Assembly (NCBI GenBank): GCA_964632795.1
Contig: CAZWEZ010000002.1
Coordinates: 28,702 to 92,701 of the forward strand
DNA: 64,000 nt
Reading direction: 5' to 3'
Origin: an uncultured Thalassospiraceae bacterium
GTDB lineage: Bacteria; Pseudomonadota; Alphaproteobacteria; Rhodospirillales; 2-02-FULL-58-16
Shown: positions 1-64,000 of the stretch, piece after piece
Layout of the letters: each line of letters starts with the position of its first letter
How positions within the stretch are numbered: position 1 is the stretch's first letter
Program-made: the position numbers and the translations under genes
Notes under the pieces: generated by a model
Databases searched by the model: none
Told to the model about the DNA's origin: nothing
The model's input: only the letters and a program-made list of their open reading frames with translations

Positions 1-1841
1 GCCAGGGCCCGGGCCTCGACCTCCATGCCGACCCTGCCAAGGCTGGTCAGGACCCGTTTGAGGACCACCGGATCGGCCTCGCCGGGGCCGCCCTCGCCGA
101 GCGCCAGCAGGGACAGCAGCACGGTCTCGGCGCGCCGTCCGCCGCCCTCGCCGCCGTCACCGGAAGCCAAGGCCAGGCGGCGCCACAACGCCGGGGTGGG
201 CATCGCCACCGTCTTGCGGCCGGGGCCGCCGAGCAGGGCCTCCCACGATTCGGGGGCGATCGGCCAGCCGAGGGTCTCGCCCAGGCTGTAGAGCATGGCG
301 GCGCGTTCGGGCGCCCCGTCGCGCAGTTTGGCGTCCTCCCACCAGGCCGCCAGTTCGGCCGCCCCGTCGCCGTTCCCCTCGCCACCGCCGGCCAGGCGGA
401 CCACCGGCTTGAGGGCGACCAGCGCCGTCGCCGACTCGACGTCGAATCGGGCGCTGGCCTTCAGCTGATCGAACCACAACGCGGCGATCTCCAGTTCGCC
501 GCCGATCAACAGGGCGCGCACCGCCTCGGGGGCGAACCACATCAGTTCGGCGGTCGGCGGGATGCGGTTGAGGATCGGCAGGAAGACCCGGACCGTGGAG
601 GCGTAGCGGCCGCCCTCGCGGGCCAGGGACAGGGCCCGGGCGACGGCCTCGGCCTGCGCCGTGGGCACGGTCTGGACCAGCGCCGTGCGGTACAGCAGGG
701 CCCGGCTCAGGGGGCCGCTTTCGGCCTCGGCCCTGGACAGCGGGTTGGCCAGGTCCTGGTCACTGAACGAGACCCCGGTGTAGAGCTGGCGCAGGATGTC
801 GACCGGCAGGGCGCCCGCCGCCTCGGCCCGTTCGGCGGCCTCCAGCCTGAGCCCGACCGGGGCGTAGGGGCTGATGGCGATGGTCCGCAAGACCCCGGGG
901 TTGTCCGACGACAACACATCGGCCGGCAATTTGACCTTGACCACTCGCGCCATCGCCAGGTGAAGCGGGGTCGGATCGGGCAGGCTGTCGATGACCGCCC
1001 CGCCCCCGGCGGCCAGCGCCTCGATCAATTGGAAGAACACCGCGTCGTCCTCGCCCATCTCGCGCAGCAGGGCGACGCCGAGCGCCGACTTGGCGTACTG
1101 GCCGGCCAGGCTCTGGCAGAAGATGTAGACTTTCTGCCAGTAGGCGCTCGGCAGGACGGTGATCTGGCCGGAGGCCAGGGCGCAGGCGCGGGCGTTGTCG
1201 TTGGCCAGCAGGCGGGCATCGGCCTCGACCCTGGCCAGGCTTTCGATGTCCTCGCGGCCCGGGGTCACGCTGAGCAGCCGGTTGACGCCGACCAGGTCGC
1301 CCATCGCCGCCAGCAACTCGGCCCGCAGCACCACCAGGCCGCCGCCCGGCGCTTCCCCCCTCGGCGCGGCGGCCGCCGACAGCAGCAGGCGGCGCATCAG
1401 GTCGCGCATCGCCGTCGAACCGGTGTTGACCGGCAACCGCGGCAGCAGGGTCTCGACCAGGTTGCGGCTGGTGCCCTCCCACATGGCGTCCCCGAAGCCC
1501 CCTTGGGATTCGGACAGGACCCCCACCGCGTCGGGGTCGATGGTCCTCAGCGGATCGACCTGAACCCCTCCCTTGGCCGCGGGCGCCGTATCCGAGGACG
1601 GAATCGCCACCGGGGTCACGCCGGCCGGCCACGACGCCGACGGCGCCGTCTCCTCGGGCGCCGGTTCCCCCGACAGCGGCGTGGGCGGCGTCACCGGCTT
1701 GAGCAGCAGGGGCGGGATCAGGCGCAGCGGCCCGGTGTCGGGCGAGGACTCCTGGGCCAACCCCTGGCCGGGGGCCGCGGCGGCCCACAGGATCAGCGCC
1801 AGAAAGGGTCCGAACGGGCTTCTATTGGGGGAAACGATCAT
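1..1841 (-). CDS. Secreted hypothetical protein, truncated by the left window edge
   Basis: The frame is open from ATG at 1841 to the left edge with no stop, so it is missing from the ORF track. The N-terminus MIVSPNRSPFGPFLALILWAAAAPGQGLAQE looks like a signal peptide. The rest reads as ordinary Ala/Leu-rich protein, unlike the Arg/Gly/Pro-rich overlapping track ORFs. Confidence 0.55.
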   Translation of the reverse strand, partial: MIVSPNRSPFGPFLALILWAAAAPGQGLAQESSPDTGPLRLIPPLLLKPVTPPTPLSGEPAPEETAPSASWPAGVTPVAIPSSDTAPAAKGGVQVDPLRTIDPDAVGVLSESQGGFGDAMWEGTSRNLVETLLPRLPVNTGSTAMRDLMRRLLLSAAAAPRGEAPGGGLVVLRAELLAAMGDLVGVNRLLSVTPGREDIESLARVEADARLLANDNARACALASGQITVLPSAYWQKVYIFCQSLAGQYAKSALGVALLREMGEDDAVFFQLIEALAAGGGAVIDSLPDPTPLHLAMARVVKVKLPADVLSSDNPGVLRTIAISPYAPVGLRLEAAERAEAAGALPVDILRQLYTGVSFSDQDLANPLSRAEAESGPLSRALLYRTALVQTVPTAQAEAVARALSLAREGGRYASTVRVFLPILNRIPPTAELMWFAPEAVRALLIGGELEIAALWFDQLKASARFDVESATALVALKPVVRLAGGGEGNGDGAAELAAWWEDAKLRDGAPERAAMLYSLGETLGWPIAPESWEALLGGPGRKTVAMPTPALWRRLALASGDGGEGGGRRAETVLLSLLALGEGGPGEADPVVLKRVLTSLGRVGMEVEARAL

Positions 1842-2122
1842 CGGGGATCACTCTTTCGACCTCGGCCGACGGCGCCGGCATGTCCCATGTCGCCAAGAAC
1901 ACCACGGTGCCGACGATCGCCGCCAACACCACCAACAAGACGATTTTGGAAACGTTTATCATTCAGGTCCCTGGCGACGGGGGGGCAGGAGACGTCCCGT
2001 CTTGACGACAGCCGTTGGGCATTGTGGTAGGGTCCAAATATGGCAATTTTTCGGCAGTCTATCGGCTTGGCCGGGCGCATTCAACGGCCCCGCGGCGGAC
2101 GGCGGACGGCGGCGGCCGGCCG

Positions 2123-2659
2123 ATGACCCCTCCCCCGCCCTCCCTGCACGGCAAATCCATCGTCCTGGTCGGCCTGATGGGGGCCGGCAAGACCAGCGTC
2201 GGGCGGCGGCTGGCCAGGCATTACGGATTGGAGTTCGTCGACGCCGACGACGAGATCGCCGAGGCCGCCGGAAGCTCGATCGAGGACATCTTCGAGCTCT
2301 ACGGCGAGGCCGAGTTCCGCGACGGCGAGCTTCGGGTCATCACCCGGCTGCTGGACGTCGGGCCGCGGGTGGTGGCGACCGGCGGCGGCGCCTTCATGAA
2401 CCCCCGGATCCGGGCCAAGATCCGCGAAACCGGCATCTCCGTGTGGCTGCGCGCCGACCTCGAGGTCCTGGTCCGGCGCACCGGCCGGCGGGGCGGCCGG
2501 CCGTTGCTGAAGGACGGCGATCCCCGCCTCATCCTGGCCGAGCTGATCGACCGGCGCTACCCGGTGTACGCCCAGGCCGACCTCGCCGTCGATACCGACG
2601 ACGAATCCACCGATACCACGGTGGAGCGTATCATCGCCGCCCTGGAGGCCCTCCCGTGA
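2123..2659 (+). CDS. aroK: Shikimate kinase
   Basis: Has the Walker A motif GLMGAGKTSVGRRLA and typical shikimate kinase text (FVDADDEIE, FRDGE, ATGGGAF). ATG at 2123 was chosen inside track ORF 2015..2659. aroB lies immediately downstream. Confidence 0.9.
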   Translation: MTPPPPSLHGKSIVLVGLMGAGKTSVGRRLARHYGLEFVDADDEIAEAAGSSIEDIFELYGEAEFRDGELRVITRLLDVGPRVVATGGGAFMNPRIRAKIRETGISVWLRADLEVLVRRTGRRGGRPLLKDGDPRLILAELIDRRYPVYAQADLAVDTDDESTDTTVERIIAALEALP

Positions 2660-3807
2660 GCCCGCCCATGAGTCCCCCGGCGGCGGACCGCCTGCGCGTC
2701 GAGCTGGGCCCGCGGAGCTACGACATCGTGGTCGGCGAGGGCCTGCTGGCCGAGGCCGGGCACCACCTCGCCCCCCTGCTGGCGGGTTCCGGCGCGGTCG
2801 TCGTCAGCGACGACAACGTGGCCCCGCTCTACCTGGGCGAGGTCGAGGCGTCCCTCGACGCGGCGGGGGTGGAGCACGCCTCCATCGTCCTTCCCGCCGG
2901 CGAGCCGACCAAGGACTTCGACCACCTTCGCGTGCTCACCGACAAGCTGCTGGAGGCGCGGATCGAACGCTCGTCCCTGGTCGTCGCGCTGGGCGGCGGG
3001 GTGGTCGGCGACATCGCCGGCTTCGCCGCCGCGATCACCCTGCGCGGGCTGCCCTTGGTCCACCTGCCGACGACCCTGCTGGCCCAGGTCGACAGCGCGG
3101 TCGGCGGCAAGACCGGGATCAACGTCCGGGCCGGCAAGAACCTGATCGGCGCCTTCCACCAGCCGCGCCTGGTGCTGTCCGACATCTCCACCCTGGACAC
3201 CCTGACGCCACGCGACCTGGTGGCCGGCTACGGCGAGGTGGTCAAGTACGGGCTGATCGGCGACGGCGACTTCTTCGCCTGGCTGGAGGCCAACGGGGCG
3301 GCGCTGTGCGGCGGCGACACGGCGGCCCGCCGCCACGCCGTGCTGACCAGTTGCGCCGCCAAGGCCGCCATCGTCGCCGCCGACGAGAGGGAATCGGGGG
3401 TCCGCGCCCTGCTCAACCTGGGCCACACCTTCGGCCATGCCCTGGAGGCGCGCAGCGGCTATTGCGAAGCCCTGCTGCACGGCGAGGCGGTCGCCATCGG
3501 CATGGTGCTGGCCTTCGAACTGTCGGCGCGCATGGGCCTGTGCCCCGGCGGGGACGGCCACCGGGTGCGCCGCCACCTGGCCGCCATCGGCCTTCCCGTG
3601 GCGCTGGCCGAAATCGCCGATTCGTCGTGGACCGTCGAATCCCTGATCGACCTCATGGGAGCGGACAAGAAGGTACGCGGCGGCAAGTCCACCTTCGTGC
3701 TGGCCCGGGGCATCGGCAAGGCCTTCGTGTGCCGCGACGTCGCCCTCGACGACGTCCGCGCCCTGCTCGACGACGCCCTCGGCGAACAGGAAGAAAATGG
3801 TGGCTGA
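2656..3807 (+). CDS. aroB: 3-dehydroquinate synthase
   Basis: This is the C-terminal 383 codons of track ORF 1573..3807. Diagnostic motifs are GGGVVGDIAGFAAA, LPTTLLAQVDSAVGGKTGIN, NLGHTFGHALE and HGEAVAIGM. The GTG at 2656 overlaps the aroK stop (GTGA); ATG at 2668 is an alternative start. Confidence 0.9.
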   Translation: MSPPMSPPAADRLRVELGPRSYDIVVGEGLLAEAGHHLAPLLAGSGAVVVSDDNVAPLYLGEVEASLDAAGVEHASIVLPAGEPTKDFDHLRVLTDKLLEARIERSSLVVALGGGVVGDIAGFAAAITLRGLPLVHLPTTLLAQVDSAVGGKTGINVRAGKNLIGAFHQPRLVLSDISTLDTLTPRDLVAGYGEVVKYGLIGDGDFFAWLEANGAALCGGDTAARRHAVLTSCAAKAAIVAADERESGVRALLNLGHTFGHALEARSGYCEALLHGEAVAIGMVLAFELSARMGLCPGGDGHRVRRHLAAIGLPVALAEIADSSWTVESLIDLMGADKKVRGGKSTFVLARGIGKAFVCRDVALDDVRALLDDALGEQEENGG

Positions 3808-3821
3808 ACAGAGAGGCGCCC

Positions 3822-4268
3822 ATGCAATACAAGATCATTCCCGACATCATCGAGGAGCAGTCGGTGTGCCAGCTTCCCGAGATGAGCACGGTCCTGGAGG
3901 CATCCAAACAGATGCTCGATTGCAACGTCGCCGCCATCGCCGTCATCGACGAGGACGGCAAGCTCCAGGGGATCGTCACCGAACGCGACCTGACCCGGCG
4001 GGTCATGGCCAAGGGCCTGGACCCCAGGAAAACCCAGATCGCCCAGGTCATGACCAGGAATCCCGACACCCTGGCCCCCGGAGACATGGCGGCGGACGCG
4101 CTGGAGCTGATGCAGAGCCGCAAATACCGGCACCTGCCGGTGGTCGAGGACGGCCGGGTGCTCGGCATGGTCTCCATCCGCGACCTCTACGCGGCGGTGA
4201 AGAAGACCTTGGAGAAGGACATCCGTGAAACCGAGGCCTTCGTCTTCGGCGACCGCTACGGGGTGTGA
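3822..4268 (+). CDS. CBS domain pair protein
   Basis: A 148-aa product from ATG 3822 in the last part of track ORF 3306..4268. It has two CBS-like repeats (AIAVIDEDGKLQGIVTERDL and HLPVVEDGRVLGMVSIRDL). Confidence 0.85.
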   Translation: MQYKIIPDIIEEQSVCQLPEMSTVLEASKQMLDCNVAAIAVIDEDGKLQGIVTERDLTRRVMAKGLDPRKTQIAQVMTRNPDTLAPGDMAADALELMQSRKYRHLPVVEDGRVLGMVSIRDLYAAVKKTLEKDIRETEAFVFGDRYGV

Positions 4269-4334
4269 GGAGACCCCTCGACGTTCGACGGCCAACGGCG
4301 GGCGGCCTCCCATCTCCGCCAACCAAGGAATGCC

Positions 4335-4886
4335 ATGCCTCTATCCAAACCCGTCCCCCGCCAGCACATCCACAGCCGCCACCTCCACTGCCGCGGCTAC
4401 CATAGGGACGACGGCCTGTGGGACATCGAGGCCTTGCTGATCGACACCAAGACCTACTCGTTCGACAACCTCGACCGCGGCGGCGTCAACAGCGGCGAAC
4501 CCATCCACCAGATGGGGTTCCGCCTGACCATCGACGACGAGATGGTGGTCCGCGATGCCGAAGCCGCCATCGACGCCGCCCCGTTCGGCGTCTGCGCCAA
4601 GATCGTCTCCACCTTCGAGGCCCTGAAGGGGCTGCGCATCGCCCCGGGATGGCGCCAGGCGGTCGCTTCGCGGGTCGGCGGCGTCAAGGGTTGCACCCAT
4701 CTCACCGATCTGCTGGTGGGGCCGCTGACGGTGGTCGCCAACCTGACCGTGCGCGACACCAGGACCCGCCGCCGGGCTCCCGCGGCCGTCGGCGACAAGC
4801 CGCCCCACCTCGATACCTGCCACGCCCTGGCCAGCGACAGCCCGGTGGTCAAGCGCGAATGGCCGGACTTCTACGAGGGAGATTGA
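4335..4886 (+). CDS. DUF2889-like protein
   Basis: A 183-aa ORF with a GVKGCTHLTDLL motif that I recall as typical of DUF2889. The assignment is from memory only. Confidence 0.55.
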   Translation: MPLSKPVPRQHIHSRHLHCRGYHRDDGLWDIEALLIDTKTYSFDNLDRGGVNSGEPIHQMGFRLTIDDEMVVRDAEAAIDAAPFGVCAKIVSTFEALKGLRIAPGWRQAVASRVGGVKGCTHLTDLLVGPLTVVANLTVRDTRTRRRAPAAVGDKPPHLDTCHALASDSPVVKREWPDFYEGD

Positions 4887-5158
4887 TCCTCTTCCGGGGT
4901 CAGGGTCTTGAGCGACAGGGCATGGACGGCCCCCGCCAGTTCCGCGGCCAGCACGCCGTGGACCATCCGCTGGCGTTGGAGGGCGGACTTGCCGGCGAAG
5001 GCCGCCGACACCACCTCGACGGCGAAATGGCTCTCGCCTTCGGGGCGGGCGGCGGCGTGGCCGGCGTGGAGATGGGATCGATCGACCACCTCCAGGCGCG
5101 AGGGCGACAGCGCCTCGGCCAGCTTGCGTTCCATGTCCTCGGCGATGCCCATGGTCAT
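4871..5158 (-). CDS. bolA: BolA family protein
   Basis: The C-terminal text HFAVEVVSAAFAGKSALQRQRMVHGVLAAELAGAVHALSLKTLTPEE fits the BolA fold signature. The start was moved to ATG 5158 (MTMGIAE) within track ORF 4871..5248. Confidence 0.75.
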   Translation of the reverse strand: MTMGIAEDMERKLAEALSPSRLEVVDRSHLHAGHAAARPEGESHFAVEVVSAAFAGKSALQRQRMVHGVLAAELAGAVHALSLKTLTPEEDQSPS

Positions 5159-5232
5159 CGACCCCTTTTCGGAATTGCGCTGGTGGCCTGAATCGGACAT
5201 ATGGATACCATATGTTGGATTCAATCCATTAG

Positions 5233-6171
5233 ATGAGCCAATCGACACAACGCCGGGCCTACCTGTTGCTGGGGGCGGTGATCGTGCTGTGGGGGGCCAA
5301 CTGGCCGATCATGAAGGTCGGCATCGGCTACATCCCCCCGCTATGGTTCGCCGCCGCCCGGATCCTGCTCGGGGGCGGCTGCCTGTTCTTTCTGCTGGCG
5401 GTCCAGGGGCGGCTGCGCCTGCCGGGGCGCGGCGATCTGTGGGTGCTGCTTTCGGTCGGCATCGGCCAGCTGGCCTTCGGCCTGGCGCTGATTCACCTCG
5501 CCCTGCAGTTCGTGGACGCCGGGCGATCGGCCATCCTCGCCTACACCACGCCGCTGTGGGTGGCGCCGATGGCGGTGGCCCTGCTCGGCGAACGGCTGGG
5601 CGCAGGCAAGCTGGCCGGCCTGGTGCTGGGGCTCGGCGGGGTCGGGGTGCTGTTCAACCCGACCGCCTTCGACTTCTCGAACCCCCAGGCGCTGATCGGC
5701 AACGCCATGCTGCTGGCCTCGGCGGTGGTCCTGGCGGCGGTGATCGTCCACATCCGCCGCCGCCGCTGGGCCCTGAGCCCGGTCCAGCTGATGCCCTGGC
5801 AGATGCTGCTGGGCGGGGTGCTGCTGGCCGCCGCCGCCGCCTGGCTCGAGGACGCCGCCGAGATTCGCTGGTCGTGGGAACTGGCCGCCGTCCTCGCCTA
5901 CAACGGGCCGGTGGCCTCCGCCTTCTGCTTCTGGGCCTACGTCACCGTGATGCGCTCCCTGCCGGCGATCAACACCTCGCTGGGCTCGCTGGGGGTGCCG
6001 GTGGCCGGGGTGCTGTTCTCGGCCCTGGCCCTGGGCGAGCCGTTGAGCATGACCATAACCGCGGGCCTGGTCCTGATCACCGCCGGCGTCGCCCTGGTCG
6101 TCCTGGCCGACTTCCGCCGGGTGCGGCCGAAGCCGGACCCAGCTTGCCAGGGGGGGGCGGAAGGACCATAG
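5233..6171 (+). CDS. EamA/DMT family transporter
   Basis: A 312-aa polytopic membrane protein with about ten hydrophobic segments. The start YLLLGAVIVLWGANWPIMKVG is typical of EamA domains. Confidence 0.85.
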   Translation: MSQSTQRRAYLLLGAVIVLWGANWPIMKVGIGYIPPLWFAAARILLGGGCLFFLLAVQGRLRLPGRGDLWVLLSVGIGQLAFGLALIHLALQFVDAGRSAILAYTTPLWVAPMAVALLGERLGAGKLAGLVLGLGGVGVLFNPTAFDFSNPQALIGNAMLLASAVVLAAVIVHIRRRRWALSPVQLMPWQMLLGGVLLAAAAAWLEDAAEIRWSWELAAVLAYNGPVASAFCFWAYVTVMRSLPAINTSLGSLGVPVAGVLFSALALGEPLSMTITAGLVLITAGVALVVLADFRRVRPKPDPACQGGAEGP

Positions 6172-6179
6172 TTATCGGC

Positions 6180-6743
6180 ATGCAGGGCAAGGAACACATA
6201 TGCGAGGTGCCGGTCGCCAAGGCCCCGGAGCAGGGCGTGCGCCTTTGCGAGTGGTCGGAGTGCGGCGAGGAAGGCCTGTACCGGGCGCCCCGCTCGCGTG
6301 AAGCCCTGCGCAGCTACCACTGGTTCTGTCTGGTCCACGTCCGCCGCTACAATTTGGCCTGGAACTATTACGCCGGGATGAACGACGCCGAGGTCGAGGC
6401 CGACATCCGCAGGGACACGGTGTGGGGCAGGCCGTCGTGGCCGTTGGCCGGCGGGCGGGCCGACTTCGACCGCCTCGACGACGTCTTCGGGATCTTCGAG
6501 GGTCCGGGCCACGACCCGTCGTGCCGCCCGACGGTCCCCGGCCGCGCCCCCGGACCCGAGGCCAGGGCGTTGGAGGTCCTCGACCTGCGCCCGCCGCTCA
6601 CCGTCCAGGCCGTCAAGGCCCGCTACAAGGAACTTGTCAAGCGCCACCACCCCGACGCCAACGGCGGCGACAAGGCCTGCGAGGAGAAGTTCAAGGTGAT
6701 CAGCCAGGCCTACGAAACCCTGATGGACGGCCTGGCCCCTTGA
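6180..6743 (+). CDS. J-domain (DnaJ-like) protein
   Basis: This is the last 187 codons of track ORF 4908..6743, starting at ATG 6180. The C-terminal J domain reads [37 protein letters not shown], including the HPD motif. Confidence 0.8.
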
Positions 6744-6801
6744 CGCCGACCTCGATTATCCCTTACGAGGCACCTGTTCCAACCACCGGAAAGACCGTTC
6801 G

Positions 6802-7806
6802 ATGACCTCGACCGCTCCTCCTGCTTCCACCTCCGGGTTCCCCCTCGACGTCCCGGACCTCTCGATCTCGGTGCGCCAGACCTTCGGCATCGACAGCGAC
6901 ATGAAGGTCCCCGCCTTCTCCGAGAGCGAAGAGCACGTGCCGGACATCGACGGCGCCTACCAGTTCGACCACGACACCTCGCTCGCCATCCTGTCGGGCT
7001 TCGCCTACAACCGGCGGGTCATGATCCAGGGCTACCACGGGACCGGCAAGTCGACCCACATCGAGCAGGTCGCCGCAAGGCTCAACTGGCCCTGCATCCG
7101 GATCAACCTGGACAGCCACATCAGCCGCATCGACCTGGTCGGCAAGGACGCCATCGTGTTGCGTGACGGCAAGCAGGTCACCGAGTTCCGCGAGGGCATG
7201 CTGCCGTGGGCGATCCAGCACCCCATCGCCATGGTGTTCGACGAATACGACGCCGGGCGCCCCGACGTGATGTTCGTGATCCAGCGGGTGCTGGAGGTCG
7301 AGGGCAAGCTGACGCTGCTCGACCAGAACCGGGTGATGACCCCGCACCCCTACTTCCGCTTGTTCTCGACCACCAACACCATCGGCCTGGGCGACACCAC
7401 CGGGCTCTACCACGGCACCCAGCAGATCAACCAGGGCCAGATGGACCGCTGGAACGTGGTGGCGACGCTCAACTACCTGCACCACGACGACGAGGTCAAG
7501 ATCGTGCTCTCCAAGGTCCCCTCCTACGACACCAAGAAGGGCCGCGAGACCATCGGCACCATGGTCGAAATGGCCGACCTGACCCGCTCCGGCTTCGTCA
7601 ACGGCGACATCTCGACGGTGATGTCGCCGCGCACGGTCATCAACTGGGCCGAGAACACCGACATCTTCAGGGACAAGGGGTTCGCCTTCCGACTCACCTT
7701 CCTCAACAAGTGCGACGAGCTCGAACGCCCGGTGGTCGCCGAGTACTACCAGCGCTGCTTCGGCGAGGAACTGCCCGAATCGGCGAGCCGGGTGACCTCG
7801 GCCTGA
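6802..7806 (+). CDS. cobS: CobS-type AAA ATPase (aerobic cobaltochelatase subunit family)
   Basis: A 334-aa product with Walker [10 protein letters not shown] and Walker [14 protein letters not shown]. The overall text matches my memory of CobS, and cobT follows directly. Confidence 0.85.
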
Positions 7807-7818
7807 GATGTCCCTGAC

Positions 7819-9645
7819 GTGAACCCGTCGGAAGCCCCCGCGGATCTGATCAAACGGGTCACCTCGGCGACCCTCAAGGCGGTGTCCGGGCGCCGCGAGG
7901 TGAGCGTCGACTTCACCCCCGCCGCCAACGCCGGGCTGAGCGGCCAGGCGGCCCACCTGCCGAGCCCGCCGCCCCAGCCCACCCGGCGCGGGATGCGCCA
8001 ACTGAGGGGGGCCGCCGATTCCCTGGCCCTGCGCCTGCGCTACCACGACGAAGGCCTGCACCGGCGCCGGGCGCCGACGGGAGGCGAGGCCGGGACGGTG
8101 TTCGACGCCGTCGAGCAGGCCCGCGTCGAGGCGTTGGGCTGCCGCCGCATGGCCGGGGTCGCCGACAACCTGAGCGGCCTGCTCGAGGACCGCTGCCAGG
8201 GCTACGCCGGAACCAGCGAGCGGGTCTCCGAACAGCTCCCCGAGGCGCTGTCGCTGGTCGTCCGCGAAAGCCTGACCGGGGCCCCGCCGCCCCAGGCCGC
8301 CGCCGCCATGGTCGAGCTGTGGCGGCCGTGGTTCGACAAGCGCGTCGGCGCCCAGTTGCAGCGCCTCGGCGAACGCCTCGACGACCAGCAGGGGTTCGCC
8401 GAGGTCGCCGCCGAGATGATCCGCATCCTCGACCTGATCGAGGAAGAGGGGCCGCTGGACGAGGATTCGGAGCCCGACCAGCCCGAGGACCAGGACCAGC
8501 CCGAGAGCCGCGAGGCCGACTCCGAGGCCGAGGGGTCGATGGCCGGCGAGGACGCCGAGGGCGATTTCGACGACGGCGCCGAGACGGCGCCCGGCGAGGA
8601 TGACCTGATGATGCCCGGCGACGAGGAGCCGGCCGGCCCCAGGCCCCCCGGGTCGCCGTGGCCCGGCAACGCCCCCCGGGGGCCGGTCTATAACGCCTAC
8701 AGCCCGAACTTCGACGAGGTGGTGGAGGCCGCCTCGCTGTGCAGTGCCGAGGAACTGGACCGCCTCAGGGCGCAACTGGACCAACAGTTGTCCCACCTCC
8801 AAGGCGTGGTGGCGCGGCTCGCCAACCGTCTCCAGCGACGCCTCCTGGCCAAGCAGACCCGATCCTGGGAGTTCGACCAGGAGGAAGGCCTGTTGGACGC
8901 CGGCCGGCTGTCGCGCGTCGTCGTCGATCCGGCCCACCCGCTGTCCTACAAGCTGGAGAAGGAGACCGACTTCCGCGACACCGTGGTCAGCCTGCTGATC
9001 GACAACTCGGGCTCGATGCGCGGCCGCCCCATAACGGTGGCCGCGATGAGCACCGACATCCTGGCCCGGACCCTGGAAAGGTGCGCGGTCAAGGTCGAGA
9101 TCCTGGGCTTCACCACCCGCGCCTGGAAGGGCGGGGCGGCGCGCGAGAAGTGGGTCGCCGACGGCAAGCCCAAGAACCCGGGCCGGCTCAACGATCTGCG
9201 CCACATCGTCTACAAGGGCGCCGACATGCCGTGGCGCCGCACCCGCAAGAACCTGGGGCTGATGCTGCGCGAGGGCCTGCTCAAGGAGAACATCGACGGC
9301 GAGGCCCTGCTGTGGGCCCACAACCGGCTGCTGGCGAGGCCCGAGCAGCGCCGAATCCTGATGGTGATCTCCGACGGCGCGCCGGTCGACGACGCCACCC
9401 TGTCGGCCAACCCCGGCAACTACCTGGAGACCCACCTGCGCCAGGTCATCGCGTGGATCGAGGCCCGCTCGCCGGTCGAGCTGACGGCGATCGGCATCGG
9501 CCACGACGTAACCCGCTACTACCACCGGGCGGTGACCCTCACGGATGCCGAGGAACTGGGCGGCACCATGATGCAGAACCTGATGGACCTGTTCGACGAA
9601 GAAACCCAACCCTCTGGCCACCGCCGCCGGGCGGGCAGGATGTGA
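7819..9645 (+). CDS. cobT: CobT-type VWA protein (cobaltochelatase subunit family)
   Basis: A 608-aa product with a GTG start. It has an acidic low-complexity linker ([22 protein letters not shown]) and a C-terminal VWA/MIDAS region ([11 protein letters not shown]). It is paired with cobS. Confidence 0.85.
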
Positions 9646-9663
9646 AGATAGCCGTTGTCGATT

Positions 9664-9681
9664 TATAACAATTTTGTTATA
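9664..9681. promoter_or_regulatory. Inverted repeat TATAACAA-TT-TTGTTATA, candidate toxin-antitoxin operator
   Basis: Perfect 8-bp arms with a 2-bp spacer, in an AT-rich patch. It sits 3 bp upstream of the ATG of the toxin remnant and antitoxin gene. Confidence 0.4.
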
Positions 9682-9683
9682 TT

Positions 9684-9737
9684 ATGGCTTGGGCCGTAGA
9701 GACCCTCGACAAACGGGTGGACCGTGAGATCAAAGCT
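9684..9737 (+). pseudogene. Remnant of a RelE/HigB-family toxin gene (first ~18 codons only)
   Basis: ATG at 9684 encodes MAWAVETLDKRVDREIKA, which resembles N-termini of RelE/ParE/HigB-type toxins. The frame then runs out of register through the antitoxin gene and stops at 9812. Confidence 0.35.
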
Positions 9738-10020
9738 CCGCGATCTGAAGAAGGTCCTTCTCCAGGACCCCGAAACCCGCGCCGAATACGACGCCCGCGC
9801 TTCGGAGTATGAACTTGCCGGCACCCTCATCGCGGCCCGCAAGACGGCGGGCCTGACCCAGCAACAGGTGGCGGAACGGATGGGCACTAAACAAGCCGCC
9901 GTCGCCCGCATGGAAAGCGGCGCCCAAAAACCAAGCTTCAAAAGCATCGAACGCTACGCCAAAGCCACCGGCCACAAAGCCCACATAACCCTGACCCCGG
10001 CGGGCCACGATAACGCATGA
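9724..10020 (+). CDS. HTH XRE-family antitoxin (HigA-like), orphan
   Basis: A 98-aa product with a GTG start. It has the HTH motif GLTQQQVAERMGTKQAAVARMESG and an N-terminal DPETRAEYDA segment typical of HigA-like antitoxins. Confidence 0.8.
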   Translation: MRSKLRDLKKVLLQDPETRAEYDARASEYELAGTLIAARKTAGLTQQQVAERMGTKQAAVARMESGAQKPSFKSIERYAKATGHKAHITLTPAGHDNA

Positions 10021-10150
10021 GGGGTTTCGGGCGGGGGTCTGTATGGCAAGGAACTTGAGTTCCGATGCGCTGCTCAGGCAACATCTACTCCAGCTACGGC
10101 TATTTGGCCCACAGCAAACATTCCGTTGAAAAAGTGTTTTGATGGATTGC

Positions 10151-11872
10151 CTATTGATGGTTATGATCGATGTCATACTCATCTAGCTCTGCGTGGATTG
10201 ATCCATTACTTTCCAAGAACTGCAAAGGTTCAACCAGCATTCCCCGTCGCTTTGCAGCCTTTTTGAAGAGTCTCCGAATAAAGATCCTCCGAGCTATGTG
10301 TATTTTAGCAGCATCAAAAATCCGGTCTTCAAGAAATGTTACATTTGCATCTAACATTTTTGAAAAAACCGGGTCTCCAGTAACGGCGGAGATAATGTCT
10401 TTGTCCTTTGTCCACTTTCGCCTTACTGCTTCGTAATACGGAAGCCAATTTTCACTGTAGACGCCAGTTTTTTTGAATTCTGATCGCCATCCCCATTTTG
10501 AAAGTGAAACCGATAATAGACCGCGCTCCCGGAGCATACCGAGCATTGCAAAGACAACTGAATTTGGCCTTTTATCGAAAGGAGGCAATTCTATTTCGTC
10601 AAAGCTAATCCGTAAAACAGCTCCTGTGAGCAGGCACCATGTTATTTCGCTATCATGGGCATGTTGTATGTTAGTTCTGATTGTTGTTTTCACCCAAGTT
10701 ACTACCCTCTTTCTAATATCCTGATCACCACATATCGACTGGTGATTAATTAGAAACGCTGCTACATGATGCATGCATGACGGGAAATCCCGCGCTAACC
10801 GGAACATTGCTTCAAGAACCAGCTCATAGTTCTCTTGAAAAATATTGAGCCGCGATAGGCGTCGACATGCCCAACTCGCTGGTGCGCCTGTTTCAGCTTC
10901 TGTACAGAAATGCAAGGTGTGATCAACAAAACGGTATATATCACTCGCTTGCTTAGCTTGATATTTGCTAGAAAGAACGACTGAATCGAAGTCAAGTTTC
11001 CATTTTTCCTTAGCTAACGAACGAGATTTAGAAACAAACGTCTTTTTTTCATTCAGTTGCAGATTGAACTTCCACAAGGCAGCACGTAAGGCACCAAGCG
11101 CCGCTTCCGCCGTATTCACGTCATCAAACCCAATCACGTAATCGTCTAAGAGACGGAACGCGGGGCTACCGCGAATCAAAGATGAAAGATTCTTGTCAGC
11201 TTCTACACCTGCCAAAAGAACTTCCGCGATGATCCGCGATGTATCGGGGCCAACGGGAATTCCGAAAGTTTCTCTCGACTGACATAGCTGAAGAGCCTTA
11301 TCAAGATCATTGGACCAATGATTGTTTAACTTGCTTCGATTTTTTTCAATCCATTCTTTAACATTTTCCTTCCCAAGAACCGCCCACGGTATCGAGTGCG
11401 TATAAATCGTGTAAAAGAATCGAGAAATATCTGCTTGCAACACGTATGGACATTTCGAGTAAAGACTTGCAGCTAGTACGTCTTTCTTACGAAAATCTAA
11501 CCCTTCAAACGCCTTTTGTTTTTTTGGATCCTCGCTTGTGCGATAAAGCGATTTACCTCCTTCCCTTATGATTTTTTTTATTTTGGAACGATTTTTTGTT
11601 ATCAGAAGTGATAAATTCAATTGTGCGAGGGGATGTACCAAGGCAAGATTTCGACGTCCACTAACAGTTCGAGGGAATGTAAATGTTTCGTAATTTGTCG
11701 ATCCCTTAATTAGGTCTTTCTGTAATTGTTTCAAAAAATTATATTCGGTATCGCAAAAAGCAGAAAAATATTTTGCTGTTACTACTGGCGGGATTTCCAT
11801 CGGAAGGTAGGCCGTACGAATGAGCGCGGCCAAGAATTCGCGCTGTCTAGATGGTCGTGATGGTGATTTCAT
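10151..11872 (-). CDS. Stand-alone reverse transcriptase of the UG/Abi (defence-associated) type
   Basis: The track ORF is 10151..11884 (TTG start); ATG at 11872 is the more likely start. RT motifs in track numbering are SGRRNLALVHP (74-84), QADISRFFYTIYTHSIPWA (150-168, motif A Asp152), GIPVGPDTSRIIAEVLL (208-224, motif B) and FRLLDDYVIGF (243-253, Asp247-Asp248 at nt 11141-11146). Residues about 290-577 are helical-looking with no motif I recognise. The gene is strongly AT-rich compared with its flanks. Confidence 0.8.
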   Translation of the reverse strand: MKSPSRPSRQREFLAALIRTAYLPMEIPPVVTAKYFSAFCDTEYNFLKQLQKDLIKGSTNYETFTFPRTVSGRRNLALVHPLAQLNLSLLITKNRSKIKKIIREGGKSLYRTSEDPKKQKAFEGLDFRKKDVLAASLYSKCPYVLQADISRFFYTIYTHSIPWAVLGKENVKEWIEKNRSKLNNHWSNDLDKALQLCQSRETFGIPVGPDTSRIIAEVLLAGVEADKNLSSLIRGSPAFRLLDDYVIGFDDVNTAEAALGALRAALWKFNLQLNEKKTFVSKSRSLAKEKWKLDFDSVVLSSKYQAKQASDIYRFVDHTLHFCTEAETGAPASWACRRLSRLNIFQENYELVLEAMFRLARDFPSCMHHVAAFLINHQSICGDQDIRKRVVTWVKTTIRTNIQHAHDSEITWCLLTGAVLRISFDEIELPPFDKRPNSVVFAMLGMLRERGLLSVSLSKWGWRSEFKKTGVYSENWLPYYEAVRRKWTKDKDIISAVTGDPVFSKMLDANVTFLEDRIFDAAKIHIARRIFIRRLFKKAAKRRGMLVEPLQFLESNGSIHAELDEYDIDHNHQ

Positions 11873-11921
11873 TGGGTTGTCCAATCGTTAAAGAATCGCG
11901 TGGATAAAAAATTGCACCTGT

Positions 11922-11949
11922 ACTTTACGCTGATAGGAATAATTGTCGA
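11922..11949 (-). promoter_or_regulatory. Candidate sigma70-like promoter for the RT gene
   Basis: On the minus strand the sequence reads TCGACA (11949-11944), a 16-nt spacer, then TAAAGT (11927-11922). This lies about 50 nt upstream of the RT start. The call is by eye only. Confidence 0.3.
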
Positions 11950-12019
11950 TAGCATAGGTTATCGGCCAGCCAAGAAATACTACCCCTCCCTCCCCCTCAC
12001 CGCCAAGTCTCCGCAGACG

Positions 12020-12054
12020 AAAAACCGGCGCGCCCCTGATGGACGCGCCGGTTT
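12020..12054 (-). terminator. Rho-independent terminator hairpin
   Basis: A 9-bp GC stem (ACCGGCGCG at 12024-12032 with CGCGCCGGT at 12044-12052) encloses an 11-nt loop. On the minus strand it is followed by a T5 run (the complement of A5 at 12020-12024). It lies downstream of the flavoprotein gene and upstream of the RT promoter. Confidence 0.6.
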
Positions 12055-12078
12055 GTTCCGACTTCGAGGTTCCGAGAG

Positions 12079-12101
12079 TTCCGGGGACATGACACTTAAT
12101 T
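12079..12101. repeat. Solo copy of the RAYT-flanking REP sequence
   Basis: TTCCGGGGACATGACACTTAATT matches the 24-bp inverted repeat at 33370-33393 (TTCCGGTGACATGATACTTAATTG) with 2 mismatches. Confidence 0.55.
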
Positions 12102-12294
12102 CCGACAATTGAATTACCAATAATCACCCATGACAATCGCTCCCGCTCCACCTCATCCCGTAACCTCTGAAATTCCATTCGATTCTTCGCGGAGCCTTAT
12201 CTTTGCTTATCCGCGTTCATCCGTGTCCATCCGCCCTGCGGCCCAAAGCCTCCGGGCGACGGGCCGTGTCCATCCGTGTCTCCCCTCCCCCCCC

Positions 12295-12999
12295 TCACCG
12301 CCAGTACCCGGGACGGGGCGGTTCTTCGCCTTCCTGGGCGGCTTCCGGGCTGATCAGGGTGACTTGGTTGTCGGTGGGCTCGATCCTGAACAGGTCGCGG
12401 CCTAGTTGGCGGGACGATTCGATGGGGTTGGAGGGGTCGTCGCGGACTTCGCCGCGTTTGTCGCCGATGCCGGTCACCATGCCGACCAGCGAATGGTCGA
12501 GGTAGCGGCACAGCTCGGCCATCTGCTGGACGATCCCGAGGCGCACCGAGAAGGCGTAATCCTCGGCGCTCAGCAGCAGCGCCGCCCGCTTGCCGGTCAG
12601 CCTTCGGGCATTCTCCGCCGCCCCGGGATGGTTGCCCGAAACGTAACAGTAGTAGCGGTCGATGAAGCTTTTGAGGGGGCCCGAAATCCCGTACCACCAG
12701 ATCGGCGTCGCGTAGACGATGGCATCGGCCGGCAGCACCTTGTCGAGGAACAACCCGGCGTAGCCGTCGTCGATCGTACACCGGTCCTCGGCGTCGCGGC
12801 ACTTGGTGCAGTCGCGCAGGTGGCCGTCCATGTGGTCGGCCAGGTCGACCAGTTCGGCCGCCGCCCCGGCTTCCGCCGCCCCCTCGATCAGGGCCTCGGC
12901 GAGGAGCCGCGAGTTGCCGTCGCGGCGCGGGCTGGAGCTTACCGCCAGCACCCGGGGCGGGTCGTTGCGGGGTTCGTATTTACGGTTGTCCTCGCTCAT
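12295..12999 (-). CDS. NADPH-dependent FMN reductase / flavodoxin-like flavoprotein
   Basis: A 234-aa product. VLAVSSSPRRDGNSRLLAEA and AIVYATPIWWYGISGPLKSFIDR are typical of the flavodoxin_2 / FMN_red fold. Confidence 0.8.
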   Translation of the reverse strand: MSEDNRKYEPRNDPPRVLAVSSSPRRDGNSRLLAEALIEGAAEAGAAAELVDLADHMDGHLRDCTKCRDAEDRCTIDDGYAGLFLDKVLPADAIVYATPIWWYGISGPLKSFIDRYYCYVSGNHPGAAENARRLTGKRAALLLSAEDYAFSVRLGIVQQMAELCRYLDHSLVGMVTGIGDKRGEVRDDPSNPIESSRQLGRDLFRIEPTDNQVTLISPEAAQEGEEPPRPGYWR

Positions 13000-13039
13000 G
13001 GTGTTTTCCTTTCAAAATCTCAAAAGAAACCGGCGCGTT

Positions 13040-13420
13040 CATCATACCAGCCAGCGCATGTGGTTACACATGCGCTGGCTGGCAAGCGCGACCGCGCGTC
13101 GCCGCTTATGCGGCGAGCCAAGGGCCATGTCGGGTTAGTGTTGCTCCGCTTCGCTCCGCGAGCCCCTCAGTCGCCGGGCGGGCCGGTGGCCCTTGGCTAC
13201 GGGCCTACGGCCCGACGCGCTGGCGCGCTTTTCGACATGGCATGATGCCATGTCGAATCGATAAACAATCGACGAATGTGCAGGAGGCCAGCCTGGCCCT
13301 ATCAAGCCTGTCTCCAAACCGGCATGGCCCCCGGCCATGCCGGCAAGCGCGACCGCGCGTCGCGACTTATGTCGCGAGCCAAGGGCCACCGGCCCGCCCG
13401 GCGCCTGAGGGGCAGCGTAA
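13040..13420. repeat. Cluster of REP-like nested hairpin repeats
   Basis: Two direct copies of GGCAAGCGCGACCGCGCGTCGC-N-CTTATG-N-GCGAGCCAAGGGCCA lie at 13081-13127 and 13343-13389. Each is preceded by a different perfect hairpin. An inverted partial copy (13158-13198 versus 13378-13415) and a further hairpin at 13241-13257 are also present. Confidence 0.6.
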
Positions 13421-13428
13421 CGAGGCGT

Positions 13429-14961
13429 CTACGCCGCAGGGCGCATGGCGCTTTCCGGGAGCAGGATGTTGAACTGCTTGCGGACTTCGGCGTCGATCTC
13501 AGGAGGGATCACGGTTGGCCAGTGCTCGGTCAGGATCTTGCGGGCGTAGTCGCGCGCCGCCTCGCGGACGTCCTTGGCCCCGGCCGCCGTCCACACCTCG
13601 CGGTTGTTGCGGTCCATGACCTCGGGATAGAGGTATTCGGTGTGCATCTTCGACAGCGTCTGGGGATGGCCCAGGTAGTGGCCGTCGCCCCTGCACACCT
13701 GGTCGATGACGTCGACGCACAGCGATTCCTCGGAAACCTCGACGCCGCGCACCATGCGCATGATCTGGCCGTTGATGTCGTTGTCGATCACGTACTGCTC
13801 GTAGGCCACCGCCAGCATGCTTTCGAGGAAGCCGGCCGAGTGGTGGATGTAGTTGGTGCCGGCCAGCGCCGCCGCCAGGCCGGTGATCGCCTTCTCAGAG
13901 GCCGCCTGGGCGTCGGGGACCTTGGAATCGGTGATCCCGGTGGAGTTGTAGACCGGCAGGTTCAGGCGCTGGCCGATCTGGGCGCACGCCGCGTTCATCA
14001 CCGCCGCCTCGGCCGAACCGCCGGTGTAGGAGCCGGTGCGCAGGTCGGCCTGGGCCGGCACGCAGCCCAGGATCACCGGATGGCCGGGGTTGAGCAGGTT
14101 GACGTAGACGATGCCGGAAAGCTCCTCGGCGAAGATCTGGACCAGGGTCCCGGCCAGGGTCACCGGCGAGGTGGCGCCGGACTGGGGGGCCGAGGACAGT
14201 ACCACCGGCAGGCCCGAGGCGATGATGGCGTCCAGCACCTCGAGGGTCTCGAAGGCGTAGCGCAGCGGGCTGACCGTCCAGCAGTTGACATAGGAGATGG
14301 TCGGCCGGGCGTCGAGGGACTCCTTGCCCCCGGCCATGATCTCCGCCATCCGGCGCTGTTCGGGCACGTTCTCGGGCATGTAGGCGTTGGCCATCACGTG
14401 CTTGGGGGTCGCCGCCATGCAGGCGTAGTACTGGTTGATGTCCAGGTCCGCCGACGGGATGTCGCGGCTGACCACCGGGCGCATGTAGAAGTGGATGTTG
14501 TCGAGCCTGTCGACCAGGCGGCCGATGTTGTAGTTGTCGAGCAGCACGGTCTCGCGGTAGTTGCCCTCGAGATCGAGGATGTTGACCGCCGAGCCGCCGG
14601 TCCCCATGAACACCTTGGTGCCGCCGATCATCAGGTCGTGGTCCGGGGTGCGGCCGGCCAGCAGCACCTGGTTGGCCGCCTTGGCGACCCCCTCCTCGAC
14701 GGTCTTGTGGTCGATGTAGACGCGGTTGGCGTCGGCGTCGATGCGGCATCCCGCCTTGCGGAAGACCTCCCGGCACGGGCTGTCCATGACTTCGATGCCG
14801 GTCCTCTCCAGCACCGTCTTGGCGGCGTCGATGATCTTCTCGACGTCGCCGTCGGACAGCGGCTTGTACTGGCCGCCGATCAGGCCTCCGGGGGCGACGG
14901 GGGCGGCTTTGGGTTTGCTGGCTTCGCCGCTGCCGCGGCGGCGTCGTTGGGCACGAGGCAT
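13429..14961 (-). CDS. MttB-superfamily (trimethylamine methyltransferase-like, non-Pyl) protein 1
   Basis: A 510-aa product with family text such as GIEVMDSPCREVFRKAGCRID, SSAPQSGATSPVTLAGTL and YIHHSAGFLES. The frame is uninterrupted, with no in-frame amber codon. Confidence 0.85.
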   Translation of the reverse strand: MPRAQRRRRGSGEASKPKAAPVAPGGLIGGQYKPLSDGDVEKIIDAAKTVLERTGIEVMDSPCREVFRKAGCRIDADANRVYIDHKTVEEGVAKAANQVLLAGRTPDHDLMIGGTKVFMGTGGSAVNILDLEGNYRETVLLDNYNIGRLVDRLDNIHFYMRPVVSRDIPSADLDINQYYACMAATPKHVMANAYMPENVPEQRRMAEIMAGGKESLDARPTISYVNCWTVSPLRYAFETLEVLDAIIASGLPVVLSSAPQSGATSPVTLAGTLVQIFAEELSGIVYVNLLNPGHPVILGCVPAQADLRTGSYTGGSAEAAVMNAACAQIGQRLNLPVYNSTGITDSKVPDAQAASEKAITGLAAALAGTNYIHHSAGFLESMLAVAYEQYVIDNDINGQIMRMVRGVEVSEESLCVDVIDQVCRGDGHYLGHPQTLSKMHTEYLYPEVMDRNNREVWTAAGAKDVREAARDYARKILTEHWPTVIPPEIDAEVRKQFNILLPESAMRPAA

Positions 14962-15075
14962 GTCAACACCGGTGTCTGTTTCAAGGGGGGAATATCACTA
15001 CATGGATTATGGGGATTTTTTTTGCCAAGGGCGACACTGAATTCTCCCTGGGCGCAGTCTCCCCCGGCCCTCCCC

Positions 15076-15534
15076 TCACGAGGTATCGCCTTCCAGAGCC
15101 CCCCCCGAGGTGCCCGGGAAGCGGCGCAGGTCGTCGCCAATGGCGTAGTAGTCGGGAACGTCAACGGCGTAGATGTGGCCGATGGTGCGAAGGCCGCTGG
15201 GCTGGTCGATGGAGCCGGCGGCGATGCTGATCGAGCCGCTGCCCTCCTTCCTCCAGAACAGGCTGGCCCCGCACTCGGCACAGAACCCGCGCCGTCCCGC
15301 CTCCGAGGAGGCGTACCACCTGAGCCCCCGTTCCTCGATAAAGGTCACGGCGTCGATGGCGGCGGCGGCGTAGGCGGCGAAGTTGCCGTGGGTGCGTTGG
15401 CACTGGGAGCAGTGGCAGTTGATCACGTTGCGCAGCGGCCCGCCCTGCACCCGGTAGCGCACCGCGCCGCACAGGCAGCCTCCGGTGGCGCGAACCTCCT
15501 GAGGGTCATGAGTCATGTTCGTTCTCTCATCCAT
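15076..15534 (-). CDS. GFA family (glutathione-dependent formaldehyde-activating / CENP-V-like) protein
   Basis: Has the Cys-rich motifs GGCLCGAVRY, CHCSQCQ and FCAECGASLF. ATG at 15516 is an alternative start. The 15534 start overlaps the upstream regulator's stop by 8 nt. Confidence 0.8.
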   Translation of the reverse strand: MDERTNMTHDPQEVRATGGCLCGAVRYRVQGGPLRNVINCHCSQCQRTHGNFAAYAAAAIDAVTFIEERGLRWYASSEAGRRGFCAECGASLFWRKEGSGSISIAAGSIDQPSGLRTIGHIYAVDVPDYYAIGDDLRRFPGTSGGALEGDTS

Positions 15535-16381
15535 CCCCGATGTCGTCGCCGAGGGTGCGCAGGAACCCGGCGGCCTCGTTGGCCTGGACCACGGCGGCGC
15601 GGATCAGGCCGTCGAAATGGCGGGTCAACACCCGGATGTGCTCGGCGGTGTTGAACACGAAGTACATCTGGCCGACGTAGAGCGCCGCGCGCAACGGCCC
15701 GAAGATCGTATAGGGCACCGAATAGTGGCTCAGTTCGTCGTAAAAGAACAGGCGCAGCGAGGGATACAGTTCCTCGCCGAGGGCGATCATCCGTTCCACC
15801 TGCTCCAGCCGCGCCGCCGGCGGCAGGCCCCGCCACACCCCCTCGCCGCGGGCGAAGGAGGCCATCCCCTGGACCGTCATGCAGATCTCGACGTCGGTTT
15901 CAGGCTGCCGGATGTAGGCCAGCCGGTGGCGGCCGTCGCCGATCGCCTGGTCCGCCGTGCGGGCGACGAAACCCCGGAACTCGTGGCGGGTCACCCGGTC
16001 GGTCTTGAACGGGTCGGGCAGGGTCGTCGGCACGTGCCGGATCTTGTAGCCGGCGGCCTCCTGGTACCAGCGGTCAAGCCCCTCGTCGTCGATGGTCCCG
16101 GCGCTGGGCGTGAACTGCATCGATTCGAGAAGGATGTCGGCGCTCAGCCGGTCCTCCCGGCTCAGCCCCAGCAGCCAGTCGAGACTGACTCCCAGCGCGG
16201 TGGCGATGGCCGCCACCGTGTCCGAACGCGGCAGGCGGCCGGTGTCCCCGGACAACAGCTGGGACAGGGTCGAGCGGTCGATGCCGGTCCGCCTCGCCAG
16301 GGTCGAGCGGTTGAGCCCCGAACGGGCCATCGCCTCTCCCAGCCGGCTCCGGAACCGGCGCGCCATATCGCGGCGATCCAT
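15527..16381 (-). CDS. XRE-family HTH transcriptional regulator with a large C-terminal domain
   Basis: The N-terminal HTH reads LNRSTLARRTGIDRSTLSQLLSG, followed by about 200 aa of unassigned domain. Confidence 0.8.
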   Translation of the reverse strand: MDRRDMARRFRSRLGEAMARSGLNRSTLARRTGIDRSTLSQLLSGDTGRLPRSDTVAAIATALGVSLDWLLGLSREDRLSADILLESMQFTPSAGTIDDEGLDRWYQEAAGYKIRHVPTTLPDPFKTDRVTRHEFRGFVARTADQAIGDGRHRLAYIRQPETDVEICMTVQGMASFARGEGVWRGLPPAARLEQVERMIALGEELYPSLRLFFYDELSHYSVPYTIFGPLRAALYVGQMYFVFNTAEHIRVLTRHFDGLIRAAVVQANEAAGFLRTLGDDIGDG

Positions 16382-16435
16382 GGCCGCCTCCCGCTGTTCA
16401 TGGGACGCTCTGCCTGTTGTTTATTATCTACATTA

Positions 16436-16449
16436 AGTGACTTTTGTCA
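16436..16449. promoter_or_regulatory. Small palindrome GTGAC-TTTT-GTCAC in a divergent promoter region
   Basis: It lies in the AT-richer 160-bp gap between the XRE regulator gene and the Mo-enzyme gene. This is a candidate operator only. Confidence 0.3.
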
Positions 16450-16541
16450 CCACATTTGATCAATAGTGCGCATTCCCACGTTGCCCAAACAAGGCCGCCG
16501 CGCCACCCTGTCGAAATCTGGGCGAGCCGGAAATCGATACC

Positions 16542-18680
16542 GTGAACGTGATCAAGAACAAGGCGCCCCCCGGGGCGCCGCCGGGCGAGGTCGGGCGGCC
16601 GGTGAGGCGCACCGACGCCCCGGCCAAGGCGGCCGGCGCCACCCGCTATGCCGGCGACTTCGCGATGCCCGGCATGCTGCACGCCCGCGTCCTGCGCTCG
16701 CCGGTCGCCGCCGGCCGGCTGCGGGGCATCGACGCCGGCGCCGCCCGCGCCCTGCCCGGCGTCGCCTGCGTGCTGAGCGCCAAGGACATCCCCGGCGCCG
16801 GCGCCGTCTGCGGGCGGCCGGTGCTGGCCGCCGGCTCCATCCGTCATTACGGCGAGCCGATCGCCCTGATCGCCGCCCGGAGCCCGGCCATCGCCGAATT
16901 GGCGATGGCCATGATGGTCCTCGACATCGAGGAAACCGCCGCCGTCTTCGACCCCTCGGCGGCGCTGGCCCCGGGCGCCCCCGGGGTTCACGGCGAGGGC
17001 AACGTCTCGGCCCGCCACCGCATCCGCAAGGGCGACCTCGAGGCCGGCTTCGCCGCCGCCGAGATGGTGGTCGAGCGGACCTACCGGGTCGGTCGCATGG
17101 AGCACGCCTTCCTCGAACCCGAGGCGGGGATCGCCTGGCTCGACGAGGACGGCGTCCTCACCATCCGCGTCGGCACCCAGATGACCGACCACTACCGGGC
17201 GGTGGCCGAGGTGCTGGCGCTGCCCCCGGACAAGGTCCGGGTGCTGGGCATGTTCACCGGCGGCGCCTTCGGCGGCAAGGAGAGCGTCACCATCGAGGCC
17301 TTCCTCGGCCTGCTGGCCCAGGCGACCGGACGGCCGGTCCGCCTGGCCTGCGCCCGCGAGGAGTCGTTCCTCACCCACGGCCAGCGCCACGCCATGTCGA
17401 TGACCTACAGGAGCGGAATCACCCGGGACGGCAGGATCACCGCCCATGAGGTCGACATCGTCGCCGACGGCGGCGCCCACCCGGCGGTCAACCGGTTCGC
17501 GCTGTTCCATGCCGGCAACGCGGCGGCCGGCCCCTACCGGATCGACGCCATCCACGTCGACGCCGTGGCGGCGGCGACCAACACCCCGCCGGCCGAGGCC
17601 CTGAGAAGCTTCGGCGCCGGCCTGGCCTGCGTCGCCTACGAGGCCCAGATGGACGAGATCGCCAAGGCCCTGGGGATGAGTCCGCTGGAGGTGCGGCGCC
17701 GCAACTTCCTGGCACGCAACCAAACCACGGCCACCGGCCAGGCCGTGGAGAGCGCGGTATGGACCGGGCGCTGCATGGATCGGGCATGGCGGGCGTTGGG
17801 CGACAGGACCCCGGACGCGCCTCCCCTCAGGATCGGCCGCGGAATCGCCTGCTACCAGCAGTTCTACGGCCGCATCGCCACCAACCCGGAGTCCGCCGAG
17901 GCCGCGGTGGCGATCGAGGCCGACGGTTCGGTGACCGTGCGCACGTGCGTCCCCGACATCGGCGGCGGCCAGGTCTCGGCGCTGTGCCAGATCGCCGCCG
18001 AGGTGCTCGGCGTGGCCCTCGGGCGGGTGCGCATCGAACACACCGATTCAGCCGCCCTGCCGGCGGCCGGGGCGACCGGGGTCAGCGCCCAGCTCTACAT
18101 GTCGGGCAACGCCGTCAAGATGGCGGCGGAGCGCCTGCTTGCGCGGGCCGATCCCGAGGCCCCGGGGTCGGCGAGCGCCGTCTACCGGGCCCCCGTCGGC
18201 GCCATCGACCCCGACACCGGCCAGGGCTTCGCCTATCCCGACTTCACCTACGGCGCCCACGCCGTCGAGTTGGCGGTGGACGTCGAGACCGGCGAGGTGG
18301 CGGTGCTCAAGAGCGTCGGTTGCCACGACGTCGGGCGGGCCGTCAACCCGGCCGCCGTCGCCGGCCAGATCGAGGGCGGCGCGGTGATGGGGCTGGGCTG
18401 CGCGCTGAGCGAGGAGTTCAAGCTCCAGCGGGGACGGCCGGCCACGCCGTCGCTGGGCGAATACCTGATCCCCACCGCCATCGACGTCCCGGGGACCAAC
18501 CAGGCGATCATCCTCGAATCGGCCAGCGGGCTGGGACCCTTCGGGGCCAAGGGAATCGCCGAGGCCGCCTTCACCCCGGTCGCCCCGGCGATCGCCAACG
18601 CCGTCGCCGAGGCCATCGGGGTTCGCATCTTCGAGCTGCCGATCACCCCCGAGAAGATCGTCAAGGCGCTGCGGGGCTAG
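16542..18680 (+). CDS. Xanthine dehydrogenase / aldehyde oxidase family molybdopterin-binding subunit
   Basis: A 712-aa product with a GTG start. It opens with GRPVRRTDAPAKAAGATRYAGD and HARVLRSPVAAGRL (a/b hammerhead). Later GGGQ and GxGE-type motifs (DIGGGQVSAL, FGAKGIAEAA) are typical of the family. Confidence 0.85.
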   Translation: MNVIKNKAPPGAPPGEVGRPVRRTDAPAKAAGATRYAGDFAMPGMLHARVLRSPVAAGRLRGIDAGAARALPGVACVLSAKDIPGAGAVCGRPVLAAGSIRHYGEPIALIAARSPAIAELAMAMMVLDIEETAAVFDPSAALAPGAPGVHGEGNVSARHRIRKGDLEAGFAAAEMVVERTYRVGRMEHAFLEPEAGIAWLDEDGVLTIRVGTQMTDHYRAVAEVLALPPDKVRVLGMFTGGAFGGKESVTIEAFLGLLAQATGRPVRLACAREESFLTHGQRHAMSMTYRSGITRDGRITAHEVDIVADGGAHPAVNRFALFHAGNAAAGPYRIDAIHVDAVAAATNTPPAEALRSFGAGLACVAYEAQMDEIAKALGMSPLEVRRRNFLARNQTTATGQAVESAVWTGRCMDRAWRALGDRTPDAPPLRIGRGIACYQQFYGRIATNPESAEAAVAIEADGSVTVRTCVPDIGGGQVSALCQIAAEVLGVALGRVRIEHTDSAALPAAGATGVSAQLYMSGNAVKMAAERLLARADPEAPGSASAVYRAPVGAIDPDTGQGFAYPDFTYGAHAVELAVDVETGEVAVLKSVGCHDVGRAVNPAAVAGQIEGGAVMGLGCALSEEFKLQRGRPATPSLGEYLIPTAIDVPGTNQAIILESASGLGPFGAKGIAEAAFTPVAPAIANAVAEAIGVRIFELPITPEKIVKALRG

Positions 18681-18709
18681 TGCATTTCAAGATTGATCGG
18701 ACCCGCTGG

Positions 18710-18803
18710 CATCCTTCGACACGCGAGCTACGCTCGCTGCTCAGGATGAGGATTTTAATGACACCTCATCCTGAGCAGCCGCGAAGCGGCGTGTCGAAGG
18801 ATG
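18710..18803. repeat. REP-like long hairpin
   Basis: CATCCTTCGACACGC...GCTGCTCAGGATGAGG pairs with CCTCATCCTGAGCAGC...GCGTGTCGAAGGATG around a 12-nt loop. It lies between two convergent genes. Confidence 0.6.
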
Positions 18804-18835
18804 GATCGAATGAAGCGAATCAATCCGGACCTGGG

Positions 18836-20356
18836 TTAGGCGCCGTGGATTTCCCGGCGGCGGCGCTCGATGAAGGCCCGGAGTTCCTCGTCGACGGCGG
18901 GATCGAGCGCCGGCGCCCGGTAGTCCTCGAGCAGCCGCTTGACCAGGAGGTTGGCGTTCTCCGCCGTGCTCCGGGCGCCGTCGTCGCGCCAGCTTTCGAA
19001 GTCCCGCCAGTCCCACAGCATGGGCCGGTGGAAGGCGTTCCGGTAGCGCTCCAGCGTGTGGGGCGTCGCCAGGTGGTTGCCGCCCGGTCCCTGCCGGACC
19101 ATGGAGTCCATGGCCAGGGTCGCCTCGTCGACGGTGATCGGCTCGAGAAAATCGGCGATCATCCCCAGCGCCTCGGCGTCGATCACCACCTTCTCGAAGC
19201 TGGACGACAGGCTGCTCTCGATCCACCCCGCGGCGTGCAGGATCATGTTGGCGTGGCCCATCACCGCCCCCCACAGGGCGAACATGGATTCGTAACCGGC
19301 CTGGGCGTCGGGAGCGTTGGCGGTGGTGCAGCCCGCCGACCGGCAGGGCAGCCCGTAGCGCCGCGCCAACTGGCCGGCGGCCAGCGTCGCGCGCAGGGAT
19401 TCCGGGGTGCCGAAGGTCGGCGCCCCGCTCTTCATGTCGGCCGCCGCGTGGAAGGCGCCGTAGGCGCACGGGGCGCCCGGACGCAGGATCTGGATGTAGG
19501 CGACGACCGCCAGGATCTCGGCGTTCTGCTGGGCCAGGGCGCCGGCCAGGGTCACCGGCGCGCTCACCCCGGAGAGGGTGAACGGGGTCACGATCACCGC
19601 CTGGCCGCGGGTCGTCATCTCCTTGAGTCCCTGGAGCATGGTGCCGTCGATGCGCAACGGCGAGGTGGTGTTGACCACCGTGAACAGGCCGGGCCGCTCC
19701 ATCAGGTCGTCGCCGCTCCAGCCGGTGGCGATGGTCAGCATGGCGATGGCGTCGGCGATCCGCTCCCGCCCCAGCGCATAGGGGTGCCAGACCTTGTCGG
19801 TCAGCGCGATGTAGCCGTAGTGGCAGTCGAGGTGCCGGGATTCGGGGGCCACGTCCTGGGGCTCCACCGGATAGCCGCCGATCATGTGGATCACGTTCAG
19901 GCTCTGGTGCAGCTTGAGGAAGCGGTTGTAATCGGCCAGCGTCCCCGGCCGCCGGCCGCCGTCGAGGTCGGTGCAGTTGGGGGCGCTGGCCGCCGAGCAG
20001 AAGTTGACCCGGGTGCCGCCCAGCGTCACCGTATGGTCCGGGTTGCGGGCGTGCAAGGTGAACTCGGCGGGCGCCCGGGCCACCGCTTCCAGGACCATGT
20101 CCCTGTCGAAGCGCACCCGGGGGCCGTCGGCCTCGACCTCGGCGCCCGCCGCCTCGAGGGTCCGCCGTGCCTCAGCGTCGAGGAAGTCGATGCCGACCGT
20201 CTCCAGCAGGTCCAGCGAGGCGTCGTGGATCGCCTCGAGCTGGTCGGCGTCCAGCACCTCGATCGGCGGGTACGGGTTGCGCAGGCTCCGCCACCGAGGC
20301 TGCGCGACTCCTTCGGTCCCGGGCTTCGCCCGCTTACGGCCTGTTCGCGCCATCAA
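18836..20356 (-). CDS. MttB-superfamily (trimethylamine methyltransferase-like, non-Pyl) protein 2
   Basis: A 506-aa paralog of 13429..14961 with the same family blocks (VGIDFLDAEARRTLEAAGAEV, PFTLSGVSAPVTLAGAL, ILHAAGWIESS). There is no in-frame amber codon. Confidence 0.85.
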   Translation of the reverse strand: MMARTGRKRAKPGTEGVAQPRWRSLRNPYPPIEVLDADQLEAIHDASLDLLETVGIDFLDAEARRTLEAAGAEVEADGPRVRFDRDMVLEAVARAPAEFTLHARNPDHTVTLGGTRVNFCSAASAPNCTDLDGGRRPGTLADYNRFLKLHQSLNVIHMIGGYPVEPQDVAPESRHLDCHYGYIALTDKVWHPYALGRERIADAIAMLTIATGWSGDDLMERPGLFTVVNTTSPLRIDGTMLQGLKEMTTRGQAVIVTPFTLSGVSAPVTLAGALAQQNAEILAVVAYIQILRPGAPCAYGAFHAAADMKSGAPTFGTPESLRATLAAGQLARRYGLPCRSAGCTTANAPDAQAGYESMFALWGAVMGHANMILHAAGWIESSLSSSFEKVVIDAEALGMIADFLEPITVDEATLAMDSMVRQGPGGNHLATPHTLERYRNAFHRPMLWDWRDFESWRDDGARSTAENANLLVKRLLEDYRAPALDPAVDEELRAFIERRRREIHGA

Positions 20357-20424
20357 CGCCTCCTTGTCCCTTCGATTTCCGACGACAACAGTTTATTCTT
20401 AACATCCTTGGTGGAGAAGAAACG

Positions 20425-21819
20425 ATGAAAACGGAGCAGCCGCTCAAACAACGCCCGCCGTTGACCGACTACCCCCACGTCACCGGGATTCCGACCTCGG
20501 CGAGGTACGTGGTGGTCGGCGCCGGGGTCCACGGGCTGAGCACCGCCTGGCACCTGGCGATGGAGCTGGAGGCGCGCGGCACCGGGAGCGGCGCCGACAT
20601 CGTGCTGATCGACAAGTCCGGCCCCGGCCACGGCGCCACCGGCATCGCCTGCGGCTGCGTGCGCAACTTCTACATGACCGAGCCCCTGCACGCTATCCTG
20701 CGCCATTCGGTGGACGTGTGGATGAGCGACCCCATCAACTTCGGCTTCCAGCAGGTCGGCTACATCTCGTGCGGCGAGGACAACCAGGCCGAGGAATACG
20801 CCAAGGTCCACGAGAGCCAGAACGCCGTCGGCTACCACTCCGACCTCTATTACGGCAAGGACGCCCACCGTCTGCTCAAGGGCCTGTGGCCCGACTTCAA
20901 GACCGACCGGGTCGGGGTGGTGCTGCACGAAAAGGTCAGCGGCTACGCCGGCACCCTGCAGATGGTCGACGGCTTCGCCCGCAAGTGCAAGCGCCACGAC
21001 GTGCAATGCCTGTGGGGGGTCGAGGTGATCGGCTACGACATCACCTCGGGCCGGGTCGCCAAGGTCCACACCGACCTCGGCGACATCGCCTGCGAGGCGG
21101 TGGTGATCGGCGTCGGGGCGTGGACGCCCGCCCACTGGCGGATGCTCGGCCAGCCGATGACGCTGGATGTGCGCTACCCCGACGGCGAGACGCTGGCCGA
21201 CCAGGACATGTGGACCTTCTGGCGCCTGCTCGAGGGCGACGTGCTGCTCGACGAACCCTACCGCGACGCCCGCGACCTGGACCCGCCGGTGCTCCATGTC
21301 GAGCTGATGAACACCCCGGTCCACGACCCCGTAAGCGGCCGCCAGCTGGCCGACCATACCTACGTCTACTGGAAGAACGCCTCGGAGCGCCTGCGCGACC
21401 GCTACGGCGTCCAGGGCGGCACCATCCCGATCAAGATCGGTCCCGAGGCGGCGGTCGAGCCCTACGGCCACGCCAACCGCCAGTACTGGGCCGAGGCCGG
21501 GTTCGCCGACTACTACACCGCCGCCCTGGGCCAGTTGATGGGCCGCTTCGAGGGCTGCCGGGGACGCTTCAACAAACGCCCCAACGGCGGCATCGGCGCC
21601 TTCACGCCCGACAACGTGCCGGTTTTCGACTGGGTGCTGCCCAACGCCTACCTGATCGCCGACAGCAACCACGGCTTCAAGATGACCGGGGTGGGCAAAC
21701 TGGTCGCCCAACTCCTGGCCACCGGCCGAACCCCTCAAGAGCTCAAACCCTTCGCGCTGGACCGCTTCGCCAAGGGCAACACCTTCGGCGAGCGGAATTC
21801 ACGGTGCCCGTGGGTTTAG
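20425..21819 (+). CDS. FAD-dependent oxidoreductase (DAO family, sarcosine/dimethylglycine oxidase-like)
   Basis: A 464-aa product from ATG 20425 inside track ORF 20167..21819. It has the dinucleotide-binding motif YVVVGAGVHGLSTAWHLA. It is divergent from MttB paralog 2. Confidence 0.8.
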   Translation: MKTEQPLKQRPPLTDYPHVTGIPTSARYVVVGAGVHGLSTAWHLAMELEARGTGSGADIVLIDKSGPGHGATGIACGCVRNFYMTEPLHAILRHSVDVWMSDPINFGFQQVGYISCGEDNQAEEYAKVHESQNAVGYHSDLYYGKDAHRLLKGLWPDFKTDRVGVVLHEKVSGYAGTLQMVDGFARKCKRHDVQCLWGVEVIGYDITSGRVAKVHTDLGDIACEAVVIGVGAWTPAHWRMLGQPMTLDVRYPDGETLADQDMWTFWRLLEGDVLLDEPYRDARDLDPPVLHVELMNTPVHDPVSGRQLADHTYVYWKNASERLRDRYGVQGGTIPIKIGPEAAVEPYGHANRQYWAEAGFADYYTAALGQLMGRFEGCRGRFNKRPNGGIGAFTPDNVPVFDWVLPNAYLIADSNHGFKMTGVGKLVAQLLATGRTPQELKPFALDRFAKGNTFGERNSRCPWV

Positions 21820-22279
21820 GGGGGCGTAAGGGACAGGCTCATCTATTTTCGGAGTATGCGCGCCTCATCGAGCGATCCCGGCAACCAACGTGATTTTGGC
21901 AAGCGCGGCGAGGCAAACTCCTGGGCTTGGAATGTCGGCTTGTCGTTCCAAAGCGGCGGTCAAATGGCATCGGTTCTGAATACGGCTGTTAGCCACGAGG
22001 AGACATTGGCTGGTCAGACGACTGTGGGGGGAATCCCATTTCTGTAGCGGTGCCGTAATGGTATGATCGGTATGGATTTGAAGGCTATCTGGGAAATGTC
22101 GGCTAATATCTTTGGGAAGATTGGGTTCAATGCCCGTCGGAAGCGTCGGGTAGGACTGTGGCTTGTTTTCGCCACAGACCGCAAACCCGCCCATATCGGG
22201 GAAAAGATTGCCATTGAGTGACCGCGCCCAAGCAGTAGGCGGCGCGCCGCCCGACCCGCAAGGCGAAGGAGCGCATCGC

Positions 22280-23101
22280 ATGAAGGAGGACGTCACCTAC
22301 ATCGAGCGACCCAACCGTCCGCTGCACATCTACGCGATCCTGTTTCTTGCGTTCCTGTATATTCCGGTGCTGTTCCTGCCGTTGTTTTCCTTCAACGACT
22401 CCATCTACGTCGCCTTTCCGATCAAGAGCTTCACCACCAAGTGGTACATATACATGTTCAACAACGAGCCGATACTGGCTGCGTTGATGAACAGCCTCAA
22501 GGTGGGCGCGGCGACCTCGGTGTTCGCCACCATCCTGGGAGTCTTCGCCGCCAAGGCGGTGACCCGCTACCGGATGCCGGGCAAGAAGCCGGTCGTCTTC
22601 GTGATCATGCTGCCGCTGGTGATCCCCGGCATCATCCTTGGTGTCGCGTTGCTGATCCTGATGAGCCGGCTCGGGGTCCCGCTGTCGCTGTACACGGTCA
22701 CCATGGGCCATGTCCTGATCAGCGTTCCGTTCGCCATAGCGACCCTGATCACGCGCTTCGAGGGCTTCGACAAATCGATGGAGGAGGCGTCCGCCGACCT
22801 CGGCGAGAATGCGTGGTGGACGTTCTGGCGGGTGACTTTTCCGATGGTGTTCCCGGGCGTCCTGGCGAGCCTGCTGCTCACCTTCACGATCTCGTTCGAC
22901 GAGTTCATCATGGCCTTCTTCCTGTCCGGCACCGAGCCCACGCTGCCGATCGCCATCTGGACTCAGTTGCGGTTCCCGGATGAACTGCCGGGTGTGCTGG
23001 CGCTCGGCTCGTGCATCCTGGTGGTTTCCTTCATCGTGGTGTTCATCTCGCAGTGGCTCCGGGGCCGCGGAGTCCCGACCAAGACCTTAAGCGGAGTGTA
23101 A
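22280..23101 (+). CDS. ABC transporter permease (PotC/spermidine-putrescine-type), orphan
   Basis: A 273-aa product from ATG 22280. It has six hydrophobic segments and an EAA-like loop (EEASADLGENAWWTFWRVTFP). No ATPase, second permease or binding-protein gene is adjacent. Confidence 0.8.
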   Translation: MKEDVTYIERPNRPLHIYAILFLAFLYIPVLFLPLFSFNDSIYVAFPIKSFTTKWYIYMFNNEPILAALMNSLKVGAATSVFATILGVFAAKAVTRYRMPGKKPVVFVIMLPLVIPGIILGVALLILMSRLGVPLSLYTVTMGHVLISVPFAIATLITRFEGFDKSMEEASADLGENAWWTFWRVTFPMVFPGVLASLLLTFTISFDEFIMAFFLSGTEPTLPIAIWTQLRFPDELPGVLALGSCILVVSFIVVFISQWLRGRGVPTKTLSGV

Positions 23102-23641
23102 CCATGGCCCAAGACGACTCATGGCAGATATCCCAGGTTTACAGGCATGAAGGCGGCATGACGCCCTACCGTCGAATGATGGACGTTCGCTAGGGCTGTT
23201 TTCAGTGGTCTGTGGTAGCCTGTTACCGCCGCTGATAGCCAGTTCCGGAAGTTCGTGATGCCGCTCTCCGATCCCGACGGAGAGCGGCATATGAAATCGA
23301 GAAGTTGGAAAACGAAGCCTTCCGGGGCCGTTCCCGGACCTCGCTCATCAGGTAATCTCGAAAATTACGGAAATCATAAAGTCGAAGTGTGATCCGTGCA
23401 GGATCATGCGGAATGGCACTATTGTGGTGTCCGTAGCAGCGTATGGCGCTGGCCCGAGGCGGTGTGTTCAGGCGATGTCGGGTACCGGATTGTAGGGAAA
23501 TGCACTGCGCCGGCCATCGTAGGCTAGGTGGTGACCCGCTTCTCCACGTATTCGGAAAAGATTCTGGGTGAACTCGGGTTGCTCACGGTCGAGTTCTATG
23601 ATCCGGGATTTGAACGAAGGCTTCGGCGATGGCAGGCACAA

Positions 23642-25654
23642 TCACCCGTTGCCGCCGCCCAAAAGCACCAGGGTGGGTCCGGTAAGGCACGCCGGCGGGG
23701 CGCCGCCGCCGGTCAGATCAATCCAGCGTCCAACATCACGAGGCGGCGCGTTGGGCAGTTCCGCCGGGTCGAGATCGGCGGCCGGCAGCAGCAACGCGCC
23801 TGCCCCGTCCAAACCCCGCAATTCCACGACACGGCCCTTATCGCCTTCGCTTATCTCGCCGATGTCGCAGCCGCCGATCAGGGCGGCGTGAAGGTGGCGG
23901 ACGATGCGGGAGCCATCGAGTGGATTGTAGAGCCGGTCGACCAGGCCACCGCTGAAGTAATAACCACGGTCGATGCCGGTGAAGTTGTCGAGGAACACCG
24001 CGACATCGTCATGACTCATGGCCGCCACCACCGATTCGGCAATCCGGTTGGCGTCGTGACGAGCGGTTTCCTCCGCGTCCAAGGGCCTGCGGTGGGCGAA
24101 CTGCACATGGACGGCCGCCTTGACGCCCAGCCCCGCGACGCTGCGCCGGGCGGCGGCGGTGGCCGAGGCCGGCGCGTCCCGCCAGCCGACGCCGAAGACC
24201 ATGCCGTCGATGGCGTCGCGCGCGCCGTCGACGGCAAGAAACGCCTCGACCGCGCCGCGCTCGTCGGCATCGAGGCCGTGACTGCTGCTGAATGCCTCGA
24301 CGTCGATGCGGTAGGCGTTGAAGTACACCTGTAGATCGCCCTTCAACGCCGCGACATCGGCGAGCAATGCGCCCGCCGTGGTGATTGGGGCGATGACCTC
24401 CCAGGCCGCCAGAATGTTGCCGTGGGCCGCCAGGGCATCGGCCGCCGCTCCCCGGGGGAGGCCGAAGGAATACGCGGTGAAACGATGGCCGAGGATGGCG
24501 AGTTCGGCCATCCGCGCCCGGGTTTCAGGGTCGGCGAGGTCGTCGAGCGGCACCCGCAGATCCCGTATGCCCATCTCCCACAACGCCAGGAGAGGATAGT
24601 CGTTGCGGATGCGCTTGCGGCTGAAGGCGTCGATTCCCCAGGGCGTGGGTATGTCGGCGCTGTCGCACCACGGCTGGCGGAGATAGAGCCCGATGCCATG
24701 GCCGTTCGGTCCCAGGCCATGGACTCGCGGCAACTCGATAGACTGGACAGGCGGGGAGTCCCCGGCCTCGAGCGACCGGCCATGGGTGCGGATGATGTGG
24801 TTGAGGTGGCCTTCCCCATGGACCTCGACGACCGCGTAGCCCAGCTTGGCGCCGTCGTGCCGACCCTGCTTCATGCCCGGCGCGACGCGGAACAGCTCGT
24901 GGTAATCGTGACGCAGGAAACAGAAGGATGGCAGCACGTAGCAGTTCGTCGCCCCGTGGCGATTGAAGAAGAAGTTGTGGACGTGGCCGGCGTAATAGGC
25001 CTCGACGCCATGGCGATCGAGCAATTCCAGCATCCACGACCGGCCCGGCTCGTCGGTGGCGTCGTAGTGGTCGGGCTCGCCGGCGCGGGAGAGATAGAGC
25101 GGATAGTGCGAGAACATGAAGACGCGCCGCCCATGGTTGGCTTCGAGCAAGCCTTCGAGCCATTGCCGTTGCCGGTCATCGCAGGCCAGGCCCGAATTGA
25201 CAATCATGCCGTTCAGCACCACGAACAGGCAATCCTGGTGTTCGAAGGAATAGTACTGCGACCGAAAATGCCGTTCGTACTCGGCGACCATGTCGTCGTT
25301 GACGGTTCCCCGCGCCTGCCGGTTGGCGGGGGGGTCGGCGGCAAACGCCTTCTCGCCAACATCGTGGTTGCCGGCCACCAGATGGAGCGGACATTCCAGG
25401 TCCGCGTAGATCCGGCGGAAGCGCTCCGCCGAATCCCCGTAGACCGGGGAGCCGGGTACGGGATGGGTGATGTCGCCGAGATGGACGACGAAATCGGGCC
25501 CCATGTGGTTAAGCTGATGGATCACATGGCGCGACCGCGCCGCCTCCAGCTTCGCGGTGTCGATGTCGAAGCCGCTGATGGCAGTGGCTTCAGCTTCGGT
25601 GACGTGGGTATCGGCGATGATGGCGAAAGTAAAGAGATGCTCTCCGGTGACCAT
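23642..25654 (-). CDS. Calcineurin-like metallophosphoesterase with a long unassigned C-terminal region
   Basis: The N-terminal motifs DTH, GDITH, GNHD and GHVH occur in canonical order. The start was set at ATG 25654 (MVTGEHLF), 5 nt after the ggt stop. The last ~380 aa has no motif I recognise. Confidence 0.7.
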   Translation of the reverse strand: MVTGEHLFTFAIIADTHVTEAEATAISGFDIDTAKLEAARSRHVIHQLNHMGPDFVVHLGDITHPVPGSPVYGDSAERFRRIYADLECPLHLVAGNHDVGEKAFAADPPANRQARGTVNDDMVAEYERHFRSQYYSFEHQDCLFVVLNGMIVNSGLACDDRQRQWLEGLLEANHGRRVFMFSHYPLYLSRAGEPDHYDATDEPGRSWMLELLDRHGVEAYYAGHVHNFFFNRHGATNCYVLPSFCFLRHDYHELFRVAPGMKQGRHDGAKLGYAVVEVHGEGHLNHIIRTHGRSLEAGDSPPVQSIELPRVHGLGPNGHGIGLYLRQPWCDSADIPTPWGIDAFSRKRIRNDYPLLALWEMGIRDLRVPLDDLADPETRARMAELAILGHRFTAYSFGLPRGAAADALAAHGNILAAWEVIAPITTAGALLADVAALKGDLQVYFNAYRIDVEAFSSSHGLDADERGAVEAFLAVDGARDAIDGMVFGVGWRDAPASATAAARRSVAGLGVKAAVHVQFAHRRPLDAEETARHDANRIAESVVAAMSHDDVAVFLDNFTGIDRGYYFSGGLVDRLYNPLDGSRIVRHLHAALIGGCDIGEISEGDKGRVVELRGLDGAGALLLPAADLDPAELPNAPPRDVGRWIDLTGGGAPPACLTGPTLVLLGGGNG

Positions 25655-25659
25655 GTGTC

Positions 25660-27471
25660 TCAACGTCCCGCGGCGTAGCATTGCATGAAGCGCGGGCTGG
25701 CGCCGGCCTTGAGCAGGCCGCCCTCGCGTGTCGCGGCGGTAACGTAGCCAAGGCTGTAGTCTTCGTAGACGTCGATCGCGTGCCCGCGCTTGGCCAACGC
25801 GGCGATGGTGTCGTCACCGAAGCGGTGCTCGACCGCCAGATGGCCGGGAACGCACTCGCGCGGGTAGAACGAACTCGGCGCGTGGCGGGTGTGGAACTCG
25901 GGCGCGTCGATCGCCTCCTGCAGGTTGAGGCCGAAGTGAACGTGGCGCAGGAAGGCGTGCAACGCCCATTGGTCCTGCTGGTCGCCGCCCGGCGTGCCGA
26001 ACACCATGTAGGGCTCGCCGTTCTTGAGGGCGAGCCCCGGCGTGAGCGTCGTGCGCGGCCGCTTGCCCGGCGCCAGGACGGTCGGTGAATCCTCGTCGAG
26101 GCTGAACATCTGGCCGCGCGCCGACAGCGCGAAGCCGAGCCCCGGCACCACCGGCGAGCCGCTCAACCAGCCGCCGCTCACCGTCCCCGAGATCATGTTG
26201 CCGTGGCGGTCGATGATGTCGAAGTGGGTGGTGTCGCCGTGCAACGCGCCGGCTCCGGCAATGGCGCGCTCGAGGTGATGGAGCGGGTACGGGCCGCCGA
26301 AGTCGAGCGCCTCGGAATGGGCAATGTCCGGGGTCGAGCCCTTGGGCCGAATGCTGATCGGGCCGCCGTAACCGGGCACCGTCCCGGGCCTCAGTTCGTG
26401 GGACGCCTCGTCCGTGACCAGTTTGCGGCGCTCGGCGTTGTAGTCGTCGCCGAGCAGCGTATCGAAGGGAACATCGACGAAATCCGGATCGCCGTAGAAC
26501 GCCTCGCGGTCGGCGAGAGCGAGCTTGGTGCATTCGACGACGGTATGCACGAACTCGGCGCTTGCCGGCGCCATCGCCGCGAGGTCGAAGCCCTCGAGCA
26601 GCGCGAGCTGTTGCAGCGCCACCGGTCCCTGTCCCCAGGGCCCCGTCTTGCACACCGTGTAGCCGTGATAATCGTAGGTCAGCGGGTCCTCGATCGCCGC
26701 CCGCCAGCGCGCCAGATCGTCGCCGGTGAGGAATCCGCGATGGCGACGGCCGGTGGTGTCGATGACCTCCGTCTCGCGGCAGAAACGATCGATAGCCTCG
26801 GCGACAAAGCCCTCGTACCAGGCGCGCCGCGCCACCTCGATCTGCGCCTTGCGGTCGCCGCCCGTGGCCTCAGCTTCATGGACGACGCGTTCGAAGGTGT
26901 CGGCCACGGCCGTGGTGCGGAACAGCTTGCCCGGCGCCGGCACCGCCCCGCCGGGAAGGAAGACCTCGGCCGACGATGTCCACTCGGTCTCGAACAGGGG
27001 TTTTACGACGGCGATCGACTCGCTCACCCGCGGGGTCACGGCGAAGCCGTCGCGCGCATAGCCGATGGCGGGCGCCATGACGTCACGAAGCGGCATGCTG
27101 CCGTACTCGCTCAACAGCAGCATCCAGGCACCGAACGATCCCGGCACCACCGCCGACAAGAGCCCGATGCCTGGAATCACGTCGAGGCCGAGATCGCGGT
27201 ACGCCGAGACCGTTGCCCCGGCCGGCGCCGAGCCCTGGCCGCAGATCACCTTCACCTCGTCGAGTTGAGCGCAGTAGAGGATTAGCGGCACGTCGCCGCC
27301 GGGGCCGTTCTGGTCGGGCTCGAGGATGTGGAGCGAGAGTCCGGTAGCGACCGCCGCGTCGAAGGCATTGCCGCCTTTTTCGAGCATCGCCATGCCGGCC
27401 GCGGTGGCCAGCCAGTGGGTCGAGGCGACGACGCCGAAGGTGCCGACGATCTCGGGGCGGGTGGTAAACAT
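25660..27471 (-). CDS. ggt: Gamma-glutamyltransferase family protein
   Basis: A 603-aa product with STHWLATAAGMAMLEKGGNAFDAAVA at the N-terminus. The autoprocessing-site context DTTHFDIIDRHGN is typical of GGT. Confidence 0.85.
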   Translation of the reverse strand: MFTTRPEIVGTFGVVASTHWLATAAGMAMLEKGGNAFDAAVATGLSLHILEPDQNGPGGDVPLILYCAQLDEVKVICGQGSAPAGATVSAYRDLGLDVIPGIGLLSAVVPGSFGAWMLLLSEYGSMPLRDVMAPAIGYARDGFAVTPRVSESIAVVKPLFETEWTSSAEVFLPGGAVPAPGKLFRTTAVADTFERVVHEAEATGGDRKAQIEVARRAWYEGFVAEAIDRFCRETEVIDTTGRRHRGFLTGDDLARWRAAIEDPLTYDYHGYTVCKTGPWGQGPVALQQLALLEGFDLAAMAPASAEFVHTVVECTKLALADREAFYGDPDFVDVPFDTLLGDDYNAERRKLVTDEASHELRPGTVPGYGGPISIRPKGSTPDIAHSEALDFGGPYPLHHLERAIAGAGALHGDTTHFDIIDRHGNMISGTVSGGWLSGSPVVPGLGFALSARGQMFSLDEDSPTVLAPGKRPRTTLTPGLALKNGEPYMVFGTPGGDQQDQWALHAFLRHVHFGLNLQEAIDAPEFHTRHAPSSFYPRECVPGHLAVEHRFGDDTIAALAKRGHAIDVYEDYSLGYVTAATREGGLLKAGASPRFMQCYAAGR

Positions 27472-27780
27472 CGGTTGCGCTCCTTGTCTCGGCGGCGGGT
27501 CGAGGCTCTCTGTCCGAGCGCCTCAGCCTAGCGTCGGCAAGGTTCGCCGAAAAGCAAATTTCCTGACAGTGGGTTACAGGTCCCGGATCGGCGCCCTACA
27601 GGAGCAAGAACACCGTTACCAGCACGTTGTATCGAAGGGCGAGCAGTATATAACCCCGGCCACTCAGCAATGCCTCCAAAGACCGCTTGGGGTCAAAAGC
27701 AGCGGTCGGCGCCCCCTCCATGGCGAGTCCGCAGTCAGAGGTCAAGCTGACGAAACTCGGCGATTGACGAGCCTGCTATT

Positions 27781-27796
27781 AATTGCTATAGCAATT
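27781..27796. promoter_or_regulatory. Perfect 16-bp palindrome AATTGCTATAGCAATT, candidate MarR operator
   Basis: It lies immediately upstream of the MarR gene: 7 bp before ATG 27803 and 55 bp before ATG 27851. Confidence 0.45.
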
Positions 27797-27802
27797 GTTG
27801 TC

Positions 27803-28291
27803 ATGCAACGTTTCGCCGAGAATGACAGTCGGCGGGGGCACGGGCGGATCATGTTCCGGCGCCGCGACAGCGTCGGCCATCTGGTCGCCATGGCCCGCCG
27901 GCTGCTGGCCCGGGCCCTTCACACGCGGACCATCCGCCACGGCGTGCCGATCGGCCAGTGGTCGGTGCTGGTCGTGCTGTGGGAGGAGGACGGCCTGGCC
28001 CAGAACGAGCTCGCGCGGCGGGCCGCCATCGCGCCGCCGACCCTGGCCCGGACCCTCGAGCGGATGGAGCGCGACGGGGTCGTCGAGCGGCTCCGCAACC
28101 GCGACGACCGGCGGCGCGTCGACGTCTTCCTGAGCGGCCGCGGCCATGCGCTGCGCGACGTCTTGGTGCCCGAGGCGATCGAGGTCGGGCGCCTCGCCAC
28201 CGCGGGCCTGGACGACGGCGAGCGGGCCCAGCTGCGCGACCTGCTCGAACGGCTGATCGCCAACCTGGAGGGGCCGTCCGAGCCCGCTTGA
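27803..28291 (+). CDS. MarR family transcriptional regulator
   Basis: Has the winged-helix text LAQNELARRAAIAPPTLARTLERMERDGVVERLRNRDDRRRVDVFLS. ATG at 27851 is an alternative start. It corresponds to the last part of track ORF 27326..28291. Confidence 0.85.
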   Translation: MQRFAENDSRRGHGRIMFRRRDSVGHLVAMARRLLARALHTRTIRHGVPIGQWSVLVVLWEEDGLAQNELARRAAIAPPTLARTLERMERDGVVERLRNRDDRRRVDVFLSGRGHALRDVLVPEAIEVGRLATAGLDDGERAQLRDLLERLIANLEGPSEPA

Positions 28292-28449
28292 TACCAGCGG
28301 TCCTTATTCCTGACCCCATGTGATCGCTTTTCCCGTCCTCTCGGGGCGTCGGAACCGCTCGCCGATGCGCCGCATCGCCTTCGCGCCCCCTCCTGCCGAG
28401 AGGACGGGAAAAGCGATCACATGGGGTCAGGAATAAGGACCGCTGGTAT
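28291..28449. mobile_element. MITE-like palindromic element (54-bp perfect arms, 51-bp centre)
   Basis: The arm at 28291-28344 (ATACCAGCGGTCCTTATTCCTGACCCCATGTGATCGCTTTTCCCGTCCTCTCGG) is the exact reverse complement of 28396-28449. The ends can be read as CCAGCGG... arms flanked by TA on each side. It has no coding capacity. Confidence 0.6.
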
Positions 28450-28502
28450 AACCCCGGCCCGGCCATGCGCCCGGAGCAGGGCTGGGTTGAGCGGAACGTA
28501 TA

Positions 28503-28560
28503 TTGACTCGATATATATCGCTCCTATATATATCGGCAGGATATATATCGCCGCGATATG
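28503..28560 (+). promoter_or_regulatory. Promoter-like TTGACT-N16-TATATA overlapped by a 15-bp tandem repeat (ATATATATCG x3)
   Basis: The exact 10-mer ATATATATCG occurs at 28511, 28526 and 28541, with a degenerate fourth copy at 28556. The first copy is part of the 12-bp palindrome CGATATATATCG. It lies upstream of the PadR gene. Confidence 0.4.
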
Positions 28561-28594
28561 TTGGCGGCGCCCCCCCCCTGAGAAGGACCGGTTC

Positions 28595-29149
28595 ATGGAC
28601 ATCAAGACCCTGTGCCTGGGCATCCTCACCCTCGGCGAGGCCAGCGGCTACGAGCTTAAGAAGCACTTCGAGGACGGCCCGATCTCCCAATTCCACCACG
28701 CCGGCTTCGGTTCGATCTACCCGGCGCTGGGCAAGCTCCACGACGAGGGGCTGGTGACCCGCTCCGAGATGGTCCAGGACGGCCGCCCCGACAAGAAGGT
28801 GTACGCCATCACCAGCCGCGGCCTGGAGACCTTCCGCCAGGCCCTGGCCAAGCCCCCGGCCGCCGACAAGATCCGTTCCGAGTGCCTGTTGATCCTGTTC
28901 TTCGAACACCTGCTGGAGGCCGGCCATAGCCGCCACGTGTTCGAGGAATACCTGGCCAGCTACCACCGGCTCCTGGCCTGCGTCGAGGCCCGCGACATGT
29001 CCGGGATGCCGCCGGGGCGGCGCTTCGTCCACGGCTTCGGGATGACCATCTACCGGGCCATCATCGCCTACATGGAGGACAACCGGGGGCTCCTGCTCGA
29101 AGACGCCGAGGCTTCGGATAGCGCGCTTAAGACGGGGACCGGACAATGA
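28595..29149 (+). CDS. PadR family transcriptional regulator
   Basis: A 184-aa product from ATG 28595. The text LGILTLGEASGYELKKHFE...GSIYPALGKLHDEGLV...KKVYAITSRG is a canonical PadR winged helix. Its stop overlaps the next gene's start. Confidence 0.85.
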   Translation: MDIKTLCLGILTLGEASGYELKKHFEDGPISQFHHAGFGSIYPALGKLHDEGLVTRSEMVQDGRPDKKVYAITSRGLETFRQALAKPPAADKIRSECLLILFFEHLLEAGHSRHVFEEYLASYHRLLACVEARDMSGMPPGRRFVHGFGMTIYRAIIAYMEDNRGLLLEDAEASDSALKTGTGQ

Positions 29150-30237
29150 AACGCTCGTACCTGATCGCCGCCGGGATCGCGCTCGCCGTCGCCGGCTGGA
29201 TCCTCTCCGGCCAGGTCGACGGCAACATCGAAACCGACCGCGCCGAGCCTACGTCGGCGGCGGCGGCGAAGGAGGAGGTGGCGGCGGCGCTGCCCCAGGT
29301 CCGGGTGCGCTCCTCCACGGCCCGCGAAAGGGTCAGCGAACTGGTCCTGTTCGGGCGCAGCGAAGCCGAACGGATGGTCGAGCTGCGTACCGAGACCGCG
29401 GCCCGGGTGGTCGCCATCAAGGTCGCCAAGGGCCAGCGGGTGGCCAAGGGCGACGCCATCGTCCGGCTGGCCATGGACGACCGCCAGGCCCGCCTGAGCG
29501 AAGCCGAGGCGGTGGTAGAACAGCACCGCATCGCTTACGAGGCGGCGCAGAAGCTGTCGCAGAAGCAGTACCGTTCCAAGGTCAAGCTGGCCGAGACCAG
29601 GGCCCAGTTGGAGACCGCCAAGGCGGCCCTGGCGGCGATCCGCCTCGACATCGCCCGCACCGTCATCCGCGCCCCCTTCGCCGGGGTGGTCGAGGCCTTG
29701 CCGGCCGAGGTCGGGGATTACCTGGCGGTCGGCGACGCGGTCGCCCACATCGTCGATCTGGATCCGATCCTGATCGTCGGCGAGGTCGCCGAACGCGACA
29801 TCGCCAAGGTCGCCACCGGGTCCCTGGCGCGGGTCCGCCTGACCACCGGCGAGATGGTCGAGGGCACGGTGCGCTACGTCTCCAGGGTCGGCGCCAGGTC
29901 GACCCGCACCTTCCGCATCGAGGTCGCGCTGGCCAACCCCGGGGGCGCCATCGCCGAGGGGCTGACCGCCGAGTTGTGGCTGCCGGTCGGCCTCGAGTTG
30001 GCCCATCTGGTGTCACCGGCGGTGCTGACCCTGTCCGACGACGGCGTGGTCGGGGTCAAGGTGGTGGATGATAAGGACGTGGTCGACTTCTTCCCGGTGC
30101 GGATGGTCGCCGACACCCCCGACGGGGTGTGGCTGGGCGGGCTGCCCGAGACCGTCACCCTGATCACCGTCGGCCAGGAGTTCGTGCTCCCCGGCCAAAG
30201 GGTGATCCCGGTCCCCGAGGACGGCAACGGGTCATGA
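29146..30237 (+). CDS. RND efflux periplasmic adaptor (MFP/HlyD family)
   Basis: A 363-aa product with an N-terminal membrane anchor, a coiled-coil segment and beta-barrel text (IRAPFAGVVE). It overlaps both neighbouring genes. Confidence 0.85.
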   Translation: MKRSYLIAAGIALAVAGWILSGQVDGNIETDRAEPTSAAAAKEEVAAALPQVRVRSSTARERVSELVLFGRSEAERMVELRTETAARVVAIKVAKGQRVAKGDAIVRLAMDDRQARLSEAEAVVEQHRIAYEAAQKLSQKQYRSKVKLAETRAQLETAKAALAAIRLDIARTVIRAPFAGVVEALPAEVGDYLAVGDAVAHIVDLDPILIVGEVAERDIAKVATGSLARVRLTTGEMVEGTVRYVSRVGARSTRTFRIEVALANPGGAIAEGLTAELWLPVGLELAHLVSPAVLTLSDDGVVGVKVVDDKDVVDFFPVRMVADTPDGVWLGGLPETVTLITVGQEFVLPGQRVIPVPEDGNGS

Positions 30238-33200
30238 AGTCGATCATCGATGCGGCGATCGGGCGGGCGCGGATGGTGCTGGCCTCGCTGGCCCTGATCC
30301 TGATCGCCGGAACGGTGGCCTACATCGACATCCCCAAGGAGTCCGATCCCGACATCAACATCCCCATCATCTACGTCCGCATGGAGCACGACGGGATCTC
30401 GCCCGAGGACGCCGAGCGGCTGCTGATCCGCCCCCTCGAGGAGGAGCTCCGGATCGTCGAGGGGGTCAAGGAAATGCGCTCCACCGGCTACGAGGGCGGG
30501 GCCTACGTGGTGCTCGAGTTCGAGGCCGGGTTCGACGCCGACAAGGCGATGGAGGACGTCCGCGAGAAGGTCGATCTGGCCAAGCCCGAACTGCCCGCCG
30601 ACACCGACGAGCCGACGGTGCACGAGGTTAACTTCTCCCTGTTCCCGGTGATCGTGGTGACGCTGGCCGGCGAGGTCCCCGAGCGGACCCTGATGCGCCT
30701 GGCCAACGACCTCCAGGACGCCGTCGAGGGTATCTCCAGCGTGCTCAAGGTGGAGATCGCCGGCGACCGCGACCAGGTGGTCGAGGTCCTGATCGACCCG
30801 GTCAAGGTGGAGAGCTATGGCCTGACCCCGGACCAGGCGATCAACATCGTGCGGCGCTCCAACCTGCTGGTCGCCGCCGGCGCCCAGGACACCGGCCGGG
30901 GGCGCTTCGCGCTCAAGGTGCCGGGGCTGCTGGAGACGGTCTTCGACATCATCGCCCTGCCGGTGGTGGTCGAGGGCGACGCCGTGGTCCGCCTCGGCGA
31001 CATCGCCGAAATCCGGCGCACCTTCAAGGACCCGGAGAGCTTCGCCCGGGTCGACGGCCGCCCGGCGATCGGGCTCGAGGTCTCCAAGCGCACCGGCGAG
31101 AACATCATCGAGACCATCGAGCGGGTGCGCCAGGTGGTCGAGGCCGAACGCGCCGTGTGGCCGGACGGCCTGCGCCAGGCGGTCCAGGTCGCCTTCTCCC
31201 AGGACAAGTCCGACGACATCCGGACCATGCTCGCCGATCTCCAGAACAACGTCATCATGGCGGTGCTGCTGGTCATGATCGTGGTCGTCGCGGCGCTGGG
31301 GCCGCGCACCGCGATCCTGGTCGGGATCGCCATCCCGGGATCGTTCCTGATCGCCATCCTGGTCCTCGGGGGGCTGGGGCTGACCATCAACATGGTGGTC
31401 CTGTTCAGCCTGATCCTGGCCGTCGGCATGCTGGTCGACGGGGCGATCGTGGTCACCGAGTACGCCGACCGCAAGATGACCGAGGGCGAACACCGCCGCA
31501 CCGCCTACGCGCTGGCCGCCAAGCGCATGTCGTGGCCGATCATAGCCTCCACCGCGACCACCCTGGCCGCCTTCCTGCCACTGGTGTTCTGGCCGGGCGT
31601 GGTCGGCGAGTTCATGAAGTTCCTGCCCATCACCCTGCTCGCCACCCTGTCGGCGTCGCTGCTGATGGCGCTGATCTTCGTCCCCACCCTGGGCTCCTTC
31701 ATCGGCCGCCCGGGCGGCACCGTCGACGCCGCCACCATGAAGGGCCTGGCGGCGAGCGCCGGGGCCGGTGACCTGTCGGCGCTCGGCGGCATAACCGGCG
31801 CCTACCTCCGGGTGCTGGGGGTGGCGCTCAACCACCCGGCCAAGGTGCTGCTGGTGGCCCTCGCCCTGCTGATCGGCGTCCAGTGGGCCTACGCCAGCTT
31901 CGGCAAGGGGATCGAGTTCTTCCCCGAGGTCGAACCCAAGTTCGCCAAGCTCCAGGTGCGGGCCCGGGGCAACCTGTCGATCCACGAGAAGGACGTCTTG
32001 ATGCGCCAGGTCGAGAGCCGGATCCCGAGGAACGGCGAGTTCGCCTCGGTCTACACCCGGACCGGCAAGGAACCCAACAGCCAGGAGGCCGAGGACATCA
32101 TCGGCACCATCACGCTCGAGTTCGTCGACTGGGACAAGCGGCGCAAGGCCGACCGCATCCTCGCCGAGATCCAGCGCAATACCGCCGACCTGGCCGGCAT
32201 CTTCGTCGATTCGCGCAAGGCCGAGGAAGGACCCCACGCCGGCAAGCCGGTCCAGATCGAGCTGTCCTCGCGCTATCCCGAACTGCTGCCCGGCGCCATC
32301 GCCACGGTGCGCCGGAAGCTGGACGGGATCGCCGGGCTGATCAACCTGGTGGACAGCCGCCCGCTGCCCGGCATCGACTGGCAGCTCGAGGTCGACCGCG
32401 CCCAGGCCGCCAAGTTCAACGCCGACGTCAGCATCATCGGCAGCGCCGTGCAGATGGTGACCACCGGCATCATGCTGGGCGACTACCGCCCCGACGACAG
32501 CGACGACGAGATCGAGATCCGGGCCCGCTATCCGCGCCCCTACCGGACCATCGAGCAGCTCGACAACATCCGCATCAACACCGACCTCGGCCGGGTGCCG
32601 ATCAGCAACTTCGTGAGCCGCCTCGCCAAGCCCGCGGTGGGCACCGTCACCCGCACCGACGGCAGGCGGGTGATGACCGTCAAGGCCGACGTGATGGAAG
32701 GCGTCAACGTCGACCACAAGGTCGGCGAGATCCAGGCGTGGCTGAAAACAGCCGGCCTGGACAGCCGGGTCGAGATCGCCTTCAAGGGCGAGGACGAGGA
32801 GCAGAAGAAGGCCGAGGCGTTCCTCATCAAGGCCTTCGCGGTGGCCCTGTTCATCATGGCGATCATCCTGGTGACCCAGTTCAACAGCTTCTATTCGGCG
32901 CTCCTGATCCTGAGCGCGGTGGTGATGTCGACCATCGGCGTGCTGGGCGGCATGCTGATCCTCGATCAGCCGTTCGGGATCATCATGAGCGGCATCGGGG
33001 TGATCGCCCTGGCCGGTATCGTGGTCAACAACAACATCGTCCTCATCGACACCCACGACCGGCTCTCCGAGGAGACCGGCGAAACGCCCAGGCAGGTCAT
33101 CCTGAGGACCGGTGCCCAGCGCCTGCGCCCGGTGCTGCTGACCACGGTGACCACCATGCTGGGCCTGATGCCGATGGTGCTCGGCGTCAACATCGACTTC

Positions 33201-33383
33201 GTGACCCGCGAGATCGCCGTCGGCGCCCCGTCCAGCCAGTGGTGGACCCAGTTGTCGACGGCCATCGTCTTCGGGCTCGGCTTCGCCACCGTGCTGACCC
33301 TCCTCGTCACCCCCAGCGCCCTGATGGTGCGGGCCAACCTCAGGGCCTGGAAGATGCGCCGCCGCCGAATTCCGGTGACATGA
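30234..33383 (+). CDS. RND efflux permease (AcrB/AcrD/AcrF family)
   Basis: A 1049-aa product whose ATG at 30234 overlaps the adaptor stop (ATGA). It shows a 12-TM, two-large-loop architecture by eye and typical family text throughout. Confidence 0.9.
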   Translation: MKSIIDAAIGRARMVLASLALILIAGTVAYIDIPKESDPDINIPIIYVRMEHDGISPEDAERLLIRPLEEELRIVEGVKEMRSTGYEGGAYVVLEFEAGFDADKAMEDVREKVDLAKPELPADTDEPTVHEVNFSLFPVIVVTLAGEVPERTLMRLANDLQDAVEGISSVLKVEIAGDRDQVVEVLIDPVKVESYGLTPDQAINIVRRSNLLVAAGAQDTGRGRFALKVPGLLETVFDIIALPVVVEGDAVVRLGDIAEIRRTFKDPESFARVDGRPAIGLEVSKRTGENIIETIERVRQVVEAERAVWPDGLRQAVQVAFSQDKSDDIRTMLADLQNNVIMAVLLVMIVVVAALGPRTAILVGIAIPGSFLIAILVLGGLGLTINMVVLFSLILAVGMLVDGAIVVTEYADRKMTEGEHRRTAYALAAKRMSWPIIASTATTLAAFLPLVFWPGVVGEFMKFLPITLLATLSASLLMALIFVPTLGSFIGRPGGTVDAATMKGLAASAGAGDLSALGGITGAYLRVLGVALNHPAKVLLVALALLIGVQWAYASFGKGIEFFPEVEPKFAKLQVRARGNLSIHEKDVLMRQVESRIPRNGEFASVYTRTGKEPNSQEAEDIIGTITLEFVDWDKRRKADRILAEIQRNTADLAGIFVDSRKAEEGPHAGKPVQIELSSRYPELLPGAIATVRRKLDGIAGLINLVDSRPLPGIDWQLEVDRAQAAKFNADVSIIGSAVQMVTTGIMLGDYRPDDSDDEIEIRARYPRPYRTIEQLDNIRINTDLGRVPISNFVSRLAKPAVGTVTRTDGRRVMTVKADVMEGVNVDHKVGEIQAWLKTAGLDSRVEIAFKGEDEEQKKAEAFLIKAFAVALFIMAIILVTQFNSFYSALLILSAVVMSTIGVLGGMLILDQPFGIIMSGIGVIALAGIVVNNNIVLIDTHDRLSEETGETPRQVILRTGAQRLRPVLLTTVTTMLGLMPMVLGVNIDFVTREIAVGAPSSQWWTQLSTAIVFGLGFATVLTLLVTPSALMVRANLRAWKMRRRRIPVT

Positions 33384-34139
33384 TACTTAATTGTCTCTCT
33401 CACTCTTTCTGTGCTAGGTTTTTCTCATGGCACGATTTGCGCGGGTGGTGGCGCCGGGCATTCCTCATCATGTGACGCAGCGGGGCAACCGGCGGCAGAC
33501 CACATTTTTCAACGATGAAGACTATGCGGCCTACCTGGATTTGTTGGCCGAGCAGTTGGCCCGCGCCTCGGTGGCGCTGTGGGCCTACTGCCTGATGCCG
33601 AACCACGTGCACCTGATCCTGGTGCCGGAAACGGAAGACGGCCTGGCCGTCGCCCTGGGCGAGGCACACCGCCGCTACACCCGACGAATCAACTCCCGCG
33701 AGGGTTGGCGGGGTTTTCTGTGGCAGGGCCGTTTTGGCTCGTTTCCCCTGGAAGGCGATCACCTGCTGGCGGCGGCGCGCTATGTGGAATTGAACCCCGT
33801 GCGCGCAAAGTTGGCGAGGGGGCCCGAGGACTGGCCGTGGTCCAGCGCCCGCGCCCATCTGGCGGGGCGCGACGGCGGGGCGCTGTCGGTCCGCCCTCTT
33901 CTCGATCGGGTCGGCGACTGGCGGGCCTTTCTCGACGGCGGTCTTGGCGCGGAGGCTCTCGACGCCCTGCGCCGCCATGAGCGGACAGGCCGGCCCCTCG
34001 GCTCGACGGCTTTCGTGGAACGGCTGGAAGGTATGCTCGGCCGCCCCCTCAAGAGGCGCAAACCGGGACCCAAGCCGGCGGCGGAATGAACGGGGATGTT
34101 TGCGGCGCGCAAGGGCAATTAAGTATCATGTCACCGGAA
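33370..34139. mobile_element. RAYT unit: Y1 transposase gene bracketed by perfect 24-bp inverted repeats
   Basis: TTCCGGTGACATGATACTTAATTG at 33370-33393 is the exact reverse complement of 34116-34139. The stop codon of the RND gene (33381-33383) lies inside the left repeat. Confidence 0.7.
33427..34089 (+). CDS. REP-associated tyrosine transposase (RAYT, IS200-like Y1 transposase)
   Basis: A 220-aa product. It has the HUH motif context CLMPNHVHLILVP and the catalytic Tyr context ARYVELNPVRAKL. The N-terminal GIPHHVTQRGN is typical of this family. Confidence 0.8.
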   Translation: MARFARVVAPGIPHHVTQRGNRRQTTFFNDEDYAAYLDLLAEQLARASVALWAYCLMPNHVHLILVPETEDGLAVALGEAHRRYTRRINSREGWRGFLWQGRFGSFPLEGDHLLAAARYVELNPVRAKLARGPEDWPWSSARAHLAGRDGGALSVRPLLDRVGDWRAFLDGGLGAEALDALRRHERTGRPLGSTAFVERLEGMLGRPLKRRKPGPKPAAE

Positions 34140-34169
34140 CTCAGTTTCGATTAGGCGCCGCCCCGGGCC

Positions 34170-34781
34170 TCACGGCTTGTACATGCGCTGCTTCTTGTCG
34201 AGTTCGGGATTGGTCAGCTGGCGCTGCTCTTGAGGCAGTTCGAACTGCTTTTTCAGGTAGAGGGCGCGGCCGCGCACGGTCGCCGGATCGACGTTGTAAT
34301 ACAGGATGTTGTCGATCAGTCCGGGTCCGGAAACCGCCTCTTGGTCCACCTTCAGGGCCTCGATGTAGTCGTCGAGCGCCATCTCGTGGCGCCCGGTGCG
34401 GTCGTACAGGATGCCGCGGTTGGCGTGGGCGGCGGCCAGCACCGCCCGGCCGGTGAGGTCGTCGGCCTCCAGGGTCCGCTCCAGGAAGCCGATGAGGTAG
34501 GTCAATTCCGCCTCGGCCTCCGGGTGCCGGCCGGCCTGCAGGAAGGCGATGGCCCGGCCCATCAGCGCCCCGCGGTGGTCGGCGCGCTCGGCGAGGGCCA
34601 TCTCGAAGCTTTCCAGGGCGCCGGCGAAGTCGCCCTCGCCGAGGCGGTTGCTCCCCTCGCGGACGTAATAGTCGCCGGGTTGGCCCGGGGTCAGGTAATG
34701 CCAGCCGACCCACAACGTGAACATGACGGCGGTGGCGATCGCCATCAGCTTGATGAACCTGAGCAGGAGCCGCCGGTTCAT
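34170..34781 (-). CDS. TPR repeat membrane-anchored protein
   Basis: A 203-aa product from ATG 34781 within track ORF 34170..34991. It has one N-terminal TM segment followed by TPR-like repeats (GDFAGALESFEMALAERADH, GRHPEAEAELTYLI, GRHEMALDDYIEAL). Confidence 0.7.
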   Translation of the reverse strand: MNRRLLLRFIKLMAIATAVMFTLWVGWHYLTPGQPGDYYVREGSNRLGEGDFAGALESFEMALAERADHRGALMGRAIAFLQAGRHPEAEAELTYLIGFLERTLEADDLTGRAVLAAAHANRGILYDRTGRHEMALDDYIEALKVDQEAVSGPGLIDNILYYNVDPATVRGRALYLKKQFELPQEQRQLTNPELDKKQRMYKP

Positions 34782-35023
34782 CGACCGTTCCCGAACAGGT
34801 TGCCGACGTAGAAGACGGCAAAGAGGAAACAGAGCAGGGCCGCCGTGACCCCGGCCCGCTTCTTCAGCGATCGGCGCTGGGCCTCGTCGGAGGGGCCGTG
34901 GCGGCGCTCGAGGCGGCGAACCGACATCACCCAGATCAACCGGCGCACCGGAAAGAACAGGGCCACCCCGAGGGCGACGGCCCAAAGCCAAACGTACTCC
35001 GGTGCAAACAACGATGCCATCAT
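34778..35023 (-). CDS. Small two-TM membrane protein
   Basis: An 81-aa product starting with MMASLFAPEYVWLWAVALGVALFF, 6 nt after the symporter stop. Its stop overlaps the TPR gene's start (ATGA). Confidence 0.5.
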   Translation of the reverse strand: MMASLFAPEYVWLWAVALGVALFFPVRRLIWVMSVRRLERRHGPSDEAQRRSLKKRAGVTAALLCFLFAVFYVGNLFGNGR

Positions 35024-35028
35024 CAGGG

Positions 35029-36996
35029 TCAGTTGCTCGGTCGCTCGAGCACCGTGTCGCCGATGTCTTCGACCAGGGCCTCGACCTCCTTGTCGGGGAT
35101 GGTCGACATCTCCATCTTGTAGGCGAGGAACCACATCATCCCCACGCCCAGGATCCAGAACAGGATCTGCCACGCCCAGATCGAGGGTATGCCGAAGGTC
35201 CAGGCGTCCGGCGTCCCGGCGTCGGGGCTTCCGAAGATGTCGTTGCCCAGAACCGCGCCCGGGCCGATGCCAAAGAACAGCCACGCCAGGGTGACGATCC
35301 AGGCGACCGGCTTGAGGCCTTGCTTGTCGTCGGGCAGCGAAGCGTGCTCGGCCAGGAAGTCATGGTACCTCATGCGGTGGCTGCGGGCCTCGCCGTTCTG
35401 GGTCATCGCCGAGACGATGAGGCAGACGCCGAGGTTGAAGATCATGCCCCAGCCGGCGGAGTGGATGGTCCACGGCCAGCGTCCCCACGGCAACGATCCG
35501 CCGGTGATGGTGGAGCCGATGGTCTCGGTGAAGATCACCCCGAGCAGACCGGCGGCCAGACCCCACGTGGCGCCCTGACGGGTGATCCACGGGAACCAGG
35601 TGACGGCGGCCAGCGACGGCCACATCTGGAAGCCGAAGGCGACCGCCAGGCCGCCGAGCAGAACCAGGGCGTCCTTGGAATAGGTCGCCACCAGAAGGGC
35701 GCCGATGACGATGACGGCGACCCCGATGCGCCCGAACAGCTTCTGGGTGGCGTGGGAAGCGGTCGGGTTGATGTAGCGCTTGTACAAATCGCGGGTCAGC
35801 ATCGCGCCGGCGGTCGACATGTAGGCGCCGCCGGTGGACTGCATGGCGGCCAGGGCGCACACCGCGAGAAGGCCGACCAGCCACGGCATGCTCTCGCCGA
35901 TCAGGTTGAGGTAATGGGGAACCAGGCCGGCCTGCTTGTCGGCGCCGAGGTCGGGCAGCACGGTGGCGATCGCCAGACCGGCGTCGGTCACCGCCTGGTT
36001 GGCGCCGAGGAGGTGGGCGCCCATGCCCTGGAAGGCGGCGAAGAAGAACAGGATCAGGCCGATCCCGAAGGACGACGCCCATACCTGCTGGGGCGCGAAC
36101 GGCTTGGGGTTGTTGTTGGAGAACGACCACATGGTGAACGCCGGGGCCGATTGGACGCCCATCAGCGCCAACATGTAGGTCAGGACCATGATGGCGGTCC
36201 ACAGGCCGCCCACCGGGGTCTCCTTGCCCAGGCCGGCGGTCCACTGGATCACCCCCGGGATGGCGAAGTAGGCGTTGTAGTCGCCGCCTCCGAATCCCTT
36301 GGTGGTGCCCCATTTGCCGACCTCGGAGGCGGCCAGCTTGGCCAGCCCCATCTGCAGGGAATCCCAGCCCCCGGCGGCGTTCAGGGCGATGATGCCGGCG
36401 GCCACGATGGCCGACGCCAGCAACACGCACTGCAGGGCGTCGACGTAGGCCACCGCCCGCAGACCGCCGGAAGCGACGTAGATCAGCACCACCAGCGACA
36501 GCACCCACATGCCGACGCTGCGGTCCAGCCAGCCGTCGGTGAGGACGTTGAACAGGAAGCCCGACGCACCGAGCTGGAGGCCCAGAAAGGGGATCGAGAA
36601 CAGCAGCGCCACGCACACGGTGAGGATGCGGATGGCATCGCCCTGGAAGTAGTCGGCCAGCATCTCGCCCGGCGTCACATAGCCGAAGCGCTTGCCCAAC
36701 ATCCATTGGCGCTTGAGGAACAGCACCCCCGTGAAGGGGATGGTAATGGCGTAAAACGAGGCGTAGGCGTACTGGAAGCCGTCACGGTAGACCAGCCCCG
36801 GGTGGCCCATGAAGGTCCAGCCCGAGAACGAGGTCGCGGTGGCGGCCAGCACGAACACCCACATCGAGATCCGACGGCCGGAGATGAAATAGTCGGTAGC
36901 CGTCTTGGCCATGCGGGCGCACTTGATGCCCCAGAAAATGCAGTAGGCCCAATAGAGCGCCACGAACACCAACAGCCAAACGACTTTTTCAGACAA
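35029..36996 (-). CDS. Sodium:solute symporter family transporter
   Basis: A 655-aa polytopic product. The N-terminal DYFISGRRISMWVFVLAATATSFSGWTFMGHPG is typical of the SSF family. Confidence 0.85.
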   Translation of the reverse strand: MSEKVVWLLVFVALYWAYCIFWGIKCARMAKTATDYFISGRRISMWVFVLAATATSFSGWTFMGHPGLVYRDGFQYAYASFYAITIPFTGVLFLKRQWMLGKRFGYVTPGEMLADYFQGDAIRILTVCVALLFSIPFLGLQLGASGFLFNVLTDGWLDRSVGMWVLSLVVLIYVASGGLRAVAYVDALQCVLLASAIVAAGIIALNAAGGWDSLQMGLAKLAASEVGKWGTTKGFGGGDYNAYFAIPGVIQWTAGLGKETPVGGLWTAIMVLTYMLALMGVQSAPAFTMWSFSNNNPKPFAPQQVWASSFGIGLILFFFAAFQGMGAHLLGANQAVTDAGLAIATVLPDLGADKQAGLVPHYLNLIGESMPWLVGLLAVCALAAMQSTGGAYMSTAGAMLTRDLYKRYINPTASHATQKLFGRIGVAVIVIGALLVATYSKDALVLLGGLAVAFGFQMWPSLAAVTWFPWITRQGATWGLAAGLLGVIFTETIGSTITGGSLPWGRWPWTIHSAGWGMIFNLGVCLIVSAMTQNGEARSHRMRYHDFLAEHASLPDDKQGLKPVAWIVTLAWLFFGIGPGAVLGNDIFGSPDAGTPDAWTFGIPSIWAWQILFWILGVGMMWFLAYKMEMSTIPDKEVEALVEDIGDTVLERPSN

Positions 36997-37052
36997 GGCA
37001 AACCCCCTTCGTTATCTTCCGAGCCTGATAATGCATTATACCAACGGTCCTT

Positions 37053-37085
37053 ATACCAAGGAGCACTGACAATGACCTTTGGTAT
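37053..37085. repeat. Short REP-like hairpin (ATACCAAGG...CCTTTGGTAT)
   Basis: The same about 33-bp element occurs in the opposite orientation at 53665-53697, and as a half copy near 44584. The preceding ATACCAACGGTCCTTAT resembles the terminus of the MITE at 28291. Confidence 0.45.
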
Positions 37086-37105
37086 TACAACGTCGGGGAG
37101 CCGAC

Positions 37106-37918
37106 TCAGCCGGGCGGGGGTTGGGGGGGGTTCGCGGCGGCGGGGTCGCTTTGGGTTTCCTCGGTCTGGCGTTTGAGGTCCCGGAAGGAGCGGATGCTGA
37201 AGGGAAACGAGGCCATGTAGGCGATCAGGATCACCGATATGGTGGCCCACGTCATGCTGGCCAGCGAGGCCGCGAACAGGCCGACGAACAGCATGGTCGG
37301 CATCACCCAGCGGTGGGCGACCTTGAACTTCTTGAAGGCGAAGGTCGGAAACCGGCTGACCATCAGCCCCGACACCACGACCAGGAACACCGCCACCACC
37401 ACCGGCTCGCGGAAGAAGCCGTCGCCGATCTGGAACGACAGCATCATCGGCAGCAACACCAGGCCGGCCGCCATCGGCGCCGGCACCCCGGTGAAGAAGT
37501 TGGAGGCCCAGCGCGGCATGTCGGGCTCGTCCAGGTCGGTGTTGAAGCGGGCCAGCCGAAGCACGCAGCACACCGTGAACAGCAACGACAACACCCAGCC
37601 GATGCCCCCGGCGTCCTTCATCGTCCACAGGAACAGCATCATCGCCGGGGCGACCCCGAAGTTGACGATGTCGGCCAACGAATCCAGCTCGGCCCCGAAC
37701 TTGCTGGTCCCCTTGAGGATGCGGGCCACCCGGCCGTCCAGCGCATCGAGGATGGCGGCGACCAGGATCGCCAGCACCGCGTGCTCCCAGCGTTCCAGAA
37801 TGGCGAAGCGGATGCCGGTCATCCCGGCGCACAACGCCAGCAGGGTCAGGATGTTGGGAATCATCTTGTTGAACGGCAACCCCTTGAGGCGTTGGCGTTG
37901 GGTGCGCGGGTCCTCCAT
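37106..37918 (-). CDS. pssA: CDP-diacylglycerol--serine O-phosphatidyltransferase
   Basis: Has the CDP-alcohol phosphotransferase motif DALDGRVARILKGTSKFGAELDSLADIV. It lies directly downstream of psd. Confidence 0.85.
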   Translation of the reverse strand: MEDPRTQRQRLKGLPFNKMIPNILTLLALCAGMTGIRFAILERWEHAVLAILVAAILDALDGRVARILKGTSKFGAELDSLADIVNFGVAPAMMLFLWTMKDAGGIGWVLSLLFTVCCVLRLARFNTDLDEPDMPRWASNFFTGVPAPMAAGLVLLPMMLSFQIGDGFFREPVVVAVFLVVVSGLMVSRFPTFAFKKFKVAHRWVMPTMLFVGLFAASLASMTWATISVILIAYMASFPFSIRSFRDLKRQTEETQSDPAAANPPQPPPG

Positions 37919-38605
37919 CTAGCGGACCTCCCCGTCGCGCGGCGGTTCCTGGGCCCGGATGTCGGCGATCACCGTCTCGCCGGCGATCGCGCTCTGGCCG
38001 GGGACGACCAGCGCCGTCACCCCCTCGGGCAGGTAGACGTCGAGTCGGCTGCCGAAGCGGATCAGCCCGAAGCGCTCGCCGGCCTTGACCCGTTGGCCCT
38101 CGACGAGCGTGCACTTGATGCGCCGGGCGACCAGGCCGGCGATCTGGACGAAGGCGATGTCGGGGCCGTCGTCGGTGGTCAGGCGCACGCCCTGGCGCTC
38201 GTTGAACTCGCTGGCCTTGTCCAGCGAGGCGTTGAGGAACTTCCCCGGCCGGTAGGCCAGCCCGGAGACCGTGCCGTCGCAGGGGACGCGGTTGACGTGG
38301 ACGTTGAAGACGTTCATGAACACGCAGACCCGCGGCCGCGGGGCCTCGCCCATCCCCAGCTCGGGCGGCGGCGCGGCGTGGTCGACCAGCTGGACGACGC
38401 CGTCGGCCGGGCTGACGATCAGCCCCTGGCGGGACGGCGTGATTCGGTCGGGATCGCGGAAGAACCAGGCGCACCACAGCGTCACCACCACCCCGGCCCA
38501 GCCCGCCGGCTGCCAGGCCACGAACAGGCCGGCGGCAATCGCCGCGAACAACCCGATGAAGGGCCAGCCGGCGCGGTTGATCGGAATCAGCACGGTGTTC
38601 AGCAC
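37919..38605 (-). CDS. psd: Phosphatidylserine decarboxylase
   Basis: A 228-aa product. It has the family text FFRDPDR, SPADG and [10 protein letters not shown], and the self-cleavage region [10 protein letters not shown]. Confidence 0.9.
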
Positions 38606-38635
38606 GGTGTCATCCCTCTCCGCATGCCTTCGACC

Positions 38636-38904
38636 TAGTGTCCTGGTTCCTAAGTTGGTGGTGTTTAGGATCGCTTTTCCCGGCCTCCGGGTAGGAGGCG
38701 CCGCGCCGGCGATGCGGGTCCATCGGCAAGCGGCGCCGACGCCCTCCGGAGGCCGGGAAAAGCGATCCCGTGGGCGGCCATGCAGGCCCCTCGGACATCG
38801 TCGCGCGGCCCTTGTGATGGACCGCCATCACGGCGGACCGCGCTCCTAGCCGAGGGGTCTGCATGGCCGTCCTAAACACCACCAACTTAGGAACCAGGAC
38901 ACTA
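38636..38904. mobile_element. MITE-like element with 35-bp perfect terminal inverted repeats and internal hairpins
   Basis: TAGTGTCCTGGTTCCTAAGTTGGTGGTGTTTAGGA at 38636-38670 is the exact reverse complement of 38870-38904. The outer TA of each end could be a TA target duplication. An internal hairpin shares the core GATCGCTTTTCCCG-CCT with the element at 28291. It has no coding capacity. Confidence 0.65.
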
Positions 38905-39963
38905 ATTGGAGGCCGGAAGGGCGAAGACCTGTCCGGGGAAGATCAGGTCCGGGTCCTTGATCTGCTCGCGGTTGGCGTCGTAGATCACCGTGTACTGGAA
39001 GCCGGTGCCGTAGGCGCGCCGGGCCAGGCGCCACAGGCTGTTGCCCGGCTGGACGATGACGAAGGTCCCGGGACTCATCGCCGCCAACGGTACCGAGCGG
39101 GCGAACGGGATCACCACCCGGGCCAGCACCTTGCCGGCGTCGTCCACCTGATCGGCCCTCAGCGTGTACAGGCCGGGCTGGACGGGGGTCTCGGGGCTGA
39201 CGCTCCACACGCCGTCCTCGCCGCTCGTCGAGCGGCCGACGAAGCGGTTGTCGATGTAGAGCTGGACCATGGCCCCCGGCGGGGCGTGGCCGCTGATGCT
39301 CAGCCGCCCGGCGTCGTCGTAGCTCACCGTGTCCAGGGTCAGCCCCGGGCCGACGGGGCCGGCGGCGGTCGAGGACGGCGACGGGAACGACGGCGCGGCC
39401 AGCTCCGGGACCGTGGCCGACGGCTTCTGGAGCACGACCGCCGGGCCGGTGCCCTGGCGGGGGACCAGAAGGGCCAGCGCCTGGGTCGGCTTCGCCGCCT
39501 CCTGGCCGGCGATGTCCTTGCCCGGCTCGGGCACCACCAGCAGCACCTCGTTGGCCGAGTCCACCGGTTCGGCGCCCTCGCGCCGCATCTCCAGGGACAG
39601 CCGGCGGCTGCCCGGGGGCAACGGCTGGTCGGGGACGAAGACCCATTCGCCGCGGTCGTCGGCGGTGACCTGGCCGATCACCTTGTCGCCGTCCATGATC
39701 AGCACCGTGCTGCCGGGATCGGCCCGTCCGGCCATCACCGTGTCGCCCTTGGGGTTGACCCGGACCACGTCGAAGCTCGGCGTCACCGGGACCGGGGGCG
39801 CGGGTTCGGGTTTGGTGGCGGGCTCCTGGCGCGCGCCCTCGCTGGCCACTGCCTGTTGTTCGACGGGAGCCTTCTCCTCCTCCTGCCAGAGCAGGACGTT
39901 GAGGCCGACGGCGGCGGCGACGACGGCGGCGCCGATGGCGGCAATCAGCAGCGGTCGGTTCAC
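38902..39963 (-). CDS. LysM domain peptidoglycan-binding protein
   Basis: A 353-aa product with an N-terminal membrane anchor and a Pro-rich linker. The C-terminal LysM reads [49 protein letters not shown]. Its TAG stop is the last 3 nt of the MITE. Confidence 0.8.
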
Positions 39964-40140
39964 CTGTCCCCCCGCGGTGTCGTGAATTTGAATAAGCTGC
40001 TATGCGACGGCGCCTAGACTAATACGCCGGGGATGGCGGTGCAACGTCGTCGCGCCCCCGCCGCCAGGCGAGACAGTCGGTACTAAGCCGATTATAACGG
40101 GTTGCGCCCGCCATGCCGGGCGCCGGAGGGACGGCGGACG

Positions 40141-40725
40141 ATGACCGAAATCACCTCGCTGGGCGTTTTCTGCGGCTCGAGGACCGGCAACGATTCGGCC
40201 TGGGCCGAGGCCGCCGAACGGCTCGGTGAGGCGATCGCCGAACGCGGCATCCGTCTGGTCTACGGCGGCGGCGGCATCGGGCTGATGGGACTCCTCGCCG
40301 AGACCGTACTCGCCCGCGGCGGCCGGGTGGTCGGGGTGATCCCCGGCTTCCTGACCAAATACGAGATCGGCAACCCGCCCCTCAGCGAGCTGATCGTCGT
40401 CGACAGCATGCACGAGCGCAAACGGCGCATGTTCGAGCTGTCGGACGGCTTCGTGGTCCTGCCGGGCGGCCTGGGAACCCTGGACGAACTGTTCGAGGTC
40501 GTCACCTGGAAGCAGCTCCGGCTCCACGCCAAGCCGGTGGTGGCGGTCAACGTCCGGGGCTACTGGGAGCCCTTCCGAAGCCTCGTCGCGGCGACCGTCG
40601 CCGGCGGCTTCGCGCACCCGGCGATCGGCGAACTGGTGACCATGGTCGACGGGGTCGAGGAGGTCTTCGACGCCCTTGCCTCGGCGCCCGAGCCGCGGCT
40701 CGAGGTGCTGACCAGCCACCTGTAG
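40141..40725 (+). CDS. LOG family protein (TIGR00730, cytokinin riboside 5-prime-monophosphate phosphoribohydrolase-like)
   Basis: A 194-aa product from ATG 40141. It has the motifs VYGGGGIGLMG and PGGLGTLDELFE. Confidence 0.85.
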   Translation: MTEITSLGVFCGSRTGNDSAWAEAAERLGEAIAERGIRLVYGGGGIGLMGLLAETVLARGGRVVGVIPGFLTKYEIGNPPLSELIVVDSMHERKRRMFELSDGFVVLPGGLGTLDELFEVVTWKQLRLHAKPVVAVNVRGYWEPFRSLVAATVAGGFAHPAIGELVTMVDGVEEVFDALASAPEPRLEVLTSHL

Positions 40726-40747
40726 GGAGGTTCTTGCCCGCAAGCCC

Positions 40748-41056
40748 TCAAAATATCAGGATCACGACGCAGACGACCGCGAACAAATTGAAGTAAAATA
40801 GTATCCTGGCGAGATCCGAGGACTTTTCGCAACACGCGGCGATGATATCGCGTTCCCGTGCCAGGCTTTTTTCGTAACGGTTGCGGAGTTCGTTCCTGAC
40901 CATCAGCGGCAGGTCTTTCCCGTCCTCGATATCCCGCAGGGAAATACTGTCGCCGGTCTTGCCGCAGATCTCGAAGAGAACGGCGCCGGGCGTCTGATCG
41001 GCGAGGGCCGCCGTCGTCCTCAGAATATGAAGGTTTTCCTTGCTGTGGGTATCCAT
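40748..41056 (-). CDS. Hypothetical tail-anchored small protein
   Basis: A 102-aa ORF in a lower-GC patch, with a C-terminal hydrophobic segment ILFYFNLFAVVCVVILIF. I recognise no family. Confidence 0.4.
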   Translation of the reverse strand: MDTHSKENLHILRTTAALADQTPGAVLFEICGKTGDSISLRDIEDGKDLPLMVRNELRNRYEKSLARERDIIAACCEKSSDLARILFYFNLFAVVCVVILIF

Positions 41057-41199
41057 CTCGGCATCCGCGCCACGGTGGGCGTCCTCCCTTGGATATGCGG
41101 ATTCCCCCCCCGGTTTTCAATGTACGCCGGTGACCTCCGGCGGGTCCTGGAGAGCGTGCGGTCAACGGCCATGGAGGAGTGATCCACGGCCCCCGAGCG

Positions 41200-41343
41200 T
41201 CACTTGACGGCGAATTCCTTCCAGTCGCTTTTGCTGGTGCCCCAGAAGCCGTTGCTTCCTTCATCCTGCCCGTTCTTGGTCTCCGGCTGTTCCTTCGCCG
41301 GTCCGGGGCCGAGGTCCTTCTTCGTGGTATCGGTGGTGTTCAT
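41200..41343 (-). CDS. Possible 47-aa hydrophilic protein (below the track length cut-off)
   Basis: The ATG is preceded by GGAGA with an 8-nt spacer. The product is MNTTDTTKKDLGPGPAKEQPETKNGQDEGSNGFWGTSKSDWKEFAVK. This call is speculative. Confidence 0.3.
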   Translation of the reverse strand: MNTTDTTKKDLGPGPAKEQPETKNGQDEGSNGFWGTSKSDWKEFAVK

Positions 41344-41767
41344 GTCCGTTGTCTCCAACATCCGGAAGTGCTTGAAAAGTATTCCCAGGGAACGTTCGGT
41401 AGTGATGGCTCATTCTAAAGCCGTGTCCTGGTATGCTATATATTGGTATAAGTATTCACCATGTCCAGGGATCAGAGGGGGGGTGAACAATTTCACCGAC
41501 ATGTATTCTTTTGCGCCCCTGTCGACCATTAATTACCACCTTGTAGACCAACAATTACCTTCTTTGGGGGGTACCTTTTGTTACCTGTTTACATTTCACG
41601 ATGTTTCGCCGCCGATCGGCCCTACTTTCCCGTTCGATGTCTTCCCGACCTTGCCAAATCGGGCGGCGGTGCCTATGGTCCCGCCCGTCCGGGCGGCTCC
41701 CTCGCCTTCCGGGACGCACCCCGGCGGACGCCCATCGTCTTAACCCTGGTAGCCCGGAGGCACACCA

Positions 41768-42982
41768 ATGGCCAAGATCAAGGTCGCGACCCCGGTCGTC
41801 GAGATCGACGGCGACGAAATGACCCGCATCATCTGGGCGTTCATCAAGGACAAGCTGATCCTGCCTTATTTGGATATCGACCTCGCCTACTATGACCTCT
41901 CCATCGAGAGCCGGGACGCCAGCGACGACCAGATCACCGTCGACGCCGCCGAGGCGATCAAGACCCACGGCGTCGGCATCAAGTGCGCCACCATCACCCC
42001 CGACGAGGCACGGGTCGAGGAGTTCGGCCTCAAGCAGATGTGGCGCTCGCCCAACGGCACCATCCGCAACATCATCGGCGGCACCATCTTCCGCCAGCCG
42101 ATCATCTGCAACAACGTGCCCCGCCTGGTGCCGGGCTGGACCAAGCCGATCGTCATCGGCCGTCACGCCTTCGGCGACCAGTACCGGGCGACCGATTTCG
42201 TGGTTCCCGGAAAGGGCCGCCTGACCATCAAGTTCGAGCCCGCGGACGGCGGCGAGACCATCGAGCGCGAGGTCTTCGACTTCCCCGGCGGCGGCGTCGC
42301 GATGTCGATGTTCAACCTGGACGACTCGATCCGCGGCTTCGCCCGGGCGAGCATGAACTACGGGCTGAACCTGGGCTGGCCGCTGTTCCTGTCGACCAAG
42401 AACACCATCCTCAAGTTCTACGACGGCCGCTTCAAGGACCTCTTCCAGGAGGTCTTCGAGGCCGAGTTCAAGGACCGCTTCGAGGCCGCCGGCATCACCT
42501 ACGAGCACCGCCTGATCGACGACATGGTGGCCCAGTGCCTGAAGGCCAGCGGCGGCTTCGTGTGGGCGTGCAAGAACTACGACGGCGACGTCCAGTCGGA
42601 CACCGTGGCCCAGGGCTTCGGCTCGCTGGGGCTGATGTCCTCGGTGCTGTTGACGCCCGACGGCGGGACGGTGGAGGCCGAGGCGGCGCACGGCACGGTG
42701 ACCCGCCACTACCGCCAGCACCAGCAGGGCAAGGAGACCTCGACCAACCCCATCGCCTCGATCTTCGCCTGGACCCGGGGCCTGTGGTACCGGGGCAAGT
42801 TCGACCACACCCCCGACCTCCAGGGCTTCGCCGAAACGGTGGAGAAGGTGTGCATCGCGACCGTCGAGAGCGGCGCCATGACCAAGGACCTGGCGCTGCT
42901 GATCGGCCCCGACCAGCCCTGGCTGACCACCCAGCAGTTCCTCGACAAGGTCGACGGCAACCTCGAACAGGCGCTGGGCTGA
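41768..42982 (+). CDS. icd: NADP-dependent isocitrate dehydrogenase (dimeric, eukaryote-like type)
   Basis: A 404-aa product. [40 protein letters not shown] and GRHAFGDQY are all hallmark blocks of this IDH class. Confidence 0.9.
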
Positions 42983-43092
42983 TACCGGCGACTTTCTTCT
43001 TCCACCTTGACGGACGCCGCCGGTTGGCATAAAAACCGCCGTTCCGGGGCCGTATTGACGGCCCTGATGTTTCGCTTCGCGAGGATCAGGCC

Positions 43093-43383
43093 ATGGCCAG
43101 ACGCTGCGCCCTCACCGGCAAGGGGGTCCTGACCGGCAACAACGTCAGTCACGCCCACAACAAGACCCGCCGCCGGTTCCTCCCCAACCTCCAGGAGGTG
43201 TCGGTCCTCAGCGACGCCCTGGGCCTCTCGGTGCGCCTCAGGATCAGCACCCACGCGCTGCGCACCATCGAGCACAAGGGCGGCCTGGACGCCTACCTGC
43301 TGGGCACCCGGAACTCCAAGCTGCCCCCCGAGGCGTTGCGCCTCAAGCGTCGCATCCGCAAGGCCCAACCGGCGAGCCCGTAG
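43093..43383 (+). CDS. rpmB: 50S ribosomal protein L28
   Basis: [34 protein letters not shown] is the canonical L28 N-terminus. Confidence 0.9.
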
Positions 43384-43578
43384 ATTAATGGTGACTGCAG
43401 AAAATGGTGACTGTATATAGTTTTTGATAGGAAATTAAATGGTGACTGAATTAAATGGTGACTGTATATAGTTTTTGATAATAAAAACTATATACAGTCA
43501 CCATTTAATTCAGTCACCATTTAATTTCCTATCAAAAACTATATACAGTCACCATTTTCTGCAGTCACCATTAATCTA
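43381..43578. repeat. Perfect 198-bp AT-rich palindrome (96-bp arms, 6-nt centre GATAAT)
   Basis: I checked the arms (43381-43476 and 43483-43578) base by base as exact reverse complements. Each arm is two roughly 45-bp direct repeats and carries four copies of AATGGTGACTG (43387, 43403, 43438, 43454). I counted 28 G+C in the 96 nt of one arm. Confidence 0.9.
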
Positions 43579-43582
43579 CGGG

Positions 43583-44560
43583 CTACCTCAACTCGAACAT
43601 CATCAGCAGGGTCCGCTGGGCGAAGCTGAAGTTGTCGTCGGAAACCAGGTAGAGCAGGGTTTCGCCGTCGGCTCCCCGACGGGCGTCGATGCCCTCGAAG
43701 TTGGCGACGTTCAGCGGCGCCTTGATCTCGGCGCGCACCCGGCCCTCGAGCCGCGCCCCGGGGACCACCGCCTCATGGTCGACGCGGACCAGCCGGGCGG
43801 CGACGCCCTCGAACAGCGAGTAGCGGCGCATCAGCACCATCACGTCGCCGCCGGGCAGGACGGTGGCGCCGGTCGGCTGGAAGCGGCCGTCGGTGGCCAG
43901 GGTCAGCATCGACCAGCCGCCCTCGCCGCCGACCCAGCCGACCATCGCGTCGCCCTCGCCGAGGCGCTCGGAGAAGGCCAGCAGGCGGCCGTCGTCGAGC
44001 CGGGCCAGGGCCTCGATGCCGCCGTTCCTGGGCGCCTTGTCCAGTCCCTCGGGCGGCGGCAAGGGGACCGCCACCGGATCCCCCGGCCGGTAGCGCCACA
44101 GCCGGTGGCGGCGCTCGAAGGCGACCACGAAGCCGCCCCCGGGGTCGCCGGCCATGGCCTCGGCGTCGCTGTTCTTCTTGCCCCTCAGCGCCATCCCGTC
44201 GAGGTCGGTCAGCGGGGCGAGGGAGGCCTCGCGCAGCCCGGCCAGGTTTCCCGCCGGGTCGTAGACCAGCCGGGCGGTGAGGCGGTATCCCCTGTCCGAC
44301 AGCGCGGTCAGGCGGCCGCCGTCGGCGCTGACGGCCAGCGCCGACAGGCCCCCGAACCGGGAGTCCGGCGAGCTCAGGACCAGCCCCCCCCGGTAGCGCA
44401 GGGCGCCGAAGACCGTCTGCCGGGGGGCTTCGGGGTCGAAGGGAAGCGGGGCGGCGTCGACCTCGATGGTCCCGGCGCCGGCCGGCGGCGCGGCCAGCAC
44501 CGTGAAGGCGGCCAGCGCCAGGGCCAGAAGGGGGACCGCCAAATTGAAACTTTTCATCAC
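43583..44560 (-). CDS. Secreted esterase-like-activity-of-phytase family protein
   Basis: A 325-aa product with the signal peptide MMKSFNLAVPLLALALAAFTVLAAPPAGA. SRFGGLSALAVS and SDDNFS blocks match my memory of the family. Confidence 0.7.
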   Translation of the reverse strand: MMKSFNLAVPLLALALAAFTVLAAPPAGAGTIEVDAAPLPFDPEAPRQTVFGALRYRGGLVLSSPDSRFGGLSALAVSADGGRLTALSDRGYRLTARLVYDPAGNLAGLREASLAPLTDLDGMALRGKKNSDAEAMAGDPGGGFVVAFERRHRLWRYRPGDPVAVPLPPPEGLDKAPRNGGIEALARLDDGRLLAFSERLGEGDAMVGWVGGEGGWSMLTLATDGRFQPTGATVLPGGDVMVLMRRYSLFEGVAARLVRVDHEAVVPGARLEGRVRAEIKAPLNVANFEGIDARRGADGETLLYLVSDDNFSFAQRTLLMMFELR

Positions 44561-44712
44561 CCGATGCCGTACCTACCCACATAATACCAAGGAGCACGTC
44601 ATATCACGTACCGGGAACACCGGCGAGGTCGGCGAAGCATTGGTCGTGCTTGTTCTTGTCCGACATCTCCTCGCAATTGCCTGGGAAATCGATAAGGGGG
44701 TATAGTCCCCGG

Positions 44713-45573
44713 ATGACCCTGGAACGCGACCCCGCCGCCGGAACCCCCGATCTGGCCGATCACTTCATCGAGTGCTGCGGGCTCGACCGCCACCTGACCC
44801 TGCCCGACGAGAACCGCTACGTGATCAGCGACGACTACAGCACCGGCCGCCTCAGCGAGCCGGTCTCGACCTCGTTCGCCTCGATCTACGCCAAGGACGC
44901 CCTGGTCGCCCAGGCGGCGGTGATTCCCCTGGGCCGGACGGCCAACGGCCTGCCGCTGTCGAAGATCGCCAGGTTCGAGGAGCTGTTCGAGCTCATCGAG
45001 CGCACGGCGCTCAGCGGCGAGGTCCGCTATTCGGCCAAGACGCTGCTCGACAGCGGCTTCAGCCGGGCCAAGACGAGGGCCGTCGAGGCCGATCTGCTGG
45101 CCAAGCTGAGCCCGGCACGGCGGCGCTACCGGGTGTTCCTGGAGGTGGTCCGCCAGTTCATGGAAAAGAAGGTCTCGCCGGGCGCCTTCCAGGACGAGTT
45201 CCTGGAGTTCACCCGGGCGGTGGCCGGGCGGCTCGACTTCGGCATCTACAGCTTCTGCCTCGACCGCATCTTCCTCAACCAGCGGATCGACCTGGAGATC
45301 AAGCAGTTCATGGTCGAGGAGATCGTCGACTATCCGCCGCTGATCCGCAAGGAGCTGTTGAGCAACCTGATGGCCGCCCCCGGCCAGGGCTCCGAGTTGG
45401 TCCGCTTCGCCACCCAGACCGCGATCCGGGGACTGAGCCGCCGGGCGCTGACCGACATCTACCTGCTGACCTCCCTCAAGGTGTCCCACCACACCAGCGA
45501 GGAATCCGAACCCACCCTGATGCGCACGATCGAGGCCAAGGTCCGCGACCAGGCCGGCGCCATCCTCATCTGA
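44713..45573 (+). CDS. Hypothetical protein
   Basis: A 286-aa product from ATG 44713 within track ORF 44650..45573. The composition is protein-like and helical, but I recognise no family. Confidence 0.5.
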   Translation: MTLERDPAAGTPDLADHFIECCGLDRHLTLPDENRYVISDDYSTGRLSEPVSTSFASIYAKDALVAQAAVIPLGRTANGLPLSKIARFEELFELIERTALSGEVRYSAKTLLDSGFSRAKTRAVEADLLAKLSPARRRYRVFLEVVRQFMEKKVSPGAFQDEFLEFTRAVAGRLDFGIYSFCLDRIFLNQRIDLEIKQFMVEEIVDYPPLIRKELLSNLMAAPGQGSELVRFATQTAIRGLSRRALTDIYLLTSLKVSHHTSEESEPTLMRTIEAKVRDQAGAILI

Positions 45574-45595
45574 GGGCGAGGGAAAGAACACCCCC

Positions 45596-46582
45596 ATGGC
45601 GAGCGCCAGGAAGAAGGTGTGGGTGGGGTTCGATCTCGGCGGCACCAAGATGCTGGCCACGGCGTTTGACGGTTCCTTCAAGGCGCTGGGCCGCAAGCGG
45701 CGCAAGACCAAGGCCAGCAAAGGCCTCGAGGCCGGCCTGGAGCGGGTCGTCGGGACCATCCGCGGGGCGCTGGACGGGGCCGCCGTCGCCCCCGACCGAA
45801 TCGCCGGCATCGGCATCGGCTGCCCGGGCCCCGTCGACATGGAGCGCGGCGTGGTCCTCGAGACCCCCAGCCTGGGCTGGAAGAAGGTGGGGGTGAAGGC
45901 GGCCCTCGAAGAGGCCTTCGGCTGCCCGGTGGCGGTGGCCAACGACGTCGATCTCGGGGTCTACGGCGAATACCGGCGCGGCGCGGCGCGCGGCGCGCGG
46001 TGCGTGGTCGGCGCCTTTCCGGGCACCGGGATCGGCGGCGGCTGCGTCTACCAGGGACGGATATTCCACGGCAAGGCCGCCTCGTGCATGGAGATCGGCC
46101 ATATCCCGGTGGCCGTCGACGGGCCGCTGTGCGGCTGCGGCCGGCGCGGCTGCCTGGAGACCTACGCCGGCCGCCTGGCGATCGCCGCCGCCGCCGCCAC
46201 CGCCGTCCAGCGGGGCCAGGCGCCCCACCTCCTGAGGCTGGCCGGCACCGACCCGGCGGACATCCGTAGCGGCGCCCTGGCCGCCGCCGTCAAGGCCGGC
46301 GACCTGGCGGTCGAGCGGATCGTGCGCGACGCCGCCTGGCGCCTGGGATGGGCGCTGGCCGGGATCGTCAACCTGATGGCCCCGGACGTGGTGCTGCTCG
46401 GCGGCGGGCTGGTCGAGGCGATGCCCGAGCTGTACCGCGGCGAGGTCGAGCGCTCGCTCGAGGACCGGGTCATGCCGTCGTACCGCGACAGCTTCCGCAT
46501 CGCCATCGCCGATCTCGGCGACGAGGCCACGGTCACCGGCGCCGCCGCCTGGGTCCGCCGGACCGTCGAAGGGGACGACTAA
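45596..46582 (+). CDS. ROK family sugar kinase/regulator
   Basis: Has GFDLGGTK at the N-terminus and the ROK zinc motif GHIPVAVDGPLCGCGRRGCLETY. Confidence 0.85.
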   Translation: MASARKKVWVGFDLGGTKMLATAFDGSFKALGRKRRKTKASKGLEAGLERVVGTIRGALDGAAVAPDRIAGIGIGCPGPVDMERGVVLETPSLGWKKVGVKAALEEAFGCPVAVANDVDLGVYGEYRRGAARGARCVVGAFPGTGIGGGCVYQGRIFHGKAASCMEIGHIPVAVDGPLCGCGRRGCLETYAGRLAIAAAAATAVQRGQAPHLLRLAGTDPADIRSGALAAAVKAGDLAVERIVRDAAWRLGWALAGIVNLMAPDVVLLGGGLVEAMPELYRGEVERSLEDRVMPSYRDSFRIAIADLGDEATVTGAAAWVRRTVEGDD

Positions 46583-46601
46583 CGAAGGAGAACCCGCCGC
46601 C

Positions 46602-47348
46602 ATGCGACTTCATCTTTGCACCTGGCCCGAGGTCGAGGCCTACCTGGGCCGTTCCACCGGCATCGTGGTTCCCATCGGCTCGACCGAACAGCACGGACCG
46701 ACCGGCCCCATCGGCACCGACGCGATATGCGCCGAGGCGGTGGCGGTGGGGGTCGGCGAGCGCATCGGGGCCCTGGTCGCGCCGACCATCGCCGTCGGCA
46801 TGGCGGTCCACCACATGGCGTTTCCGGGCTCGATGACGCTCAAGCCCTCGACCCTGATCGCGGTGATCGGCGACTGCGTGAGGGGTCTGGCCAGCCACGG
46901 CTTCCGGCGGTTCCTGTTGGTCAACGGCCACGGCGGCAACAACGCCAGCATCCAGGCCGCGTTCTACGAGATCCACGCCGAGGAGGGGCGCGACGAGGCC
47001 GGGCGGCCCTTCGACCTGCGGCTCAAGTCCGTCAACTGGTACCATGGAGAGAAGGTGGCGGCGCTGGGCAAGGAGCTGTTCGGGGACGACGAAGGCGACC
47101 ACGCCACGCCCTCGGAAATCGCCGTCGTCCAGCATCTCCATCCCCAAACCGCCGGCCGCGGCGAATCAACGCCGCAGCGGGCGCCCGACGGCGACTTCCA
47201 CGGCCCCCTCGATTTCCGCCGCCGCTTCCCCGACGGCCGCATCGGCTCGCGCCCGGCCCTGGCCACCCCCGCCCACGGCGCCCGCCTGCTGGCCACCGCC
47301 ATTGAGGAGATGGTGGCGATTTATGAAACCTTCCTCGGCGAGGAATAG
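46602..47348 (+). CDS. Creatininase family amidohydrolase
   Basis: A 248-aa product. IGSTEQHGP, VNGHGGN and DHATPSE are typical of the family. Confidence 0.8.
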   Translation: MRLHLCTWPEVEAYLGRSTGIVVPIGSTEQHGPTGPIGTDAICAEAVAVGVGERIGALVAPTIAVGMAVHHMAFPGSMTLKPSTLIAVIGDCVRGLASHGFRRFLLVNGHGGNNASIQAAFYEIHAEEGRDEAGRPFDLRLKSVNWYHGEKVAALGKELFGDDEGDHATPSEIAVVQHLHPQTAGRGESTPQRAPDGDFHGPLDFRRRFPDGRIGSRPALATPAHGARLLATAIEEMVAIYETFLGEE

Positions 47349-47508
47349 GCTGCCGGGGCAGCGGCCGGACGCTCCGCCGAGCGGTGGAGGGCGATTAAGG
47401 TCACCGCCTTCGAACGCCGCCAGATGGCCCAACTCAGAGAGGAACTGGATCAGGAATACGAGGCCCGTTTCCTGCCTCCCAATACAGGGTTGGAGGGCTG
47501 TTTGTTCG

Positions 47509-47553
47509 GTTGCGGGGGAAGGATTTGAACCTCCGGGCTTCAGGTTATGAGCC
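47509..47553 (-). repeat. 45-nt copy of the 3-prime half of tRNA-Met (candidate att remnant)
   Basis: It matches 41 of 45 nt of 49792-49836 (anticodon loop, variable loop, T arm and 3-prime acceptor strand). No D arm or 5-prime acceptor strand lies upstream, so it is not a functional tRNA. Confidence 0.65.
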
Positions 47554-47593
47554 CGTTGTGTGGCTCGCATTGGCCGAGACCGACATTCACTGA

Positions 47594-48344
47594 TCACCTC
47601 GATTTAACGCCTCGGCCGGGGACACGGACCCGTTCAAGCAGATCGAGAAATTCTTGGACGTCAGCTTGGGCAAGATCATTGAACGGGTATGGACCGCCGA
47701 CCCATTTCTCGTGCACTTCGTTCATCAGAAATTTCCATCCCCTCATGTGAGACTTCCGGAACAATGGAAAAAAGCCAGTTCTCAAATTGTTTGGCCTCGA
47801 TCCGACCGGAATCAACTCTCTTGTGGCTCTCGCTTGCTGGCCAGTAGATCAGAGAGAGTTCCCAATCCCATCCAAACTCTTCAGGGAGTTCATTCCATAG
47901 GCTGGACTTCACGACAAATCCTAGAGGGCAATAAACGGAAAGTTCATCGTTGCGGAACGCCTTTAATAAATGCCCTTCTGTGTTTTCGAAACGCTCCCAT
48001 CTTCCGTAGTCGTCGGTCTCGTATTTTCGCACCTCGCCAATCTTGTTCAGCCAGGAAAAAACATCTCCCTGCCTGTTTTTTAGGTTAGCAATCTCCGAGT
48101 TAATCCATGAAATTTCATCTTTCCCCAGGACTTTTCTTAATTCATATTGCTTAGCATTAATCTCAAGATTGATAGCTTCAAGCTCTCGCTCAAGTGGAGC
48201 TCTCGCCTCCTTGATCGGTCTAGGATCAACAGCCTTACGGCCCCAAATTTCATAACCATTCTATTCTGAACCATACAACCGCATTCCAAGCGCATTAAAG
48301 GCATCCGACAGAAAGAAATCTCGGTGAAAACTTGATGAATTCAT
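47594..48344 (-). pseudogene. Disrupted partner gene of the HEPN-like gene (in-frame TAG plus homopolymer frameshift)
   Basis: The ATG at 48344 overlaps the upstream stop (ATGA). Codon 28 is TAG (48261-48263), yet the same frame continues as protein-like text into track ORF 47676..48032. At the A6 run (47768-47773) the plausible reading shifts into track ORF 47594..47815. I recognise no family. Confidence 0.55.
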
Positions 48345-49510
48345 GTGTTGCTATGCCTTTTGAATATCTTTGAGTTTTCTAGTCGAAGATCCATTACCGC
48401 TGGCCACTCACCCGGTGGCATTGCATTCAGATAACCGCCTGCCAAATGGCGGACAGCTTGAATGTAGATTTCAACAGAATTCTCTTGGTCCCGACCAATC
48501 AGATAAGGTTCTCGCCCGTGCGCAATTTGATTCCGATCAATCGTTAAATTCTTGAGTTTTTCACGTACCGGCTTCTCCACAAGATTTGTCGTTCGAATAG
48601 CCTTCGCTAATTTCGAAGGCGTACGTTTGAGTATTGCGATACTATGCTTACTGAGCATGATCTCGGTGGCGATACAGAGGTTGAGGATAGCTTTATCGTC
48701 CCGACCAGCCATGTAATCAGCCATCCCATCGTAAAATGCTAGCATTCCTTGGTCGGCTTTCCGTCTTTCTTGGGTATGATGCGCCGCAAGAAGCCACCAC
48801 CCCTTATTAAGTGGACTACCAAATCCAAGGGAAGGCTGATATTGGACAGCACCATACCATGTCGATTCAATTTCACCTGCTCCGCGATGCCGTAACTCTG
48901 TGGCAATGTTGAAATCTTTTGTGATCGCCCCACCCATTCTTAATGGCCCAAGCATCGGATTGTGGGACGCCCTAATCCACCATTGATGCGTATACTGGCT
49001 TATGTGATCTAGCAGAAGGTTCAGTATTTCTATCGCGTCTACCCCGTGTTGGACATCAAGGCGGAATGCTCGGCACCATTTAGCAGTGTCACTAACCCCG
49101 TGTTCCATCCTGACACCACGGACGGCACTTGATGGGAGTTGAACGGCTCTTTCGACACACTGTGTACCCTCCGGAACGAGTACTTCATTGAAAGCTCCAG
49201 ATGTTTCCGACTTCTCATCAACCGGAAAAGGGGGGTAAATTCGGACGATTTTTCCATCTCGTTGAATAGTCAAAACATCGGTAACTTCACCGACATCCAC
49301 CAAAATTGATGTTGGCCTGAGATATATGTGAGATTCAAAATCTGGTGCCAAGCTATCATGGTAAGCCTCGATTTTGCTATCCGACAAGTTGGGCCATTCA
49401 AGCCCTTTTTCGAGACTTTTCTCTTCGGACATGTGAGCTTTAACCCCATATTGGCACCAATCGCGGGAGATTTCTCCGACCGGAAAATGATCACTGTTTA
49501 TGTTTGACAC
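48341..49510 (-). CDS. HEPN-like (Rx4H) protein, possibly ApeA-like defence/toxin RNase
   Basis: The track ORF is 48341..49555. I prefer GTG at 49510, which is preceded by AGGAGG (49517-49522) with a 6-nt spacer. The C-terminal ~130 aa is a helical bundle carrying LTIDRNQIAHG (R341-x4-H346 in track numbering, nt 48518-48535). The N-terminal ~270 aa is unassigned. The gene is AT-rich. Confidence 0.6.
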   Translation of the reverse strand: MSNINSDHFPVGEISRDWCQYGVKAHMSEEKSLEKGLEWPNLSDSKIEAYHDSLAPDFESHIYLRPTSILVDVGEVTDVLTIQRDGKIVRIYPPFPVDEKSETSGAFNEVLVPEGTQCVERAVQLPSSAVRGVRMEHGVSDTAKWCRAFRLDVQHGVDAIEILNLLLDHISQYTHQWWIRASHNPMLGPLRMGGAITKDFNIATELRHRGAGEIESTWYGAVQYQPSLGFGSPLNKGWWLLAAHHTQERRKADQGMLAFYDGMADYMAGRDDKAILNLCIATEIMLSKHSIAILKRTPSKLAKAIRTTNLVEKPVREKLKNLTIDRNQIAHGREPYLIGRDQENSVEIYIQAVRHLAGGYLNAMPPGEWPAVMDLRLENSKIFKRHSNT

Positions 49511-49792
49511 CCCTTGCCTCCTACTAACCGTATAAGGTTTTCTATAGTTTTTCACTGTATCCTAGAAGAATGCAATTGGTTGATTTGTGATGGCATTATA
49601 CCTCGGCCACTTCTAGCTTCTCAATTCTGCATTACTATCTAGCAGAACCAGATAGCAGCGTGTCATATTCACCACAGGCTACGCTTTTTTTCTCCTCCTG
49701 GTGCTTCCACAGCGCTTCCACGAATGATTATTGTGTTGAGCATGAGGCACAGAAAAACCCCATAACCAATTGAGGTAATGGGGTTAATTTTG

Positions 49793-50536
<744 letters not shown>

Positions 50537-50544
<8 letters not shown>

Positions 50545-51595
50545 TTCCTTTCACCAGGACATCGATTACGGCTTGGCGGGTAACCCGGCCGATCGGCCGG
50601 CCGTCGTCGTCGACGATCGTTGCATCGATGTCGCCGTCGATCAGTTGGGGCGCCAAGGCGTCGATCTTGGTGTGGGCCGGAACCACGTTCGATGTCGCGG
50701 CGCCTTCATCCAGCGGCGTCATGACGGCCCGCGCCGAGAGAACCTTGGCCCGGGGAATGTCCTTGGTGAATTCCCTGACGTAGTCGGTCGCCGGCTCGAG
50801 GACCAGTCGCTCGGGCGATCCGGTTTGAATGATCAGGCCGTCCTTCATGATGGCGATCCGGTCGGCGACCCGGATCGCCTCGTCGAAATCGTGGGTGATG
50901 AAGACGATGGTCTTCTGCAGCAGGTTCTGAAGACGAAGGAATTCGTCCTGCATCTCGCGGCGGATCAACGGATCGAGGGCCGAGAACGGCTCATCCAGGA
51001 ACCACACGTCCGGCTCCACGGCCAGCGAGCGGGCGATCCCCACCCGCTGTTGCTGGCCGCCCGAGAGTTCCCTGGGGTAGTAGTTCTCACGCCCCTTGAG
51101 GCCGACCAGTTCGATCATTTCCATCGCCCGGTTGGTGCGTGTACCACGGTCGATGCCCTGGATTTCAAGGGGGAACGCGACGTTGCCGAGAACCGTCAGA
51201 TGGGGCAGAAGGGCGAAATGCTGGAACACCATGCCCATCTTGTGGCGGCGGATTTCGGTGAGTTCCTGTTCCGGGATCGCCAGCAGGTCCCGGCCCTCGA
51301 AGACGACCTCTCCCGCCGTCGGTTCGATCAGCCTCGACAGACAACGCACCAATGTCGATTTGCCGGAGCCCGACAAGCCCATGACGACGAAGATCTCCCC
51401 CTCGCCCACCTGCAGCGTCGCATCGCGCACCCCGACCACGAAGCCGCCCTCGGCAAGGGCTTCCTCGGAAGGGGAAAAATGGTGGTCGTCGAGGAACCGG
51501 CGCGGCTCCGGTCCGAAAACCTTCCATAGCTTCCGGCACGATATCTTGACACCGTCCGGGCCGGTGTTTGCCCGGTGTTCAGATGGCGATGGCAT
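50537..51595 (-). CDS. Glycine betaine/proline-type ABC transporter ATP-binding protein with C-terminal CBS pair (ProV/OpuAA-like)
   Basis: Has Walker A GLSGSGKST, signature LSGGQQQRV and Walker B VWFLDEPFSALD, followed by a CBS-like tail. The start was set at ATG 51595 within track ORF 50537..51652. Confidence 0.85.
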
Positions 51596-52385
51596 CTTCG
51601 TACCCGCCGCTTGCCGAGACCACCTCGATACCGGTGTCCGCGAACGGTCCAACCACGTCGGGATCCATGCAGTCGGTGATCAGCATGTCGATTCTCGAGG
51701 CCGGCAGGGCGGTGATCCGGTCGCGTTGCATCAATTTCCGCGTCGTCATGAGGATCACGGTTCTGGTGGCCTGTTCGCTCATCAGTCGGGCCAGGGTGGC
51801 ATCCGCTTCGTAGGAATAGGTCAATCCCTCGCCAAGGGACAGGCCTTCCGCGGCAATGAAGGCGCAATCGGCGTTGAACGCCCTCAACATGCTCTCGGCG
51901 AAATCCCCGGAGGTCCCCAGTGTCCGGTGGCGAACCCGCCCGCCCAGCAGATAGGCCGAAATGGCGGGGCTTTCGGATAACAATGTCGCGACATTGACCC
52001 CCGGGGTGGCGACCATGAGCGGCATCCCCGTCGCCACCAGTTCCCGGGCCAGCGCCAAGACGGTCGAACCGTCGTTGATCAGCAACGTCTGATCGGGTTC
52101 GATGAAATCCAGCGCCTTGCGGGCGATGACCCGCTTGGCGTCGGCGTCCAGTTGTTCGCGCAACGCGAAGGCCTGATCGGCCCCCCGGGGCGCCTTGATG
52201 GCGGCGCCGCCATGGGTCCGGCGGATCGAGCCTTCTTCTTCCAGGCTGTTGAGGTCGCGGCGGATGGTGGCGACCGATGCCCCGAACCGCCTGGAAAGAT
52301 CCTCGACGCTCACCGCGCCCTCCAGCATCAACTGACGCTGGATGGCCTGTCTCCGGGCCGTGGGATTGTAGCTTCGATCACCCAT
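51579..52385 (-). CDS. DeoR/GlpR family transcriptional regulator
   Basis: Has the N-terminal HTH VSVEDLSRRFGASVATIRRDLNSLEEEG and a C-terminal sugar-phosphate sensor domain. Confidence 0.85.
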   Translation of the reverse strand: MGDRSYNPTARRQAIQRQLMLEGAVSVEDLSRRFGASVATIRRDLNSLEEEGSIRRTHGGAAIKAPRGADQAFALREQLDADAKRVIARKALDFIEPDQTLLINDGSTVLALARELVATGMPLMVATPGVNVATLLSESPAISAYLLGGRVRHRTLGTSGDFAESMLRAFNADCAFIAAEGLSLGEGLTYSYEADATLARLMSEQATRTVILMTTRKLMQRDRITALPASRIDMLITDCMDPDVVGPFADTGIEVVSASGGYEDAIAI

Positions 52386-52387
52386 GT

Positions 52388-52450
52388 CACGATCATATAA
52401 TCACATAAACGATCATTCATTCCTAAATTTCGATCAAAATCAAGAACCAT
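52388..52450. promoter_or_regulatory. Array of CGATCA-containing direct repeats, candidate DeoR operators
   Basis: CGATCA occurs at 52390, 52410 and 52431 (spacing 20 and 21 bp), with a related TTTGATTGAT at 52450. All lie in the AT-rich divergent promoter region. Confidence 0.35.
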
Positions 52451-52589
52451 TTTGATTGATTTATTGCCGAATGGGGTGCTAGCATCCTCCCACAGTTCTG
52501 CCGCGACCTTTCCGGGGCGCCTCGGCGCTTCACCGAATCAAACACGATGGTTCCGCTTTGAACTCGAGGAAAACAGGGAGGTAGAAATC

Positions 52590-53570
52590 ATGCTCGGAAG
52601 ATGTCGTCACTTATTGGCCAGCGCAATCGTCGTCGGGCTGCTGGCCGGGGTCGGGAGCCTTGGGGTTTCCCGGACCGCCGACGCCGGCGTGCCGGAATCC
52701 AAGGATACCATCAAGATCGTGATCATGGGTTATTCCGGCGACAACATCATCATGTACATCTACGGCAAACTGATCGAGAAGCTGGGTTATAACATCGAGT
52801 ATACGCCCGCCGACTATCTCGGCCAGTTCGCCGGTCTGGAAGCCGGAGATCTCCACATCGGCTCGCCGGGTTGGGACACCACCGCCAAGGCCGCCATGGC
52901 CGCCGCCTGGGGGTCGGGCAAGGTGCTCAACATGGGGAACATGGGGATCGCGGTCAACGAGGACTGGTGGTATCCCCTTTACGTCAAGGACAAATGCCCC
53001 GGCCTTCCCGATTGGAAAGCGTTGCTCGACCCCACCTGCGCCGAGTCGCTTTCGGTGGCCGAGACCTCGCCCAAGGGGCGGTTCCTGAGCGGCCCCATCG
53101 AGTGGGGCGGCCATGACGCCGAGAGGGTCGAAGCCCTGAATCTGCCGTTCGAGGTCATCCATGCCGGCAGCGACGGCGCGCTCACCGCCGAGTTCGTCGC
53201 CTCCATCAAGCGCAAGCAGCCGATCGTCGGCTGGACCTGGGAGCCTTTCTGGCTGCCGGCGCTCTTTGAGGGCGAGTTCGTGGTATGGCCGGACTATGAC
53301 GATGCCTGCTACGAGGATGCGAGCTGGGGCCCCAATCCCGATAAGACCCATGATTGCGGCCGTCCGCGCGGCTTCATGTGGAAGTCCGCCTGGGCCGGCG
53401 GCGAATCCATCTGGCCGAAAGCCTATGATGTATGGCGCAAATTCAATCTCGACGCCAAGACCATGGGTGAAATGGTCAATAAAAGCGACATCGAGGGGGT
53501 GCCCACAGAACAGGTCGCCCAGGATTGGATCGACAGCCACCAAAGCACCTGGAAGTCCTGGCTCGAATAA
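52590..53570 (+). CDS. ABC transporter substrate-binding protein, glycine betaine (OpuAC/ProX) fold family
   Basis: A 326-aa product from ATG 52590, preceded by AGGGAGG. It has a signal peptide. Aromatic-rich text (WWYPLYV, GWTWEPFW) is typical of OpuAC-type binding proteins. Confidence 0.75.
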   Translation: MLGRCRHLLASAIVVGLLAGVGSLGVSRTADAGVPESKDTIKIVIMGYSGDNIIMYIYGKLIEKLGYNIEYTPADYLGQFAGLEAGDLHIGSPGWDTTAKAAMAAAWGSGKVLNMGNMGIAVNEDWWYPLYVKDKCPGLPDWKALLDPTCAESLSVAETSPKGRFLSGPIEWGGHDAERVEALNLPFEVIHAGSDGALTAEFVASIKRKQPIVGWTWEPFWLPALFEGEFVVWPDYDDACYEDASWGPNPDKTHDCGRPRGFMWKSAWAGGESIWPKAYDVWRKFNLDAKTMGEMVNKSDIEGVPTEQVAQDWIDSHQSTWKSWLE

Positions 53571-53664
53571 GCGGGGCATTTACAGTAGCGGTCGATCCGC
53601 GCGAAAACAGACGGCGGCCGGTGTGATCATACCGGTCGCCGCCCTTTTCCGGGCACTGGACCTT

Positions 53665-53697
53665 ATACCAAGGGTCATTATCAGTGCCCCTTGGTAT
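53665..53697. repeat. Short REP-like hairpin (ATACCAAGGG...CCCTTGGTAT)
   Basis: A 10-bp stem with a 13-nt loop. It is an inverted copy of the element at 37053-37085. Confidence 0.45.
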
Positions 53698-53706
53698 TAG
53701 TATGCG

Positions 53707-55719
53707 ATGACGTCGATCACTATCGCCGATAAGTCCAATACCGTTCATCTCAGGCCCGGCACGGCGGCGATCCTGCTCGCTCTGGCGGCGACGGTCCTGC
53801 TCATGTGGTTCAACGGCATGGTGCCGTGGGCCATGGAATATCCGGACCCCTGGGTGGTTCATGTCGATCGCTGGTTGACCATCTCGTTCAAGTGGCTGGT
53901 CAACGATGCCGATCTCGGACTGTTTACCTTCAAGGAGATGACCCGGGCCTTTGGGGCGATGCTCGACGCCCCGGTCCTCTTTCTGAAGGGTTTGCTCTCG
54001 ACCGGGTTCAAGTTCGAGAGCGAGGACGGCTTGGTCCTCAAATTCCCGCCGCTTTCATGGATCGGCGTCATCGCCGTTTTCACCCTGATCGGAATATCCC
54101 TCGGCAACTGGCGCCTGGTCGTCTTCATTGCCGCCTCCTTTATCTACGTCGCCCTCATCGGTCTCTGGGAAAGCACGATGCTGACCTTCGCCTCGATCAT
54201 CGTCGCCGTGGTGATCGGGGTGGTGACGGGGGTGCTGCTGGGGATAGCGGCCTATCGCTGGAAGCCGGTGGACATGATCCTGACGCCGGTCTTCGACTTC
54301 ATGCAGACGATGCCGGTCTTCGCTTATCTGGTGCCGGCCCTGATGCTGTTCGGCTACGGCCCCGCCGCCGCCATGGTGGTGACCCTGATCTACGCCATGC
54401 CGCCCATGGCGCGCGTCACCAAGATCTCTCTCGGCCAGGTTCGCGAGGAGACGGTGGAGTTCGGCAGGATGGCGGGATGCTCGCGACGCCAATTGACGTG
54501 GAAGGTCATGTTGCCGTCGATCCGTCCCCGCCTCATGGTCGGCGTCAACCAGGTCATCATGCTGACCTTGAACATGGTGATCATCGCTTCGATGATCGGC
54601 GCCGGTGGGCTTGGCTTCAATGTCTGGCAATCCCTGAAGGCGCTCAGGATCGGCCAGGGCGCCGAGGCGGGAATCGCCATCACCCTGGTCGCCATCGTTC
54701 TCGACCGCATCAGCCAGCGCTACGCCGCCCGCCGTCCGGAGCATAAGGACACCCCGGAAACCTTTGCCATGCGCCACCGGTTTCTGATCGCCGCCGCCGG
54801 GTTCGCCGTCGTCTTCACGGTGATCGGTCTCAGGGTGCCCGCCGTGGCAACGGTGCCCGAGGATTGGATAATGTCCACCGGGCGTTTCTGGGACAACATC
54901 ATCGATTGGATCAACCTCAATCTCTATGTCTATATCCGCGCCGTGCGCGACTCGTTCTTCATTTACCTTTTGAAGCCCTTCAAGCATTTCATGCTGTCCC
55001 TGCCCTGGCTCGGCGTGACGCTGATCCTGGCCGCCATCGGCTACCGCCTCGGCGGTTGGCGCCTTGCCCTTCTGGAGGTCGGGCTGATCGGCTTCATCGC
55101 CGTCGTGGGTTTATGGGAAAAGGCGATGATCTCGGCCTATCTGGTCGGCGTATGCGTTTTGCTGGCGAGCCTGATCGGCATCCCCATCGGCATCGCGGCG
55201 TCTAGAAACGACCGCCTCGATCGTATCGTCGCGGTGATTATCGACACCCTGCAGACCCTGCCGGCGTTCGTCTATCTTATCCCGGTGATCATGCTGTTCA
55301 GCGTCGGCGATTTCTCGGCCATGATCGCGGTCGTGCTGTATGCCGTGGTGCCGGCGATCCGCTACACCAACCACGGCCTGCGCCAGGTGCCCGAGGATGT
55401 CATGGAAGCGTCCCGCTCCATGGGCTGCACCCAAAGCCAGATTCTATGGCGGGTGCAACTTCCCCTGGCCCTTCCCGACATCATGCTGGGCATCAACCAG
55501 ACCCTGATGATGGGGCTCTCCATGCTGGTGATCACGGCGCTGGTGGGCACCCGCGATCTTGGCCAGGAAACATTGATCGCGCTTTCCACGGTGGATCCGG
55601 GACGGGGACTGACCGCCGGTATCTGCGTGGCATTCATCGCCATCGCCGCCGATCGCCTGATCAACGCCTGGGCGAGACGGCGAAAGAAGGAACTCGGACT
55701 GGATGACTCGAACATCTAG
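53707..55719 (+). CDS. Fused double ABC transporter permease (ProW/OpuAB-like, two BPD domains)
   Basis: A 670-aa product containing two repeats of the permease core. EAA-like loops occur at EFGRMAGCSRRQLTWKVMLP and EASRSMGCTQSQILWRVQLP. Confidence 0.85.
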   Translation: MTSITIADKSNTVHLRPGTAAILLALAATVLLMWFNGMVPWAMEYPDPWVVHVDRWLTISFKWLVNDADLGLFTFKEMTRAFGAMLDAPVLFLKGLLSTGFKFESEDGLVLKFPPLSWIGVIAVFTLIGISLGNWRLVVFIAASFIYVALIGLWESTMLTFASIIVAVVIGVVTGVLLGIAAYRWKPVDMILTPVFDFMQTMPVFAYLVPALMLFGYGPAAAMVVTLIYAMPPMARVTKISLGQVREETVEFGRMAGCSRRQLTWKVMLPSIRPRLMVGVNQVIMLTLNMVIIASMIGAGGLGFNVWQSLKALRIGQGAEAGIAITLVAIVLDRISQRYAARRPEHKDTPETFAMRHRFLIAAAGFAVVFTVIGLRVPAVATVPEDWIMSTGRFWDNIIDWINLNLYVYIRAVRDSFFIYLLKPFKHFMLSLPWLGVTLILAAIGYRLGGWRLALLEVGLIGFIAVVGLWEKAMISAYLVGVCVLLASLIGIPIGIAASRNDRLDRIVAVIIDTLQTLPAFVYLIPVIMLFSVGDFSAMIAVVLYAVVPAIRYTNHGLRQVPEDVMEASRSMGCTQSQILWRVQLPLALPDIMLGINQTLMMGLSMLVITALVGTRDLGQETLIALSTVDPGRGLTAGICVAFIAIAADRLINAWARRRKKELGLDDSNI

Positions 55720-57277
55720 GGCGGACGGGGACAGGCCGCGGGCGGTCGTCATCGGCGGCGGCGCCACGGGGTGCGGGGTGGCGCGCGATCTGGTCCTGCG
55801 CGGGCTCGACGTCACGCTGGTCGAGTACGGCGATCTGGGCAGCGGGACCAGCAGCCGCTTCCACGGCATGTTGCAGAGCGGCGCCCGCTATGTCGTAAGC
55901 GATACACGATACGCCGCCGAATGCATGGAGGAGCGGCGTATCGTCGCCGGCCTCGTTGCCAACGCGGTCGAGCTGAGCGGCGGATTGTTCGTCGCCCTCG
56001 ATGAAGACCCTCCCGAGTTCGCGGACCGCTTCGCGCAAGGGTGCCGGTCGGCCCGGATTCCGGTCGAGGAACTCGATCCCGGCCGTGTCATGAGTGACCA
56101 GCCCGCCATCAGCCGCCGCGTCGTCCGCGCCTTTTCGGTTCCCGACGCGACGATCAATTCGTGGCGGCTGGTCAACTCGCTGGCCGACGACATCCAGGGG
56201 CGGGGCGGGCTCGTCCTGTCCCGCCATCAGGTCACGGCGATCGATGTCCGGGGAGGCCGGGTGCGGGCCGTCATCGTCAAGGGAAACGGAAGCGAGCGCC
56301 GCATCGAGACCGACATCGTCGTCAACGCCTCGGGTTCGTGGTCGGCCCGCGTCGCCGCGCTGGCCGATCAACGGGTCGATCTGGAGTTGACCAAGGGGGC
56401 GATCATCGTCCTGGCCCATCGCCTCGTCGGGGCCGTGGTCAACCGCTGCCGGCCGCCATCCAGCCACGACATCATCGTTCCGACGGGTACCGTAAGCCTG
56501 TTCGGAACCACTTCCGAAGTGGTCGAGGACCCGGACACGACGACGGTCGGGGCGGCCGAAATTCAGGTGTTGCTGGACGGCGCCGAACCCCTCATCCCCG
56601 GCATCCGGCAGTATCGGGCCTTGCGCGCCTGGGCGGGTGTCCGCCCGCTGGTCAAGCCGGCCGATTGGCCGGACGGCACTCCCCTGTCGAGACGCCATCA
56701 GGTGATCGATCACGCCGAGGACGGTCTTCACGGTTTCTTCACGGTCTGCGGCGGCTCCCTGACCACCCACCGCTCGATGGCCGAGGATGTGGGCAACCAT
56801 GTCTGCCGGCAATTGGGACTCTCCCGACCTTGCCGGACGGCGACCACGCCGTTGGGGGAGGACGGCGCTCGAGACCACTGGCGGCCCACGGAAAATTACC
56901 AGCGCCTTGAACGCGAGGGCAGGTTCGACATCCCGATTTGTGAATGCGAAGCGGTCGATGGGGCGGCCATTTCCGAACTCATCGAGACCCGGGGCATGAA
57001 ACGGCTTCACGACCTCAGGCGCCGGCTGCGGATCGGCTTCGGGCCGTGCCAGGGGACGTTCTGCGGCCCCCGCGTGGCGGGACTGCTGGCCGAAGCCGAT
57101 CCCGATTTCCGGACCGAAGCGGAACTCGGACGCTTCTGGAGCGAACGCCTGAAGGGCATGGCGCTGACCGCGTGGGGGGAACAGGCGCGACAGCTTCTCC
57201 TCAGCGACGCGGTCTATCGCGAAACGCTGGGCATCCGGCTGGGCCGGGAAATCTTGCCGGCCGAGGATCATCGATGA
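55703..57277 (+). CDS. glpA: Anaerobic glycerol-3-phosphate dehydrogenase subunit A-like FAD oxidoreductase
   Basis: Has the FAD motif VVIGGGATGCGVARDL, the block GTSSRFHGMLQSGARY, and a C-terminal BFD-like 2Fe-2S segment (CECEAV...GPCQGTFC). It overlaps the permease gene's end by 17 nt. Confidence 0.8.
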   Translation: MTRTSRADGDRPRAVVIGGGATGCGVARDLVLRGLDVTLVEYGDLGSGTSSRFHGMLQSGARYVVSDTRYAAECMEERRIVAGLVANAVELSGGLFVALDEDPPEFADRFAQGCRSARIPVEELDPGRVMSDQPAISRRVVRAFSVPDATINSWRLVNSLADDIQGRGGLVLSRHQVTAIDVRGGRVRAVIVKGNGSERRIETDIVVNASGSWSARVAALADQRVDLELTKGAIIVLAHRLVGAVVNRCRPPSSHDIIVPTGTVSLFGTTSEVVEDPDTTTVGAAEIQVLLDGAEPLIPGIRQYRALRAWAGVRPLVKPADWPDGTPLSRRHQVIDHAEDGLHGFFTVCGGSLTTHRSMAEDVGNHVCRQLGLSRPCRTATTPLGEDGARDHWRPTENYQRLEREGRFDIPICECEAVDGAAISELIETRGMKRLHDLRRRLRIGFGPCQGTFCGPRVAGLLAEADPDFRTEAELGRFWSERLKGMALTAWGEQARQLLLSDAVYRETLGIRLGREILPAEDHR

Positions 57278-58506
57278 ACACCGATATTCTCATCTTCGGC
57301 GCCGAGCTTGACGCATTGATCGCCGCCCTTCGCCTGTCGCAACGCGGTCACGGTGTCCGCGTGCTGGCCGCCGGCGCCGGTTCCCTGCACTACGCGCCCG
57401 GCGGCATCCATATGCTCGGATACCTCTCCGAGGGTGACGGCGAGGCGGTGTCTTCGCCGATGGCCGGCATTTCGGCGCTGGACGTCCGCCATCCGTACCG
57501 GCTGCTTGGCGCGGAGCGGATCGAAAGCGCGCTGGACTGGTTCTTCGCCGCCGCCGGGAAGGCCGGCCTGAAGTTCCGGGTCAACGGAGCCAACGTCACG
57601 GCGCTGACCCCCGCCGGCCTGGGCTTGCCGGTGTACGCGCCGACGGAGAAGCAGGCGACGATGGAGGACCTGCGCGGCCGAAAAGTGGCGGTCGTCCGAT
57701 TTCGCGGCCATCGCGACCTGCCCGCCGGTATCGTCGTATCCGGGCTGTCGCGCCAAGGCATCGAGACCACCCTGGTGACCGTCGATCCCCCCGGCCCGAG
57801 CCCCGAAAGCATCGACATGGCAAGGGCCTTCGACGGCCAGGCCGACTTCGGAAAGTACTTCGCCGGGATAAAAGCCTGTTTTCCCGAAGGGACCGAATGC
57901 GCCCTGTTCCCGGCCGTGCTTGGACTCGATTCTCACAACCGGGTCGCCGGCGAAGCGGAAGCGGCCCTGGGGATGCCGTGCCTCGAGGTTCCCACGTTGC
58001 CGCCAAGCGTTCCCGGCATCCGCCTGTACCGGGCGTTGACGCGGGAACTCGAGCGCAATGGGGTCTTGCTCCACCTTGGCGTCGAGGCCGGCGAAATCAT
58101 TGCCGGCGATGGGAAATGCACGGCGGTCAGGGACGACATGGGCCGGGTGTACGAGGCTTCCGCCTTCATCGTCGCCACGGGCGGAGTCCTGATGGGAGGA
58201 CTGGACGTCGATTCCTTCGGAAAGGTCCGTGAGACCACGTTCGCCCTGGAGGTCTTTCAGGGGGCGCCGCTGGACGCCCAAACGGTCGATCGGTCCCTGG
58301 CCGCGTTGCACCAAAGCGGCGTCGAATGCGACGCCAGCCTGCGCCCGGTGGCCGGCGGCAAGCGCGTCCATGACAACCTTTTCGTCACCGGCCGCACGCT
58401 GGGCCACTGGAATCCTTCCCTCGAGGCGTCTTCCGAGGGGGTTTCCATCGCCACCGGATGGGCGGCGGCGGAAGAAGCCCGGATATACCTTGAGGGGGAG
58501 GGTTGA
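57274..58506 (+). CDS. glpB: Anaerobic glycerol-3-phosphate dehydrogenase subunit B-like protein
   Basis: A 410-aa product from ATG 57274, overlapping the glpA stop (ATGA). The N-terminal DILIFGAELDALIAALRLSQRGHGVRVLAAGAGSLHY resembles GlpB. Confidence 0.7.
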   Translation: MNTDILIFGAELDALIAALRLSQRGHGVRVLAAGAGSLHYAPGGIHMLGYLSEGDGEAVSSPMAGISALDVRHPYRLLGAERIESALDWFFAAAGKAGLKFRVNGANVTALTPAGLGLPVYAPTEKQATMEDLRGRKVAVVRFRGHRDLPAGIVVSGLSRQGIETTLVTVDPPGPSPESIDMARAFDGQADFGKYFAGIKACFPEGTECALFPAVLGLDSHNRVAGEAEAALGMPCLEVPTLPPSVPGIRLYRALTRELERNGVLLHLGVEAGEIIAGDGKCTAVRDDMGRVYEASAFIVATGGVLMGGLDVDSFGKVRETTFALEVFQGAPLDAQTVDRSLAALHQSGVECDASLRPVAGGKRVHDNLFVTGRTLGHWNPSLEASSEGVSIATGWAAAEEARIYLEGEG

Positions 58507-58509
58507 GCC

Positions 58510-60003
58510 ATGGAAAGCGGGGTATACGTGGGGATCGATCACGGCGGCTCGACCACGACCGCCCTGGTTTTCGATACCGAACGCGGGAAACTGGCCAGTT
58601 TTTCGGTCCCCATGCCCAAGCAGACACCGCGGGTGGGCTGGGTCGAGCACCACCCGGACGACTTCGTGCGGACCAGCCTGGAGGCGGCGGCCGGGGCGCT
58701 CGGGCGGGCCGGCCTTTCGTGGCGCGATGTCCGCGCCCTGGGGATCGCCAACCAGGGCGAGACCTCCATGGCGTGGTCCAGGGAAAGCGGTCTGGCCATC
58801 GGCCCCGCCATTTCCTGGGAAGACCGCCGGACCACGGAGATATGTACGTCGTTGGCCGGCAGGGGGGTCGACGATCTGGTCCGCGAGCGGACCGGGGTCC
58901 TGCTCGACCCGTACTTCTCGGCGACCAAGTTCCGGTGGCTGATCGACAACGTCGAGGAGGCCAGGTCGGCCTTCGATCGAGGGACCCTCGGCTTCGGCGG
59001 CACGGATTCATACACCATCAACCGGCTCACCGGGGGCGAGGTCCATGCCACCGACGCCGCCACCGGATCGCGGACCGCGTTGTTCAACCTCAGGGGCGTG
59101 CATTGGGACCACGACCTGTTGGAGGCTTTCGGCCTGTCACCTTCGGCGATGCCCGAAATCCGCTCCAGTTGCGGCGATTACGGCACCGTCCGGCATCCCG
59201 AAATCGACGCCGCCGGAATCCGCATCACCGCCGACACGGTGGACGCCCACGCGGCGCTGTTCGCCCAGGGGTGTCGGGACGACACCACCGCCAAGGCGAC
59301 CTACGGCACCGGAGCCTTCATCGAGACCAATACCGGGACCAGCCCCGTCGAACCCGACGGCAAGCTGCCGGTGTTCATCGCCTGGGAGATCGACGGCCGG
59401 GTCGATTACACCATCGAAGGGGGCGTCTTCTCGGTGGGTTCGGCTGTCGACTGGGTGGTCGGCTCGGGCCTTCTGCCGTCGGCCGCCGAATCTTCCGACC
59501 TCGCCGAGGGGGTTCCGGATTCCGGCGGGGTGGTCATGGTGCCGAGCTTTACCGGCCTCTCCGCGCCGCATTGGGAATCCGCCGCCAGGGCCTGCATCCT
59601 GGGCCTCGGTCTCGACACCACCGCCGGGCATATCGCCCGGGCGCTCCTCGACGGGATCGCTTTTCAATGCGCGGATATCGTGAGCGCCTTGAACCAAAGG
59701 CTCGGCGGCACTGTCAGGGAGGTCAGGGGCGACGGCGGCCCGACCCGCAACAGCTACCTCATGCAGCGTCAGGCCGACCTTCTGGAAATGCCGCTCACGG
59801 TGTCGCTGGAACCCGACATGACGGCGCTGGGGGCGGCGCTTCTGGCGGCCATCGGGGATGGCCAACTGACCCAGCAGGAGGTTGCCGCCATGGACCGGGA
59901 AACCATCGTCTACGAACCCGGGATGGGCGGCGACGAACGCCAATCCCTGTGGGCGGAATGGCGCAAGACCGTCGCCGTGGCCAGCCAAAGGGCAAGAGCA
60001 TGA
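58510..60003 (+). CDS. glpK: Glycerol kinase-like FGGY carbohydrate kinase
   Basis: GWVEHHPDD, GIANQGETSMAW, ISWEDRRT, LDPYFSATKFRWLIDNV and FGGTDSYTINRLTGG parallel the GlpK blocks. Confidence 0.75.
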   Translation: MESGVYVGIDHGGSTTTALVFDTERGKLASFSVPMPKQTPRVGWVEHHPDDFVRTSLEAAAGALGRAGLSWRDVRALGIANQGETSMAWSRESGLAIGPAISWEDRRTTEICTSLAGRGVDDLVRERTGVLLDPYFSATKFRWLIDNVEEARSAFDRGTLGFGGTDSYTINRLTGGEVHATDAATGSRTALFNLRGVHWDHDLLEAFGLSPSAMPEIRSSCGDYGTVRHPEIDAAGIRITADTVDAHAALFAQGCRDDTTAKATYGTGAFIETNTGTSPVEPDGKLPVFIAWEIDGRVDYTIEGGVFSVGSAVDWVVGSGLLPSAAESSDLAEGVPDSGGVVMVPSFTGLSAPHWESAARACILGLGLDTTAGHIARALLDGIAFQCADIVSALNQRLGGTVREVRGDGGPTRNSYLMQRQADLLEMPLTVSLEPDMTALGAALLAAIGDGQLTQQEVAAMDRETIVYEPGMGGDERQSLWAEWRKTVAVASQRARA

Positions 60004-61238
60004 CCGACGGCCGGGATGGGGTCCTCGGCACCATGGACCGGTGTACCAAGTGCGGCATCTGCCAGTCCTACTGTCCCGTCTCGGCGGCCACCACCCTCTT
60101 CCCCGGCCCCAAGTACACGGGTCCGCAAGCCCAGCGGTTTCGCGTCATCGAACCGACAGCCGACATCTCTCCGGCGCTGTGCAGCGGTTGCGGGGTGTGC
60201 ACCAGCGTCTGCCCCAACGGTGTCGCGATCGCCGACATCATTACCATCGCCAAGGCCGCAATGGCCGGCGGCGGTAAAAATTTGCCGATCAGGCAACGCC
60301 TCCTCAACCGTCCCGACATGATTGGCCTGCTCGGCGGACGAACCCCCGCCCTGACCAACGGAATCCTCGCCAACCGGTTCCTGCGCGGCCTCGCCGAGCG
60401 CCTGATCGGCATCCACCGCAAGGCCCCGCTACCCAAGGTCAGCGGCCCCGTGTTCCGCCGCTGGCTGAACGCCCATGGCCAGCCGGACGGCCCCATGGTC
60501 ACGTATTATTCCGGCTGCGCCGTCGAGAACTACGATCCCCACGTCGGGATCGCGCTGGTCCGGGTGATGAACCGTCTCGGCTTCCATGTCGAGGCGCCGA
60601 GCGAGGCGTGTTGTTCCCTGCCGATGCTGTCGAGCGGCGAATGGGAGGCCGCCTCGAGCCGCGCCGATAAACTCATCGACGAGCTGAGCCCCGCCGCCGA
60701 GGCCGGCCGCCCCATTATCTCCACCTCGATCAGTTGCGGCCTGGCGATCAGAGCCAAATACGCCACATACCTCAACCGCCTGGACGACAAATCGAAACGG
60801 GTCGCCGGAGCCGTCGTCGACGTCTGCGAGTTTCTGCGCGACGGCCATGACGAAGAACTCGCCTCGTTCCTGACCCCCCTGCCCCTACGAATTCTTTACC
60901 ACGGCCCATGTCAACTCCGCGGACACCGCATGGGGATGCCGGCGGTGGAACTCCTGCGCCTGATCCCGGAGCTGTCGAGCGAACTGTCCCAAGCCGATTG
61001 CTGTGGGGTATCGGGAACCTATGGCTACGACGCCGAAAAATACGACATCGCCAACGCCGTCGGCAGGACGCTTTTCGATCAGGTGGCGGAAACCGGGCCG
61101 GACCTCATCGTCTGCGACAGCGAGACATGCCGGTGGAACATAGAACAGGAAACGGGCGTGCCCTGCCGTCACCCCATCGAGGTCCTCGCCGCCGCCATCT
61201 TCGGGGAAGACCCGGCGCACAGGGAACCCCTGCCATAG
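60000..61238 (+). CDS. glpC: Anaerobic glycerol-3-phosphate dehydrogenase subunit C-like Fe-S protein
   Basis: A 412-aa product from ATG 60000, overlapping the kinase stop (ATGA). It has two ferredoxin-type Cys clusters (CTKCGICQSYCP, CSGCGVCTSVCP) and two CCG-type domains. Confidence 0.8.
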   Translation: MTDGRDGVLGTMDRCTKCGICQSYCPVSAATTLFPGPKYTGPQAQRFRVIEPTADISPALCSGCGVCTSVCPNGVAIADIITIAKAAMAGGGKNLPIRQRLLNRPDMIGLLGGRTPALTNGILANRFLRGLAERLIGIHRKAPLPKVSGPVFRRWLNAHGQPDGPMVTYYSGCAVENYDPHVGIALVRVMNRLGFHVEAPSEACCSLPMLSSGEWEAASSRADKLIDELSPAAEAGRPIISTSISCGLAIRAKYATYLNRLDDKSKRVAGAVVDVCEFLRDGHDEELASFLTPLPLRILYHGPCQLRGHRMGMPAVELLRLIPELSSELSQADCCGVSGTYGYDAEKYDIANAVGRTLFDQVAETGPDLIVCDSETCRWNIEQETGVPCRHPIEVLAAAIFGEDPAHREPLP

Positions 61239-61289
61239 CTCGCCTCTGAAACTTTCCAGGCTTTCCCCAATAATCGGTTGATCCGACAT

Positions 61290-62771
61290 CTATCCGCCGA
61301 GCGCCCGGGCCATCTTTTGAACGGCCGGGCGGATTTTTTCCACCGGGGTGCAACAGAATCCCAAGAACAGGCCGGGGCGCGGCTGTTGCTCGTTGAAGTA
61401 GAACGATATGGGAAAGCTCGAGACGCCGAGTTCCGATATCTTGCGTCTGGCCACCAAGTCATCGCTACCCGAAGAAAGCCAGCCGATGACGTTCATCCCG
61501 GCCCGCGCCGGCGACACGTTCATAATGCCGTCGAGATCGCCGCGGATGGCATCTACGATGGCATCTTGACGTTCGGCGTAAACCTGACGCATGCGCCGAA
61601 CATGGGTCGAAAAATAACCGTTATCGATAAAATCCGCGAGCACCGCCTGGGGAAGGGTGGACACGCCGCGGGTCAACAGATGCACGGCGGCGCTGTACGC
61701 GTCCACCAGTCCCGGCGGCGCCACCAGATAGCCGATACGCAGCGACGGGAAGAGCACCTTGCTCAAGGTCCCGATATAGATGACCCGGCCGTTGCGGTCT
61801 ATGGTCTGCAGGGGAGCCAGCGGGGCACTGGAAAAGCGGAATTCGCTGTCGTAGTCGTCTTCGACGATCCAACTCTTGTTTCGGGTCGCCCAAGCCAGCA
61901 GCTCCAGGCGCCGAGGCAGGCTCAATGTCACGCCCAGGGGATATTGGTGTGAAGGCGCGACCACGGCCAGGCGCGCGTCCGGCTTGCTGGCGATACCGGC
62001 GGAAACCTTCATCCCGTTGTTATCGACCGGGACGTTGACGATGGAAGCCCCAAGACCGATGAGCATATCGCGCATGGTCAAAAAGCAGGGGTCTTCCATC
62101 AACACCGCATCGCCGGGATCGAGAAGAATCCAGGCTGTGAGACTCAAGGCCATCTGCGCCCCGGCAACCACGATGACCTGGCCCTCGTCACACTTGATCC
62201 CGCGGGCATCGCGCAGATAGGCGGCGATCGCCCGACGCAAAGGCGGGTATCCCAGCGGGCTCCCATAGTTGAGCATTTCGAGTGCCGGTTGGCGATGCCG
62301 GCGCGCCGTGAGCCGCGCCCAAACGCCGAAGGGGAATTGGTCGTAGGCCGGTTGGTTGGGGACGAAGGCGGTCGGCACCTGTGGCGGGTTGTTGGACCGG
62401 GTTTTCGCCACCAGGGCGCCCCGCCGCGACAGAATGATCTCCGGCTTCGCTGGCCCGGTCCGGAGCCTGCCCGGTAGCGGCGGTTCCATGATCTGTTCGC
62501 TAAGGTCGGTCCCGACAAAAGTGCCGGCCCCAACCCTGCCTTCGAGAAAACCTTCGGCGATCAGTTGTTCGAAGGCCGTCACCACGCTCGTCCGCGAGAC
62601 TCCGAGTTGCTTTGCCAGGATACGGCTGGAAGGCAGCCGCAACCCCGACGGCAGGCGTCCGGAAAGAACCGCCTGGCGGATCTGCGCGCCCAATTGCTGA
62701 AACAGCGGAACGGAGGAGTTCCGATCCAGGTTGACGAAGGAGAAAAGAGCGACCCCCACCCGTTTCCGCAT
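61290..62771 (-). CDS. MocR/PdxR-type regulator (GntR HTH fused to a PLP aminotransferase-like domain)
   Basis: A 493-aa product with the N-terminal wHTH LPSSRILAKQLGVSRTSVVTAFEQLIAEGFL. This is followed by a fold-type I aminotransferase body with the lysine context IYIGTLSKVLFPSLRIGY. Confidence 0.85.
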   Translation of the reverse strand: MRKRVGVALFSFVNLDRNSSVPLFQQLGAQIRQAVLSGRLPSGLRLPSSRILAKQLGVSRTSVVTAFEQLIAEGFLEGRVGAGTFVGTDLSEQIMEPPLPGRLRTGPAKPEIILSRRGALVAKTRSNNPPQVPTAFVPNQPAYDQFPFGVWARLTARRHRQPALEMLNYGSPLGYPPLRRAIAAYLRDARGIKCDEGQVIVVAGAQMALSLTAWILLDPGDAVLMEDPCFLTMRDMLIGLGASIVNVPVDNNGMKVSAGIASKPDARLAVVAPSHQYPLGVTLSLPRRLELLAWATRNKSWIVEDDYDSEFRFSSAPLAPLQTIDRNGRVIYIGTLSKVLFPSLRIGYLVAPPGLVDAYSAAVHLLTRGVSTLPQAVLADFIDNGYFSTHVRRMRQVYAERQDAIVDAIRGDLDGIMNVSPARAGMNVIGWLSSGSDDLVARRKISELGVSSFPISFYFNEQQPRPGLFLGFCCTPVEKIRPAVQKMARALGG

Positions 62772-62980
62772 CGCCCTCCCCCGAAAGAAACCAAATATGC
62801 CGCCAGGAAATTGGTATGATCGATATGGCGGAAATGGATATTAACACCAATGCCAATCTGGGTCTAATGTCGGATAGTCGCCACCATCATGGCGGACCGC
62901 CGGTATGCCGGCGGTTTGTTATCGACCGGTGCAAAAGAAAAATAATTACGCGGCAACAGCCAAACAGGAGGAGAAGACCA

Positions 62981-64000
62981 ATGTCATTCAGATACCGTAA
63001 AGGCGTCCGAACGGGGACCATCATTTCACTCATTGCGGGGCTGGGCATCGCCTTCGCGGCGACGGCGCAGGCGGCCGGTTGCCCGACGGTTGCCGATCCC
63101 CAGGGGGTGAAACCTGAACACCCGCAGCAGATGGACCTTGCCGAATTCGAGAAGCAGACGGGCACAAGCCTGACGTTTACCGAAAACCCGTTTTTTGCCG
63201 AGCGCGTCAAGGCCTGGACATTGCCGCCGGTCGTGGAACGGCTGCCCTGGGAGCCGTTGGTGGTGCTGCCCTATGACGAATGCGGCAAGTACGGCGGAAC
63301 CCTGCGCGGCATGGCCCGCAAGTACGAGTCGGGAACCTCGGAGATCCTCGCCTGGCGTCAAGACAACATGGTCCGCATTCTCGACGACGGCCAGACCGTC
63401 GTTCCCAACGTGGCCAAGGCCTGGAAATGGAACGACACCTACACCGAGATCACTTTTTTCCTGCGCAAGGGCCACAGATGGTCCGACGGCGCCCCCTTCA
63501 CCGCCGATGACGTGACCTTCTGGGCCAATGACATCATCAACAACAAGGATATCCATAAGACGACGCCGGCACCTTGGAACATCGGCATGAGGGCCGAAAA
63601 GATCGATGATGCGACGGTCAAGCTGATCTTCGACAAGCCCTATCCGGCGTTTTTGAGCTACAACGCCGGGATGGGTTCCTACTTCACGATCTTCGAGGCC
63701 AAGCATTTCCTGGCGCCGCTGCACATCGACTACAACCCGAAGGCCGACGAGCAAGCCAAGGCGGCCGGGTACGACGGCTGGGTGCAACGCTTCACCAAGT
63801 TCTGGAACAAGTGGAAAGATGCGACAACGGCGATTCCCGAGGGGGTCAGGATTCCGACCCTGGAAAGCCATCTCATGGTTTCGCCGTTGACCACGCAGCG
63901 TCGGAACTATGAAGCCAATCCTTACTTCTTCAAAGTCGATACCAGTGGCCAGCAACTGCCATATATCAACAAAATCAACGAACGGTTCCTCAACTCCGAA
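62981..64000 (+). CDS. ABC transporter substrate-binding protein, family 5 (peptide/nickel type), truncated by the right window edge
   Basis: ATG at 62981 is preceded by AGGAGGAG. It has the signal peptide TIISLIAGLGIAFAATAQA. The frame stays open to the window end and is absent from the track for that reason. The text FFLRKGHRWSDGAPFTADDVTF is typical of SBP_bac_5. Confidence 0.8.
   Translation, partial: MSFRYRKGVRTGTIISLIAGLGIAFAATAQAAGCPTVADPQGVKPEHPQQMDLAEFEKQTGTSLTFTENPFFAERVKAWTLPPVVERLPWEPLVVLPYDECGKYGGTLRGMARKYESGTSEILAWRQDNMVRILDDGQTVVPNVAKAWKWNDTYTEITFFLRKGHRWSDGAPFTADDVTFWANDIINNKDIHKTTPAPWNIGMRAEKIDDATVKLIFDKPYPAFLSYNAGMGSYFTIFEAKHFLAPLHIDYNPKADEQAKAAGYDGWVQRFTKFWNKWKDATTAIPEGVRIPTLESHLMVSPLTTQRRNYEANPYFFKVDTSGQQLPYINKINERFLNSE

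Follow-up and report, generated by a model that had tools for sequence, protein, structure and literature searches.

A conserved gene cassette coupling a TmoXWV-type ABC importer to GlpABC- and GlpK-like enzymes, probably for use of a small glycerol-like compound

In Brucella and Rhizobium, erythritol catabolism proceeds through the kinase EryA and the GlpD-like dehydrogenase EryB, under control of the repressor EryD. TmoXWV, a TMAO-specific ABC importer, was described in Ruegeria pomeroyi and SAR11, and the pocket of its binding protein (structure 4XZ6) is made up of W55, W102, F106, E131, W177, F220, and W222 (PMC8918994). Here, we describe a locus in a 64,000-nucleotide stretch of DNA (the window) from an uncultured Thalassospiraceae bacterium, in which an importer of the TmoXWV branch is coupled to glp-like genes. 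The cassette probably lets bacteria use a small glycerol-like compound.

Pfam and NCBIfam domain searches agree with the layout proposed in the initial annotation, in which a DeoR gene and a ProV-like ATPase stand opposite an OpuAC-fold binding protein, a double permease, and glp-like genes. The minus strand carries the ProV-type ABC ATPase (50537..51595, in an ORF of 50537-51652; PF00005, 3.1e-33; TIGR01186) and a DeoR/GlpR-family repressor (51579..52385; HTH_DeoR, 1.2e-16; DeoRC, 2.8e-38). The ATPase start is likely the ATG at 51595, judging from the translation, and the 5′ end of the gene overlaps the DeoR 3′ end. Past an AT-rich divergent control region (52386..52589, as read in the sequence), the plus strand encodes an OpuAC-fold periplasmic binding protein (52590..53570; 326 aa including the signal peptide; PF04069, 3.8e-34), whose ORF spans 52452-53570 but whose translation actually begins at 52590, at an ATG that is preceded by GGGAGG and leads into the signal peptide. 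Next are a fused double ProW/ChoW-type permease (53707..55719; 670 aa; two BPD_transp_1 stretches), a GlpA-like FAD/[2Fe-2S] catalytic subunit (55703..57277; DAO and Fer2_BFD domains), a GlpB-like flavoprotein subunit (57274..58506; FAD_binding_2), a GlpK-like FGGY kinase (58510..60003; FGGY_N and FGGY_C), and a GlpC-like iron-sulfur membrane-anchor subunit (60000..61238; two CCG domains and a 4Fe-4S dicluster). The overlapping or 4-nt junctions reported earlier (55703/55719, 57274, 60000) can be read directly in the sequence: the permease and GlpA-like genes overlap by 17 nt (ATG at 55703, TAG at 55717-55719), and an ATGA joins GlpA to GlpB at 57274 and the kinase to GlpC at 60000. Only 3 nt separate the GlpB-like gene (TGA, 58504-58506) from the kinase ATG (58510), which is preceded by a GA-rich, Shine-Dalgarno-like stretch, and the 136 nt between the binding-protein and permease genes contain two hairpins. 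In other genomes the permease and GlpA-like genes likewise overlap or lie at most about 50 nt apart, in support of the proposed coupling, and the transporter and glp-like genes form one conserved unit.

About 20 other Alpha- and Gammaproteobacterial genomes from several orders, many of them marine or sponge-associated as judged from record titles, contain the same eight genes with their order preserved. An arrangement found in about 20 independent genomes reflects more than chance. No flanking gene recurs between cassette loci, each Pfam family among 70 flanking ORFs occurs in at most 3 of them, and the cassette kinase is missing from all 40 genomes compared from the bacterium's family or order; unrelated flanks and absence of the kinase from these close relatives indicate that the cassette travels horizontally as a self-contained module. 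Among 301 genomes of the class, only 2 had a GlpA. Elsewhere in its genome, the bacterium encodes a canonical GlpK (684 bits) and GlpD (697 bits). A canonical-type GlpK match was also present in all five of the other cassette genomes tested, with four above the cut-off and the fifth split and below it. Gene content, coupling, conservation, and coexistence with canonical glp genes are direct observations, as are the placement of the binding protein in the TmoX branch and the divergent active sites of the kinase and GlpA described below.

The initial annotation placed the transporter with OpuA/ProU; it belongs instead with the TmoXWV branch. Among solved structures, that of the TMAO binder TmoX is nearest to the binding protein (4XZ6, E 5.3e-68), which itself falls in the TmoX branch of the OpuAC fold. 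Glycine betaine is an unlikely substrate given a score of 35.1 bits for the ProX equivalog NF008334 (cut-off 215), which upholds the earlier suggestion that something else is imported. The TmoX pocket maps to Y48, W95, A99, E124, W172, W215, and W217, so that four of the seven residues are kept while W55 is replaced by Y, F106 by A, and F220 by W; an aromatic cation cage and the Glu are retained, and the cage-lining Phe106 gives way to Ala. Among 25 binding-protein sequences W172 and W215 are invariant, and the remaining pocket residues vary only in the close homologue L022 and in one A99-to-G change. Y48, S49, D51, N52, and W233 are also invariant (25/25) and differ from three paralogues, against which Asp51 and Asn52 are clade-wide gains. 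In L022 the cage is broken (I, R, C) and the glp-like genes are absent as well.

With its OpuAC-fold binding protein, ProW-type permease, and ProV-type ATPase, the importer is of the QAT type. The ATPase, 57-71% identical across 16 other loci, passes the proV subfamily cut-off (TIGR01186; 344 bits, cut-off 326.6), with the model match ending at position 280 of 400. The CBS tail noted earlier holds up in part: the tail is short and has one weak CBS motif (PF00571; 22.7 bits, cut-off 24), but not the tandem CBS module of ProV and OpuAA. The permease scores 408.9 bits for ChoW (TIGR03416, cut-off 363), a score summed over its two halves. A second 670-aa double permease lies beside a paralogue of the binding protein in the same genome, so the fusion is not peculiar to the cassette.

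The initial annotation did not foresee that the kinase and GlpA-like proteins each form a separate clade with an altered active site. The kinase scores 460.8 bits for the GlpK equivalog (TIGR01311, cut-off 590.35) and shares 36% identity with E. coli GlpK and 41% with the canonical GlpK of its own genome. Its motifs include DHGGSTTT, NQGETS, VDAHAAL, and GAFIE; the catalytic Asp (D246), E85, W104, Y136, F271, and the GG/N nucleotide-site residues are kept (E. coli numbering), as in the FGGY/ASKHA fold. In all 13 cassette kinases aligned, T14 is replaced by G, R84 by G, and Q247 by A, and Glu273, His248, and Glu105 are gained (13/13). Among the residues that we take to be the glycerol/G3P contacts of E. 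coli GlpK (UniProt P0A6F3 features), E85, Y136, and D246 are therefore kept and T14, R84, and Q247 changed, unlike in GlpK. Arg84-to-Gly alone is not diagnostic, since it occurs in 28 of 150 GlpK-like representatives, in two other groups. A library of 1.84 billion proteins yielded one full-length clade kinase and three fragments or partials before scores fell to canonical GlpKs; in this global search the GlpK-like clade of the cassette kinase is small and stands apart. The kinase has undergone two independent losses, both in genomes with a retained canonical GlpK.

The GlpA-like protein has the architecture of GlpA (a DAO domain, a C-terminal BFD-like [2Fe-2S] domain, and glpB and glpC partners) and is 39% identical to E. 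coli GlpA, with 519.6 bits for TIGR03377, or 94% of the cut-off of 552.8; canonical GlpA in a genome belonging to the same order reaches 602 bits. In E. coli GlpD numbering, H50 is changed to Q, K354 to S, Y358 to H, Y313 to W, and S314 to A in 15 of 15 clade members, and I268 to F in 14 and to W in the remaining one, while R54 and R317 are kept. All 15 carry MLQSGARY and GGSLTTHR in place of LLHSGARY and GGKLT motifs, whereas His, Lys, and Tyr are all present at these positions in canonical GlpA, including the one from the same order, and in GlpD. K354 of GlpD presumably has a functional role, as do several of the GlpK residues. His51 of MpGlpO was proposed as the catalytic base (PMC10726252), and judging from the shared motif, the Gln of the GlpA clade appears to replace this residue. 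The GlpB-like subunit falls below its model (TIGR03378; 160.1 bits, cut-off 174.15), and the GlpC-like subunit passes NF008369 (383.6, cut-off 278) but lies under TIGR03379 (273.3, cut-off 279.9).

The DeoR-like protein contains both HTH_DeoR and the DeoRC sensor domain. Its top NCBIfam matches, GlpR_Halo and AgaR, are both far under their cut-offs, and no equivalog cut-off is reached. In 21 cassette loci the DeoR gene adjoins the binding-protein gene and is 51-69% identical; the match in L022 is weaker (39%). The region 52386..52589 contains CGATCA repeats and the element TTGATTGAT. TGATTG/CAATCA was found in 19 of 20 homologous DeoR/binding-protein intergenic regions, in about ten of them (nine clearly) in the form CAATCA-N16-TGATTG. 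This conserved inverted repeat has the appearance of an operator.

The function that we favor for the cassette, with a probability of roughly 45%, is to import a small cationic glycerol analogue and break it down in two steps. The TmoXWV-type importer would take up the solute by means of a binding protein whose pocket is enlarged and which has an aromatic cage along with two acidic residues; the GlpK-derived kinase would phosphorylate a primary hydroxyl; and the GlpABC-derived, quinone-linked flavoprotein complex would oxidize the adjacent carbon, with the respiratory chain receiving the electrons. The DeoR repressor may sit on the inverted repeat of the divergent promoter until released by the phosphorylated intermediate. 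We infer which compound is the substrate, that it is cationic, which enzymatic step comes first, and which effector acts on the regulator. Charge changes in all three ligand-handling proteins point to a cation. The substrate is probably an amino- or onium-substituted propanediol rather than glycine betaine, TMAO, or plain glycerol; serinol (leading to DHAP and ammonia) and 3-amino- or 3-trimethylammonio-1,2-propanediol are consistent with the data. In the sharpest form of this model, phosphorylated serinol (2-amino-1,3-propanediol phosphate) or one of its N-methylated relatives would be the substrate of the Gln-for-His GlpA-like subunit, which would then be an amine dehydrogenase that yields DHAP directly; alternatively, the subunit could oxidize 3-(trimethyl)ammonio-1,2-propanediol phosphate. 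Either version would imply that marine and sponge habitats contain a small nitrogenous solute that has gone unrecognised. Against the cationic reading, the oxidation product of most cationic analogues has no obvious route into central metabolism, and no natural solute of this kind is known to be abundant. We propose only tentatively an undescribed route for such a compound, for which GlpABC, a glycerol kinase, and a binding protein of the TMAO type were re-specialised together.

The main rival is plain glycerol or G3P: a second high-affinity scavenging module, in which a retooled TmoX-derived binding protein would feed a kinase forming G3P and a GlpABC-like enzyme forming DHAP, under a GlpR-like repressor. 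The path from glycerol to DHAP via G3P is complete without further genes and is the simplest account of a self-sufficient cassette with no conserved neighbors. All four catabolic genes best match Glp families, with GlpC above its NF008369 cut-off and GlpA close; the kinase keeps E85, W104, Y136, D246, and F271, and GlpA its two Arg. Aromatics can also recognize glycerol itself, as in the Trp and Phe sandwich of GlpK, and dispensability of the cassette kinase where canonical GlpK is present fits glycerol or a substrate that canonical GlpK accepts. However, the cassette genomes tested already have a canonical-type GlpK, and the genome described here has GlpD too. The catalytic-base His and the GGK Lys, both kept by canonical GlpA, are Gln and Ser in every GlpA-like member, three glycerol/G3P contacts of the kinase have become Gly, Gly, and Ala with acidic residues gained, and the binding protein has a near-complete quaternary-amine cage with a Glu and a new Asp, so that we regard this explanation as possible but doubtful. 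Another small neutral polyol or hydroxy compound, such as a C4 polyol with later steps encoded elsewhere, would suit the divergent kinase and flavoprotein and the DeoR-type regulator, and has a precedent in EryA, EryB, and EryD of Brucella. It is improbable, as no isomerase or other follow-up gene is conserved nearby, polyols usually enter cells through TRAP or sugar-type ABC systems, and the charge changes in three ligand-handling proteins favor a cation.

The initial annotation suggested a glycerol-like and/or quaternary-amine compound, which fits the residue evidence, and its version with a glycerophosphodiester headgroup fares less well. Import of a larger glycerol headgroup (glycerophosphocholine, GPC, or a deacylated betaine-lipid headgroup), with the glycerol part processed by the kinase and dehydrogenase, would account for the cage, the Glp-like enzymes downstream, the enlarged kinase pocket, and the many carriers that come from marine or sponge settings. 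But neither a phosphodiesterase nor a lipase or ether-cleaving gene is conserved within the cassette or next to it, only three of the seven pocket positions depart from those of the small TMAO pocket, the gained residues are acidic rather than phosphate-binding, the new Asp would repel phosphate, and G3P freed from GPC would need no kinase; we therefore consider a headgroup decidedly unlikely. Least credible, to the point of being very remote, is that the adjacency is incidental, with an osmolyte (TMAO, betaine, or choline) importer standing next to an unrelated respiratory G3P dehydrogenase operon. The permease exceeds the ChoW cut-off and the ATPase that of the proV subfamily, yet the block of eight genes is preserved across classes despite entirely different flanks, the permease and GlpA genes overlap, and the homologue with an altered pocket (L022) is the one that lacks glp-like genes.

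Compared with TmoXWV, the cassette has a binding protein with the same OpuAC fold, three of the four cage Trp, and the ligand-binding Glu. It differs in the W55-to-Y, F106-to-A, and F220-to-W changes and the invariant Asp51 and Asn52, in the separation of the ATPase gene onto the opposite strand, and in its linkage to glp-like genes and DeoR, with no TMAO-catabolic genes (tdm/tmm) recognised among the neighbors scanned. ProU/OpuA and ChoXWV share its ABC family 3.A.1.12 architecture, but they are osmoregulatory where the context of the cassette is catabolic, and the low scores for ProX (35 against 215) and ChoV (320 bits, cut-off 483.75) and the single weak CBS motif set the cassette apart. 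The erythritol pathway likewise phosphorylates a polyol and oxidizes it with a G3P-dehydrogenase-like flavoprotein under a sugar-phosphate-sensing repressor, although its transporter is a sugar-type ABC system, its dehydrogenase is a single-subunit enzyme of the GlpD type, and it requires three isomerases that have no counterpart here. In protein families, subunit set, and regulator family, the cassette resembles the E. coli glp regulon (GlpK, GlpABC, GlpR), with the FAD, [2Fe-2S], 4Fe-4S, and CCG domains all detected. Unlike in E. coli, its active-site motifs are changed, its kinase gene lies between glpB and glpC, and a QAT-family ABC importer takes the place of GlpF/GlpT uptake.

The ORF listing and Pfam/NCBIfam searches confirmed the layout given in the initial annotation, with a DeoR-family regulator and an ATPase on one side and a binding protein, a permease and glp-like genes on the other; the sole inaccuracy concerned the "CBS tail" of the ATPase, where a CBS motif is indeed present, but as a single, weak copy and not a tandem pair. 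On the minus strand, the DeoR-family regulator occupies 51579-52385 and the ProV-type ABC ATPase an ORF at 50537-51652, with a likely start at ATG 51595 that overlaps the end of the regulator gene. On the plus strand, the OpuAC-fold binding protein has its true start at ATG 52590, where GGGAGG precedes the ATG and the signal peptide opens. It is followed by a permease of 670 aa whose two halves both resemble ProW (53707-55719), then by genes for GlpA-like (55703-57277) and GlpB-like (57274-58506) proteins, for an FGGY kinase (58510-60003), and for a GlpC-like protein (60000-61238). The junctions described for these last five genes were borne out by the sequence (17-nt overlap, ATGA, 3-nt gap, and ATGA, in that order). 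The binding protein and permease genes are separated by 136 nt, similar in size to the gaps in other loci, and this region holds two hairpins (53605-53700). The first is a GC-rich stem-loop, followed by CTTTTCC, that may serve as an attenuator or mRNA stabiliser; the second is REP-like (ATACCAAGGG...CCCTTGGTAT).

Several neighboring genes lie outside the conserved set. A HAD-family hydrolase (49828-50544, minus strand; PF12710, 6.8e-32) has its start within the ATPase gene, 8 nt before that gene ends, and is therefore probably co-transcribed with the DeoR and ATPase genes here; it has no counterpart in any other cassette locus and could be a local phosphatase add-on for a phosphorylated intermediate. 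Directly after GlpC lie a MocR-type regulator with a GntR HTH and an aminotransferase domain (61290-62771, minus strand) and, divergent from it, a family-5 solute-binding protein (62816-64000, plus strand), neither of which is conserved in other cassette loci.

Using the binding protein as query and scanning one genome per species, 25 loci were recovered. In tblastn searches with all eight proteins, gene order and orientation were the same in every locus with a long enough contig, at protein identities of 35-84%. Going by record titles, carriers of alphaproteobacterial type include Kiloniellales, Dongiaceae, Hyphomicrobiales, Rhodospirillales, a MarineAlpha5 bin, and Planktomarina; gammaproteobacterial carriers include Candidatus Spongiihabitans and Candidatus Njordibacter, and a Candidatus Poriferihabitaceae bin was also found. 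The cassette kinase was absent from all 40 genomes searched from the same family or order, and of 301 genomes drawn from the class, only 2 yielded a GlpA of any kind. A plasmid search with the kinase returned only canonical GlpKs (≤44% identity), placing the cassette on no known plasmid. Its GC content is 64.5% (genome, 65.7%), and its GC3 runs from 0.81 to 0.85 where the canonical glp genes have 0.95; as a sign of transfer, base composition is suggestive only. The 10.7-kb cassette behaves as a conserved, mobile eight-gene unit. The 6-mer TGATTG/CAATCA is present in 19 of 20 DeoR/binding-protein intergenic regions, often as CAATCA-N16-TGATTG, a plausible operator, while the CGATCA repeats of the window's intergenic region are not kept in other loci. 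A hydrolase or isomerase step hidden inside the unit was also considered and rejected, since no extra gene is conserved: tblastn found no match in other cassette loci for the window's HAD, MocR-like, SBP_bac_5, or creatininase genes, all-against-all ORF clustering of the loci returned the eight cassette genes and their shadow frames only, and no Pfam family was shared by more than three of 70 flanking ORFs.

The nearest solved structure to the binding protein is 4XZ6 (E 5.3e-68), which is TmoX of Ruegeria pomeroyi (PMC8918994), whereas E. coli ProX is remote (E 1.5e-6); a crystal structure at 45% identity fixes the fold. The transporter is thus best assigned to the TMAO branch, with an altered pocket, rather than to the OpuA/ProU type of the initial annotation. 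In TmoX, TMAO is held by Trp55, Trp102, Phe106, Glu131, Trp177, Phe220, and Trp222 (PMC8918994). Aligned to 4XZ6, these become Tyr48, Trp95, Ala99, Glu124, Trp172, Trp215, and Trp217, pocket positions that come from alignment to one structure and from residue lists. Across 25 aligned sequences (the window and 24 other loci), Y48, W172, and W215 do not vary; changes at W95, E124, and W217 are confined to a single locus (L022), and A99 becomes Gly in one other. Five residues (Y48, S49, D51, N52, and W233) are the same in 25/25 and different in all three paralogues of this genome. By alignment, the cation cage and Glu appear to be kept, the bulky Phe lost, and an Asp, an Asn, and a Tyr hydroxyl gained beside the first cage residue. 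From this homology we read the pocket as suited to a ligand somewhat larger than TMAO, positive, hydroxyl-bearing, and without an anionic group.

Related transporters occur in other settings. The sister transporter at L022 (5700-18500) lacks glp-like genes and has a binding protein ~70% identical, in which Ile, Arg, and Cys replace three residues of the cage. The genes around it encode an APH/choline-kinase-like protein, a Rieske oxygenase, a dimethylglycine-dehydrogenase-like DAO+GCV_T protein, an aminotransferase of class III, and a DAO+BFD oxidoreductase. The whole has the look of a catabolic island for amino alcohols or methylamines that uses the same transporter scaffold. Two of the three other TmoX-like paralogues in the source genome (G000), on contig C47 (L043:6549-12338; 47% identical) and contig C6 (L044:8977-11787; 41% identical), adjoin GMC oxidoreductases of choline-dehydrogenase type, and one of the two is accompanied by a double permease of 670 aa as well; within this genome, transporters of this family seem to recur beside alcohol-oxidising enzymes. 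Members of the non-pyrrolysine MttB family demethylate quaternary amines, and one such gene (L004:3624-5180; 672 bits) lies ~4 kb upstream of the cassette in an alphaproteobacterial carrier, at that locus only.

The kinase scored 460.8 bits against an NCBIfam GlpK cut-off of 590.35. Alignment to E. coli GlpK, this genome's canonical GlpK, and 12 more cassette kinases shows that the cassette clade retains E85, W104, Y136, D246, and F271 and carries T14→Gly, R18→Thr, R84→Gly, Q247-Q248→Ala-His, Q105→Glu, and L273→Glu; T14, R84, and Q247 of E. coli GlpK (UniProt P0A6F3) we take to be glycerol/G3P contacts. The clade is small and isolated: a search of 1.84 billion representatives turned up a single full-length member (515 bits, 53% identity) besides three fragments or partial sequences, after which scores drop to canonical GlpKs (≤387 bits). 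Arg84→Gly alone was tried and rejected as a marker of a non-glycerol kinase. Gly replaces Arg84 in 28 of the 150 nearest GlpK-like representatives (P0129-P0265); these 28 are otherwise canonical and fall into two groups (FastTree). Specific to the cassette clade is the combination of changes.

Similar departures were seen in the dehydrogenase. GlpA (519.6 bits; cut-off 552.8) and GlpB (160.1 bits; cut-off 174.15) fall below their NCBIfam thresholds, and GlpC is above cut-off in one of two models. E. coli GlpD, E. coli GlpA, and the GlpD of this genome agree in 85 alignment columns, 49 of which persist in the cassette clade. Clade-uniform GlpA changes include LLHSGARY→MLQSGARY, GGKLTTYR→GGSLTTHR, and YSGVRPL→WAGVRPL, and Ile268→Phe occurs in 14 of 15 members; both Arg residues (R54 and R317 in GlpD) persist, and a canonical GlpA from a same-order genome has the canonical motif forms. 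K354 and Y358 of GlpD, presumed active-site residues, are the two that change in the GGKLTTYR motif. His51 of Mycoplasma pneumoniae GlpO is the proposed base that takes the proton off the C2 hydroxyl (as given in a passage of PMC10726252 citing Elkhal et al., 2015), and the His→Gln site in GlpA, which shares the motif, is by position its likely counterpart. A further DAO-family gene with a weak GlpD-model match (123 bits) lies ~7 kb past the window end (G000:C2:99883-101055).

Kinase and GlpA thus both lose positive or hydrogen-bond-donating side chains, with acidic residues gained in the kinase and aromatic ones in GlpA, in parallel with the binding protein; judged on these residues, neither enzyme is likely to be an ordinary GlpK or GlpABC. 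Our tentative reading, to which we give a probability of roughly 0.45, is that the cassette serves the import, phosphorylation, and oxidation of a small cationic glycerol analogue. The transporter would import the analogue, the kinase would phosphorylate it, a quinone-linked GlpABC-type complex would oxidise the phosphorylated form, and that same form would act as the signal for the DeoR repressor. One candidate is a C2-amino analogue such as serinol, whose phosphate ester would be oxidised to DHAP and ammonia; this would account for the cassette being self-sufficient as well as for its lost hydroxyl-directed base. Another is a C1-onium or C1-amino propanediol, which would better fit the kept Trp cage and the enlarged pockets, though its oxidation product would have no obvious onward route. 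A review of serinol mentions no degradation or catabolic route, and literature searches pairing serinol with glycerol kinase or DHAP gave no account of its catabolism. We know of no marine natural pool of either type of compound.

A plain glycerol/G3P cassette is the strongest competitor, though somewhat less probable. It needs no further genes, and the GlpA tree (FastTree, from modest alignments) suggests that the kinase was lost twice independently (in Spongiihabitans and a Rhodospirillales bin, each nested among kinase-bearing relatives), both kinase-less genomes carrying a canonical-type GlpK. It sits poorly with the active-site changes in the cassette enzymes and with the coexistence of canonical glp genes: GlpK (684 bits) and GlpD (697 bits) lie on other contigs of this genome, and a canonical-type GlpK match was found in 5/5 other cassette genomes tested, four above cut-off and the fifth split into pieces of 415 and 213 bits. 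Another neutral polyol is an improbable substrate. A glycerophosphodiester headgroup of GPC type, the example offered in the initial annotation, is not favored and is slightly less probable again, given the small pocket, the gained Asp, and the lack of a conserved diesterase. That transporter and glp-like genes adjoin each other incidentally is the least probable, because the same eight genes recur across genomes with the TGATTG/CAATCA element and the permease and GlpA genes overlap, which rules out chance adjacency for practical purposes.

Automatic pipelines would label the cassette as a glycine betaine transporter, a glycerol kinase, and an anaerobic G3P dehydrogenase, each of which is probably inaccurate in detail. 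In that case, models of marine bacteria, sponge symbionts, and some soil bacteria attribute a carbon (perhaps nitrogen) source wrongly. As an example of enzyme evolution the cassette is clear-cut: two unrelated systems contributed three ligand-handling proteins that changed in concert, and it is therefore a good target for ligand discovery. To our knowledge, G3P is the only established substrate of the GlpABC family, whose chemistry would be extended if the cationic-analogue reading is true; were the substrate plain glycerol, the cassette would still hold a new kind of ABC importer for glycerol, though a far less surprising one. Literature on TmoX with glycerol, or on OpuAC with glycerol kinase and G3P dehydrogenase, yielded no description of such a cassette. 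Its parts come from known superfamilies, and its steps (import, phosphorylation, oxidation, DeoR control) follow the scheme of glycerol or erythritol catabolism. The novelty appears to lie in the joining of these parts into a conserved unit and in the coordinated changes that binding protein, kinase, and catalytic dehydrogenase subunit share.
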